DNA of 64,000 nucleotides from Octopus vulgaris (taxonomy: Eukaryota). The notes below the pieces were generated by a model. It saw only the letters and a list, made by a program, of their open reading frames with translations, did not search any database and was not told the origin of the DNA. The translations under genes were made by a program, and so were the position numbers. This document shows, piece after piece, positions 1 to 64,000 of the stretch. Numbering within the stretch: position 1 is the first letter of the stretch; each line of letters opens with the position of its first letter. The DNA lies in assembly GCA_951406725.2 (NCBI GenBank), contig OX597815.1:204166001-204230000 (forward strand), given 5' to 3'.

Positions 1-20
1 ACCATCTCCAGCCACCCTCT

Positions 21-570
<550 letters not shown>

Positions 571-572
571 TG

Positions 573-1494
573 CAGTGAGTCGCACAAATTCAAAAGATAA
601 GAGGAACACTAATACCTACCGAGTTCAAAGAGATATCTCCATAAAAAGCGATTGACACATTGAGTTATGATATGTACATGTTTATGAATAAAAGGAAAGA
701 GCATAATATTCATATAAAAAAAGCACTTGTAAATCCCTCTTCGACTCAGGTGTTACACAATCATTAAAAGGTCGTTCATGTACATGATTATTAGCCTAGG
801 CAGTGTGACGACTTTGTATTACCTTTGGCATTAATCACAGCTTTAATACATCCAGAAATTGACGCGTTCAAGTTTTGAACAGCTGTCAGGATAAATGTTA
901 AGCCATTCTTAAAGTAGGATCTGCTTGGTGGGGAGAAAGTGGCTTCTCACTTGTTGCTCAAAAAATTTCTGATTATATTCAATTCTGATGATTGCGGGTC
1001 TAGTCCAGGTGTTCTACTTTACTTCTGTGTTGTTCGTCCCAATTTTGAATAACATTATCCGTTTGACTCCGCGCATTGTCGTCCAGGAAAATTGCCTAAC
1101 TCTCAGGGAACAATGTAACATTGGATGGACAGGAACAGTCAAAATATTCAGATAATCTTCCCCGTTAATTCTGACCTGTAGAACAACTAATGGGCCTACT
1201 ACAGAATTCCATTATTTGGCACCGAAATCTTTACAGAGCCACGTCCATACTTCTAAACAGTCAGAGTTGAAGGCATCTGTGTAATGTCACCAGACATAAT
1301 CACGCCCAAGTGGGGAAAACGAATTTATTCTGTTTAGTTATTAGCCACTTTTGATAGTCTAGACACCATTATTTTCGCTTATCATTGTTGATAGGAGACA
1401 GAAAAGTTTTAACAATGGCATACCTTTCTTTATATCCAGCTTTATAGAACTCACAACGAACGGATTTAGCAGACACAGGGATCCAAGATGGTGG
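573..1494 (-). mobile_element. Degenerate Tc1-family DNA transposon relic (transposase pseudogene)
   Basis: Manual minus-strand translation gives decayed Tc1 motifs in the correct order: PVSAKSVRCEFYKAGYKERYAIVKTFLS (~1480-1400), KYGRGSV (cf. KHGGGSV, ~1254-1232), AIFLDDNA (cf. FQDDNAP, ~1097-1072), QSSELNIIRN (cf. QSPDLNIIEN, ~995-965), KAVINAKG (~845-821). Many stops and frameshifts. CAGT at 573 may be the right TIR end. Confidence 0.8.
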
Positions 1495-1785
1495 TTTGGT
1501 TCTGATGTCATTTTTCTGCTGGAGTTCGATGATTTGTAGGCATGGATTTAGAATGTGTACCTCTCAAAATATTAAACACCTCAATTGTTTTTGAGACTAA
1601 ATCTCCAGATATATGCTCTTCAACAATTTATCCTCTTTGGAAGTCAGACGTTTATTTAAATATAAATATCTGCCAGAAGAGAAAAACACGGGACCACATC
1701 GTGAGGTACAAAGCATACACAATACATTTAAAAACATATACAGCCAAGAACACACCTGAATTTTTCATTGCTAAGAAAATAAATA

Positions 1786-2307
1786 CCGAAAATTCTCGAG
1801 TACAATCCACATTTTTTCCTCAAAATTTAAAGGTCAAAATCCCTAGTGCGTACTATATACGAGGTTAAAAATGAAAAATATTTTCTAAGCAATGTCCGAG
1901 TCTCTATTTGCTGTCCGGAAATGTTTATACAGACGCATTTTGTGATGTCGGGCGCGAAAATACCTTAGGCTAAGCCTGAAAGCAATGAAGTCATAAAAGA
2001 ATCATCCATAACTTGCAGTAACCAACATTTATTAAAATTAAAGTATTCAGAACACAGAATAACATGTAACAAAAACAATTTGCAAACATATTTACATTCC
2101 CATATAACAGTTAAGAACTTCACCATTCTTGTATTACGCATGCACGGAAGTGTTTGTTCGACTAGGTGCTGCTGGCTTAATTACGCACGACTCAAGTTAG
2201 AGAAGGGGTGCGTATTATACACAAGGTTTAGGTTTTTCAGAGGTACAGCCCTCTAAAAATCCCCTGTGTATTATAGTCAAGGGCGGACTATACTCGAGGA
2301 TTTACGA
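1786..2307. mobile_element. Pogo/Tigger-like non-autonomous element (MITE)
   Basis: Imperfect ~25 bp TIRs (ccgaaaattctcgagtacaatccac / gcggactatactcgaggatttacga), TA on both flanks, and repeated internal gtgcgtattata-like subterminal motifs. No ORF. Confidence 0.75.
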
Positions 2308-3396
2308 TATATAAACAATCTTACATTTGTTTGAGAAGCGTCGGATATATATTGTACGATACAGTCAAGAAAGAGATATTTCGAACGTAGTATCACCGTT
2401 AAAACAGCAGAAAAATAGAGTGAATTTAATAAAATCATCTAAATACGAAACATCATGAAAATGGCTCAAACTGAAGGCCTTCTTGAGCGACACATTTTTC
2501 TATTCGAGTCAATACAGGATTACAGATAGTATTTATGGAATTTTGATTTACTGTCGGGTGACATCTGGCCATAATAGAGAGAGGGGGGATTGCGAGAGAG
2601 AAAGAAAGAGAGAGATGAATGAATGGACAGAAGGAGACAGATTCTAATTATTTAGTTATGAAAATCGTTTCTATTCATAATTATTATTTCTCAACACTTT
2701 TGATAAGTAATATTTGAAATGTTTTCTTTTTTATCAACTCTATTTTCATTTTACCCCCAATTTGCGGCAATACAGTTTGAACAGTTTGAACAAATCCTTA
2801 AAATACAGGCTTTCTGACTGCGATCTAATCCATCTACTTTCGTTTCTACTCTGAATGCTGAGCGCTTCTCAGATATAGTATGTGTAATTCTGTTACTGCA
2901 ATACACTTCGTAACAGCTCCTGGATTGTTTTTTTCTTTTGTTTCTCATTTCGATGCATTTCAATACTAAATTTTAAGTCTCAATCTTTCATGCTGAATTG
3001 GAAGACGAAACAATGAGAACACTACTATACACCAATCATGGAATGCAGATACCTGCCATAATGGAGTGATTTTACCGAATCGGTCAATAATATATTTATG
3101 TTAATATATATTACCAAGCAATACATTGTATTTTATTACGCATCCATACGATACAGAAATATACGTTGAAAATAATTTTCAAAAATGTTTCAACTCTTCT
3201 CCTATCATCTCTCTCGTCTTCTCTTTGTCTTTCGCCAATTTCTCACCACCATTGATGTCAGTATTTCTTATGTACGTTCAGGAATTTTGTTAGCGCAAGA
3301 AAAAAAGGACTTTCTAGGGTTAACGATTAATAAATCGCTTTGCACAACACAAGATTACAGGTTTTAGAGGATCCCCACAATCATCGATATATACAT

Positions 3397-3438
<42 letters not shown>

Positions 3439-4050
3439 TACAATTTGATGCCTTTAAAGGATAATTAACTTACCAGATTGTGGATACAATCTATATAATT
3501 ATGACTTTCACTAAAATATCCTTCGCTGCACAAACGCATTTCTATTTAAAGAAATTGGATTTGATTACTAGAATTGATACTGCTGCAAACACTATAATTA
3601 TTCGTGTACTCGCAGACACACGCACAAACACACAACACAAGAATCACACAATAAAATGACACACATTCTCACAAACAACTACAAATATACATACATACAT
3701 ATATGAGTGTGTGTGTGTGTGCGCGTGTGTGTGTGTGTGTGTGCCTGTGTGAGTGTATGCGTGTGTGTGTGTGTGTGTGTATGCGTTTGTGTGTGTGTGT
3801 GTGTACACCTGTGTAAGTATTCGTAAAATACACAGGAGTGTGTTTTTATGTAAAATATCCTAAAGGCGGCTCAATAGATGCAAAATATAGCAAGAACAGG
3901 AACACATAACTAATATAAATGTAAATAAAATTTATTAAATCATGATGTACATATCATCTAAAACCACATACATTTTTTTTTACAGTGCACGCAACCATAC
4001 TTCTGCTAGATAAATAAATGAAAAAATATTCATACACACACACACACACA

Positions 4051-4087
<37 letters not shown>

Positions 4088-4121
4088 TCTATATATATAT
4101 ATATATATCTATATATATATA

Positions 4122-4810
4122 AAGGACCTGGGTATCTTGGTGGATTCTTCCTTTTCGCCTTCGGCCCAGTGCGTCCAAGCTGCCAACAAAGCACGCGGAG
4201 TTCTGTTCTTGATTCGACGGTCATTCGGAATGCTCACAGCAGCCATATTCCTACCGCTATATGTCACGCTGGTGAGACCCATATTGGAGTACGGGATTCA
4301 AGCCTCTTCTCCTTATCTCCTCAAAGACATACAGCATCTCGAAAGAGTCCAGAAGCTGGCTACCCGCATGGTTCTTGGTCTCAGGCATTTGTCTTATGAA
4401 GAAAGGCTGCAGACGTTCGACCTTTATTCTCTAGAAAAAGGACGACGCCGTGGTGATCTCATTCTTGCTCACAACAATCATAAGCGGAAAGTGTAACTTC
4501 TCGAAAGAGGTGTTCTTCACTCCTGCTCCAGAGCGTCGGCTGCGGGGTCACTCCGAAAAGCTCTGTCTGCGACGATTTCATCTCAATCGAAGGAGAAGGG
4601 CTTTCTCCGTCCGGGTTGCGGATCCGTGGAATAAGCTGCCGGACGTGATAGTGAAGTTGCTGACGACCGCTCGGTTCAAAGTCTGCCTTGACCACAAGTG
4701 GCCTGAACTCTTTACATGAACACCACCCTGTACATAACTCCATGTCCCCCTACATGGCCTTGCTGTTTTTGCTTTTTGAGCCAAAAAATTAACTTACTAA
4801 CTAACTAACA
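4122..4810 (+). mobile_element. 5'-truncated CR1-clade LINE (RT C-terminal part plus 3' tail)
   Basis: ORFs 4137-4496 and 4450-4719 (frameshifted) carry DLGILVD, LYVTLVRPILEY, LERVQKLATRMV, YEERL, RRRGDLI, LRGHSEKL, FSVRVADPWNKLP. Ends in a (TAAC)n tail and is flanked by TA runs. Confidence 0.9.
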
Positions 4811-4864
4811 TATATAGCTCTGTACAACAATTTGATGTAGAGAATCTACTTATACTTTCTCTAC

Positions 4865-4900
<36 letters not shown>

Positions 4901-5439
4901 CTCGTCGTCAACGGGTTGGAAATGTCCGAAGTACATTTGATTATATGCGCTCGAGACTAACATGAAGTAGAACAGGAGACATAGCAAATTTAATTTATAG
5001 AGAAATCATAGGTAGATCCTCTACGTGAAATTGCAGTACAGAGCTATATGCGTAAATACTTCTTATATATTACATACTTCCATTCAAAGCCAAAAGTAAG
5101 TCATCTGAATTATATATTTGAAGTTGAAGACTAATTTTCGAGTTTTGTCTTTTTCTGTTTTGACTTAGTTTAGAATAAATTACACATATTACACATATTC
5201 TTTCATTAGTTTCAATCTGTGGTCCATACAAAATGTTCGTGGCCGTACTGGAGCACCGGCTGTGCAATTGCTGCTTTATCAACAAATGTTTTTGCTGTTG
5301 GTTGCGCTTCTTACAGTCACATTGTTTCGTGGGAACCGCAATTGATAGGTTATCCAAATGTTATTTGAATACTACTCTCCATGTAGATTTCTCAGTTATT
5401 GTTCTGAAGCGAGGGCTGTAGCAGCTGGGGTTTGATATT

Positions 5440-6735
5440 GCTTAGTTTGGTATCTTGGATTTCCACCCTTCATTATCAAATTTCTCCCCATTTCTGAAGA
5501 GATAGACAATTCCCTAAAATAAGCGACCACCACATCAGCGTCATTATAAACAATAAGCTATCACTCTTGTTTCACAAAGGTTCTCACTGGATAGAAAAAG
5601 AATGTGGCTCACTTTTCGATGTGTTCATGTGGAGTGATGACGTGGGTGAGGTCGCTGAACGTGTCAGGTTATTTATCCTGGACATCCTAAAAATGTATAC
5701 TTCCCACCAAATTTCGACCCTGCTCAGAAATGATTGCCGGCAATCTTAAGCCGTACAAACGATCAGCCTATCTATAGCTGTTACCATCAATTTAACAAAG
5801 TTTGAATCCAGGACATCGTTCTCATCACGATTCAAGCAGAACTATTCCTATATAAATAGCCTGGCAAGAAAACTGCTTTTATTCATGGAAATTCCAACCA
5901 TCCACCTTCAGCTGTAATTAGAAACTTAGTCATTGGTATTCACATAAGAATTTCCAGTCTATCGCAGAACTGAATGATATTCAGAAGGGGCCGCAGTCCA
6001 CTATAACGAGGTATAGACGTGACTTTACAGGTAAGTTATTGTATATGGAAGATACCACGCTCCAATATCAAACCGGAAGCAAGTTAGAAAGGAAAAGGCA
6101 ATCTGGTTTAATTTTCCTTACAATCTAGGTGTCCCTGCTAATGTAATTAGATGAGGAGTTTTCTGGCACAAACTATGGAAACATTTCCCAATAATCAAGA
6201 TAACTCTGTTATCCCCATAACGTGTTGGTTAGCTACTCATGCTTGGACCATATTATTTTCTACGTTTCACGCTACAATTATAACAGGTACAGACTCACAT
6301 AATCTCCAAACCATATTTCAGCGTATAACAGCCTAAATACTATCAACTATCATTGAAAAGAATTCTGTATCTCAAAGATTGGGATATGTAGAGCTGCTCT
6401 CTAACAATCCAATGTAATGACAGGATACTGTACAGGCACGACAGCCAGTGATTTTAAGGGAAGATATACACAACACATACACTCCTTTAGGCGTAGGGTC
6501 AGAGAAAACTCCACCACGCTTTCTCGCTTCCGGGGACTCTACATGCATTAAGACAACTCCTCCAGCATCACATAGGGTATCCTTGAGGAGGCATCTTATT
6601 ATTCTCTGGAGTTCTTAATTACCACACTGCCTTCGGGAGAAACTGCACATAGTTACCAGCTTGCAGTTTCCAGCAGTAGAACTAATTTGTCTTACTGTTG
6701 CCACCAAAGGTAAGTTCTGTTAACGAACATCGAGC
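5440..6735 (+). mobile_element. Degenerate Penelope-like retroelement (RT plus GIY-YIG endonuclease pseudogene)
   Basis: LFHKGSHWIEKECGSLFDVFMWSDDVGEVAERVRLFIL (cf. PLE FDVTMGSxDGAEVCELVGLFIL), FIHGNSNHPPS (~5880-5912), AIWFNFPYN (~6100), HNVLVSYSC (~6216-6243), TASDFKGRYTQHIHSFRRRVRENSTTLSRF (GIY-YIG region, ~6440-6530), LREKLHIVT. Many lesions. Confidence 0.85.
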
Positions 6736-7861
6736 CAATGGCCGCTGATATCTCGATTCTACCACTCTAGGCATTGCTCCCCCATGCAAACCGCCAGCAT
6801 ATATGACCTGTGATAGATACACTGCCTACCATAACACATGTTGGCCACGTCAATTATAACAGGAAATCTGTTAACCTCACGCGGTAACTATGGTAACTGA
6901 AATTCCACACCATAGAAAATGTCAACTAAATAGCGTCAACATGAGACTTCGAATGAAAGAACTGTTGTCGCTAGGATAGTTAAATGCAACTACGAGAAAT
7001 GATCTGATGATCTGCCAAATGATCATTTAGAATCGATTTTAATTTATTTTAAATTCTTTTCACTCTGAATCTGAACATCTCGTGAGTTGGATATATCTAC
7101 ACTCACGAAACTAAAGTAAAATGGAACTGAGCCAAATTGGTGTGTGTATGTATGTATTTATGTATATAGTGGGGTGGGGGTAGGTGGTTAGGCAAATGTG
7201 TATATATGCATTATATGTTTATATGTGTATATTGTATATTATTTCAGTATTTTTCTGTAGAACAAACCGTATTATATTTCCTTTAAGCTTTTAATCTTTT
7301 GTATTTTTAAATGAGAAAAGGAATAATTCTGACTTTGGAACTGAACAAAATATTGTCTAATATATTTACCTTCGATCTCTGCGCAAAATCATTCCGTTGA
7401 CTACCTCTGATTGATCTGAACTGTTACAATCTTCCTTATTCAGCGAGAGCAAAACATTCTAACTTTCTGAAAACTAAAAGAAATCTTGAACTGAAATATA
7501 AGCATATTGAAACATTGATAAATCAAGTGATCGCTTACATACAGGAGATTTACAATAGTATAATGATCATGATGCTAGTATTGTGGGCGTAGTTATACTA
7601 AAAAGAAAATTAAAGTAGAAAATGAAAATTCAACTGTAATATAAAAAAAAAAGGCATATTAAACATTAAAATTTTATTTTTGTGTTTCAACACTTATACT
7701 AATATTTTAAATTTTAGAACTAATCTACTTTTTGGAAAAAGAGGAAAAGAGATAAGAAAATAGAAGAAGGAAATACTAAATAAGTAGGGGGAAACGAAAG
7801 GAAGAAGAGAAAGAAAAAAGAATTATGTGAAATTATAGTTATTACAGTTTCATTGGCTAAC

Positions 7862-7934
7862 CTGCTTGCCCTTCAGGAGCGTTATCTTTGATTATACGAT
7901 TCAGTTGAATGGATGAACTCTCGCCAACGCAGTG
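7862..7934 (-). CDS. Candidate host-gene exon (unassigned), HCVGESSSIQLNRIIKDNAPEGQA
   Basis: Acceptor ttgttctgtcaatag| and donor CAG|gttagc; 73 bp, only one frame open; in phase with candidate exon 8469-8564. No homology recognised. Confidence 0.35.
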
Positions 7935-8468
7935 CTATTGACAGAACAAAAATAAGTTTTAAAATATGTATATATATATATATAGCGTAAAATTAAACAA
8001 TATTGCAATTAAACATTGAGATGATGAACCAATCCTTTTGGGCAGCTGCATATTATAGATAATAGTCTAACTCAATTTAATCAAATCCAACCAGAAATCT
8101 CTGTATAGCACTATTTAACATCACTCTTTATTTAATATGTGGAATGCCTATTAAATAAAATGAGAGCCATAACAGTTAATCGTTAAAATGCATAGTAAAT
8201 TTTGCTCTTAATTGCTAATTGTTGGATTAAATATTAAACTACTTTTGTTAGAAAATATAAATTAGTTTCCTTAAATATTAAAAAATTATGTTTGGCCTTT
8301 ACTGTCAAAATAACATTTAAATTTATAGCACCGCTCACTATTTACACAAGACTCATATAATTAGCAGCTTCGTTGGCATCATTGCCTCCAAAGCCAAGCA
8401 GCTAATATCGATCATTGATACACTGATGCAATAAATCTATACATCAAAAACTTTCACAACCAACCAAC

Positions 8469-8564
8469 ATTGGCGGATTCGATTATCAGTTGTAACCCTT
8501 TCGCTTCTTTTAATTTACTAATGTTTCTTGGTGTATGATTACCAGATTTTGCTTTTGATAAAAC
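8469..8564 (-). CDS. Candidate host-gene exon (unassigned), VLSKAKSGNHTPRNISKLKEAKGLQLIIESAN
   Basis: Acceptor ctctagtag| and donor AAT|gttggt; 96 bp open frame in non-repetitive sequence; joins in frame to 7862-7934. Splice sites are only moderate. Confidence 0.3.
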
Positions 8565-9354
8565 CTACTAGAGATTTAGGTAAATTTAATCAACGGTTTC
8601 CATTCTTTGAATTACTATTAGGCTTACATAAATACAAATTTTTATTTCGTCGATTATTTCTAGTCAAACGATAATTTCTTATCTATCGTAAGACAATGGC
8701 TCAGTAGTAGTAAACCGTTAATTATTATGACTACTGTATTTTAGAAAATGTGTTATATTTTATTCTTTATTTATTTGATCTTTGATAAGTAGAAAGCCTA
8801 TATTTTGATATAATTGATGCGAAAACGTTAAAGATGTACAAAATTTGACAAAGAATACAACCAAAATGTTTATAAAACAACAAACTTTGACCTTTTAATA
8901 GTAATCATTTGAACATTTATTTTCTAATGGCATGCATTTGATTAGGCAATGAAAACTATTGAATATTATGGATATAACAATATATAGGGCCTATGACATC
9001 AATATAAACCGGCTCAGAACCGTAACTGAGCTTCTTGTCTCTCACTTTCTCTCACATCTCTCATCACTTCAATACGGTATTCATTCACCTCACCACAGTA
9101 TTTATTAAGCCCCTCCTACCCAACAAACCCTGTTTACTGACCCGGCTCAGTGATTCCAAGATATTTGTCCACTACCCTACCGTTCATGCTCTAGGTAGTT
9201 CTGACTATCCTAGATCATTAAACTGAATAAAATTACGTTATATCGTGCCGATTTTTAACCATGAATATTCTTTGATTTTTAGTAATCGAATTAAAACTTT
9301 ATATACCATTTAAATTCTATGGCAGTTCCAAATACACACACACACACACATACA

Positions 9355-9416
<62 letters not shown>

Positions 9417-9691
9417 CTAGCAGTATCGCCGGGCATTGCTCGTGTTTGTTTCGACCCTTTGGAATTGGAATTTTTGAAAAGTAAAAATTTAGCCTTATGT
9501 AGCTTGTTATTCTCTTTAAGTGAACATTTTTCTGGTTGAAATACACCGAAAAATAGCGACACAGCAGTCAAAAAATCGTAAAAAATAGGGGTTTTCATAG
9601 AAAAAGCACCTTTTTGATGTAAATAATTTTTGGTGTTAACATGGTTCGATTTGAATTTTTCTTTTTACGGAAGAAAGAGCAACCTTCTTCT

Positions 9692-9696
<5 letters not shown>
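9417..9696 (-). mobile_element. Non-autonomous Helitron, 5'-truncated
   Basis: Minus-strand 3' end ...gagcaatgcccggcgatactgCTAG followed by T; reverse complement of most of the copy at 9740-10084. Confidence 0.85.
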
Positions 9697-9739
<43 letters not shown>

Positions 9740-9750
<11 letters not shown>

Positions 9751-10083
9751 CTGAAGTTGTCTGTGTATGGCAGGTTTGGTAGCCTACAACTAACACTATC
9801 TCCTCCGAGACCCTACGGCGCAAATTGACCAAAATTGAGAGTATGATAGAAGAAGGTTGCTCTTTCTTCCGTAAAAGAAAAAATTCAAATCGAACCATGT
9901 TAACACCAAAAATTATTTACATCAAAAAGGTGCTTTTTTTCTATGAAAACTCCTATTTTTTACAATTTTTTGACTGTTGTGTCGCCATTTTTCGGTGTAT
10001 TTCAACCAGAAAAATGTTCACTTAAAGAGAATAAATAACAAACTACATAATGCAAACATGAGCAATGCCGGGCGTTACTGCTA

Positions 10084-10084
<1 letters not shown>
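9740..10084 (+). mobile_element. Non-autonomous Helitron
   Basis: 5' TATATAAAGCTGAAGTTGTCTGTG merges into a TA run; 3' gagcaatgccgggcgttactgCTAG|T with subterminal hairpin remnant. Confidence 0.85.
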
Positions 10085-10152
<68 letters not shown>

Positions 10153-10156
10153 CGTG

Positions 10157-10192
<36 letters not shown>

Positions 10193-11020
10193 TGTATGTA
10201 TGTATGTATACATATATATTACACAGCATAAATAATTTTCCTCCTGTGCTATAATATTGTATTTTGATTATCCAGATAAGTAGGGCATATTTGTATTCGC
10301 TACGACTGCTCTTGTCTCTGGATGCACCCGCCAGATTTGTACTTCAAACAGAAAATACATTAAAGAATATATCTGCCATTGACTTTATATTGTTGAATTT
10401 TTATTTACCTAACAATCTCCTCCATGAAGCTACTCACCATATATAATACCTATTTCTATAGCAGGCTATACATCTTGTTTAATTACTTTTTCAGTGTATT
10501 ACTACTTGAAAGTTTGTTTGTTACAACAGGTAAAAGCATTCTGAAAGCTTTTCAAAATTAATGTGTCTGTTGGGTAACTGCTGTACTTCTTCATCTAACA
10601 CCGAATACATTTGTTAGGTTCAACAAATTATGTACTGTTGATTGCCAAAGGAGATGATCGTAAGTTTCCTAAGCGTGTACTGTTTCACAGAATATTAGCA
10701 AACAGTTGGTTGGTGGGAATATATATGTTTGTATAGATAGTTTAACATTTCTGACTGGATTTCATCAAAATAAATGTTGAACATCAAAATTCGTTTTAGT
10801 GATTGATACTACTAAGGATATTACATAAATATTCTGGTCAAATCCTGCAACTTGTTATATCATTCACGGACACAAAAAATTTACTGCTTTCATCCTATGT
10901 CATCTACAGTTTATATAATGTGCATGTGATATGTTTGCGTGTGTACGCATGTAGAGAGGCAGAGAGATAGAGAGCAGGCAGGAGAGACACAGACAAAAGA
11001 ACAGAGCGAGATAGATGGAC

Positions 11021-11079
<59 letters not shown>

Positions 11080-11389
11080 AAACAGTTTTAAGTTCTAATG
11101 TTTTTAGGTTCATAGGTAGCATGTATGTGTTTGACAGTGTGGTAGTTATTATCATCATCTAATAATGGAGTCACACGTTACGAAACTCTCCTCAAGAGAA
11201 AATATCATTTATATACCCGTGATTACTGACAAAGCTCAGAAGAGAGATATCTCTATATAGCATTCTCACCGCCTCTACAGGACAATGTTTGTCTGCAACT
11301 GATATAGTTTGTGTTTTTAAAAGCAGTAAGGCCTTGCTAGGAAGTAGGTGAACGTTGGGGATAGGAAGAGCGTCCTGCTGTAAAATACC

Positions 11390-11803
11390 TATTTCTTTAT
11401 TACCCACAAGGGGCTAAACATAGAGGGAACAAACAAGGACAGACATAGGTATTAAGTCGATTACATCGACCCCAGTGCGGAACTGGTACTTAATTTATCG
11501 ACCCCGAAAGGATGAAAGGCAAAGTCGACCTCGGTGGAATTTGAACTCAGAACGTAACGACAGACAAAATACCTATTTCTTTATTACCCACAAGGGGCTA
11601 AACATAGAGGGGACAAACAAGGACAGACATAGGTATTAAGTTGATTACATCGACCCCAGTGCGTAACTGATACTTAATTTATCGACCCCGAAAGGATGAA
11701 AGGCAAAGTCGACCTCGGCGGAATTTGAACTCACAACGTAACGACAGACAAAATACCGCTAAGCATTTCACCCAGCGTGCTAACGTTTCTGCCAGCACGC
11801 CGC
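11390..11803 (-). mobile_element. tRNA-derived SINE, family B (Meta-domain-like core), head-to-tail dimer
   Basis: Minus strand has a ggcg..gctggcagaaacgttagc head, a gttcaaattcc B box and a gcctttcatcctttcggggtcgataaa core. Two tandem units; TSD gctgtaaaatacc at 11377-11389 and 11802-11814. Confidence 0.85.
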
Positions 11804-12101
11804 TGTAAAATACCAAAGCCTCATATTGTACCTGAGTTACGCAAGCATAGAAAATTAGAAAGGAAATCGGAATGAAAGAACAAAACGCATATACACCTGT
11901 GAACGTTTGTGTGTGCGCACGTGCGCGCGCTATGTGTGTCTGTGTGTGTTTATGTGGCTGTGTAACAGTTACTCATGCATGAATAATGTATTTTCTTGAT
12001 ATTTTTTTTACAATCACATTGGAACAATAAAGTTCCTAAATCCATATTTGACGTCTCCAGATCTATTTATCTATCCGACTGTCTGTCTGTCTATCTATCC
12101 A

Positions 12102-12132
<31 letters not shown>

Positions 12133-12249
12133 GTCTATCTGTCTATCTAGCCATCTCTCTCTCTCTGTCTATCTATCCATCTCTTTCTCTCTCTCTCTCT
12201 ATATATATATATATTCATATTTATATTTATATACATAGATATGTGTGTA

Positions 12250-12313
<64 letters not shown>

Positions 12314-12986
12314 GGTGTGTGTGTGGGTGTATTTGCTTGCGAATTTGTCTCGTGTCTTTTACATCATCAATAAAACTAATCGTTTTCTAATGATTGCCCA
12401 AATGAACCATTTCGAAGATGGTAAGCAAATTACATAAAGGTTTCGCAGTTATATGGTTAGGGAAATAAGCCTTAAATAATTTTCGCATTAAAATATTTCT
12501 ATGCATGTTTACAGTGATGCGTGGGTTTAGTTTTTTTGTTTTTTTTTTTCTTTGGCTAAACTCCAATAAAATCTGTATCGCTGCAGCCAAATATATCCTT
12601 CTTTCCAATAACTCTTATCATCAGCTATAACAGAAAAATGCAATAAAATGAAATAAGAGATATTTTTAAACAGCATAAATTTTTATAGAATTCTTTATAA
12701 ATTGGGTTCTTTTAACGATTTAAGATTTCATTAACTTTCCAGAGAAATTAATGAATTATTGGCTCTCGACTCACATTGCACAAAGCTAAAAATGTAAATT
12801 CTGGGTTAAAAAAGCCCTTTGGATAGAAAATTTTGAAGGTTGCCTGTATAAAAATGCTTTTTCCTACAGCTGTGTGTAGTGTCCTTATCTTTTTTCTGAC
12901 CAAATTACTACAAAAGCTATTTTTGATAATTGGTATAATAGATAAGGGATATTTATCATTTGGTTTTAGTAGAACTTGTACATATA

Positions 12987-13357
12987 GGCGCAGGAGTGGC
13001 AGTGTGGGGAGTAGCTTGCTTACCAACCTCATGGTTCTGGGTTGAGTCCCACTGCATGGCACCTTGCCCAAGTGTCTTCTGCCATAGCCTCGGGCCGACC
13101 AAAGCCTTGTGATTGGATTTGGTAGACGGAAACTGGAAAGAAGCCCGTCGTATATATCTATATATATATATATATATGTGTGTATGTGTGTGTGTGTGTG
13201 TGTGTGTGTTTGGGTGTCTGTGTTTGTCCCCTGCCCCCAACCGATGCTGATGTGTTTACGTCCCCGTAACTTAGCGGTTCGGCAAAAGAGCCGACAGAAT
13301 GAATACTAGGCTTACAAAGAATAAGTCCTGGGATCGATTTGCTCGATTAAAGGCGGT
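12987..13357 (+). mobile_element. tRNA-derived SINE, family A (internal microsatellite), 3'-truncated
   Basis: ggcgcaggagtggc head with A/B-box-like motifs, then ccaagtgtcttct...gccttgtga..ggatttggtagacggaaactg; same family as copies at 29462, 39080, 59653, 61704. Confidence 0.85.
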
Positions 13358-13554
13358 ATTTGTAAGGTCAAATCGAATATATATATATGGTTTAGACCAT
13401 TGCAGATCTATTTTTAGCGTAAGAGCGTCCACATAGTGGATTCTCTCTCATGTTTGTGTATTAATATTTACTGAATCTCAGTTCTTTATGCGCTAAACCA
13501 CTTGGTGTCAATTTGATGTTATTGAATTAATATCCAATTTTTTCACCCTTATTT

Positions 13555-14015
<461 letters not shown>

Positions 14016-14018
<3 letters not shown>

Positions 14019-15001
14019 GGTCCCGGGTTGAGTCGGGGTTAACCACAGTAAATAAGGTACTCAATACATAGCAGGGTAAATTAATTTATTTTATAGAAGG
14101 AGCTTCTACAGGACTAGAACTGTTTCATTCAAAAGAAATCACCAGGAAGCTAGTAGACAAGAGTTGTTTTGGCATTTATACATTTAGGCAGGTTTAAATG
14201 GGTGGTGGTGGGAGACTTTTTTGGGGGTAGGCATGGCCCAAAACTGTCATTATTAGGGGAGTGGTCAAAGGAATCGGTGGTAAAGTAGATAAAAGAATAA
14301 ATAAAAGAATAAAAGAATAAAAAAATATAAAAATATAAATAGAAAACTAGAGTTTTAGGTAAGTGGGGAGACTCTCACTTGTACATCTACATATATATAT
14401 ACATACACATATACACACCCGCATATTCACATATATCTATGCATATACATACATACCCACATATACATACATATATATATACATACATACGTACACATAC
14501 ACATACATATATATATATATACATATATCTACATATATCTACACATACCCATGTACGTACACACAGATACACATATACATACACATACATACACATATGT
14601 ATACCCACTCGCACATATATATACAAATGCATATACATGCACGCACATACACACACAATGTTATTCTCTTATTTTAATTTTATTAACTACTTTTGTTTAT
14701 ATCTTTATTTTTATCTTGACCGGTCAGCTTGTCCCAAGGGATCTCTAAAGATTCCGTTTTTCTATCTACTTACCGATACGAACGCAAGCACTCACTCACG
14801 CCCACACATTCACACGTACACACACGCACGAGTTATATTCATACACGCCTACATCTACATACATTCACGTATATTCACATACACGCATACACATACATAC
14901 CTCAACACACCCACAGAAGACTAGTCCATACATATACACTAATTAATATATATACACATATACATGTACACATACATACACATACATACATATACATACA
15001 C

Positions 15002-15033
<32 letters not shown>

Positions 15034-15105
15034 ATACATATTCATATACATATACATACACATATACACTCATACATATATACACATACACACATACATA
15101 TATAT

Positions 15106-15143
<38 letters not shown>

Positions 15144-15375
15144 CGGGAAGCTTTATGAAAAAATATATATATATACATATACATACATACATACATGCGT
15201 ACACACGCACACACACGCGCGCGCGCATCTATATATACACATAAGTACATACATGCATAAATGTATACATATGTCGATACATATGCATACACATCCGCAC
15301 ACACATGCGCCTCCTTATGTTCATAAAAACATACATGCATACTGGCATATACATATATACATACATGCATACTCA

Positions 15376-15410
<35 letters not shown>

Positions 15411-15550
15411 TATATACGTGCAGTTACCCATTATTCAAACGGATACCTACATATAAACATACCCATATATATCTATTTACACATATGTATATATACATAC
15501 ATACATACACACATAACTCTACATACTTACATATACATAAACACACAAGC

Positions 15551-15625
<75 letters not shown>

Positions 15626-15705
15626 TACACACACACATATATACACATCCATATACACATATACACATACACATATACACACACATACACACACATATAT
15701 ATATA
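14016..15705 (-). mobile_element. Non-coding hammerhead-bearing element (Penelope pLTR/retrozyme-like), left arm of large inverted repeat
   Basis: Reverse complement of ~17335-18888, with unique blocks nearly identical; extends ~70 bp further at its 3' end (14016-14085). Body is TA/CA-rich low-complexity sequence with no real ORF. Confidence 0.7.
14101..14151 (-). ncRNA. Type I hammerhead ribozyme motif with mutated core (CUGGUGA)
   Basis: Minus strand: agcttc CTGGTGA tttcttttgaat GAAA cag ttctagtc ctg TA gaagct; identical to 18822-18872 except A6G in the core. Confidence 0.65.
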
Positions 15706-15711
15706 TATATG

Positions 15712-16702
15712 TATAATGACATCATCAAGCACAGCAACATAAAAATCTTTGCAGATGATTCCAAGCTACAGAAGGTCATAAATGAGGCGAGTGACCGGAC
15801 ATGCCTTCAGTCAGATCTACTGGCTGTTATCCAATGGGCAGAAAAAAACAATATGCTGCTGAACGAGGATAAATTTGAATTAATCCACTTTGGAAATGAG
15901 GATGCCCTGAAACTCCCATACTCCCTTCCTTCAGGTGAAACTCTCGCGGCGTCCAACAACATCAGAGACTTGGGAGTAATTGTGGACAACAACATAAGCT
16001 GGGCCACTCATATAAACACCAAAGTTGACATGGCCCACAGAATGTGTTCCTGGATTCTCAGAACTTTCCAGTCGAGAGATATCCACACCATTATCCTTCT
16101 CTTCTCCACTTTTGCCCGACTCCACCTTGAATACTGTTGTCCACTGTGGTCTCCCCACACAATACAAGGTATCATAAAAGGGCAATCACAAAAAAGATAG
16201 ATGGCATGACAGGCCTCGACTATTGGGGTCGACTAGAAAAGCTAAAACTCTATTCTCTCCAACGTCGTCGTGAGCGCTACATCATCTGCATGATGTGGAA
16301 AATATTCCATCAGCATTGCCCAAATGATGTTGGCATCACCTTTAAGGTACATCCAAGGCTTGGGCCCCGTGCCATCCGCCCAAAACAAAAATCGCACTCT
16401 CATCGCATAACAACAATACGGCACAATTATTTCACCTCAATTGGCCCCGCTCTCTTTAACATTACACCAAAACACATTAAAAAAGAAACTGACCCTATAG
16501 GGTTCAAGAAGTCTTTGGACAGATTCCTTCAAGAAATCCCGGATAAACCCCCTACACCCGGATATGACTCTGTAAACAATAACTCTCTACTTGAGTGGGA
16601 CATAGTGCCCAAATTCTGACTTGAAAGACTTCACCAGGTGGTGCTATTAAGTTAGACATGGCCTGGGCCAATAATGGCCGAAACCTATCAAAGTATCAAA
16701 GT
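15712..16702 (+). mobile_element. 5'-truncated CR1-group LINE (RT from the FADD motif to the 3' tail)
   Basis: [28 protein letters not shown], then after a frameshift YWGRLEKLKLYSLQRRRERY...SLDRFL; short tandem tail tatcaaagtatcaaagta. Confidence 0.9.
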
Positions 16703-17185
16703 ATATATATATATACATTTACACACACATTTTTACACATATATATATATACACACATACACATACACACACATACACATATATATACATATATATATAC
16801 ATATATATACATATATACATACACATGTGCATACATACACATATATACATATATATACATATATACACATACATACACACAAGCACATACATGCATAAAT
16901 GTATACATATGTTTATACAAATGCATACACATACACACACTCACGCGCCTCCTTATATACATAAATACATACATGCATACAAACGCATACTCATGTAATA
17001 AATAATGAATAATAAATAATAGATATATATACACATGCAGTTACCCTTTGCACAGACGGAAACATACATATAGGCATACACGTATATACCCATCTACACA
17101 TATGTATATATACATACATACACATACACACAACTCTACATACTTACATATACATAAACACACGAGCGTACACACATATATATAT

Positions 17186-17230
<45 letters not shown>

Positions 17231-17334
17231 CACACACACACACATACATATACATACATATATACACACATACATACACATACATACACACATACATACA
17301 CATATATATACATACACATACATACATACACACG

Positions 17335-19085
<1,751 letters not shown>

Positions 19086-19585
19086 CAGGGTGGGTGGAGA
19101 GTGACTAGGTATTAAAAATTGCTAGAACTTCGAGTATCACTGAAGTCGTGACGAAGACATTTTTAAAATAGACAATACTAATAGAAATTTCTTATTTTCT
19201 TATTGTATTATTCTTCATTTCTTATTTGCAGATGGCCGGTCGCTTGACCATTCCGGAACGAGCTGAGATCGCAGTACGCTAAGAAGTGTGGAATACTATT
19301 GTTTTGATTCAGAGATCGTGGTGTGCATGGAAAAGTAAGCATGCAACACTACCTCCGGTGACAATAAAAAAGTTGTCATGCAAAGCTGATGATCACGGGC
19401 TCAGTGAAAGATGAAAGAAGTGGCCGTCCAACCACATCCCGATCAGCAAAGAACGTGGCAACAGTACGGGAAATGTTTAATCGCGTTTCTGCAAAAATCA
19501 ACACGCCAAGCAGCTCGTGAAAGTGGACTTAACAAGACACACAATACGTACAGTGTTGCATAAAGAACTGAATTTTCTCCGAGAA
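19086..19585 (+). mobile_element. Tc1/mariner-superfamily transposon 5' fragment (DUF4817-type HTH), degenerate
   Basis: Starts cagggtgg (TIR-like). From ATG ~19231: MAGRLTIPERAEIAVR*EVWNTIVLIQRSW...HAKLMITGSVKDERSGRPTTSRS...KSTRQAARESGL...IRTVLHKELNF. Interrupted by a SINE. Confidence 0.7.
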
Positions 19586-19607
19586 GCAGTTCTAGTATAA
19601 TAGATAT

Positions 19608-20004
19608 TTTTTCTACTCTAGGCACAAGGGGACCGAAATTTGTGGGGGTGGGGGCTGTCGATTATATCGACTCTAGTACCAAATTGGTTCTTAAGTTTTC
19701 GTCTCTGAAAGAATGAAAGGCAAAGTCGACCTCAGCGGAATTTGAACTCGGAGCATAAAGACAGACGAAATACCTATTTCTTTACTACCCACAAGGGGCT
19801 AAACACAGAGGGAACAAACAAGGACAGACAAATGGATTAAGTCAATTATATCAATCCCAGTGCGTAACTGGTACTTATTTAATTGACCCCGAAAGGATGA
19901 AAAGCAAAGTCGACCTCGGCAGAATTTGAACTCAGAACGTTCGCAGACGAAATACCGCTAAGCAGTTCGCCTGGCGTGCTAACGTTTCTGCCAGCTCGCC
20001 GCCT
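19608..20004 (-). mobile_element. SINE family B dimer
   Basis: Two tandem units with the gtcgacctc.gc.gaatttgaactc core; probable TSD tagtataata.atatt at ~19593 and ~20007. Confidence 0.85.
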
Positions 20005-20014
20005 TGTAGTATAA

Positions 20015-20428
20015 TAAATATTAACTATAAACACTAATATATTTGCTTTGTATATTTTCCGGAGGCTACAATGGTGTAGTGGAGTATATAATTCTCATAT
20101 CGCCGGTGTTCAACCACCTTAGAGTCATGGACACGTGAGATAACTCACCCTCAAGCACATTTGGGAATGATGGAGATTGATATTTCGCCATCACAAAATG
20201 TGGTTTGTCAGCATCATGCACCCGTCTGGTGACAAGCCACGAAAATGGCGAAGCATCGATGTACATCACTCCCAAACGGGATTGAGGATGAATTATTACA
20301 CCTGTCTATGACTCTAAGGTGTTTTTAACACCGGCGACATGAGAGTTATATACTATGCTTAGCCACTGCAACCACGGAAAATACAAAATGTAAATATTGA
20401 TACATTAGTATATCAATTTAATAATATT
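20015..20428. mobile_element. MITE-like element with long imperfect TIRs
   Basis: agtatataattctcatatcgccggtgtt...ttagagtcatggaca (from ~20083) pairs with tgtctatgactctaaggtg...aacaccggcgacatgagagttatatact (to ~20354); the inverted similarity extends outward to ~20015 and ~20428. Confidence 0.7.
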
Positions 20429-20440
20429 CATACATACATA

Positions 20441-20487
<47 letters not shown>

Positions 20488-20608
20488 TAGCAGCATAGCC
20501 CGGCGTTGCCCGGGTATGTAAGAGCCCCTAGTAGGCAACGACTAATCCCAATGTAGTCCTTTCCCTCCAGGGAACGAAGGTGCATGTGGACGTTGCAATG
20601 TCTTGTCT

Positions 20609-23600
20609 TCACTGGAATACTTCTGTATATACGATGTTCCTAGCTGTCCGTTTGGGCGAAAACATGAAAACATCATTGCGCCTCCCAACGCGTGAACAGC
20701 CCACGTAGAGTTGACCGTGGGCGAAGCACTGTTCGCCCAAATGTAACCCAGCGACTTGTAGCGTTTGGCCTTGGGATTTATTGATGGACATTGCGAAGCA
20801 GAGTTTAACAGGAAACTGAGAACGCCTGAAGTGGATTGGTAGGTCAGCGCCCGACGGTTGAAGGTGCATCCGTGGAATGAAGACGTCCTCTCCCTTCCCA
20901 CAACCGGTAAGTATTGTGGCCGTTATTAAATGTGGTGCCAAATGTTTCACAACCAAACGTGTGCCGTTGCACTGTTTAGGTGGAACCAAATTCCTGATGA
21001 GCATAATGGGCGCACCGACTTTTAACTTCAGGATGTGTGGTGGCAGGCCTGACGGTTCAAGTGAAATCAGGAATTCAACAGGATAATCGGCAAGCTGGGC
21101 GGGGTCTGCTGTCCTATCTATAGATTTGTAGACGTGGACATCACCAGGAATAGCTTCAAGTAGCTGGATATTGATGGAGTTGACGGTTGTATTTTTGGGT
21201 GCGAGAATAGCTCTGCCTGCCAGCCATTTTAGGTCGCGTAAATTGTTTTGTAGGTCGTGGAAGACAGCGTCCCGGAGGCTAGCAGGGGTGTCGACAATGG
21301 TGCAAAGTGAGTCCAATTGAACGTAGCCATCCGCATCAGACAGCATCCTATTTTCACCGAGCGATAAGAGGTCCCTGGAGAATGCAGCGGATCCGCTGTC
21401 ACCAATTAACTGCGCGCGCATGTTAGTTTGGAGGTGCAAGGGCCGCACATGTGCCCAAAGAGCTGACGACTTAAGGCACGCGCGCACGGCATCGGCACGG
21501 GTTCCTTTTGGAATAACAGGTAGAGTCTGCCTGAAGTCTCCTGAAAGAAGTAAAGTTAATCCTCCCATGGGGGCCGTAGAGTCTCTGATGTCTTGCAGGG
21601 ACCTGTCCAGTGCCTCAAGGGCTCCTTCGTGTGCCATAGTGCACTCGTCCCATACGATGAGTTTGCATCTGCGCAGAATGTCGGCCTGTTCTGAGTTCTT
21701 GGCGATGTTGCAGATAGGTGACTCAGACTTTGCCAGATCGAGCGGGAGTCTGAAGGCAGAGTGGGCGGTTCTGCCACCCGGAAGCAACGTGGCTGCGATA
21801 CCAGAGGAAGCTACAGCCAGGGCAATGTCCGTGTTGCGTCTGACCTCTGCCAGAATTAGTTTAGTGACGAAGGTTTTGCCAGTGCCGCCGGGTGCATCAA
21901 GGAAGAAAATCCCCCCACGTTGCTGTCTGACAGAGTCTACGATGGTGTTGTAGGCTATGCGCTGGTCTGGAAGCAGCCGTGGTTCATTATCTTGGACGTA
22001 CTGGTGCAGTTCCTCAATGCAGTAGGAAGTTTCGCGTAACAATTCAGCAGACATAACATTGGCGTGTTCACGTGTGGGTGGTGGAAGGCCGTACTCTGTT
22101 AAAGCAGACCCACCCATATCGATGACAGCGTCTTCGAGTTGAATGAGCGCAAAATTGTAAATGAAGTTGGTGAACGTGATCTCGGCGGAAGGGCAGTGTT
22201 GCTGAGCCGTACGTAAGAAGTCGTGCGACATGTCATCCCTGTATTTCATCCAGAGACTTAGTGGATCACTAAGCTGACATTTTTGAAGAAGGATTGCGAA
22301 AAGATGTCGTAGGGCCGAATGCGTTTGCAGTAAAGCACCCTCTGCCATCGTGGCGTCCCACTGGGAGTCATCCTCTAGAAGGCCAAGTCTCATACATGCT
22401 TCCCTGAAGGTGTCGCACAGAACCCCATTGACGGTACGTATATTGGCGAAACCTGTTGGACCAGTGACCTCATGTAGAAGGAGACGGAGGTAGAAGCATT
22501 CTTGCTGGTTTGGCGGGATGTTGTAAACTCGACCCAGGCAGGAGTCAAACTTGACGCCTGGGAAGCTTTCGACGTTTTTGCCGGATTTCCGTCGAACCCA
22601 GGAGTTTTTAGACCACACGAAGTACGATGGGACCTGTGGGTACAAAAGCGTTCGAGCGAAGTCATCACGTTGGCATAATTTGAAGAAACCAGTCAACGTT
22701 GTGTCTTTAGGGCTGGTGGCTATCTGCACAGCACTTTGCTCTATGAAGTAAATCCGCTGTCCATTTTCCAAGTGTACAGCAAGCTGCACCACCGCCAGGT
22801 GTCTCTGATGGAGCGGGAAGCCGTAAATGCGCCAAAACGCTTCGTTGCTGCTGAGGTACCGGCCAGCCAAGTAGTTGGACACTTCGTCGCGACTGGTGGT
22901 CCTCTGGATGCTGAACATGGCAGCATCGCTGCCTTTGTTGATATATTTGCAGACATATTGTATTGACCTGATGGAGCTGCAGAACTCAACGTTGACGTGG
23001 GCTTTGAATATCTTCGACAGGAGAGGACAGTAGGGGACAATGTAGCTGTTGTCCACTTGATGTCGCCCAACCGTAATCGTGCGGCCTCCATTGGCTGGAC
23101 TCCTTCGTTTGTACAGCGGATACCCATCGCCGCCTGTTTGAGTCTCCAAAGTGAACCGTTTAGGGAATCCCTTTGAGCAGGCTAATCCGTTTTTGTAGCA
23201 TGGTGTGTTGGCGTAATTTGGTCCACAGGGCCCGTGTACCATGGTAGTGCGGACAATTTCGTAGAGTCCGGGGTCCTCATCGGGGTCAGGAATCTCGGCG
23301 GAAATGAATTTGTCAATGTCATTAGTCTCGATTTTATGAGTGAGCCAAATTAAGATGTGAGCATGTGGCAAGCCCCTCTTTTGCCACTCGACCGAAAACA
23401 TGTGGCACCTGACATGCCCGAAAATCTGACCCTTAACTATCAAATCCTTCATTTTGCCCAAATTCAGACGGAAAACCCTAGCAACGATGTCGTGTCGATG
23501 GGTGTGAGATTGACCCGGGAGGAGTTCGCGAGTGATTTCGTCGCAGCTGGGATTGCACGTGTAGGTGATAAAGAGGTCCGGCCGGCCGTAAATGCGCACG

Positions 23601-25480
23601 TAGGTCAAGGCGTCTTGGGTCCTTTCACGCATATATCGCGGTCCTCCCGTGAAGGTGGAGGGTAGAATGCATGGCTTGCCGATGTTGCGAGGGTCATTTT
23701 CTTGTTGCAAACCGTCACGGAGATGAATGTAGGAGTCGGAGCGAAGTTTGGTCTGATTAAGTTTAATGTATAGCAGCCTTTCCGATTCTATTTTTGCGGC
23801 CATGTCGACGGCGAACTGGTTGAATAGCTGACGACAACGGGGCAATAAGTTGAACTCACCCTCCCTGACCATGAACCGGTATGAGTAGAACGCCCTGCAG
23901 GAAACCGTCTTTGATGCCGCAGTAGTTTGATTGGAGGGCTGCCGTAAAGGAATTCCGAAGTGGTAGCCGTCTTCCCCATAAGGGAAAAGCAATGGATACT
24001 GAAGCGCGTCATAAGATCTGTGAGTCTCGCTGATCCTGTGTAGGTTGTTACCACGGGAGGAGATGATTATGTCACGGCTGTTGTGTTGCTCTCCGTGTAT
24101 GACTGCGGCAATTTCGTTGCACGCAGGTGCGTTGAAACGGCGTTCGTGCTCCCCGTGGGGTCGTTTATCAGCATCAATGACAACGGTGAAGTTTGGAGAT
24201 GGAGCACTGTCCAAGGCATATCTGAAGCTGCAGACGTAGCTGTTGATATCATGAAGCATGGTTTGGAGGCGGAGAAGAATGTCTTTGCGGGGAACATAGC
24301 TTGTACCCGGTATTATTCCAAGGCGTGCATCAACCTGGTGGTTGTAGTCGGCAATGAAGTATATTTGGAGGAAAGAAGACTGCTGAATCTCGTCTGGCAG
24401 AAGTGACCCAATAAGATGGTAGACCTGTCCCTGCACTTTGAAAGTAGGCATCCAGCCTTCTCTGGGAGGAATTTTGGCCCCGAAAGAGGTCATTTGGAAT
24501 GAGCAGTTGTACTTTCGAATTATTTCAAGGAATTGTGACAAATCGGGGGTTAAACCCGCCGCGAGATCCTTCAGTGGTTGAGGTGGTTCCCGTAGGGGTG
24601 GCAGGTCCACTTTGCCACCAGAGCAGCACAAACCAGGTGGCTCTCCGGGCCATTTCTTGGCTTTGCAAAACTGGCATACAATTGTCATTGACCCTATCTT
24701 GATGTCGTCACGCAAGGAGAAGTTAATTGTGGCGTCGTAGTTGAATGCTAGTGACAACCAGAAAGCGGGGGCAGGGGTACGTACACCACGAATGATATCC
24801 CGACGTTTGTTGATACTCTCAAGTCGAGTGCACCGTGCCTCAGCAGATTCAGATGCACGTGCGACAGCGGTAGCAGTGGCATCCCTTGAAAGCCTTTCAG
24901 CTCTCGCCTCAGCACCCTTTGAAGCCCTAGCAGAAGCAGTGTTAATGGCATGTCTGGATGTCCGAATAGTCCGTTGGTGTGGAGTTTCGGCAGATCGAGC
25001 CCTGGCTGTGTTTGCGGCGTTAGCAGCTTGGCGAGCTCTCCTCTGTTGAGGTGTTTCGGCAGCTTTGGCCATGGCTTTTTTTGCGGCGTCAGCATCTTGG
25101 CGAGTTCTCCTCTGCTGTGAGGTTTCGACAGATCGTGTCCTGGCGGTGCTAGTGGCGTTAGCCGCATTCCGAATGGCACTTTGTTCGGGGTTCTCGCGAG
25201 CTCTGCGGATGGAAGCACAGTAAGAAGCCCGCATGTTTTGGCTGGACTGTTGCTCTTTCGTCAACCTCGAGCGGAGGAAAGATCTGTACGCTGCGACCCT
25301 TGCAAGTCGGGTAGAACGGTCGCTAGTAGTTTCAGATGCCTGAGCAGCGGCATAACGGGAAGCTGTTTGCGAGGGGCGCAAGGCGGTTTCCTCGGGGGTC
25401 TCGCGTGCCCTTCTAGCCCTAGCAGCCGATGCCTTGGCCGTCCGAGGGCTGAGGAGGGTCCTTCTCTTCTTGGGTGGCAT
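20609..25480 (-). CDS. Helitron Rep/helicase (HUH endonuclease plus PIF1-family SF1 helicase), 1623 aa from MPPKKRR; frame open to 25750
   Basis: NLS-like MPPKKRR; Arg/Ala-rich ETxxQRxxR repeats; Zn-finger-like CQFC...CCSGGK; Rep motifs FITYTCNP, VEWQKRGLPHAHIL, YVCKYINKG; helicase motifs DAPGGTGKT, IVWDECTM, GDFRQTLPV, FAMSINKSQGQT, HGQLYVGCSRV. No stops or introns. Confidence 0.95.
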   Translation of the reverse strand: MPPKKRRTLLSPRTAKASAARARRARETPEETALRPSQTASRYAAAQASETTSDRSTRLARVAAYRSFLRSRLTKEQQSSQNMRASYCASIRRARENPEQSAIRNAANATSTARTRSVETSQQRRTRQDADAAKKAMAKAAETPQQRRARQAANAANTARARSAETPHQRTIRTSRHAINTASARASKGAEARAERLSRDATATAVARASESAEARCTRLESINKRRDIIRGVRTPAPAFWLSLAFNYDATINFSLRDDIKIGSMTIVCQFCKAKKWPGEPPGLCCSGGKVDLPPLREPPQPLKDLAAGLTPDLSQFLEIIRKYNCSFQMTSFGAKIPPREGWMPTFKVQGQVYHLIGSLLPDEIQQSSFLQIYFIADYNHQVDARLGIIPGTSYVPRKDILLRLQTMLHDINSYVCSFRYALDSAPSPNFTVVIDADKRPHGEHERRFNAPACNEIAAVIHGEQHNSRDIIISSRGNNLHRISETHRSYDALQYPLLFPYGEDGYHFGIPLRQPSNQTTAASKTVSCRAFYSYRFMVREGEFNLLPRCRQLFNQFAVDMAAKIESERLLYIKLNQTKLRSDSYIHLRDGLQQENDPRNIGKPCILPSTFTGGPRYMRERTQDALTYVRIYGRPDLFITYTCNPSCDEITRELLPGQSHTHRHDIVARVFRLNLGKMKDLIVKGQIFGHVRCHMFSVEWQKRGLPHAHILIWLTHKIETNDIDKFISAEIPDPDEDPGLYEIVRTTMVHGPCGPNYANTPCYKNGLACSKGFPKRFTLETQTGGDGYPLYKRRSPANGGRTITVGRHQVDNSYIVPYCPLLSKIFKAHVNVEFCSSIRSIQYVCKYINKGSDAAMFSIQRTTSRDEVSNYLAGRYLSSNEAFWRIYGFPLHQRHLAVVQLAVHLENGQRIYFIEQSAVQIATSPKDTTLTGFFKLCQRDDFARTLLYPQVPSYFVWSKNSWVRRKSGKNVESFPGVKFDSCLGRVYNIPPNQQECFYLRLLLHEVTGPTGFANIRTVNGVLCDTFREACMRLGLLEDDSQWDATMAEGALLQTHSALRHLFAILLQKCQLSDPLSLWMKYRDDMSHDFLRTAQQHCPSAEITFTNFIYNFALIQLEDAVIDMGGSALTEYGLPPPTREHANVMSAELLRETSYCIEELHQYVQDNEPRLLPDQRIAYNTIVDSVRQQRGGIFFLDAPGGTGKTFVTKLILAEVRRNTDIALAVASSGIAATLLPGGRTAHSAFRLPLDLAKSESPICNIAKNSEQADILRRCKLIVWDECTMAHEGALEALDRSLQDIRDSTAPMGGLTLLLSGDFRQTLPVIPKGTRADAVRACLKSSALWAHVRPLHLQTNMRAQLIGDSGSAAFSRDLLSLGENRMLSDADGYVQLDSLCTIVDTPASLRDAVFHDLQNNLRDLKWLAGRAILAPKNTTVNSINIQLLEAIPGDVHVYKSIDRTADPAQLADYPVEFLISLEPSGLPPHILKLKVGAPIMLIRNLVPPKQCNGTRLVVKHLAPHLITATILTGCGKGEDVFIPRMHLQPSGADLPIHFRRSQFPVKLCFAMSINKSQGQTLQVAGLHLGEQCFAHGQLYVGCSRVGRRNDVFMFSPKRTARNIVYTEVFQ

Positions 25481-25602
25481 TTTGGTGGATAGCAATGTGT
25501 TTGGCAAAGGTGTAATAAAAAGGAACACGTGGGGTAAGTATTTTGGTGGATAGCAATGTGTTTGGTAAAGGTGTAATAAAAAGGAGCTCGTGGGGTAAGT
25601 AT
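25481..25602. repeat. ~61 bp tandem duplication immediately upstream of the Helitron ATG
   Basis: tttggtggatagcaatgtgtttgg(c/t)aaaggtgtaataaaaagga..cgtggggtaagtat occurs twice in tandem. Confidence 0.9.
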
Positions 25603-26626
25603 CCGAAAATGTATAAAAATGTACAAAAACGGCCAAAAAGCTGGCAGCAATGTGAGTGACAACAACGAAAAAGTCAAAAGTGATCAAACTGAACAAACGA
25701 AAGGAAAAGTTTTTTGATGCACACGACAAAAGTGGTTTATAATAAACCAAGAGTTTGCAAGTAGCGTCCGAGGACCGTTAGGGTACGTCAAAAATTGAAG
25801 GTAAGACGTTTGGGGTGGTAGTTATAAAGAAAGTGTAAACAAAAAAAGTATTCGAATAACTTGCGGCTGCAGCAGCTATTAGCAGAAGTGGCGGTGTTGG
25901 GGGTAAAGTCTCGAATGTAATTTCTTCCTGGTAGGAATTGGTTGGACCGAATTATCGATAGCTAAAAAGGTCAAGTTGCGTCCCCTAGACAGTCTGGTTT
26001 GTGTTTAATACACAAATTTGTTTGCTATGTGTGCCACATATGATTAAATTAACCGATTTTTTCCAATAATGTATCCTATTGGAATAAAAAGGGTTATATA
26101 GCTCCTTGGAGCAGACATGATGCTCGTTGTGAAAAAAAAAAGATTCCTGCCAATTTGTGAAAGATATTGTCGAAAATATGTCATCTTGAATTTGAACGCG
26201 ATTTCCCAAAATGGCATGATTTTATCGATTGTTTCTGATGGTAAGGTATTGCATGGAAAACTAACGTCAGAATTGAGTTTCTTAGGGTAACATTAAGCTT
26301 CACCATGAGTTTGGTGAAAATCGATTGCAAGTTGTGAAAACTACCATAGATAATGCGTTGCATAAAAAAAGCTTAGATTCTCGAGTTGCGTCCCCTAGAC
26401 AGTCTGTGGTTCGTGTTTATGATTGTCGACCCCATGTCGAATTTATCAATTTTTTTCAGAACTGGGGGAACTTTTCAAAATTTTCGCTGCGTTAGTTTTG
26501 AATTATGACATTGGGCTATGTGTGTGTCAAGTTTCATCAGAATCGGTTGAAAGCCGTGGTCAGGGTGAGGGTACGAGAAAACAGACACACAGAAGCACGC
26601 ACAGACAAACTGCCGTTTATATATAG

Positions 26627-26661
<35 letters not shown>

Positions 26662-26854
26662 ACAGAGTAAGACAGAGAGGGGGGGTAGGTGTGAAGGAGG
26701 AGTAAGGGAGGGAATTATTCCATTAATTAATGGTTTTAACTTCTATAAATGCTAATTCAATTTTCATTTCTTTGTATAACTACTTGTGTGAACGTGTGTA
26801 TGAGTATACATACATACATACATACATACATACATACATACATACATACATACA

Positions 26855-26886
<32 letters not shown>

Positions 26887-27829
26887 CACATATGTGTGTG
26901 TGCGTGTGTGCGCGTGTGTATAGTTTGTAACTATTTGTAAGAAATAATGCAAGTGGATTGTTCGTATTTTAACTTGTATTTCATTATTTCAGGGTTAGGA
27001 CTCCTTCTTCAAAACTTCTACTGAGACGTGGTGTTGTGAACTAACGTCTTTGTTCTGTAGTGTATGTATTTGAAAGGTTGCTCTGCATGTGCAGGATAGC
27101 GTTACTATAGTAGCTAATCAGCTGCGTGTAACGTGGTTCTGTGGTTAATATGTGGTTTACTCTTGGTAATTATGATGGCGTCTTTTATTCCGAATTTCCC
27201 ACTGTTTCATTCTGTCTTCAATGAAAATCTGAAGGTCTTAGATATGGAATTTCCGTATGTAAGTGTATTAATTCCAAGATATTCTCAAGTATAGATCATC
27301 AGTGTTTTTTCCTGCGGTCTCAAAAGGTTTCGAATATTTTAACAGCAGAGCCTCTTCCCCATTTGATTCAGCCGGGGTTGATCAAGTCTCAGCTTGAATC
27401 CCAGTAAATATTTCGTTCTGATTTTATGATTCATTCGACTCAGAACTTTACTTGTCCGAATGATCACTTTATAGTGAGAACATTTGTGAACTGTCAAATT
27501 CAATCACTAGCATCGAATTCCTGTTACATTTCTCTTCCGCCTAAAGCCCTCAGTACATATGTAGTTACATCATATATATTTAAGCAACCACAGAAGATAG
27601 GTTTTCTTAAGAAAACTCAAAGGGACCGGTCTTCCTTCATTTAGGAAAGTTATCTTGCGCTGGGTCCCACACTAGTATTTTATACCACGTAACTAGGTCT
27701 AGTATCGGTAACCTTATTAATTTCATTGTCAAATTTACCTGAAAAGGCCACAAGGGTTTCTCCACCCTCGTCTAAGTAGGTTACCCCAGACACCAACCTT
27801 GTATTTTAAGCATTAGGCTTTCTGTAACC

Positions 27830-28330
27830 TCGAGGTTTGCTTGAATCTCGTCGGGCTCTCGTCGCTCTCTATTGAGCGCAATGCAATCGGTGAAATTTCT
27901 TCGTTAGCAACATATAGAGATCAAGTAGTACGTAAGCATGACGACGTTCTCGGGGAAACTAGACGTCGATAAGAACGAACTAGCTGGTCTATTTCGGAGG
28001 ACTTTCGGGCCGGAGACTACATGGATAATTTCATCAATTATCTGATCTAGAAGAGTTACCGAGGAACATTGCCGATCGAGATAAATTCTATAAGCATGGA
28101 ATCATTGTCAGACGAGACTACTCAAGATGCACCCAGACAGACTAAAGTGTACTGCACGCACTCGTGCAATGATCGGGTATTGCTGACAATGTTGATCAGC
28201 TGTGGAAAGTGAAGATGGAAATTGCTCTCTCTCCCAATGAATTTGTAAAAGGTGGGCGTCTAACACAAATGGTTAGAGTGAATGGGTCTATTCTAAGCCT
28301 ACGCCTGCAGATTGGAGAAGAACAGTTGGG
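27830..28330 (+). mobile_element. Degenerate Tx1/L1-clade LINE fragment (ORF2 C-terminus)
   Basis: ...HDDVLGET...LFRRTFGP..MDNF...VLHALVQ aligns by eye with the C-terminus of the element at 47280-47615. Confidence 0.7.
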
Positions 28331-28700
28331 TAAGAGCTCGTGCATCCGTCTCTCTACGTTCTGACTTCAAATGCCACTGAGGTCGACTTTGCCTTCCATA
28401 AAATAAGTACCATTAGAGTACTGGGGTCGATGTAATCGATTTACCCCCTCCCACGATACTGCTTGCTTTCTGCCAAAATTTCAAACCATTATTATTATTA
28501 TTATTGAGGCGGCAAGCTGGTAGAATCTGTTGCATGCCGGAGAAAATATTTAGCGGGATTTTGTCCATCTTTATGTTTTGAGTTCAAATTCCGCCGATGT
28601 CGTCTTTGCCATTCTTCCCTTTCGAGTCGATAAAATAAGTACCGATCTTTGAGGTCAACGTAATCGACTATCGTGTTGCCCGAAATTTCTGGCTTTATTA
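28330..28700 (+). mobile_element. Two degenerate family B SINE copies
   Basis: gaggtcgactttgccttc...taagtacc...ggggtcgatgtaatcga, followed by ggcggcaagctggtagaa...gagttcaaattccgccga. Confidence 0.65.
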
Positions 28701-29375
28701 TTTTATAGGATAAACAATTTCATTATTTATTATTTAAAGAGAAGATAAAACCAATTAAAAGTTATAAATTAATAGAATGTATTATGCAATATGAAGAATA
28801 ACAACTGTTAATAACCTTCGTATTTATTTCTTATGCTGTAGAAATGAGCATATTGCTTTTACTCTCGGATGTTTTCTGAAGATAGAAACAAAAGGGTAAT
28901 AAAATAATGACAAGAACAAAACTCTAAAAGATTTTTTTTTTTAATAGAAAAGCAGAACTCCAAAACGTAAAGAAAATATCAAGACAAACAGACAATTGGG
29001 AAAACAAACAGAAAAAGCAAAACATTTTATATGCACGTCGGTTTCTTTAGTTTTATTTACTATTTTGTCTTTTATTTTTTTATTTTCCTTTTCTCCCGTT
29101 ATAAAGTACTTTTTCTTTGTCTTTATTCAGTACATTTTTATCTTAAGAAATGCCGTACATTTATTTCTATTTCATTTTTAAAATTTTATTTATTTATTTA
29201 TTTATTTATAAGTGTTTACGCGTCGTTTTGTTAACAGAAAATCTATGCATAAATCAATAGATATAGGTCTGGTTCATACATATATATCCACATGCGCACA
29301 TATGCACGTGCACCCAGACACTTACATATATACACACATATACATACGTACATATACAAGTAACTACACTTATTC

Positions 29376-29446
<71 letters not shown>

Positions 29447-29461
29447 ATGTATATATGCAAT

Positions 29462-29877
29462 AGACGCAGGAGTGGCTGTGTGGTAAGTAGCTTGTTTACC
29501 AACCACATGGTTCCGGGTTCAGTTCCACTGCGTGGCACCTTGGGCAAGTGTCTTCTACTATAGCCTCGGGCCGACCAAAGCCTTGTGAGTGGATTTGGTA
29601 GACGGAAACTGAAAGAAGCCCGTCGTATATATGTGTATATATATATATATATGCATATGTGTGTTTGTGTGTCTGTGTTTGTCCCCCTAGCATTGCTTGA
29701 CAACCGATGCTGGTCTGTTTGCGTCCCCGTTACTTAGCGGTTCGGCAAAAGAGATCGATAGAATAAGTACTGGGCTTACAAAAAGAATAAGTCCCAGGGT
29801 CGAGTTGCTCGATTAAAGGTGGTGCTCCAGCATGGCCGCAGTCAAATGACTGAAACAAGTAAAAGAGTAAAAGAGTA
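29462..29877 (+). mobile_element. SINE family A, full length
   Basis: Complete head, internal TA/TG tract, 3' ggtgctccagcatggccgcagtcaaatgactgaaacaag and (taaaagag)n tail. Confidence 0.9.
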
Positions 29878-30743
29878 ATGTATATATGTATGTATATTTG
29901 TATGTATGTATATATGTATGTATGTATGTATGTATGCACGTACGTATGTATGCATGTACATATGTGTATAATCACAAGCAGCACCAAAAGTGTTAGTAAC
30001 AGTATCCGTTTTTGATGATGACGATGACGAAGACGATGGTAATCATCATCATTGTCATCATCAACATTATCATCAACAATCATCATCAAATAGAAAAATA
30101 AAGGACGGATTAAATGCACAGTTGAAAGACAAAAAAAACCCAAAAAACAATGATATATAAAGCGATAATCGAAAAACCGAAGTGAAAAGAACATGCGTGT
30201 ATTTTTGACGTTTAGTTAAAAGAGAAGGAAAACAAGAGAAATTAGATTAAGTGCGAAAAAGATAAATCAACAAAAGATCTTGAAAAAAAAATTTAGTTAA
30301 ATGAAGGAAAAAAAAACCTAAGTATGGAGTAACAAAGTAGAAAATGTCTGGTTGTGAAAATGTGAAAACGAAAAAATCTTGATAGGGAAGAGATAAAAAA
30401 AGAGTTATTGCCTAAGTTGTTTGTTAGAATATTAGGTTTTTATTCAGCTTTGTGTGTCAAGGTCTATATTGTTGTTAAAGTTTTGTAAACATTAAGATAT
30501 TATTCATTATATGAGTAAGAGGAAGAAAAAGAAAAAAATAGATATTGTTTCAAACGTCGCTGATTGTGAGAATGTCAGGCATGTCAGTGTACTTAGCATA
30601 GATAAGGCTCGTTCTCTACTGCATGTTCCTGCCATGGCCTCACCATTCAATTTTTAAATAATTAAAATTCAAGAGTTGTCGCCCATGAATTTTTTTTAAT
30701 AGAACCAGTGCTCTGTGATTAAAACGTTGGCTTTGCAATCATA

Positions 30744-30946
30744 TAGGTGCGGGTTCAGCCCCTTTTTCTACTGTAGTCCCAGGCTGACCAATACTTTGTG
30801 AATGAGTTTGAGAGACAGAAACTATTCTGAGCATACTCCTTTGTCTGCGTGTGTGTGTGTCTCTGTCCGTCGGTGCCTGTGGGTGTGTGTGTGTCTCTGT
30901 CCGTCTGTCTGTCTCTGTGTGTCTCTGTCCGTCTGTCTGTCTCTGT

Positions 30947-31005
<59 letters not shown>

Positions 31006-31215
31006 TGACTTTGTCACCCTACCCCCCGCTTCACAACCGATGATTTTTTAAATCCCTGTAACTTAGCAGCTCGGAAAAAAAGACCGATAAAATAATTACG
31101 AGCCTTAAAATGTATAAGGAGAGGAGTTGATTTGTTCGAATAAAAATCCTCGAATGCGATGCCCCAGCATGTCCGCAGTCCAATGACGGAATCAATTAAA
31201 AAGAAAGAAAAAAAG
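30744..31215 (+). mobile_element. Degenerate SINE family A
   Basis: Diverged head, expanded TG tract, caaccgatg..cctgtaacttagc..ccagcatg.ccgcagtc tail. Confidence 0.6.
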
Positions 31216-32347
31216 ATAGGTAGAAGCAAGTAACTTTTCTTTTTTACTTTTTTTCCATATCACAATTCTAGTAATTTTAATTGATTAAGGATTTTAATTC
31301 AATGCCACATGTATTCAAGGCAACAAATTGGTAGTATCATTAGAACATCCAGCAGAATGGTAAATGAAGTACAAGTGTATGATAATGTATTTAGCGCCAG
31401 ACGAGATACCATTCTCTATCTGGCCTGGCTCTCTATTTTCTGGCGTAACATTTGTGACGTCATTGGTACCAGGCTTTTTATGCGTTGACATTCACTGAAG
31501 CAACATTGGTGGCTTGGAGTGGGGAGACATGCTTGTATGGGCAGCTGCTAGAGTTCCATAGAAAATATCTTATCCAAGCGTGCATCTTGGAGAGAAATTT
31601 ACCATTGCATATATCCATACGGTCCATAACTGACAACTATCGTCATGGACATAGGATATGTTAGCGCTCCCCCAATTATTTGTTTTTCATGGCTGAAGGC
31701 ATACCTCGGAAAATGCACACCAGCATGCCTAGTGTGGGGTTCCTTTTCAAACAAACAGACATATAGTCGATTGTCCTATCTTTTCTCTTTTTTTTATTTT
31801 TAGAAGACTCATTGGAAATTTTTAATTGAAGCTGAAATCCAATGGTTCATTTAGAATTGTTGCTATTCTTCAGTCCCAAGTCGGTATTCTTAAAGGCTTT
31901 CCAACTGCGGTCATGCCGCCTATTTTCACTCATTCTGTGCGGAATTTCCGTTATCCAATGTTTTCTTCTGTTTTTGCAAATATTATAAGAGTGATTATTT
32001 GAGGAAAATTTGGCTACTGCTTTTAGCAGATCAAGTGGATCTATAGACGCTTCCTAGTTAGCTCGCCATATGTAATATTAAAGCGATGAACTTCAGTCGA
32101 ATTGTGAAATAGTCTCGATTCATAGTTGAAATAATTTCACTTCACATACGCAACTAATGTCAACTAGAAATTGTAATTAAGGACAAACCTCTTCTAAATA
32201 ACAAATTCTCAGTGTCTTATCGAAAAAAAGACATTTAGTATCTTATTTAAATGAGTTATTTTTAAATGAACATTGCTTTAAGATTGGAGGTTGTTTGATG
32301 GTAAAAGTGTGGAAGCCTGTCGTACACATAACATATAGTATAACATA

Positions 32348-32548
32348 ATGCGTGTGTGTGTGTGTGTTTGTAAGCGTGTGTGTGCGTGTGTACGTGTATG
32401 TCTGTGTGCGTATGTGTGTGAGAGCGTCGGTACGTACGTGCGTGCGTACGTGCGTGCGTGCGTACGTGCGTGCGTGCGTGTGTACGTGCGTACGTGCGTG
32501 CGTGCGTGCGTGTGTGTGTACGTGCGTACGTGCGTGCGTGTGTGTGAT
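32348..32548. repeat. (TG)n/(TGCG)n/(TACG)n compound microsatellite
   Basis: Directly visible. Confidence 0.9.
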
Positions 32549-34405
32549 GTGCATGTATGTGGGAATGTTCGTTTGTATGCATGAATGTAAAATTGTTGAT
32601 CGAGTTTCCTTAGCGTCAAAAGAAATTTCGGCATTCGGTAAAATTGTGGTCGACATGAGCAACTTAAACCTTTGGAGATAGCGTACCATTATGAGTGCAA
32701 TCCAGCTTCTAAAACCAGCAAAAGAATAAAAGAACCCATTTTCCTCAGTCTCAATAGTGAGGCATTTGTAGCAAGCATATGTGAAACAAATGCATTGGAT
32801 TAGCAATCCAACTAATCAGAGATTTACGTTTAACACTCTGAAATCCTTAATATCACATAAACAAGAAATCTTTAAAAAGTTTTCTTTATCTTTTTTTTTT
32901 AAGATTAAGATTTAAGTATGAATGTGTGTTTCATTTAACATGATATTTAAATACATTTGGTTAAAGAAGGAGTATTTGTTAGATTTGCTTCTTATGCTGG
33001 AGAAAAATGAGGCGGGAAAGGAGAAGTAAATGTTATTCATACAATCCTTTCCAACGTGGAGATATTTCCTTTTATACGAAACATTTGCAATACTTAAAAG
33101 ATTAACATTAATTTACATTGAATTTCAAGAATCAGTCCATTGAGTCCCCTGTTTGCAAGTACGTGTGTCATAATCTATATGTGTACTTAGAAAGGACAGC
33201 TATTACTTATCTCACCAATCTGAAAATAGTAAACGATTACCATGTAAAGATAGTGCTATATATTATGCATTGCCAAACTCTTGTTACTATAATCAGTTTG
33301 GCATTAAGAGAAAAAGATAAACAAAAGACATCACATTTTGGATCACTTAGTATAGAATAATATTTACATTATTAACCCCTGAGAGAGGAATAGATGTACT
33401 TTAACATGATACAGATTAACAAGTTGCCAATTTTAGTACTGCTTAAAAGAGACTTTGATGTGTAGTGTTCTCTTTTATAAATTAGTCACAGGAGAAATGA
33501 TAGTAACCGTATCCTTTGTAGATCCTCCTTAATTAGTAAGCCTGGTGTAACCGATACCCAGTCTGAATATCTTCTAGTTAATGTCTACAGAGAACGAGCT
33601 GCATAGCGAGGAAATTGTATATCTGGATGCAATGATTTCTGTTCCGCTTCAGACGACCAAGGTTCAGGTTCTGATCTTAAAGGGGCTGGCTTAGTAGCTT
33701 GTTCATGTATTGCTTGATTAACTCATTAATGCTAAACATATCGATTATATTCGACGTTCTGTCATAGAAATTATAACTCGGAATATACTGTCTTAGCAAA
33801 AGGAGTAATGACCTGTACGAAGAAGAGAATACTCTATTAGGATGTCGGGAAACTTACTTGGAGATAACTTGCTGAATACAAGTCACCTTACAGACCAAAA
33901 ACTTTCAACACATGATTGACTGAAGTCCCTTGACTTATGCATCATACGTAAATTTTATTATTATAATACTGTCTGAAACCAATATGTATCGCTTAGAGTT
34001 GTAAATGAATCAGCGATCAGATACATAAAGCGACAGTTCAGATTAGCAGCAATAATGCAGGGTTATAATCACATAAACGTCATGATTCTTCTAAAATCAA
34101 ATGTAGTAAAGATGAGTTTCATTCCTCAAAGACATAGTGTAACTAAATCTTTGAAGAATGAAACTACATGTTTACTAAATTTGATCTTAGTAGATACAAG
34201 GTACTTACAATTGGTTATAGTATTTTTTGGGTGTCTATGCAATGATATTTATGATTCTAATATTCCAGAATTTGAATCCTGCCAAATAAAATCTTGTTTA
34301 ACTAGATAGGTTTTTTTTTAGTTTTACAGTTAGAGATGATGAGGGATGAATACTAAGGAGGTAATTTTTGTATTACTCAGTACATTCTAAACACAGCTGA
34401 TAGTG

Positions 34406-34472
<67 letters not shown>

Positions 34473-36420
34473 TTATTTACGTGTTCAGTGTATTTATATC
34501 AGGGAGAGCACATTGGACGAAACAGTTTTTTCTTCCGTAATGGAAAGATTTATGGCCAGAGAAGTAATAACATTTATCGTTCAAAGTAGAAGTTCAGTCG
34601 TTTCATCTTCTATTAATTCTTTCCACCTCTCATTTATCCAAAGTCTACAGACATTAACTAGATGTTCAACCCGTATATCAACTACACTAGTTTCACCAGT
34701 TAAGGAGATTCTGCATAGGACATGGTCACTATAACTTCTCACCTGACTAATTTCTAAAAGAGAATATTCTAAATTTATATTTCTTTCATGCACCAATCAA
34801 ATTTGCAACTTATTAAGTTGTATCATATTCAGCTACATCTAGTCCTTTAAAGCTAGAGTTCATAAAGTAAAAATAATCCAATATTAAGGGACCCGACAGT
34901 TGATATCGTTATTTATGTAGGTGTCAGATGTATTTGTGTGTCTGTGTATTACTGACAAAAAGCTTCGCAAGAATTTCTTTTTCAGCATAGAAGGTATAAA
35001 TTAAATTCCTTTCGTATAATAACAATATGAGTATTAGAAAATATTGTAAATCATAATTATATTGTGTTATCGTATTTCTACTTTTTTTTACATTGAAACT
35101 AGTTTTTAAGAAAAAGGTGAAAATAAACTTCAAATAAAATTTTAGATAATGCAGGGAATTTTGATTAAGCTATACCATACGTAAGTTTTCAAAACGTTTT
35201 TATTTAAACATCATATTCTGCGTTTAGGGGAAAAACACGTGTCCCAAATAATCATAATTCATACAACGTATTCAAGTTTTTCATAGTATTACAGTTAACT
35301 TTAGTGTATATTTTGTCATATTTTTTCTTCGATATTGTAATATGTGTTTGAGTAACTAATAAAGATTGCATTACCATCTAATTAATACCATAAAGAATTG
35401 TAATTTATAACTTAATTCTTCAGATTCATTGTAAAACCTGTCTTAAGCATGCGAGGTAAGACAATTTATAGTTTTCTTTTAGCAGTAAAATACACATTTT
35501 CATAATGTATCAAATGGGAGATAGACTGGGCTATTTACTGGGGACTTCTTTAGAAAATATTCTAGTATATTGACCAGCACCTTTGGAATACGGCCATAAG
35601 CGACGGCTTATCTATTTCAATCTGATAAACTTTATTTCACGACGCAGTGTTGGAATCATATTCGGTACTTATGGAACAGTAAGAATATAACAATAGTAAT
35701 GTTAAAAGCGCCTAAAATTTTATACCTATTGCACATTGCAAAGGTTAATATCAGTGTTGGTAAGTACACAGAAGGACGACGAAAAAATTTATAAGACAAT
35801 AAACGGGGGGGAAATGCAAACACGCTCTCCCCCTTATGTCGACCACATACCATCACAATTCCGACAGTTTTCCTACAATATTGTTCAAGTTGGTGATGTC
35901 AGTAACGTAACATTCTGGGCGTACAGACGAGAAACGACAGAAAATATAACTGAGACAGGGACAATGACAAGCAAAGTAAGTTTTATAGACTGAATACATA
36001 AAAATAGATTAAAGTAAGGGAAAATGCAAAACAAAACAATGTATATATAATAAATTTCTTCTGAGATGGCAATAAAATTAAGACGAGTTACGTTAACAAT
36101 GCTGTGTAATAATAATTAGGATAAACGACACGAGAGGAGAAAATGGAAGAAAAAATTGAAGAGAAGTCATTTAGTAAGGAAAGATTCTTTGGCTGTAACT
36201 AGTTACACATATAGAGATAGATTCACTAAGTAAAACATAAACTTTTAAGGTTGTAACAAATAAGTTAGAATAAAGTATTTATATAAATTAGTGATACTTC
36301 ATGCGCTAATATTTTAAATATTTAACCATAAAAATGAAGTATATATATATATATATAAATGAAGTATATATATATATATATAAATGAAGTATATATACAT
36401 AAAAATGAAGTATATATACA

Positions 36421-36755
36421 TAAAGGCCTGCAACATCAATATTAGCGGTTGGGAGGCAGTTGCCGGCAACCGTGGGGAATGGCGACGTACCGTAAAAGAG
36501 GGAATACAAAGGAGTGACAGAGAGAGAGAGGAGAAATGGAAAGAAAAGAAGAGACGTCAACAAGAAACTATGGCACTACAACCAGCCAGGAACAGTCTTC
36601 GCTACATTTGCGGTACCTGCCAGAGGGAGTGTTTGTCCAGGATAGGACTACACAGCCACAGCAGGAAATGTATCAGGACATGAAATGTAAAAGCCGGACT
36701 AGACTACTTTATGCGCAACTCCATTGTCTCCCGAGATAAAAAGGATGCCAACCAA
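36421..36755 (+). mobile_element. RTE-clade (BovB-like) LINE 3' fragment
   Basis: KACNINISGWEAVAGNRGEWRRTVKEG...YICGTCQRECLSRIGLHSHSRKC*, typical of the RTE ORF2 C-terminus with a C2H2-like motif; 3' UTR ccattgtctcccgagata..aggatgcca. Confidence 0.85.
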
Positions 36756-36785
36756 TATATATATATATATATATATATATGTATA

Positions 36786-37183
36786 CTAGCAGTATCGCCC
36801 GGCGTTGCTCGGGTTTGTAAGGGAAATAACTATATAATCATTTTTAGAGAGTTATAGCAAAATAATAGCAAAAAAATGCATTAAAAATGGAATAAAAAAT
36901 GATGGTAATTTTTTTTTTAAATCGTTGACTCATCGTAGACATTATTAGAGAGTTACTTCCCTTATATAATATCGAAAAAATGCATTAAAATGGAAAAAAT
37001 GATGGTAAATATTTTTAAAATCGTAGACTCATTGTAGACGCGCGCTAATACCCAGAAGGGCTCGATATGAATCACGACTATAAGATACCCGGTTTTGGTT
37101 AAACTGCACCGCAAAATGTGGGAGTAGTTAGGAATCTAAATCGTAGGAGATAGACTTCACACAACTTCACTTTTATATATAGA
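36786..37183 (-). mobile_element. Non-autonomous Helitron
   Basis: Minus-strand 5' TCTATATATAAAAGTGAAGTTGTGTG; 3' cccgagcaacgccgggcgatactgCTAG|T; same family as 51206-51546. Confidence 0.88.
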
Positions 37184-37212
37184 AGCTCCTTATATAATAA
37201 ATTAATTTACTG

Positions 37213-37262
<50 letters not shown>

Positions 37263-38528
37263 ATCATTGAATAACTTTCAATAGTCATGTAACAAACCAT
37301 AGACGCATAATGTTTAAACGATAGACAAATAAGGATCAAAGATATGCAAATAATGTTAACGTTAGTTTTACGTAGAAGGTTCTAACGTTGTGGTTGAGAT
37401 CTCCATAAGGTCTTTCGTTTAATTCCTAGACACGCTGTGTTCTTCAGGAAGACACATTTCGCGACAACCCATTCTATTCAACTATAATAAGAATCTGCAG
37501 AGAGCCGCTGCAGCCTTCTCTCTACTCCAGGTGTCGCATTCTGTATGTGTGTACCTCTTGATCAAGGGTAAAAAGCTGAGAGTGTGTTTATATCCACTGG
37601 CGAATGCATAGGCACCTAAAGCAATTATTAAAAGCATGGTGCATGTTACCAAACCATATTCGTTTGTGACTGATGGTCGGTTGTACACTGCATTAATTCT
37701 GTTATTCTAAGCATAAGACGAAACAATGCAATTTTTGCATTAGGCTTATATTTGAATTATTGAATTGTAAATAGCATATTTATAAAAAGGCAGTTATGAG
37801 AACAAAGTGTAATTAGTTACGTGATACCATTAAAAGACAATAGCTGAGAGTTGTGTGTTTAGCATACGACAAAGAAGTAGCTGTTAAGTTTTTGTCACAG
37901 TCAATTTGAACTTTCTATGGAAATATGTCCTTGCTTTGTGCAAGAGCCGATAAAAGATGTTCGTATAAGGATATTCGTTTGCTTTGACACCGATCTACTC
38001 ATCAGCTCCAAGTAAAATCAAATCGATGGTACGAAATCCCTAGCAAGAGGCAATATTCTCTTATTGGCATCCCGTTAATTTCTTAAATCATTTAGTTCTC
38101 AAAAATCAAATCCATCTAGCTTCATTTAGACAATACAGCAGAGGGTTACACTTCATTCAAAGCTATGTTGACTGACAATTGCTGATTTTAATTCAACAAA
38201 GTTTGAAGTGTTACCTGCTCCAGATTGCTCCTCTCCCTGGTGTAAATAAAAAGGGCCTGTCAAAGGCTAGTCGTTCTGATTGAAATAAACACTTTCGAAG
38301 TTTCATTTTTGTATCTGGTTTGCAAGATTCTTTATGTGAATTCACGTGTTGGATAATATTGGCATAATGACATTCCCGAGACGCAACAAAATTTCGAAGC
38401 TCATCACCAGAAAAGTAAACAAGAAATTTCCTTTCCTTTCCTTTTCTTTTCTTGTCCTGTGCTAGTAAAATAAAATGAGCCAAACTTGAAACGGATAGCA
38501 ACTTTTAGGTATATTCACTGTATGGAGG

Positions 38529-38880
38529 GTTCCGGTTTATCCGACCAACGGAACAGCCTGCTCGTGAAATTAACGTGTAAGTGGCTGAGCACTCCACAGA
38601 CACGTGTACCCTTAACATAGTTCTCGGGGATATTCAGCGTGACACAGAGAGTGACAAGGCCGGCCCTTTGAAATACAGGTACAACAGAAACAGGAAGTAA
38701 GAGTGAGAGAAAGTTATGGTGAAAGAGTACAGCAGGGATCACCACCATCCCCTGCCGGAGCCTCGTGGAGCTTTAGGTGTTTTCGCTCAATAAACACTCA
38801 CAACGCCCGGTCTGGGAATCGAAACCGCGATCCTATGACCGCGAGTCCGCTGCCCTAACCACTGGGCCATTGCGCCGCCA
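38529..38880 (-). mobile_element. tRNA(Arg)-like-headed SINE, family C1, with ~28 bp TSD
   Basis: Head ggcgcaatggcccagtggttagggcagcggactcgcggtc..ggtttcgattccc; direct repeat acttttaggtatattcactgtatggagg at 38501-38528 and 38880-38907. Confidence 0.88.
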
Positions 38881-39079
38881 CTTTTAGGTATATTCACTGT
38901 ATGGAGGAATACTATTATATAACAAATAAAAGTTATACGATTATAAAGCAATGTCTAGGCCCATATATTGTCTGGTAGATCACCATTATTTAACAAGTGA
39001 AAGTTAAGCGATTTTAAATAGAGTAATGGTATTACAAATTCTGCGTAGGAGTAATAAAATATTAATTTATATTATGATA

Positions 39080-39568
<489 letters not shown>

Positions 39569-40239
39569 AATTCAGTTGAATTAGGTACTTAAGTTGAATC
39601 ACCAGGTCAGTCCGGTATTATCCACACAGCTTGAAGTAAGGTGAATAAAACAAATTAAGCAACAGGATATGAAGTAGTAATGTTGTACGACCGTTTCAAG
39701 CGGCTTCATTTAATTGAACAATGAAATCATTACTTAAACATTTTTCAAAAGCGAATTTTTCACATATTACGGATAAAACCTCTTGCCCCTGAATAAGCAA
39801 CATTTCACACCCCAAAATTTCAAGCAGGATTCCCTTCCCCACCTACTTGCAATCTCTTCAACTTGAATAGCTTTTTTCTCATATATCAATTATAAGCCTT
39901 ATATGAACTTTAAGCAAAACAGACAAGTGACCTCTTAAACTTATGCTGAGCTCCTCCATGAAACAAATGCATGGCCACCACACATATCCATGGCATTACA
40001 TGATGTATACGAACTTATGAACCCACAACGCCAAGTGTTTACAACCTTATGAACCAAGTTAGACATCAATTATGTGAAAGATGTGAAAGCCCATTATTGC
40101 GAATACACACCCAATCACGAACAAAATGCATAATCAGATGCAAAGATGTGCATGCGTGTGTGTACATATGTGCAAATGTGACCTCGTGTGTACCGTTTTT
40201 CCCTCTGTCTTCCCTTCTGTGGATCTTTCCTTCTCCTAT

Positions 40240-40274
40240 GTTTCCGACGAAGACCTCTGCTCGAAACGTTAAAC
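40240..40274 (+). ncRNA. Minimal hammerhead-like motif (Penelope pLTR type), variant core
   Basis: gttt CCGACGA agacctctgctc GAAA CG TT aaac: stem I gttt/aaac and palindromic ACGT stem III; the core has C at position 4 and stem II is imperfect. Confidence 0.4.
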
Positions 40275-40369
40275 CCTCCTTCTTTCCTTCTTTCCTGAGC
40301 GTCCAATAATACTTTATTTGTTCCACGTCCTCGCGTTGTTGTGTTTTTTGTGCTTTCTTGTTTGGATTA

Positions 40370-40435
<66 letters not shown>

Positions 40436-41100
40436 ATGTGTGTGTGATGTGTGTGTGTGTGTGTGTGTGTGTACAAGTATGTAAAGACGTGTACATCCAT
40501 GTGTTTATATGCGTATGTGTGTATGCATATATACACATGTGTGTGTGTGGATTTCCGTATGACACCACATGATTCGTATAACGAATAAATAGACAAACTT
40601 ATAAATATATACATGAACTTGTGTATAAATAGACACAGGAACCTAAAACCATATAATGCATTAAGTTTAACGCAAAATAATGTGAAAAATATATGGAAAT
40701 ATATTGTGAAAAACATGTGAAACTACGCAGTCACTCGCAGATATATGCAAATACGAACTGTTATGAGCATACACTTGAAATGTATTATGCAGGTATGGTA
40801 ATGTAAGCCATGGGATAAACTTTAGAACTAAATTTAATGTAAAGGAGATAATAATTCGTCAGTCGTTCCCTCTGATAAGCGTACTTGTTTGCTTACTTCT
40901 GAATATCGCTTGATCTCACGTAATTTTACCTTGTGTTCATCCAAGATGGAAAAGAACAACGTTTCATGCGACAAGATTGATAATTGCAAAGTGTTATCTC
41001 CCTCCCCATGAAACCAATGGTAGCCTGTATAGCCTAATCTAAAAATAACGAATATTTATCCACTAATGCGTTGTTGAGTACTCATTCTCAGTGTTCAACG

Positions 41101-41101
41101 C

Positions 41102-41142
<41 letters not shown>

Positions 41143-41239
41143 GGCGGACGGACGGACGGACGGACGGACGGACGGACGGACGGACGGACGGACGGACGGA
41201 CGGACGGATGGATGGATGGATGGATGGATGGATGGATGG
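41101..41239. repeat. (CAGA)n-(CGGA)n-(TGGA)n compound microsatellite
   Basis: Directly visible. Confidence 0.95.
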
Positions 41240-42696
41240 AAATGTAAGTATATATATGCATGTTTCTGTGGATGTGTATTTTGTGGATGGGTATATTATT
41301 TATAAATAGTAATGATTATTAAATACCTGGTACACTCTCCCGAGTGTACAAATACTTTAGTATGATAAGTTTTCCATAACTTCAGGATGTTTTTCTGATC
41401 ACTATGATGAGATTTGAATCTATTATAAGATATTCTTGATATTTCAGTAGTAGCATTTTCCAGAAATGATGGATTCTAAAAGGTTTTACAAATATTTCCA
41501 AGATCATGTTCCATTAAGATTAAGATTTTTCACCAGTCTTACATCTAAAAAATCTTTAGAGTATTAAAACGTGTTTAAATATACATTTTTGAAGTGGTTA
41601 TACATCCTTGGAAAGGTCTCCATTCACTAGATCACTTTATCATTTCTAAAAAAAAATAATAATACAGAACTAGATAACACAAAAGCGAATAGTTCAACTT
41701 AAGTATAATGTTGTGTCACAAATATTTGGTGCGTTGTCTTAGATCCTAAGTACATTCTTTTCCAATTACGTACTTTCATTGGACGCTTTAACTTGTAGGT
41801 AATAAGTTACTGAAAAGAAACTGTCTCCAATTTGTATGATGTCAGAAAAAATAATGTTGTATACTGGAAGAATGTATCTTAAATTAATAAACTATGAAGA
41901 ACACAGAGACTCGAGATATGAACCAAAAATCTTCCCTTCGAGCATTTTCGGGACTGATTTTGGTTAATAACCAGAAAACGTTTAGATATAAGGATAACAA
42001 ATATGTTATTACAATTTGGTAAGATAAAACAATAATTTCAGATATTATGATTGATCAACTATTTACACATGGTTCGTTAAAATATGAATTTGGTACAGAA
42101 ACTTGCATGTTCAGCCTGAAATCAAATGTTACTGGTTTCTGTAAACAGTGCAATCGAAATGTTCCCAGGTAAACGATAGAAGTTGATACAAGCTTACATA
42201 ATTCTGTTGTTGTTATTGTTGTTTAGACCCCATCCTATCTATAATCGGAATTCTAATCATCATATCATCTTTTTCATTTTATGACTTTTTGGTGTTGAGG
42301 TAGATTTGGTAGCTATTTCTGACAGGTCGAGCACCCATGTAAATATTTGCCTTTTGGCTTGTAATATTTCATATTAATTAATTGTGTGGTTTCTAGTTAC
42401 AGTAGTTAGTAAGTCGTTCACTACTCAATATACTCATCAGCAAATAGTTTAAATTTCACCTACAGAGGACAGTTCAAGCTGTTACGAGGTTCAAGTCGGA
42501 CCGAGTCCCGCTGCGTTAGGGAGACAAACTGTGGGGAAATCCCTATATATTTGCGTGTGCGTATGCATGCATACATGTATATAAGTGCTCTTGTCAGTAA
42601 ATAAACATATGGATGCATGTACTGTATGTGTGCAAGGATGGATGTCATTGCTTGTGTAGATCTGCATATTATGACCTTCATATGTATCTTCATACC

Positions 42697-42919
42697 TATT
42701 TCTTTATTACCCACAAACACAGAGAGGACAAACAAGGACAGACAAACGGATTAAGTCGATTACATCGACCCCAGTGCGTAACTGGTACTTAATTTATCGA
42801 CCCTGAAAGGATGAAAAGCAAAGTGGACCACGGCGGAATTTGAACTCATATCGTAACGGCAGACGAAATACGGCTACGCATTTCGCTCGACGTGCTAACG
42901 TTTCTGCCAGCTCGCCGCC
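42697..42919 (-). mobile_element. SINE family B monomer
   Basis: Full head and core; ~21 bp TSD cttcatatgtatc(t/c)tcatacc on both sides. Confidence 0.88.
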
Positions 42920-43039
42920 TTCTTCATATGTATCCTCATACCGGTTTGCATGTCTACATGCGTTTATGCACTTGATATACGCTAAATCTCTTCAATATTC
43001 TACATACTTCCGCACTACATTTAATATAGGTTTCTGTAG

Positions 43040-43220
43040 TCATTTTCGTACGTTTGTCATTCAATTTGATAATCGAGTCATTCAAAGTCGCGAGAAAAAT
43101 TAACGCCATGTAGTTAGTCATTCAAATTCGTTTTTCGATCATTCAATTTCGCATTTCGGTCAAAGAATTTAGCATTTACATCATTCAAATTAGTCTTTAG
43201 GAGCTTTCAAATTCGCACGT
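43040..43220. repeat. Degenerate ~21 bp minisatellite (gtcattcaa(a/t)ttcg core)
   Basis: tcattcaa recurs at ~43057, 43078, 43118, 43139 and 43182, with further decayed units. Confidence 0.6.
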
Positions 43221-43559
43221 GAGTGTTCGTGTTCGGAATAAGCTTATTCTATTTAGCGCTAATTTTACATGTATGTTTTTACTCACATTCTGAGAAGTAA
43301 ATATCAAAAATGACAAATTTAAGTGACCTGTTTTGTCAAGTAAACTTTATAATCTTGTTACAGCTACAAGGAAGAAATAAATTACATGATTCATCTGTCC
43401 ACGAAAGTCTTTTTCACTGCAACATTATGTTCTTAGGTCTGTACTTACTTGGCAATTTATTTGGAAGTGAGCGTTTTTGCTGATTGTTAAATTGTTTGGC
43501 TTTTGTTGAACTATTTTTGACAGTATTGTTAATTGTTTGTTAAACAATTATTGTTTCCT

Positions 43560-46500
43560 CCCGCGCGGGGAAGCCGACAATATGGCGAGAGGAGGTGCAT
43601 GAGCGGGGAGGAGATCGAAAAGAATTGTGTAAAGAAACTTATATTAGATTCAGACGAGGAGAGAGAAAGACCAATACCGGCTACTACAAGGAAAAACATT
43701 AATGTACCAAGTTTAATGACGAAAGAGAAAGAAGAGGAAAAAAACCTTAGAAAAAGCTGGACTTTGTCGTTGTGGCAGGTGCTAAAGTTAGAAAGATTAA
43801 TTTGGCCAATGTGGAGGAACACAAATAAATGATGACAAGTGAGGGGCACGGAATTAAAGCAGCCCCTCCAAAAAGTATTCTTGAAGATATAGAGAAACAA
43901 AGAACTTAATATACAAGACCTATAAGGTCAAAACTAAGAGAATTGATTATGTGTTAGAGGCAGAGATTTAGAACTGCCTTAAGATTATTTGACATAAGAT
44001 AGTGTACCTAGCAAGAGGTAGAAGGTACGCGACGGTGAACGTGAGGATGGAGTCGGAGGAAGAAGTCGATTCCATTCAGTGGAACCCCTAAGAACGGAAG
44101 ACGTGATACTTCTACCCATATATATGGGTAGACGGACGTAGAAGATTACAATCAACAATATTCCCACAGAGGTGAACCCAGAGTGGCTCGTCGCGGCAGT
44201 GACAATGGGATTGGAAGATACAATATCAGTCCTGGACGCTACCGTGATGGAGCCATGAAGCTGACATGGGCAGCTTATAATTCAAGTCGAACAGACCACA
44301 CTGGAGGAAATTATTGAGACCTCCAAGGTAGGTGAGACCCGTCTGGTGGTGACAGTAGTGGGTCGCCAGCGTCGATGCTTCCAGTGTGGCAAAAAGGTCC
44401 ACTTCAGGGTAGATTGTAAGCCCAAGGAGGCTGAAAGAAGAAAGAAGAAACGGAGGTGGTGGAGATTAAACCTGCGACGCCGGAGCAGAAGACACCAATA
44501 CAAGTAGAAAAAAACACCAATGCCAGAAGAAAAAGTAGGAGAGGGATGGACTCTTGTGTAGAACAAGAGTAAATAAAGCCACCTTCCCTTAAAAAAGAGA
44601 AAGAGAAAACAGAGGCGAGACAGATTAAGAAACCGAAAAAACCTGAAAAGAAAAAAGAAGACTGTTGCTACATGGCGGTTCGAATCTCGAATAGAGATAT
44701 AGTAGCAACTGTCTCTGCAGAAAAAAATTGAGGAAGCAGAGAGTCAGAAGGAAGGGATTGAAATTTACAAAACAAATCGGAAAATTTATAATATTTTTGC
44801 TAATGAATTTCGTAAAGATGTTGACCCTTCCAGGTTGAACTTTAATCCAAAAATGTGCGAGCCCGGGAAAGAGAAGAAGAGGCCTCAAGACACCGACTAA
44901 AAAAGGTAGGTCTTTATGGCTGTTCGCTTAAGTTGTTTAAATGTGCGTGGCCTGACGTCGAGCTGGAAGCGAGGGTGCTTCCTAAATGACGTCAGGTCAC
45001 AATGCTTAGATGTTATTGTTGCCACTGAAACTTGGTTAAAAGGGCCAAGAGATCTGCTTCTGCTCCTGAAAGGCTACGATGAATTCATTTCTCCAGGCTG
45101 GGGGCGGGGATGGGGTGCTGGTCCTACTTAAAAGAAACCGAGTTTCAGAGAAAAATTTTTTTCTGATCCAGAAGGTAGGCTGGTCGTCTTAGACCTGATG
45201 TTCAGTTGTGGTAAGGAAATCAGGCTGATCGCGGTTTATGCACATAATTTGAATCATACTGATTATTACAGAGAGTTGGAGAAGTTTCTAGGCACATCTT
45301 AGATGTGTTAGGAGACGTTAACACTATTGTCGATGCACGCATGGATAGTGCTGGCTCAAATTCTGATAGGAGACCTAATAGTGGCTTCCGGGATATACTA
45401 AGTCGCTTTCAGCTAGTAGAAACCTACAGACTAGAATTCCCGGCCGCTTCATTGTAGACATGGTCAAATAGCGACGGGTCTTCTAGGTCTACATAGATAG
45501 GATTTTTATTAGAAAACTAGACAAAGATATAGTTACGTGTCCACAATATCATATGGTTAGTTACAGTGACCACAAGATGGTTACTTGTAAGCTGTACCTA
45601 GATAAGCTATATAGTAAGAGTTCCGGCTACTAGAAAGTCAAGTCCCTTTTAGCGATTGAGGAGTACAGGAACCGGATTAAGTTATTAGTACAGAGGGCGT
45701 TGACCGGTTCCATTCTTAACAACAAATGGTGGTACGCCCTCAAAAGAGCCATTAAATTCGAGTCTATTAGATATAATATAGGTTTAGTGGCTAGAGGGCG
45801 TAGGAAGGAAACAGAATTAGTTAAGGCCCTAGAGGAAGCCACGAGGACTGGAGAGCAAATCAGGTGAAGGTGAAGAGACTGGAGTTAAACCAGCACCTCG
45901 AAGCCAAATACATGGCGTGTATTGTCAGAGCTAGACTTCGTGCAATGTGGAGCAAGCGAAGACGCCGTGACTCGATGGTCTACCGTACGTGCTATTGCCA
46001 GACATGCTCGGATACGTACTGGCTAGCGTTTACATGAACTGGCAACAGAATGAGTTGATTCCCAGAGCCGTGCGCCGGGGAGCAGTGATGCTGGTCAGGA
46101 AGGACTCGGATAAGGGGAATAATATAGATGATTTTAGGCCCATCACTCTGCTGAGCGCAGAGGTGAAGATTTTGGCCAAGGTACTAGCAAAAAGATTGAT
46201 GCTGATAGCCTGATCGGGGAGGCACAAACATGTGCAGTACCTGACAGAACCATCCAAGATGATTATCTTATACACTACACCGTAGAACGGTATGGTAATA
46301 ATTCTGGCAAAGGTGGGGCACTGGTCCATTTAGACCAAGCTAAAGCATTTGATGGGGTAGACCATCGTTACTCGTTATACGTGCTCGCGCGGTTCGGAAT
46401 ATGTTTGTTTTCCTCAGGTGGATCATACAGTTGTACAACAATACCGACTCGATAGTTCGGGTGAACAGCTTTATTTCGAAGCCGTTCTGCATCAAACGGT

Positions 46501-47620
46501 CGGATCGCCAAGGGTTTCCCCTCTCCCCGCTCTTGTACGTGATGGCCCTCGAGCCATTACTGCAAAAACTAAGTGGCATCCCGACGAATCCAGGAGGTGG
46601 GGACCGGTTATAGCGTACGCGGATGACATCACTATCATCGTGATCAAGATGGAACACCTACAGAAATTTGGCGAAACCATTAAGGTTTACGAGACGGTGA
46701 CAGGAGCGAAAATTAACCGGGAAAAGTCAGTCGGCTTGCAACTCGGCACCTGGAGGGGCAAGTCGATGCCTTCGAATAGTGTCGTGTGACGCTGGGCGGA
46801 GGGCCCGGTTAAAATGCTAGGAATCGGTTTGGTTCAGATCTCCGGATAGAAAAGAACTGGACCGAGGTATCGGGCAAGGTGATCCACATAGTCAAGGCCT
46901 AGTCTTGGCGGTGGCAATCCTTGAGATGGAGGGCGAAAGTGGCCAATATGTTTATCGCATCGGTCGTCGTTTACCGTCTAATCTTCGTTCCTTGTCCAGA
47001 TTCGAAGTTGAGCAAGTTGGAGGGGCTAATATGCTTTTTGTGGAAGAACTCCACTCCACTTGTAAGACGTTCTATTTGCTGTCAAAGGCCGTTAAAGGAT
47101 GGGTTAGCGATGCCTTGGCTATTGATGCGCAAGCATGCGCTGAGGTTGAGGCATCTTTAGCTCTACCCGGATGGTGAACGGGTGTGGTCAACGCTCGCTA
47201 GACGGATGTTCCCCAAATTTACTAGTTTTGGTGGTAGAGAAAACTGGTTTCGTCGAAGATTGAGGTTGGGTACCTGGTTTACGGAGTGCCGTAAGGCATT
47301 TCTCCAGTTCCGCAACTCGAGCGTCGCCAGCGGTTTCGGTATCACTACGGCTTACTATTGTAGGTTGGTAGAGGCTGAAAATGATGATGCCCTGGGAAGG
47401 ACCCTGGGTCTCGATAATCAGTTAGACAGCCTGTTCCGAAGGACATTCGGGCCGAAGACACTGGATAACTTCCAAAGGTCTTTGGCCTGGCAGTGTTACG
47501 GAGGAGCCCTACTCGTTCAGGATAAGGTCACCAGACACGGCCACCCTGGGCCATCGGCCTGTCCAAGATGCGAGCGGGACATGGAAACCGTCCTACACGC
47601 TATTGTGCAGTGTCTGAGAG
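43560..47620 (+). mobile_element. Near full-length degenerate Tx1/L1-clade LINE (ORF1 zinc knuckle; ORF2 APE, RT, zinc finger)
   Basis: ORF1 relic with CFQCGKKVHFRVDC (~44375-44418). ORF2 from 44916 MAVRLSCLNVRGL, VATETW, LGDVN, DRIF, SDHKMV (APE); DFRPITLLSAEVKILAKVLAKRL, LDQAKAFD, RQGFPLSPLLY, AYADDI (RT); CPRC...ETVLHAIVQC. Many stops, frameshifts and a probable internal deletion near 45960. Confidence 0.9.
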
Positions 47621-49942
47621 TTTCATATGATTTCTCTTACTATTCTCTATGATCGTTTGCATACACGATATACTTTAATATATTTATTCATAGTAATATT
47701 AATGTAAACTAAATATTTATTATCTTATAAATTGTTCCCGATTTAGTATCATATTACATGAGATGCAGCACGGAATTTTGTCAGTGAACAGGTCACGGTC
47801 TCAAAGCGACGAAAATATTTTGACAAATTAAATTTAAATGTTGAAATGAATCTAACGGTTTTGTGTGTTTCTTAAATGGCTTATAAATACCTTTCACGCT
47901 GAAATTGTTTTCGTTCCAGCCCACGATCTCAGATCAGATCACTTGCTATGCAAGTACATCTCCGTAATATCATATTATTTATTCGCTAAATAACGTAATA
48001 CGGCCAATTGTATATCAGAATTAGTTGTTTAACACCCAACATTCTCTTAATCAATAGACTCACCAATGCTTATTGACATTCATTAGCTTAACTCTAAGAT
48101 TTCATGTTCTGAAGGTTTTGAATTCGCTCAGAATATTTTGAATTCATTCAGAAGAAAACTTACCCATAAACTAAACACAATGATATATGTCTGTGGAGTG
48201 GTAAAATAAAAGGAAAGAATTTATAAATTAGAGAGTAAAAATAAAATAAATTGAATATAATTTTTGGAAATAAAAGAAAATAAAATTCCGGCATCTAATC
48301 TCCGAACTCATTACCCATTTTAAAGGAAATAACCTAGTTAAACGTCCTATGATCTTTGACACTAACTCTAACATTGCCATAGCTGCTAGACTAATTTAGA
48401 AATACTCTTCAACAGTTTTTCATTCCTCTGAAACCTTGACATTTGGTTACCATCGGTTTCCAAAACAATTGCTTATGTATCATGGTCGACCTCTGATTTC
48501 TATTCTAAGATATTCAAGAATAGAAAAAAATATTTTGAAAATAAATCTATCTCGGCTGATTCATACCCATTAATATAGTTTGTTTTTTTTCTTTTGGTCG
48601 TTTGGGGCGGTGATTATGATGGTGTAATAGTAGTAGCAAGGGAGAAGCTAGAATTGTTGATTGCGGGAAGACTTAAAGGTTATAATGATAGTATTAGTAG
48701 TAATTTATGATGATTAAGTTCTTGTTATTGTTTTTGTTGTAGCAGTGTTAAGATAACGCATAAGAGTGAGGCTAAATTCAGGCGCTTCTTAATTTAGAAA
48801 AATGTTGTTGATTTTTTTTATATATATATATAAATTCAGTTGTTCTTGAGAAGGATTGGTTCTTTATAGGTTAAGTTTGCATGGGCTGCAAGTTGATATT
48901 AAGTCGTTGGCACTTTAATCTGTCATGACTGAGAAAATCTGTTAAATGTATCTGCTTCAATCCTTTAAGAAAACACGCTGACATGGTTGCTAGCATTACA
49001 TGTGCCTTGCAAACACATTTGTCAACGGTTCCCATAACATGTTGAAAGGTTAAAATAGATGAGTTCTATAACCCATTGGGTCGAAGGGGCTTCAGTTGGA
49101 AACTTTATCATTACGCAATGTGTATATGGTACGACAAATTATTTGTCCTCAGGCAATATTATTAACAGGATTGTAAAATGAAAATGCGTATTAAGCTATT
49201 GAATGATTTTTAGGGTTTGGTTTAGCTCCTACTTTATGACTTTAAATATAGATAAAAATAGGAATTCTAATTTAAAGCATCTTACATAATTTGGTAGCTA
49301 TTTCTAAGATGTTTTGGATTTAGAAACACGGCCTATAAATGGGTAACTCAATATGTTGGCAACGCGGCCACCAGCTTCTACGTGCAATCTTTCCCTCAAG
49401 GATTTGAACTCATTTCTGCTAACTGCAGATACGTCTGTCTGTTCCGTTTTTAATCCTCTCAGAGGAGAAATCTTTATCATGCGTATAGTATAATTGCACC
49501 GAATATCAAATAGCACGCATCAACCCAAACTCTAATACAAATTTTAGATAACAACTTTACGATAACGTAAATATAATTCATTGCTGAGATTTTGTCTTAT
49601 TTTTTTTTATTTCCAGTACAACTCATTTATTAGCAGATAACATTAATTGTATTAATTATTAAAAGAGTCTTAATAAAAGAATAACAGATGAAGAAATGCA
49701 GTTGATAGGCTGAAATCCTAAATGCTGTAATTGTGAGATCATTAAGTGAGAACATGTAAATAAACTGCCCAGCCGCATTAATTTTTGAACTCAATACCAT
49801 ATGTTACGATGCTATGCGTTGATCCCTGCAACTTAATCTTTTCATCTTCATCTGTTACAGAAAAAGATGTGTGAATAGTTATAGAACTAGTCTTGGTACG
49901 AGGAAAATACTATTAGCAATTATTACTCAATAATATAATATA

Positions 49943-50235
49943 TCACGTGATCACGTGACCGACCAGTCCATCAGATGTAGTTACACATCGCTGGTCACAA
50001 TGCGTTCGCATTGTTTTAGCCTTCGAATGACGCCACCCCGCTGGCTAAGCGAGCAGGCCAACAGAAGAAAGAGTGGGAGAAAGAGTACAGCAGGGATCGC
50101 CACCCCCTGCTGGAGTCCCGTGGAGCTTTAGGTGTTTTCGCTCAATAAACACTCACAACGTCCGGTCTGGGAATCGAAACCGCGATCCTACGACCGCGAG
50201 TCCGCTGCCCTAACCACTGGGCCATTGAGCCTCCA
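49943..50235 (-). mobile_element. tRNA(Arg)-like-headed SINE, family C2
   Basis: Same head as the 38529-38880 copy but a different 3' half (ccagcggggtggcgtcattcgaaggctaaaacaatgcg...ggtcggtcacgtgatcacgtga). Confidence 0.88.
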
Positions 50236-50424
50236 CATATAATATATACTGAAACGATATATGCCATAAAGTTAAAATACTAATTGTAATTCTTACAATA
50301 ACTCAGAATACGATGAAGAATGCACGATTCGAACCGTCATCCCCACATATATTGAGGCAATGTGTTATATATATTTTAAGGTATTATTAGCTGGTATACT
50401 AATGTGACGCGCAGACAGAATCTC

Positions 50425-50605
50425 TTGTGCGCAGGACAAAATGCTTAACGGCATTTCATCTATCTTTACGCTCTGAGTTAAAATACTGCCGAAGTAGAAT
50501 TCTTTCGGGCTCGATAAAATGAAAACTACGCGAGAACTGGAGTCGATGTAATCGACTTTCCCGCTCCCCTGAAGTTGCTGGCCTAGTGATACAATTTGAA
50601 ACCAT
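50425..50605 (+). mobile_element. Degenerate family B SINE
   Basis: aaatgcttaacggcatttc..ctgagtt..tcgataaa..gtcgatgtaatcgact..gctggcct.gtg. Confidence 0.55.
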
Positions 50606-51205
50606 TATCAGCTGGTATAACTTCCTAATGATAGAAGTCATCTGGTTTGGGAATATGTTTTCTCTAGTTTTCTTCTACACATGAAGCAGCAGGCCTTCTT
50701 TTTCTGCCTTTTCTTTCGGTTTCTTTTACACTGCTTTCCCCCCCACTTTAAAATAGATAAAATAACAAATATGACTAGTTCAAGGTCTACAGGAAAAGGC
50801 TTGTAAACAACCGGAAATAGTTTTAAAATCAGATTTACATTGCCCAATAGAGAGTTATTCAATGCCGAATCGTGACTATAAGCGAGATAAAGATTTTTCT
50901 TGGGAAAGATAAATACATTACCTACCGATACGAAACCTATTCGTCATATCAAATGTTTTCCAATGCCAGTTAGTTTACACAAGATAATATGATATTCGGC
51001 TGTTTTGGGGAGATGAAAACTAAAAATACGAAACTGAACTTTTACAAAAATGTATGAAATTATTCCAGACTCCGCAACATCTTCAGTCGCATTTATATTA
51101 CTTACTTAATTTCTTAATCGTTTTTGATAATTGCAGCCAGCAAAGTAAAAGTATATTTTAAAGAGATGACCTTGAATCTTGAAGACGCAATAGCAGTAAT
51201 GATAA

Positions 51206-51546
51206 TCTTTATATATAAAAGTGAGGTTGTGTGCTGTCTGTCTCCTACTATCTTATAGTCGTGATTCATATCGAGCCCTTCTGGGTATTAGCGCGCGTCT
51301 ACGATGAGTCTACGATTTTTAAAAAAATTATCATCAATTTTTCCCATTTTTAATGCATTTTTGGCATATATAAGGGAAGTAACTCTAAAAATTTATTATT
51401 AAATCTCAGAACGAAAAAAGCTACAGTAACACCCCCCCCCCTTTGTGTTTAGCCATATTGAGATAGCTATTATACTTTACATCTCTAAAAATGCTTATAT
51501 AGTTATTTCCCTTACAAACCCGAGCAACGCCGGGCGATACTGCTAG
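51206..51546 (+). mobile_element. Non-autonomous Helitron with canonical termini
   Basis: A|TCTTTATATATAAAAGTGAGGTTGTGTG ... cccgagcaacgccgggcgatactgCTAG|T; inserted at AT with no TSD. Confidence 0.9.
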
Positions 51547-52004
51547 TCCATTATAAATCTTTAAAAATCCAAGACTGTATAAAGATTTTAATGTGGGCGT
51601 TATTCTTGTTAAATTCCTAAAGCTACCTTCAAATATTAAAGATTACAATATACTCTTTCCGTCATACTGATTAACAAAACACATCACTGTTCAGTCAATA
51701 CGTCTTGAATTTCAAAAGGAGAAACACATTGGCAATTTCAATAGACGAAATGCTTAATTGTATGTTAACGTCTTTCATAGACATAATGCTTTGTCTATCA
51801 TGATAATTTAATGGTTAAAGGTGAACAACTTTATTGAGAAAAGAAAAATTTGAATAGATCAATGTATGTAGATATTTTAGCATTTATGTTGATGCTAACT
51901 TTCAGCCTAAAACAAGAAAATCTGTTGAGGATGCGCCACAAAGTATACAAATTTGACATGAATGCTACTCATATTGTTAATGGAATGGAAGATATTGGTT
52001 TCAA

Positions 52005-52215
52005 ATTTTGGCATAAGGTCAGCATTTTCGTGGGTGGTGGGGAATAAGTCGATTACATCGATCCCAGTGCTCAACTGGTACTTATTTTATCGACCCGAAA
52101 GGATGAAAGGTAAAAAGTCAACCTCGGCAGCATTTGAACTCAGATGTTAAGTCGGAAGAAATGCCACTGAACATTTTTATCCGGCGTGGTAACGACGTTG
52201 CTAGCTCGTTGCCTT
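52005..52215 (-). mobile_element. Degenerate family B SINE
   Basis: gtcgattacatcga..caactggtactt..tcgacccgaaaggatgaaagg..tttgaactcag..agctcg; another fragment lies at ~52835-52951. Confidence 0.7.
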
Positions 52216-53343
52216 AACGAATTGGAAAATATTGTTAACGCAGTAGAAGTCTATATTTTCGACCTTACAAACAGAAGTTGTACAAAAAGCCATACAAAAA
52301 TAGTCTTTAATACTAGGAAATGAGTAAGTCAAAATATATCTTTCTTTTCTGAGAAGGTATAGTTAAAATATATCTCTAAAGGAATGGATCCGGTTTTAAG
52401 TTCACAAAATTTAGCGTGAACTTCAAAATATCTCGATAGCGCTGACATATTCTCATGATATGAGGAAGGACATTCGGATCGTAGCCAATGTAGTTTTCGC
52501 TTGAAAAAACAATACATTTCTATATGTCTTTGAAAATGTAAATCTTCAGTTGGAATTTTCCCAGTAAACTATAAATATGTAATCTAAAATAGAATACATT
52601 TATAATTGGCGTTATCTTGACTGATTAAAATGGCCTTAGGAGGATCGACTCCTATAGCTGATAACTTCAAGTTCGGTGTATTTCCCAATATGTATGTATG
52701 TGTGTGTGTTAGTTGTATGTATGTGTGTCTTTGTGTGCTGCTGTGTCTGAGTTATCTAAACGTAAGAAGAATTGGTTAATTCAGCTTAAACATATATAGC
52801 ATCAGGACTGATACGCTAATATATTAGTTTCAAGTTCTGGCCCAAGGCCAGTAATTTCGGAGGATTATATCGACCCCCCCCCCCCCATGCTCAACTGGTA
52901 CTTGTTTTAACGGCCCCGATAAGATGAAAGGCAAAGTCGATCTCGGCGGAATTAATACGGTAATATATTGATGTCAATAATGTACGGCATGCTGATGCTT
53001 TATAATTTGTTCAGTATTGACTTATAATTAGTATACGATATCACGAAATTTAGGTGAATTTTCTAAATTGCATGAAGCTATAAATTTGCCGGAAAATGGC
53101 GGTAGTTTGAATCGAACTTAGTTCATATGAAGTAGTTTTTCAAATCGAGCCTGTGCAACAACCAGGCAAGATTCGAACTCAGGGTGTAGAGAGAGAAACT
53201 AATCGACTTAGCCGCTTTTTCGAAATTGCTGGCCTTGTGCCAAAAATTTGAAACCAATATTTATTTCTAAATGTTACACAACAAGAACATCACAGCAACA
53301 TAGTTGATTGAATCAACACCTTAGTATTATGTGAACATATATC

Positions 53344-54210
53344 TTTTCTGTTCTAGGCACAAGAACCGAAATTTGGGGAGAGGGAGCCAGTCGATTAGAT
53401 GGATCCCAGTACGCAACTGGTACTTAATCTTTCGACCCCGAAAGGATGAAAGGCAAAGTCGACCTCGGAGGAATTTGAACTCAAAACGTAAAGAGATACA
53501 AAATACCGCTAAGCATTTCGCCCGCCGTGCTAACGTTTCTTATTTCTTTATTGCCCTCAAGGGGCTAAACATAGGGGAGACAAACAAGGACAGACAAAGG
53601 GATTGAGTCGATTACACCGATCCCAGTGCGTAACTGGTACTTAATTTATCGACCCCGAAAGGATGAAAGGCAAAGTCGACCTCGGCGAAATTTGAACTCA
53701 GAATGTAACGGCAGACGAAATACCACTAAGCATTTCGCCCGGCATGCTAACGTTTCTGCCAGCTCGCCGCCTTAATATAAACCTTTTCTACCCTAGGCAC
53801 AAGGCCCGAAATTTGGGAGGGGGGCAGTCGATTAGATCGACCTCAATGTGCAACTGGTCCTTAATTTATTGACCCTGAAATGTTGAAAGACAAAGTCGAC
53901 CTCGGTGGAATTTGAACTCAGAACGCAAAGACACACGAAATACCGCTAAACACTTCGCCCGGCGTGCTAATGATTCTTATTTCTTTATCGCCTACAAGGA
54001 GCTAAACATAGAGGGGACAAACAAGGACAGCCAAAGGGATTAAGTCGATTACATCGATCCCAGTGCGTAACTGGTACTTAATTTATCGACCCCCGAAAGG
54101 AGGAAAGGCAAAGTCGACCTCGGCGGAATTTGAACTCAGAACGTAACGGCAGACGAAATACGGCTACGCATTTCGCCCGGCGTGCTAACGTTTCTGCCAG
54201 CTCGCGGCCT
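53344..54210 (-). mobile_element. SINE family B tetramer (two dimers) inside a single TSD
   Basis: Four tandem cores with alternating tail types; 15 bp TSD atgtgaacatatatc at 53329-53343 and 54213-54227. Confidence 0.88.
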
Positions 54211-55077
54211 TAATGTGAACATATATCGAATACACAAAGGTACACCCCAAAGTCAGTTATGGTGAGATTGAATTGTGAATAAAGACAGTTTATAGATAGA
54301 TATATTCAATTTATTTAATTCCATACTTCTACTGACATTGTAGTTTGCATTTATTAAAATTTCGAGCTTTACTTCTTGAATTATGCGTGCGCCGAAAATT
54401 ACTAAGTCACTCCGAATCAGATATATTTGATCAGTTTCGGTCCGTGATTTAAAATATTAGTGTTGATTCAGAAAAATCGTTTATAGTGCTTATTCAACTA
54501 AGATCTGTAGTAATATTTAGACTATGCTTTACTGTAGAGTTTTCATATGACCGGAACATGTCCACAGTTGTCACCTTACTACTAGGCAATCTTAATCCCC
54601 ATATACATTTCGTATTTAATTCACATTAAAGCTTAGGGTTGCTTTTCTTGCTGTGTGTTTTTGTTTTTTTTACTATAAGTGCGGAATTTAATTAGTTTTT
54701 TCTTGGTTTATTACATCAAATATACCAGTGCCCGTTCAGCTACTATGCTGATATTAGTTGAGTAGTTGACTTTGGCTGTAATCCCATGGTGTCAATAATA
54801 TCAGTGGAAGCCATATTCTGGGTATCAACAATACCCAGCCTCTAAAAAAGTGTGGCCTTGTACAAATATAAGAACTTAATATGATTTATATTAGTCGAAT
54901 GAAAGAGAAATTTGTTTTCATAAACATCAGATCAACTTCCATGTTTTTGTAGAGTATTTGTTTTATTCAATTACGTATTTATTTTAGGTTTTCGATCAAT
55001 AGAATCCAATTTTTGCCTCCAATTTCTAAAAGCGCAATGTAATATTTAAGTACAAAATTTAATCTTACATTCCAGTT

Positions 55078-55265
<188 letters not shown>

Positions 55266-56869
55266 TCGGGATGGGCGTTCACCTAAGCGTATACTTTAAG
55301 CAAGTATCATCGGCAAATATTATTGTTAACCCCAAATATGTAATATATATTAACTCAACTCATTAAACATTCGCGCCGGAACTGTAAACTTTGTAATTCT
55401 TTGAAGTTAAGTACAAATTTAGTTTTAAACTAAACTAGGATCTGATTATTTTTGCTTTGTTCATATATTTGATAAGGAATAACGAAATATTTAATGCAGA
55501 CATAATCAATAGTACGTCTTTGGATGTAAGCCAAAGTTGCAGAGTTAGATAAAAATAAGCTAATGGCAAGTCGGCACTGCACCTCGGTTTCAATCCAAAG
55601 TATTTGCTATTTCACATGTATATTCAATTTATATTGGTTACAGATGTGTGCTTTGATTTTTTTTTTTGAAGCCCTATTCCTTTTGTATACATACATATAT
55701 ACTAGCTATTAGCGGCAGAGCAGCTTTTATGGCGAATATTGAATAGCACATCCAAATTATGTTGGATGTGTTATTTATAACGCCTTAAACTGATGCAAAC
55801 GTCCAGAAAAATTATTTCATATTGACAAAGGTGTTAAAAAGCATCGAAATTCCATATCGGGTGACGAAATTCGCCAGCACACCAGATGATTGCACAGCCG
55901 TATCATGTAATTTCACCGTATCGCGGATCATCAGTTGTAGCCGAATGCAAGACTGAAAATCAGTCAAGCCGATATAAGATTATACTGTCCAAATAGCCAA
56001 AGACATGCAAGAAACAGGTTTTAATATCAAATTGGGAGACGGATTGAGTCTCCAATCCAACAATCCAGTCCAACAGAATTATTGTTAAGACAATCAATAA
56101 TCTGGTAAGTGCAAAGAATGCTGCGCTTTGCTAAGAGGGTTAATAGACCAAAATTTTAATTGGGTTTCTATATGCCAAGATCAAATTACAGTAATATTCA
56201 ACATTTAGCTATTTCTTTTATTCCTCTTCCTATAACTATTATTACTTAATCAGATTATGGCTGTGAGTTTGAGGAAATATTACAGCGTCGGGAAATGCTT
56301 TTGATGTATATTTGTTTAGGCTCTGTACATTCTGAGTTCAAATCCCAACTTTGCCTTTCATTCTAGAGAAGTCGAGAAAATAAAATACAAGTCTAAGCTC
56401 TTGGATTGATGGCATCGTCTAACGCCCTTTCCTAAAATTTGCTAGCTTTGTACTGAACACAGAAAACCATTACTGTTTTAATCTTTTACTTTACGTATGA
56501 TGGCACTATCGACTACAATCAAATGCCTTTTATCTTGGTGACTCGGTCTTAGAGCCAGTAATACTGTGTCTACAACTAATTTTTTCAGATTCTAAAGATA
56601 AGAAAATAAAAGATTTGAATGCTAATTCTAGAAAGTGGAGCGATCATGTGGACTTCAGCATTGGCATCATTTCGATGGAAGCATGGAAAAGTGAAATTCA
56701 TCACCATAAGTTAAAGGAAACACTCTACAAATTCACAGCAAGTGGTCTTTACCCGTTTTATTATTTGATTTATTGTGCTAAGACTTGTGTCATGGATATT
56801 GTGTAGTGATGGCAATAATATACTGCATCTTCAGTTTATTATCTAGCCATCTAGCGGCTAGTCAGTTGA

Positions 56870-57560
56870 CAAATGGCTGAAAAGAAAATGAACTATATGG
56901 TCAATTCACGTAACAAAGTGAGAATATTGGAATTCTGGTTGAGACAGGCAGATAGAAATATAAAACGAAAAACTGAATCGCTATCTTTAACTGTTCAGAA
57001 AGAAACCATTAAATGAAGTTGATTGAAACAAAACTCAGCCAAACAATAAACACAGAATGTGTGGGAAAAAAGATGAAAGTATTAACGATTTCTTAAGCAA
57101 ATGCAGTCAGCTAGTACAAAAACAATACAAGAGTGGGTATGACTATCAGTAAAAGAGTGTATTGGGATGTTAGCCAAGAATATGGACTCAAAATGACAGA
57201 AAAGTAATATGGTATGAACATGAGCCAGAGGCTGTGAAAGCGAATTATAATTAGTGTTTCAAGGGATTTTGTCATCGCCATCAAGATTGACCATACCATT
57301 GAAGAAAAAACTCCAGATATAATCACATATAACAAAAGAGAAACCAGTGTAAGATTTTGCTATACCAAATAATAATAGAGTGAATACCAAACAAATTGAA
57401 GAATATGAGGACGTAGCCAGAGAGATGAAGGGGTTGTTGCAGACAAAGGGGGTAATTGATGCACTTGGCAAAAAACTGTAACAGCTACAGGATATTGGAA
57501 CTGAATCACGCATAGCCAACCAGCAAAAAAATGCCATCCAGTATTCTACAATAAGCTTAA
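56870..57560 (+). mobile_element. Degenerate R4/Dong-like non-LTR retrotransposon C-terminus (zinc knuckle plus restriction-like endonuclease)
   Basis: ELYGQF, RMCGKKDESINDFLSKCSQLVQKQYK, RVYWDV, WYEHEPEAV, DHTIEEKTPDII (PD motif), DFAIPNNNRVNTK, YEDVAREM, VIDALG; frameshifted. Confidence 0.75.
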
Positions 57561-57644
57561 GATTTGTGTAGATTTGTCACCAAATCTCAGGATAACATCT
57601 CTGCTAACAAAAGTAGCATGTAAAAACTTAATAATTATACTCTA

Positions 57645-57850
57645 ATTTTGGCACAAAGCAAGTAATTTTGAGGGAACTGGAGAATAGTCGATTACACCAA
57701 CCTCCGTGCTCAACTACTACTTATATTATCAACCTCGAAAGAATGAAAGTCACAGTAGACTTCGGTGGTATTGGAAATCAGAACGTAGAATGCCGAAAGA
57801 ACTGCGCTAGCCATTTTGTCCGGTGCGATAATGATTCTGCCAGCTCGCCT
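57645..57850 (-). mobile_element. Degenerate family B SINE
   Basis: ggcacaa..gtcgattaca..gaatgaaag..cagaacgtag..tctgccagctcgcc. Confidence 0.6.
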
Positions 57851-58127
57851 TGAATCGAATTAATCTTTTATAATGGGAAAATGAATTAAATCAGTTCCGT
57901 TTTTCATTTTGATTTGCATAACTAGTTTTAATAAGTAAAACTGTTAGAATCTTTTACAAGAATGTAAATATTCTCAGTTCTTTTCATAACACAGTCCGCA
58001 AAGAATTATCTGCTTTTGTTTTCAGTAACATCTTGTTGTGTAAAGCTTGTATATTCCACACACGCGCGTGCACATACGCATACGTGTAATAATTACACAC
58101 ACACACACACATATACATATATATATA

Positions 58128-58436
58128 TCACCGTGATCACCGTGACCGACCAGGCTATCAGATGTTGTTACACATCGCTGGTCACAATGCGCTTCACATT
58201 GTTTTAGCCTTCAAAATGACGCCACCCCGCTGGCTAAGCGAGCAGGCCAACAGAAGAAAGAGTGAGAGAAAGTTGTGGCGAAAGAGTACAGCGGGGATCG
58301 CCACCACCCCCTGCCGGAGTGCCGTGGAGCTTTAGGTGTTTTCGCTCAATAAACACTCACAACGCCTGGTCTGGGAATCGAAATCGCGATCCTCCGTCCG
58401 CGAGTCCACTGCCCTAACCACTGGGCCATTGCGCCT

Positions 58437-58439
<3 letters not shown>
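58128..58439 (-). mobile_element. SINE family C2
   Basis: Near-identical to 49943-50235; sits between TA/CA tracts. Confidence 0.9.
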
Positions 58440-58690
<251 letters not shown>

Positions 58691-58929
58691 AGATACGTGT
58701 TACTAACTGGTTAGCTGGTTGGACTCACGGTCATAAAGTTTGACTTGTGAATGAAGAGCACATTGTTTTCTCGAGCAACAAACTTCATATCACGTGACTT
58801 CAGTCAACTCAACCGAAAATGAGTACCAGTCGGCCACCAGATCCTTCATATTCAAACCGCTATGGGATTCATTTCTTTAAGGGATAATAGCTTCTCGAAA
58901 AATTGTTAAAAACTACTTTAATAGCGCAC

Positions 58930-59230
58930 TAAAGTGTTCTCGCCAACACTCTTAATGTTGCATTTCTCTTTGTAAAGATGTGAGTAGTCTTTATTCTTCC
59001 TTGGTGCGTTACTACCTTTCTAGAGACCATATACTCGTCTTGGAGTATCGGAGAAGCGTTTCTCTTTGTGATGGTCAGCAAGTGCCTAAATTTCGTCCAA
59101 GCAACTTGTTTCGCCATCGGTCTTTCAGATGCAGCATTTCCTTTTGTAACAAATTATTTTCGAATTTCAGCTGGCTAGTAGCTTGCCACTTACTACATCC
59201 ATTTAGTACGGGATATTAGTATTTCTGTCT
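58930..59230 (-). mobile_element. Possible highly decayed RTE-like LINE fragment
   Basis: VAWTKFRHLLTITKR resembles the RTE ORF2 segment GWAKFRELLPLLT; little other support. Confidence 0.3.
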
Positions 59231-59652
59231 TTTAGATAACGGCAGTTGTTTCTTTGCATCTTTTTTAATAAAGCAGTCAGCATACTTGCATTTGGAGAAG
59301 CTTATTGAGGGATCGGTTGCTTTAAAGGTTAGTTCACGCAACAATGTTCAACAAATAGTCTGATTCAGTCTGAACTGGAGAAATGTCAGATAACACTTTT
59401 GGTCGGTTGGTCATATTCACTTGTGGCTCATTTCTTTGTAAATAAATAGAAAATTATATCCGAGTCTGAATGTAAGGCGCTAGCTTTCGGCTCGACAATG
59501 AATGTAAAAAGTGATTCAAGCTTTATAGGGACTTAAAAATAGAGAACTGGAGCACGCACCTCCAGCTATCTTGATTTGCGAATCAACCACAAATGCGTTG
59601 CAAACTATCCCATATTTGGACAGTAAGATTTCTAAAAAAAAAGTTATATATA

Positions 59653-60062
59653 GGCGCAGGAATGGCTGTGTGGTAACTAGCTTGCTTACAAACCACGTGG
59701 TTCCGGGTTCAGTCCCACTGCGGGGTACCTTGGGCAAGTACCTTCAACTATAGCCTCGGGCCTTGTGAGTGGATTTGGTAGATGGATACTGAATGAAGCC
59801 CGTCGTATATGTGGAAATATGTGTATGTATGTGTGTGTGTATGTTTGTGTGTCTGTGCTTGTGTCTCCAACATCGCTTGACAACCGATGCTGGTGTGTTT
59901 ACGTCCCTGTAACTTAGCGGTTCGGCAAAAAGAGACCGATAGAATAAGTACTAGGCTTACAAAGAAGACGTCCTGGGGTCGATTTGCTCGACTAAAATGG
60001 CGGTGCTCCAGCATGGCCACAGTCAAACGACTGAAACACGTAAAAAGAAAAGAAAAGAAAGA
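59653..60062 (+). mobile_element. SINE family A
   Basis: Full head, internal TG tract, 3' ggtgctccagcatggccacagtc and A-rich tail. Confidence 0.88.
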
Positions 60063-60095
60063 AATTTTAACGACAAATGCAGTGTTAATAACAAA

Positions 60096-60306
60096 AGATA
60101 ATATTTATCCCCACTTAATTGTGGATAATCATTTAGAAAAACTATACTGCGGTAGAAACCATGAGAGAAACTCTCATATTGACTTTTGATGCAAAATGCA
60201 CTCGTGTTTATATCGCTAGCCAATATGAGAGTTTCTCTCGTCGTATCTACCGCGATTTAGTTTGTTCTAACAGAGTATCCATCTTCAAGCGAGTATAAAC
60301 ATTACC
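60096..60306. mobile_element. Small fold-back/MITE-like inverted repeat
   Basis: gagagaaactctcatattg / caatatgagagtttctctc (perfect 19 bp) plus gcggtaga / tctaccgc, with weaker pairing extending outward. Confidence 0.65.
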
Positions 60307-60900
60307 TCGCAGTATGATTTCTACTGACAACTAGCTGGATGTGGAGGTGAGGTGAATCAGTGCATACAGTTAACTGCGATCACTCTCGAAAATCTCAATG
60401 AAAGTTGTGAAAACAATGTGGCAAAAAAATTGAGCAATAATTCTATTCTGCTTGTTGTATTTTACTGAGACTTACACATTGTATCGTTAGTATATAAAAC
60501 GCTGATGAGATGTCTACTGCGCCAGTGATGGATCATAATGAACATTACTTGACGAAACAACATCTCAAACCAGGAGACTGTTCCGCTAGGATCGCAGTTG
60601 TGTTGGGTGAGACAAAAGGCCCATATACAGGACACGAAAATTCACAAGGTTGTGATGTACAGCGAGCTGAACTGTGGAAATTTTCTAATACAAGATGTTA
60701 TTAAAGGATGTCGCACTACATCAGGACTACTAACACTATTCCCTAATATCTGCAGTCGGGATTGTACCAAAACGACTGGTCTAGAATGCCACTGGAGACC
60801 AAAATATCATTGATGAAGCTCTATTACTATATTAAAAAAATCTTTCAAACGAGTGACAACCAAGAATAGACACACACGCGTGCACACATACACATATTAA

Positions 60901-61054
<154 letters not shown>

Positions 61055-61486
61055 TCATACATACATAGACACAAACACACATACATGCATACATATAAGA
61101 GGATTTTCATGAGTCCCTTCTAAGACAGGCACAAGGCCTGGAATTTGGGGAGATGAGAATAGTCGATCACAAGTAAAGATGGACGAAATGCCGCTAAGCA
61201 TTTTGCTCGGCTTACTAACGATTCTTCCATGTCGCTGCCTCTTTCGTGCACAAAAAAATAAGACAAACCAATACACTGTGTAGAGTGACTATATAGATTT
61301 ACTCTCGAAAATTGCAATCACATCCAACTGCAGCTCCAACGAAGTAAATGTCAAACATTTTATGCGACGCATCCAGTGATTTTCCAATTAATGTTTTAAT
61401 GTTTTTGTGTGCAATTGTATATACGAAATTCACTTCAATTTGTTTTGATATGTTCAAAGCAGTAATGTGTATACACACACAGACAG

Positions 61487-61545
<59 letters not shown>

Positions 61546-61619
61546 CATATATATACATATACGTATGTGTGTATGTCTATGTATGTGTGTATATTTATCT
61601 CCATATATGTGTGTCTGCG

Positions 61620-61679
<60 letters not shown>

Positions 61680-61703
61680 TATACATATATACATATACAT
61701 ACA

Positions 61704-61873
61704 GGCGCAAGAGTGGCTGTGTGGTAAGTAGCTTGTCTACCAACCACATGGTTCCGGGTTCAATCCCACTGCGTGGCACCTTGGGCAAGTGTCTTGTACT
61801 ATAGCCTCGGGCCGACCAAAGCCTTGTGAGTGGATTTGGTAGACGGAAACTGAAAGAAGCCCGTCATATATAT

Positions 61874-61927
<54 letters not shown>

Positions 61928-62148
61928 TGTGTGTGTTTGTGTGTCTGTGTTTGTTCCCCTAGCATTGCTTGACAACCGATGCTGGTGTGTTTATGTCCCC
62001 GTTACTTAGCGGTTCGGCAAAAGAGACCGATAGAATAAGTACTGGGCTTGCAAAAGAATAAGTCCCGGGGTCGAGTTGCTCGATTAAAGGCGGTGCTCCA
62101 GCATGGCCGCAGTCAAATGACTGAAACAAGTAAAAGAGTAAAAGAGTA
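61704..62148 (+). mobile_element. SINE family A, full length
   Basis: Near-identical to 29462-29877. Confidence 0.9.
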
Positions 62149-62288
62149 ATACATACACATAGATAGATAGATAAGTTTCTTTATTGGCCACACAGGGCTG
62201 CACACAGATGGGACAAGTTACAAGGTAGAGCTTTTCTTTTGGGGGATGAAAAAAAACAAAAATCAAAAAACAAAAGAAAAGGTGGCGT

Positions 62289-62355
<67 letters not shown>

Positions 62356-62554
62356 TGCATATCCATGTACAAGGAGATAAAATGAACAGACTTTAATCTA
62401 AATCAGATGAACACTTTCTGTACATTAGCAACAGCTGATAGCGGCTGAGTACCCCACATGTTATACATATTATTATATAAACATTATATGATCATGATCC
62501 AGCAATAGCTGTGTGCTAGAACGTCATCAGGTGTGTGGCTGTGTGTGCATATGC

Positions 62555-62604
<50 letters not shown>

Positions 62605-62664
62605 TGTATGTATTAATATATATACATAAATATATAGGTACATATACATATTACATGTCCATAC

Positions 62665-62695
<31 letters not shown>

Positions 62696-62760
62696 TAAAT
62701 ATATATATGTATATATATGTATGTATATACATGTATATATATGTCTGTGTGTGTATTTAC

Positions 62761-62803
<43 letters not shown>

Positions 62804-62905
62804 TATACATATATACACATACATATATATATATACAGATGATTTTGCATATATGTATGTATTAATATATATATACATAAATATATAGGTATATATACAT
62901 ATCCA

Positions 62906-62993
<88 letters not shown>

Positions 62994-62999
62994 TATGTG

Positions 63000-63030
<31 letters not shown>

Positions 63031-63088
63031 GTCTGTGTATGTATTTACGTATGTATATATACATATATATATGTACATATACATATAT

Positions 63089-63127
<39 letters not shown>

Positions 63128-63165
63128 TGATTTTGCATATATGTATGTATGTATGTGCGTATGTA
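62555..63165. repeat. Microsatellite-rich tandem duplication (~250-290 bp unit)
   Basis: Unique anchors each occur twice: gtatgtattaatata..cataaatatataggta, gtctgtgt..tatttacgta, cagatgattttgcatatatgtatg. Confidence 0.8.
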
Positions 63166-64000
63166 TGTTGACGTGCATGTATTTCGTCCAACGAACAATT
63201 CGTGTAATCCAATCATGATTAATACAAGTTACAGCAACACTGATAACATTAATTACTCTGCTTTAGCAAATGTGTGTAATGCTGTGTGCTAAAGGTTTTG
63301 ATCGTTTGACCTCTAAATTCTTTAAACAAACGTCGGTGTATGGGGTGAGAAAATAATAGCCTTCTAATAAAATATTCATTCCAAATTGTAACCATAAAAT
63401 TAGCGTATCTGCTATCGCTCTTTTTTAGTACATTTGGAACAGCTCGGGTATATTTTTTGAAATTTTTTTGAAATTTTTGTATTATTTTATTTTAGTTTTG
63501 GTTATTCTGACTCTTTTGTTCCCAATGAAACTAAATGTCTTAAATTTTCCCATCGAAATTAGAGCACCATTAATGCTCTTTTTATTATAATGTTTCGGCA
63601 TACTTCTTTAAAACGTCCTATTCTGCTGCGTTCGTTTATAGTCTTATGGTGGTAGATTACAAGCAGAACTGAGCTGAGAACAAGTTAACTTTCTGGGCCT
63701 TCGACTGTCGCATTCAGCCTGTGTATGTTAACTAATAGAGAAAGATGAAACAAAATTTTCTGAAAAACTTCATGTAGTTTTATCATTTAATGAACTCTAT
63801 AAACTATATCATGAAATAGTAGTATGAATTAGATAATACTTGTTTGAAATAAATATACTAGACATCTTCTACTGAGTTGCGACTCAGAATAGACAGTCGG
63901 TATTAATAAAGTGACTCCTCAACTAAACGCCGTATTATAAGAAAGTATGCGAAAATATTTACTTATACAGTCACGCACGCACATAAACATATGTGTACAT

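Follow-up and report, generated by a model that had tools for sequence, protein, structure and literature searches.

Among the known Helitrons, Helraiser / Helibat1 (7LCC; PMC4778049, available in part) has TC and CTAG ends, a 3' hairpin located about 11-12 nt before its terminus and a target between A and T, and the Helitron of Octopus vulgaris analyzed here is alike in all of these. The transposases (RepHel) also resemble each other in their zinc-finger-like motif, the HUH motif with two tyrosines and the PIF1 helicase (PMC4778049). Helraiser is a reconstructed element, whereas the Octopus Helitron is natural and known from sequence alone. Furthermore, the Octopus RepHel carries nine STPRs, and its N-terminal region is without a match to Helraiser 7LCC. 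STPRs are described as belonging to the domains that are stably carried by Helitrons, almost only by HLE1, and HELIANO apparently places them in separate ORFs of HLE1 (PMC11417382, in the part available). In the Octopus RepHel they are found in frame.

A natural autonomous HLE1 has been described from wheat. Xuan-Feng / Feng8 has non-autonomous partners and a RepHel of 1,676 aa encoded by seven exons, and its activity was shown by circles and new insertions (PMC13286980, available in part). It is thus a plant element with seven exons that was shown to be active, in contrast to the intronless Octopus RepHel. The statement of the preliminary description of this locus that Helitron activity has mainly been shown with a reconstructed element is therefore dated. 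A natural, intronless and near-consensus animal RepHel could be assayed without ancestral reconstruction, a value which we consider modest.

Young, near-full-length Helitrons of O. vulgaris have already been catalogued. According to the available part of PMC13282606, the species harbors 84 Helitron families in all. The recent ones belong to 8 families with 178 insertions within 2% of the consensus, which together span 765,802 bp with a mean of about 4.3 kb. Their resemblance to the copy analyzed here is one of description only. Cephalopod relatives, namely proteins of Acanthosepion pharaonis (P0132, P0173, P0174), Octopus sinensis (P0231) and O. bimaculoides (P0122, P0130), are 56-68% identical and partial, whereas the Octopus copy is of full length.

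With a probability of roughly 0.8 we regard the element as a full-length canonical Helitron and as a copy of a recently amplified family. This family likely derives from long-resident Helitrons of cephalopods, and its predicted mode of spread is rolling-circle peel-and-paste transposition. It is probably an ordinary resident transposon and not a recent arrival from another species.

Structure of the Helitron and its surroundings

The features of the element are listed in Table 1. Positions refer to the window, here used for the whole analyzed stretch of 64,000 nt of O. vulgaris DNA.

Table 1. Features of the Octopus vulgaris Helitron and its flanks (positions in the window)
Feature	Position	Strand	Basis
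(TA)n-rich target flank, 3' side of the Helitron	20432..20486	.	
Full-length canonical Helitron (HLE1), 6,141 bp	20487..26627	-	Termini and target read from the sequence
3' terminus, CTAG	20490-20487	-	
GC-rich hairpin at the 3' end of the element, 12 nt before the terminus; arms of 5 bp each at 20499-20503 and 20510-20514	20499..20514	-	
RepHel transposase ORF, 1623 aa, without stop or frameshift, intronless	20609..25480	-	ORF list, Pfam, Helraiser match
PIF1-type SF1 helicase, aa ~1170-1623	20612..21973	-	Walker A K1202, DE 1278-1279, motif VI R1597
Catalytic tyrosines Y842 and Y846, aligned to Helraiser Y727/Y731	22943..22957	-	
HUH motif, H706-A-H708	23357..23365	-	Alignment to 7LCC
Zinc-finger-like motif, C269-x2-C272...C285-C286	24623..24676	-	Alignment to relatives and 7LCC
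STPR-like array of nine 23-aa units in exact register (aa 27-233), predicted to bind DNA in the major groove	24782..25402	-	Pfam PF21107
5' non-coding region, GC 0.38	25481..26627	-	
5' terminus, TC (26627-26626) and then a short run of TA	26600..26627	-	
(TA)n target flank, 5' side of the Helitron	26628..26659	.	

Both termini and the AT target that had been claimed before were present. An A precedes the 5' TC and a T follows the 3' CTAG; the Helitron sits at an A|T site surrounded by a (TA)n tract. The 5' non-coding region contains a tandem duplication of 61 nt (25479-25600), and a repeat of 37 nt occurs there twice (25960 and 26370). The 3' hairpin stood only in part: its arms are present and the motif recurs in two of 75 related metagenome loci (L001 and L008) as well as within the window, in a pair of short elements, but the fold of the last 60 nt was no better than that of shuffled sequences (z -0.74; 44 of 200 shuffles equally good) and is hence weak.

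Every feature that could be examined fits the membership of HLE1. An assignment to HLE2 / Helentrons was rejected, since the target is A|T instead of T|T and no endonuclease was present among the 7 Pfam families. The 25 longest of the 72 inverted pairs, those listed, were TA runs, and terminal inverted repeats of the HLE2 type were not among them.

RepHel contained STPRs, Helitron_like_N, PIF1 and Pif1_2B (PF21107, PF14214, PF05970 and PF21530) above the Pfam cut-off. The region from aa 217 to 1605 matched Helraiser 7LCC with an E value of 3e-260, a match by which the fold would already be set. The residues H706, H708, Y842, Y846, K1202 and R1597 align with H593, H595, Y727, Y731, K1068 and R1457 of Helraiser, where mutations at these residues stop the element (PMC4778049, in the part available). 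All six are retained in the Octopus RepHel. An uninterrupted transposase with HUH motif, dual tyrosines and PIF1 motifs, as described earlier, was thus confirmed in that the ORF is open and the residues are placed by alignment.

By analogy with Helraiser (PMC4778049, partly available), RepHel would nick the 5' TC end via its HUH/Tyr site, and the PIF1 helicase would then peel off one strand. The 3' hairpin would end the peeling at CTAG, and insertion of the product would take place at A|T sites of AT-rich DNA. In the 53% identical relative L008 the hairpin is nearly the same, and CTAG is joined directly to TC; such a CTAG|TC junction would be expected from a tandem array, from a circle or from a short element next to it. 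A circular intermediate is a step of Helitron transposition.

The other coding transposable elements of the window are all broken, as had been stated. There were 22 ORFs of at least 120 aa that begin with ATG, and none of the 21 besides RepHel exceeded 229 aa. Among 109 stop-to-stop pieces of at least 70 aa only broken RT/zf-RVT fragments and weak matches below the cut-off were obtained. The best match of a neighbouring LINE fragment (among 30 matches, two of them named) was to Octopus sinensis with 69%, which fits an octopus host independently of the Helitron. The flanks of the Helitron contain SINE-like sequences and many microsatellites, which we take to be octopus-like.

Family size, age and condition of the copy

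Of 24 listed public runs, 20 contained at least half of the sampled Helitron words (0.56-0.79); these came from nine studies and carried four organism labels. Four runs were aligned to positions 19600-26800: X4 and X8 (organism A), X13 (organism C) and X15 (organism D). None of the listed runs is recorded as RNA; X8 may be RNA, but it also covers the repeats of the flank and was left aside as evidence on expression. In X4 the seven listed ORF contigs had depths of 2,433-2,680, and the 300-nt contig of the flank, with 0 differences, had a depth of 14.2. The depth ratio of ORF to flank is about 176, or 88 if the flank contig represents one haplotype; with a single flank contig in each run behind it, this ratio gives a rough scale only, as contig depth does not equal copy number. 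The summed terminus depth (up to 538,492 in X4) was left out as a copy count. The depths show the Helitron family to be multi-copy and homogeneous. In the aligned runs the contigs break at the (TA)n flanks. For organism C one short flank contig, too little for any dating, showed 4 differing letters and 8 gap letters over about 200 nt, and the element contigs of this organism differed by 0-1.

The ORF differed from the family-majority letters at 26 of 4,872 nt (0.53%), which upholds the earlier view of a young element. These 26 were taken from 40 listed of 96 differing places and agree with the per-contig counts over 20630-25480. Nine of them are synonymous and 17 non-synonymous, giving a pN/pS of 0.58 (p 0.24) that is indistinguishable from neutral; four look like CpG decay. 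The rate implied for octopus is a JC distance of 0.09 in 25 My (PMC13282606, in the part available). If this rate applies, the distance of the copy to the source of its family likely corresponds to up to about 1.5-2.2 My. This is an upper bound, because part of the differences separate subfamilies: the contigs are mixed at four places close to the 3' end, and the residues of the Octopus copy at aa 564 and 1611 are the ones commoner among relatives.

Additionally, a joint of positions 20528 and 26107 was present in all 4 aligned runs, which corresponds to a short derivative that retains the first 521 nt or so at the 5' end and 42 nt at the 3' end. An internally deleted short form is mobilized by the family as well. 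A CTAG-TC circle junction was not among the 15 of 951 joints listed, a share too small to bear on circle formation. Runs X13 and X15 also contained diverged relatives at low depth, with 13 differences in 268 nt, 13 in 164 and 20 in 249 (5-8%), and older waves therefore exist.

It is a separate matter whether the copy analyzed here is itself fully functional and a current source element. The open frame, both ends and the six residues tested in Helraiser speak in favor of this, and the nine synonymous among the 26 differences lie slightly above the neutral share. However, at five sites (aa 314, 895, 913, 1285 and 1472) the residue of the copy is not shared by any of 120 full-length relatives, and the family majority shows the usual one (found in 94, 120, 92, 92 and 114 of the 120, respectively). 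Helraiser agrees with the family at aa 314 and 1472. At aa 895, 913 and 1285 it departs itself, so those sites tolerate change. None of the five substitutions affects a catalytic residue, but together they may impair the copy. Furthermore, the differences that resemble CpG decay argue against a functional source copy, as does the absence of the listed ORF differences from the main contigs, apart from a partial exception at the four places near the 3' end.

RepHel departs from the near-invariant columns at 17 of 338 (rank 6 of 121). To read all of them as decay was rejected, since most are common to the family or to P0155, an 84% identical relative. C646 and N673 are such lineage-wide oddities; they are shared with P0155 and are accordingly no decay, which favors a functional copy. 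After 26 random substitutions the frame would still be open with a probability of 0.37, so no selection is needed to account for it; "intact" refers to the open frame only. Some of the 26 differences could be assembly errors. Taken together, we consider a fully functional current source unlikely; the copy is likely drifting and its activity, as judged from these substitutions, is doubtful.

Relatives and origin of the lineage

The nearest full-length relative of RepHel, among the best 120 of 3,342 matches, was 58% identical. Shorter proteins were closer (best 120 of 2,675), with 84% for P0155, 68% for A. pharaonis, 66% for O. sinensis and 62% for O. bimaculoides. Among the matches listed there was no non-cephalopod relative above 61% identity, and the best named one reached 54-56%.

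A tree of 36 chosen rows (IQ-TREE), comprising all named cephalopods, other named taxa and the nearest unnamed proteins, placed the Octopus RepHel, P0155 and six named cephalopod proteins into one clade (100/99). FastTree analyses of 190 and 162 of the 241 proteins also found it among cephalopod sequences, with support of 98 and 97. All cephalopod rows in these trees are fragments. P0174 has the N-terminus of RepHel and the STPR-like repeats in common with it. At the level of cephalopods the transposase tree thus likely follows the host. In the metagenomes (9 of 64 parts scanned) 75 related loci were found, the best segment being at most 58% identical and the best DNA likeness about 67%. The exact pattern of the Helitron 3' end gave 0 matches there, and viral contigs contained no relative of the Octopus Helitron.

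Within the cephalopod clade the Octopus RepHel is nearer to cuttlefish (Acanthosepion) than to Octopus proteins. An older transfer between cephalopods, from decapod to octopod or back, could have founded the lineage before its amplification. The sequence groups with three Acanthosepion proteins before O. sinensis is reached (91/88 in IQ-TREE; 60-90 in FastTree), and it is 68% identical to P0173 compared with 66% to P0231. The grouping is unstarred, though, and was obtained from annotated fragments only. Protein identities of 63-68% indicate a deep divergence, and several old parallel lineages would explain the grouping equally well. We therefore hold such a transfer to be very unlikely.

The base composition had been taken as a hint of a foreign origin. 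The ORF has a GC content of 0.518 (GC3 0.551), and the rest of the window one of 0.351, or 0.374 with tandem repeats masked. The part of the preliminary description that claimed a GC content well above the flanks is therefore correct, and holds for GC3 as well. An enrichment of CpG was rejected: the observed/expected ratio was 0.88 in the ORF and 0.87-0.90 in the flanks, and the CpG richness of the ORF follows from its GC content alone. A GC content near 0.5 is also not unique within the window, as the broken LINE at 45600-47650 has 0.49. The GC3 of 26 related metagenome loci ranged from 0.20 to 0.71, and the Octopus ORF falls inside this range. The RepHel core is unusually rich in GARP, the amino acids favored by GC (rank 3 of 121), which speaks against a long residence; on shared columns P0173, P0174, P0231, P0130 and P0155 were within 0.1 of its GARP content and P0122 was not (5 of 6), and this common bias speaks for it. 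By itself, a GC contrast with the flanks is no indicator of horizontal transfer.

A recent arrival from outside the cephalopods, the high GC content being the signature of the donor, is highly improbable: the GC contrast, the homogeneous young burst, the lack of a named Octopus protein above 66% among 240 listed matches and the general reputation of Helitrons for crossing species are outweighed by the cephalopod clade, the distant non-cephalopod proteins and metagenome loci, the relatives at 5-8% divergence in runs X13 and X15, the CpG ratio of the flanks and the wide GC3 span of related loci. The horizontal acquisition proposed earlier is hence not upheld, and the sequence comparisons make a recent transfer from a distant taxon unlikely. 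A near-identical copy in a distant taxon together with a host-discordant tree was not found in the protein, metagenome and viral searches, which were incomplete, and the literature searched had nothing on horizontal Helitron transfer in octopus by title or abstract. The comparisons point to amplification of a resident cephalopod lineage.

The STPR array

The STPR array of RepHel had been overlooked in the preliminary description. It matched PF21107 with an E value of 7e-12 (46 bits, cut-off 27) and, weakly, the silkworm FMBP-1 structure 5D23 (E 0.008). The consensus of the unit has Glu1, Thr/Ser2 and Arg9, with E1 in 7 and R9 in 8 of the nine units, and the array is encoded by 69-nt DNA repeats. 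PF21107 was precomputed in the same protein as RepHel in 14 of 120 full-length relatives (best 120 of 3,342). By a crude pattern, at least two chained units were present in 58 of 121 rows, the Octopus sequence being counted.

BmSTPR spans 4 bp per repeat and binds AT-rich DNA in the major groove; of 135 repeats, the nine that it bound best included (atac)n, (atat)n and (tata)n (PMC4856987, in the part available). By analogy, the array may bind the TA-rich 5' end of the Helitron itself or AT-rich targets. More specifically, in a still mobile family nine in-frame STPRs, with a readout of about 36 bp, might steer insertion into (AT)n/(ATAC)n microsatellites as safe havens, an idea which we put forward as speculative and quite unlikely. 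The available part of PMC11417382 proposes no role of STPRs in target choice. In the literature searched, which omits most subscription papers, no proposal of STPR-driven microsatellite targeting by Helitrons was found. If the array sets target choice, this would explain the persistence of Helitrons in microsatellite-rich genomes and would offer a removable targeting module for Helraiser-type systems.

Support for the targeting comes from one insertion, which lies inside a (TA)n tract; AT-rich sites are already preferred by Helraiser (PMC4778049, in the available part), and 18-22% of the AT dinucleotides of the window are located in or beside TA tracts. The same window contains two short Helitrons of another family, and the 3' end of one of them abuts a TA tract.

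A short derivative of the main Helitron

A deletion joint connecting window positions 20528 and 26107 was present in all four public runs analyzed (X4 and X8 from organism A, X13 from organism C and X15 from organism D). This joint represents a derivative of the main Helitron of approximately 560 bp, and its depth (1,751 in X4) was about that of the full element. A further joint, 20566-26144, was found in X13. Within the main Helitron, a 61-nt tandem duplication (25479-25600, copies 95% alike) ends at the RepHel start codon. Both runs of organism A showed a variant letter at 20938 that was not seen in the contigs of runs X13 and X15, and contigs cannot establish absence; it possibly marks a subfamily amplified in one lineage.

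Related and neighbouring elements

The two short Helitrons of the window belong to a family other than that of the main Helitron. Their 3' ends carry the same letters as each other across a stretch matching the main 3' end at 32/36 nt, and CpG o/e was 1.5 and 1.1, respectively. A TA tract adjoins the 3' end of short Helitron 1, and the target of short Helitron 2 is a plain A|T.

Other transposon features of the window
Feature	Position	Strand	Remark
Short non-autonomous Helitron 1	36786-~37181	-	3'-end likeness to main Helitron
Short non-autonomous Helitron 2	~51205-51546	+	3'-end likeness to main Helitron
Broken LINE, RT + zf-RVT fragments	45600-47650	+	GC 0.49
RT-type LINE 3' fragment, split over two frames	15541-16619	+	top match O. 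sinensis 69%

The second LINE fragment is flanked by a simple-repeat block (14439-15742) recurring in inverted form at ~17100-18300. Immediately left of the main Helitron lies a SINE-like repeat in two pieces with very high depth (19600-20081).

The metagenome relative

The 53%-identical relative at metagenome locus L008 has an almost identical 3' hairpin. At ~3591-3650 its hairpin-bearing 3' end directly joins a Helitron-like 5' end (CTAG|TC), which may reflect a tandem array, a circle or an adjacent short element.
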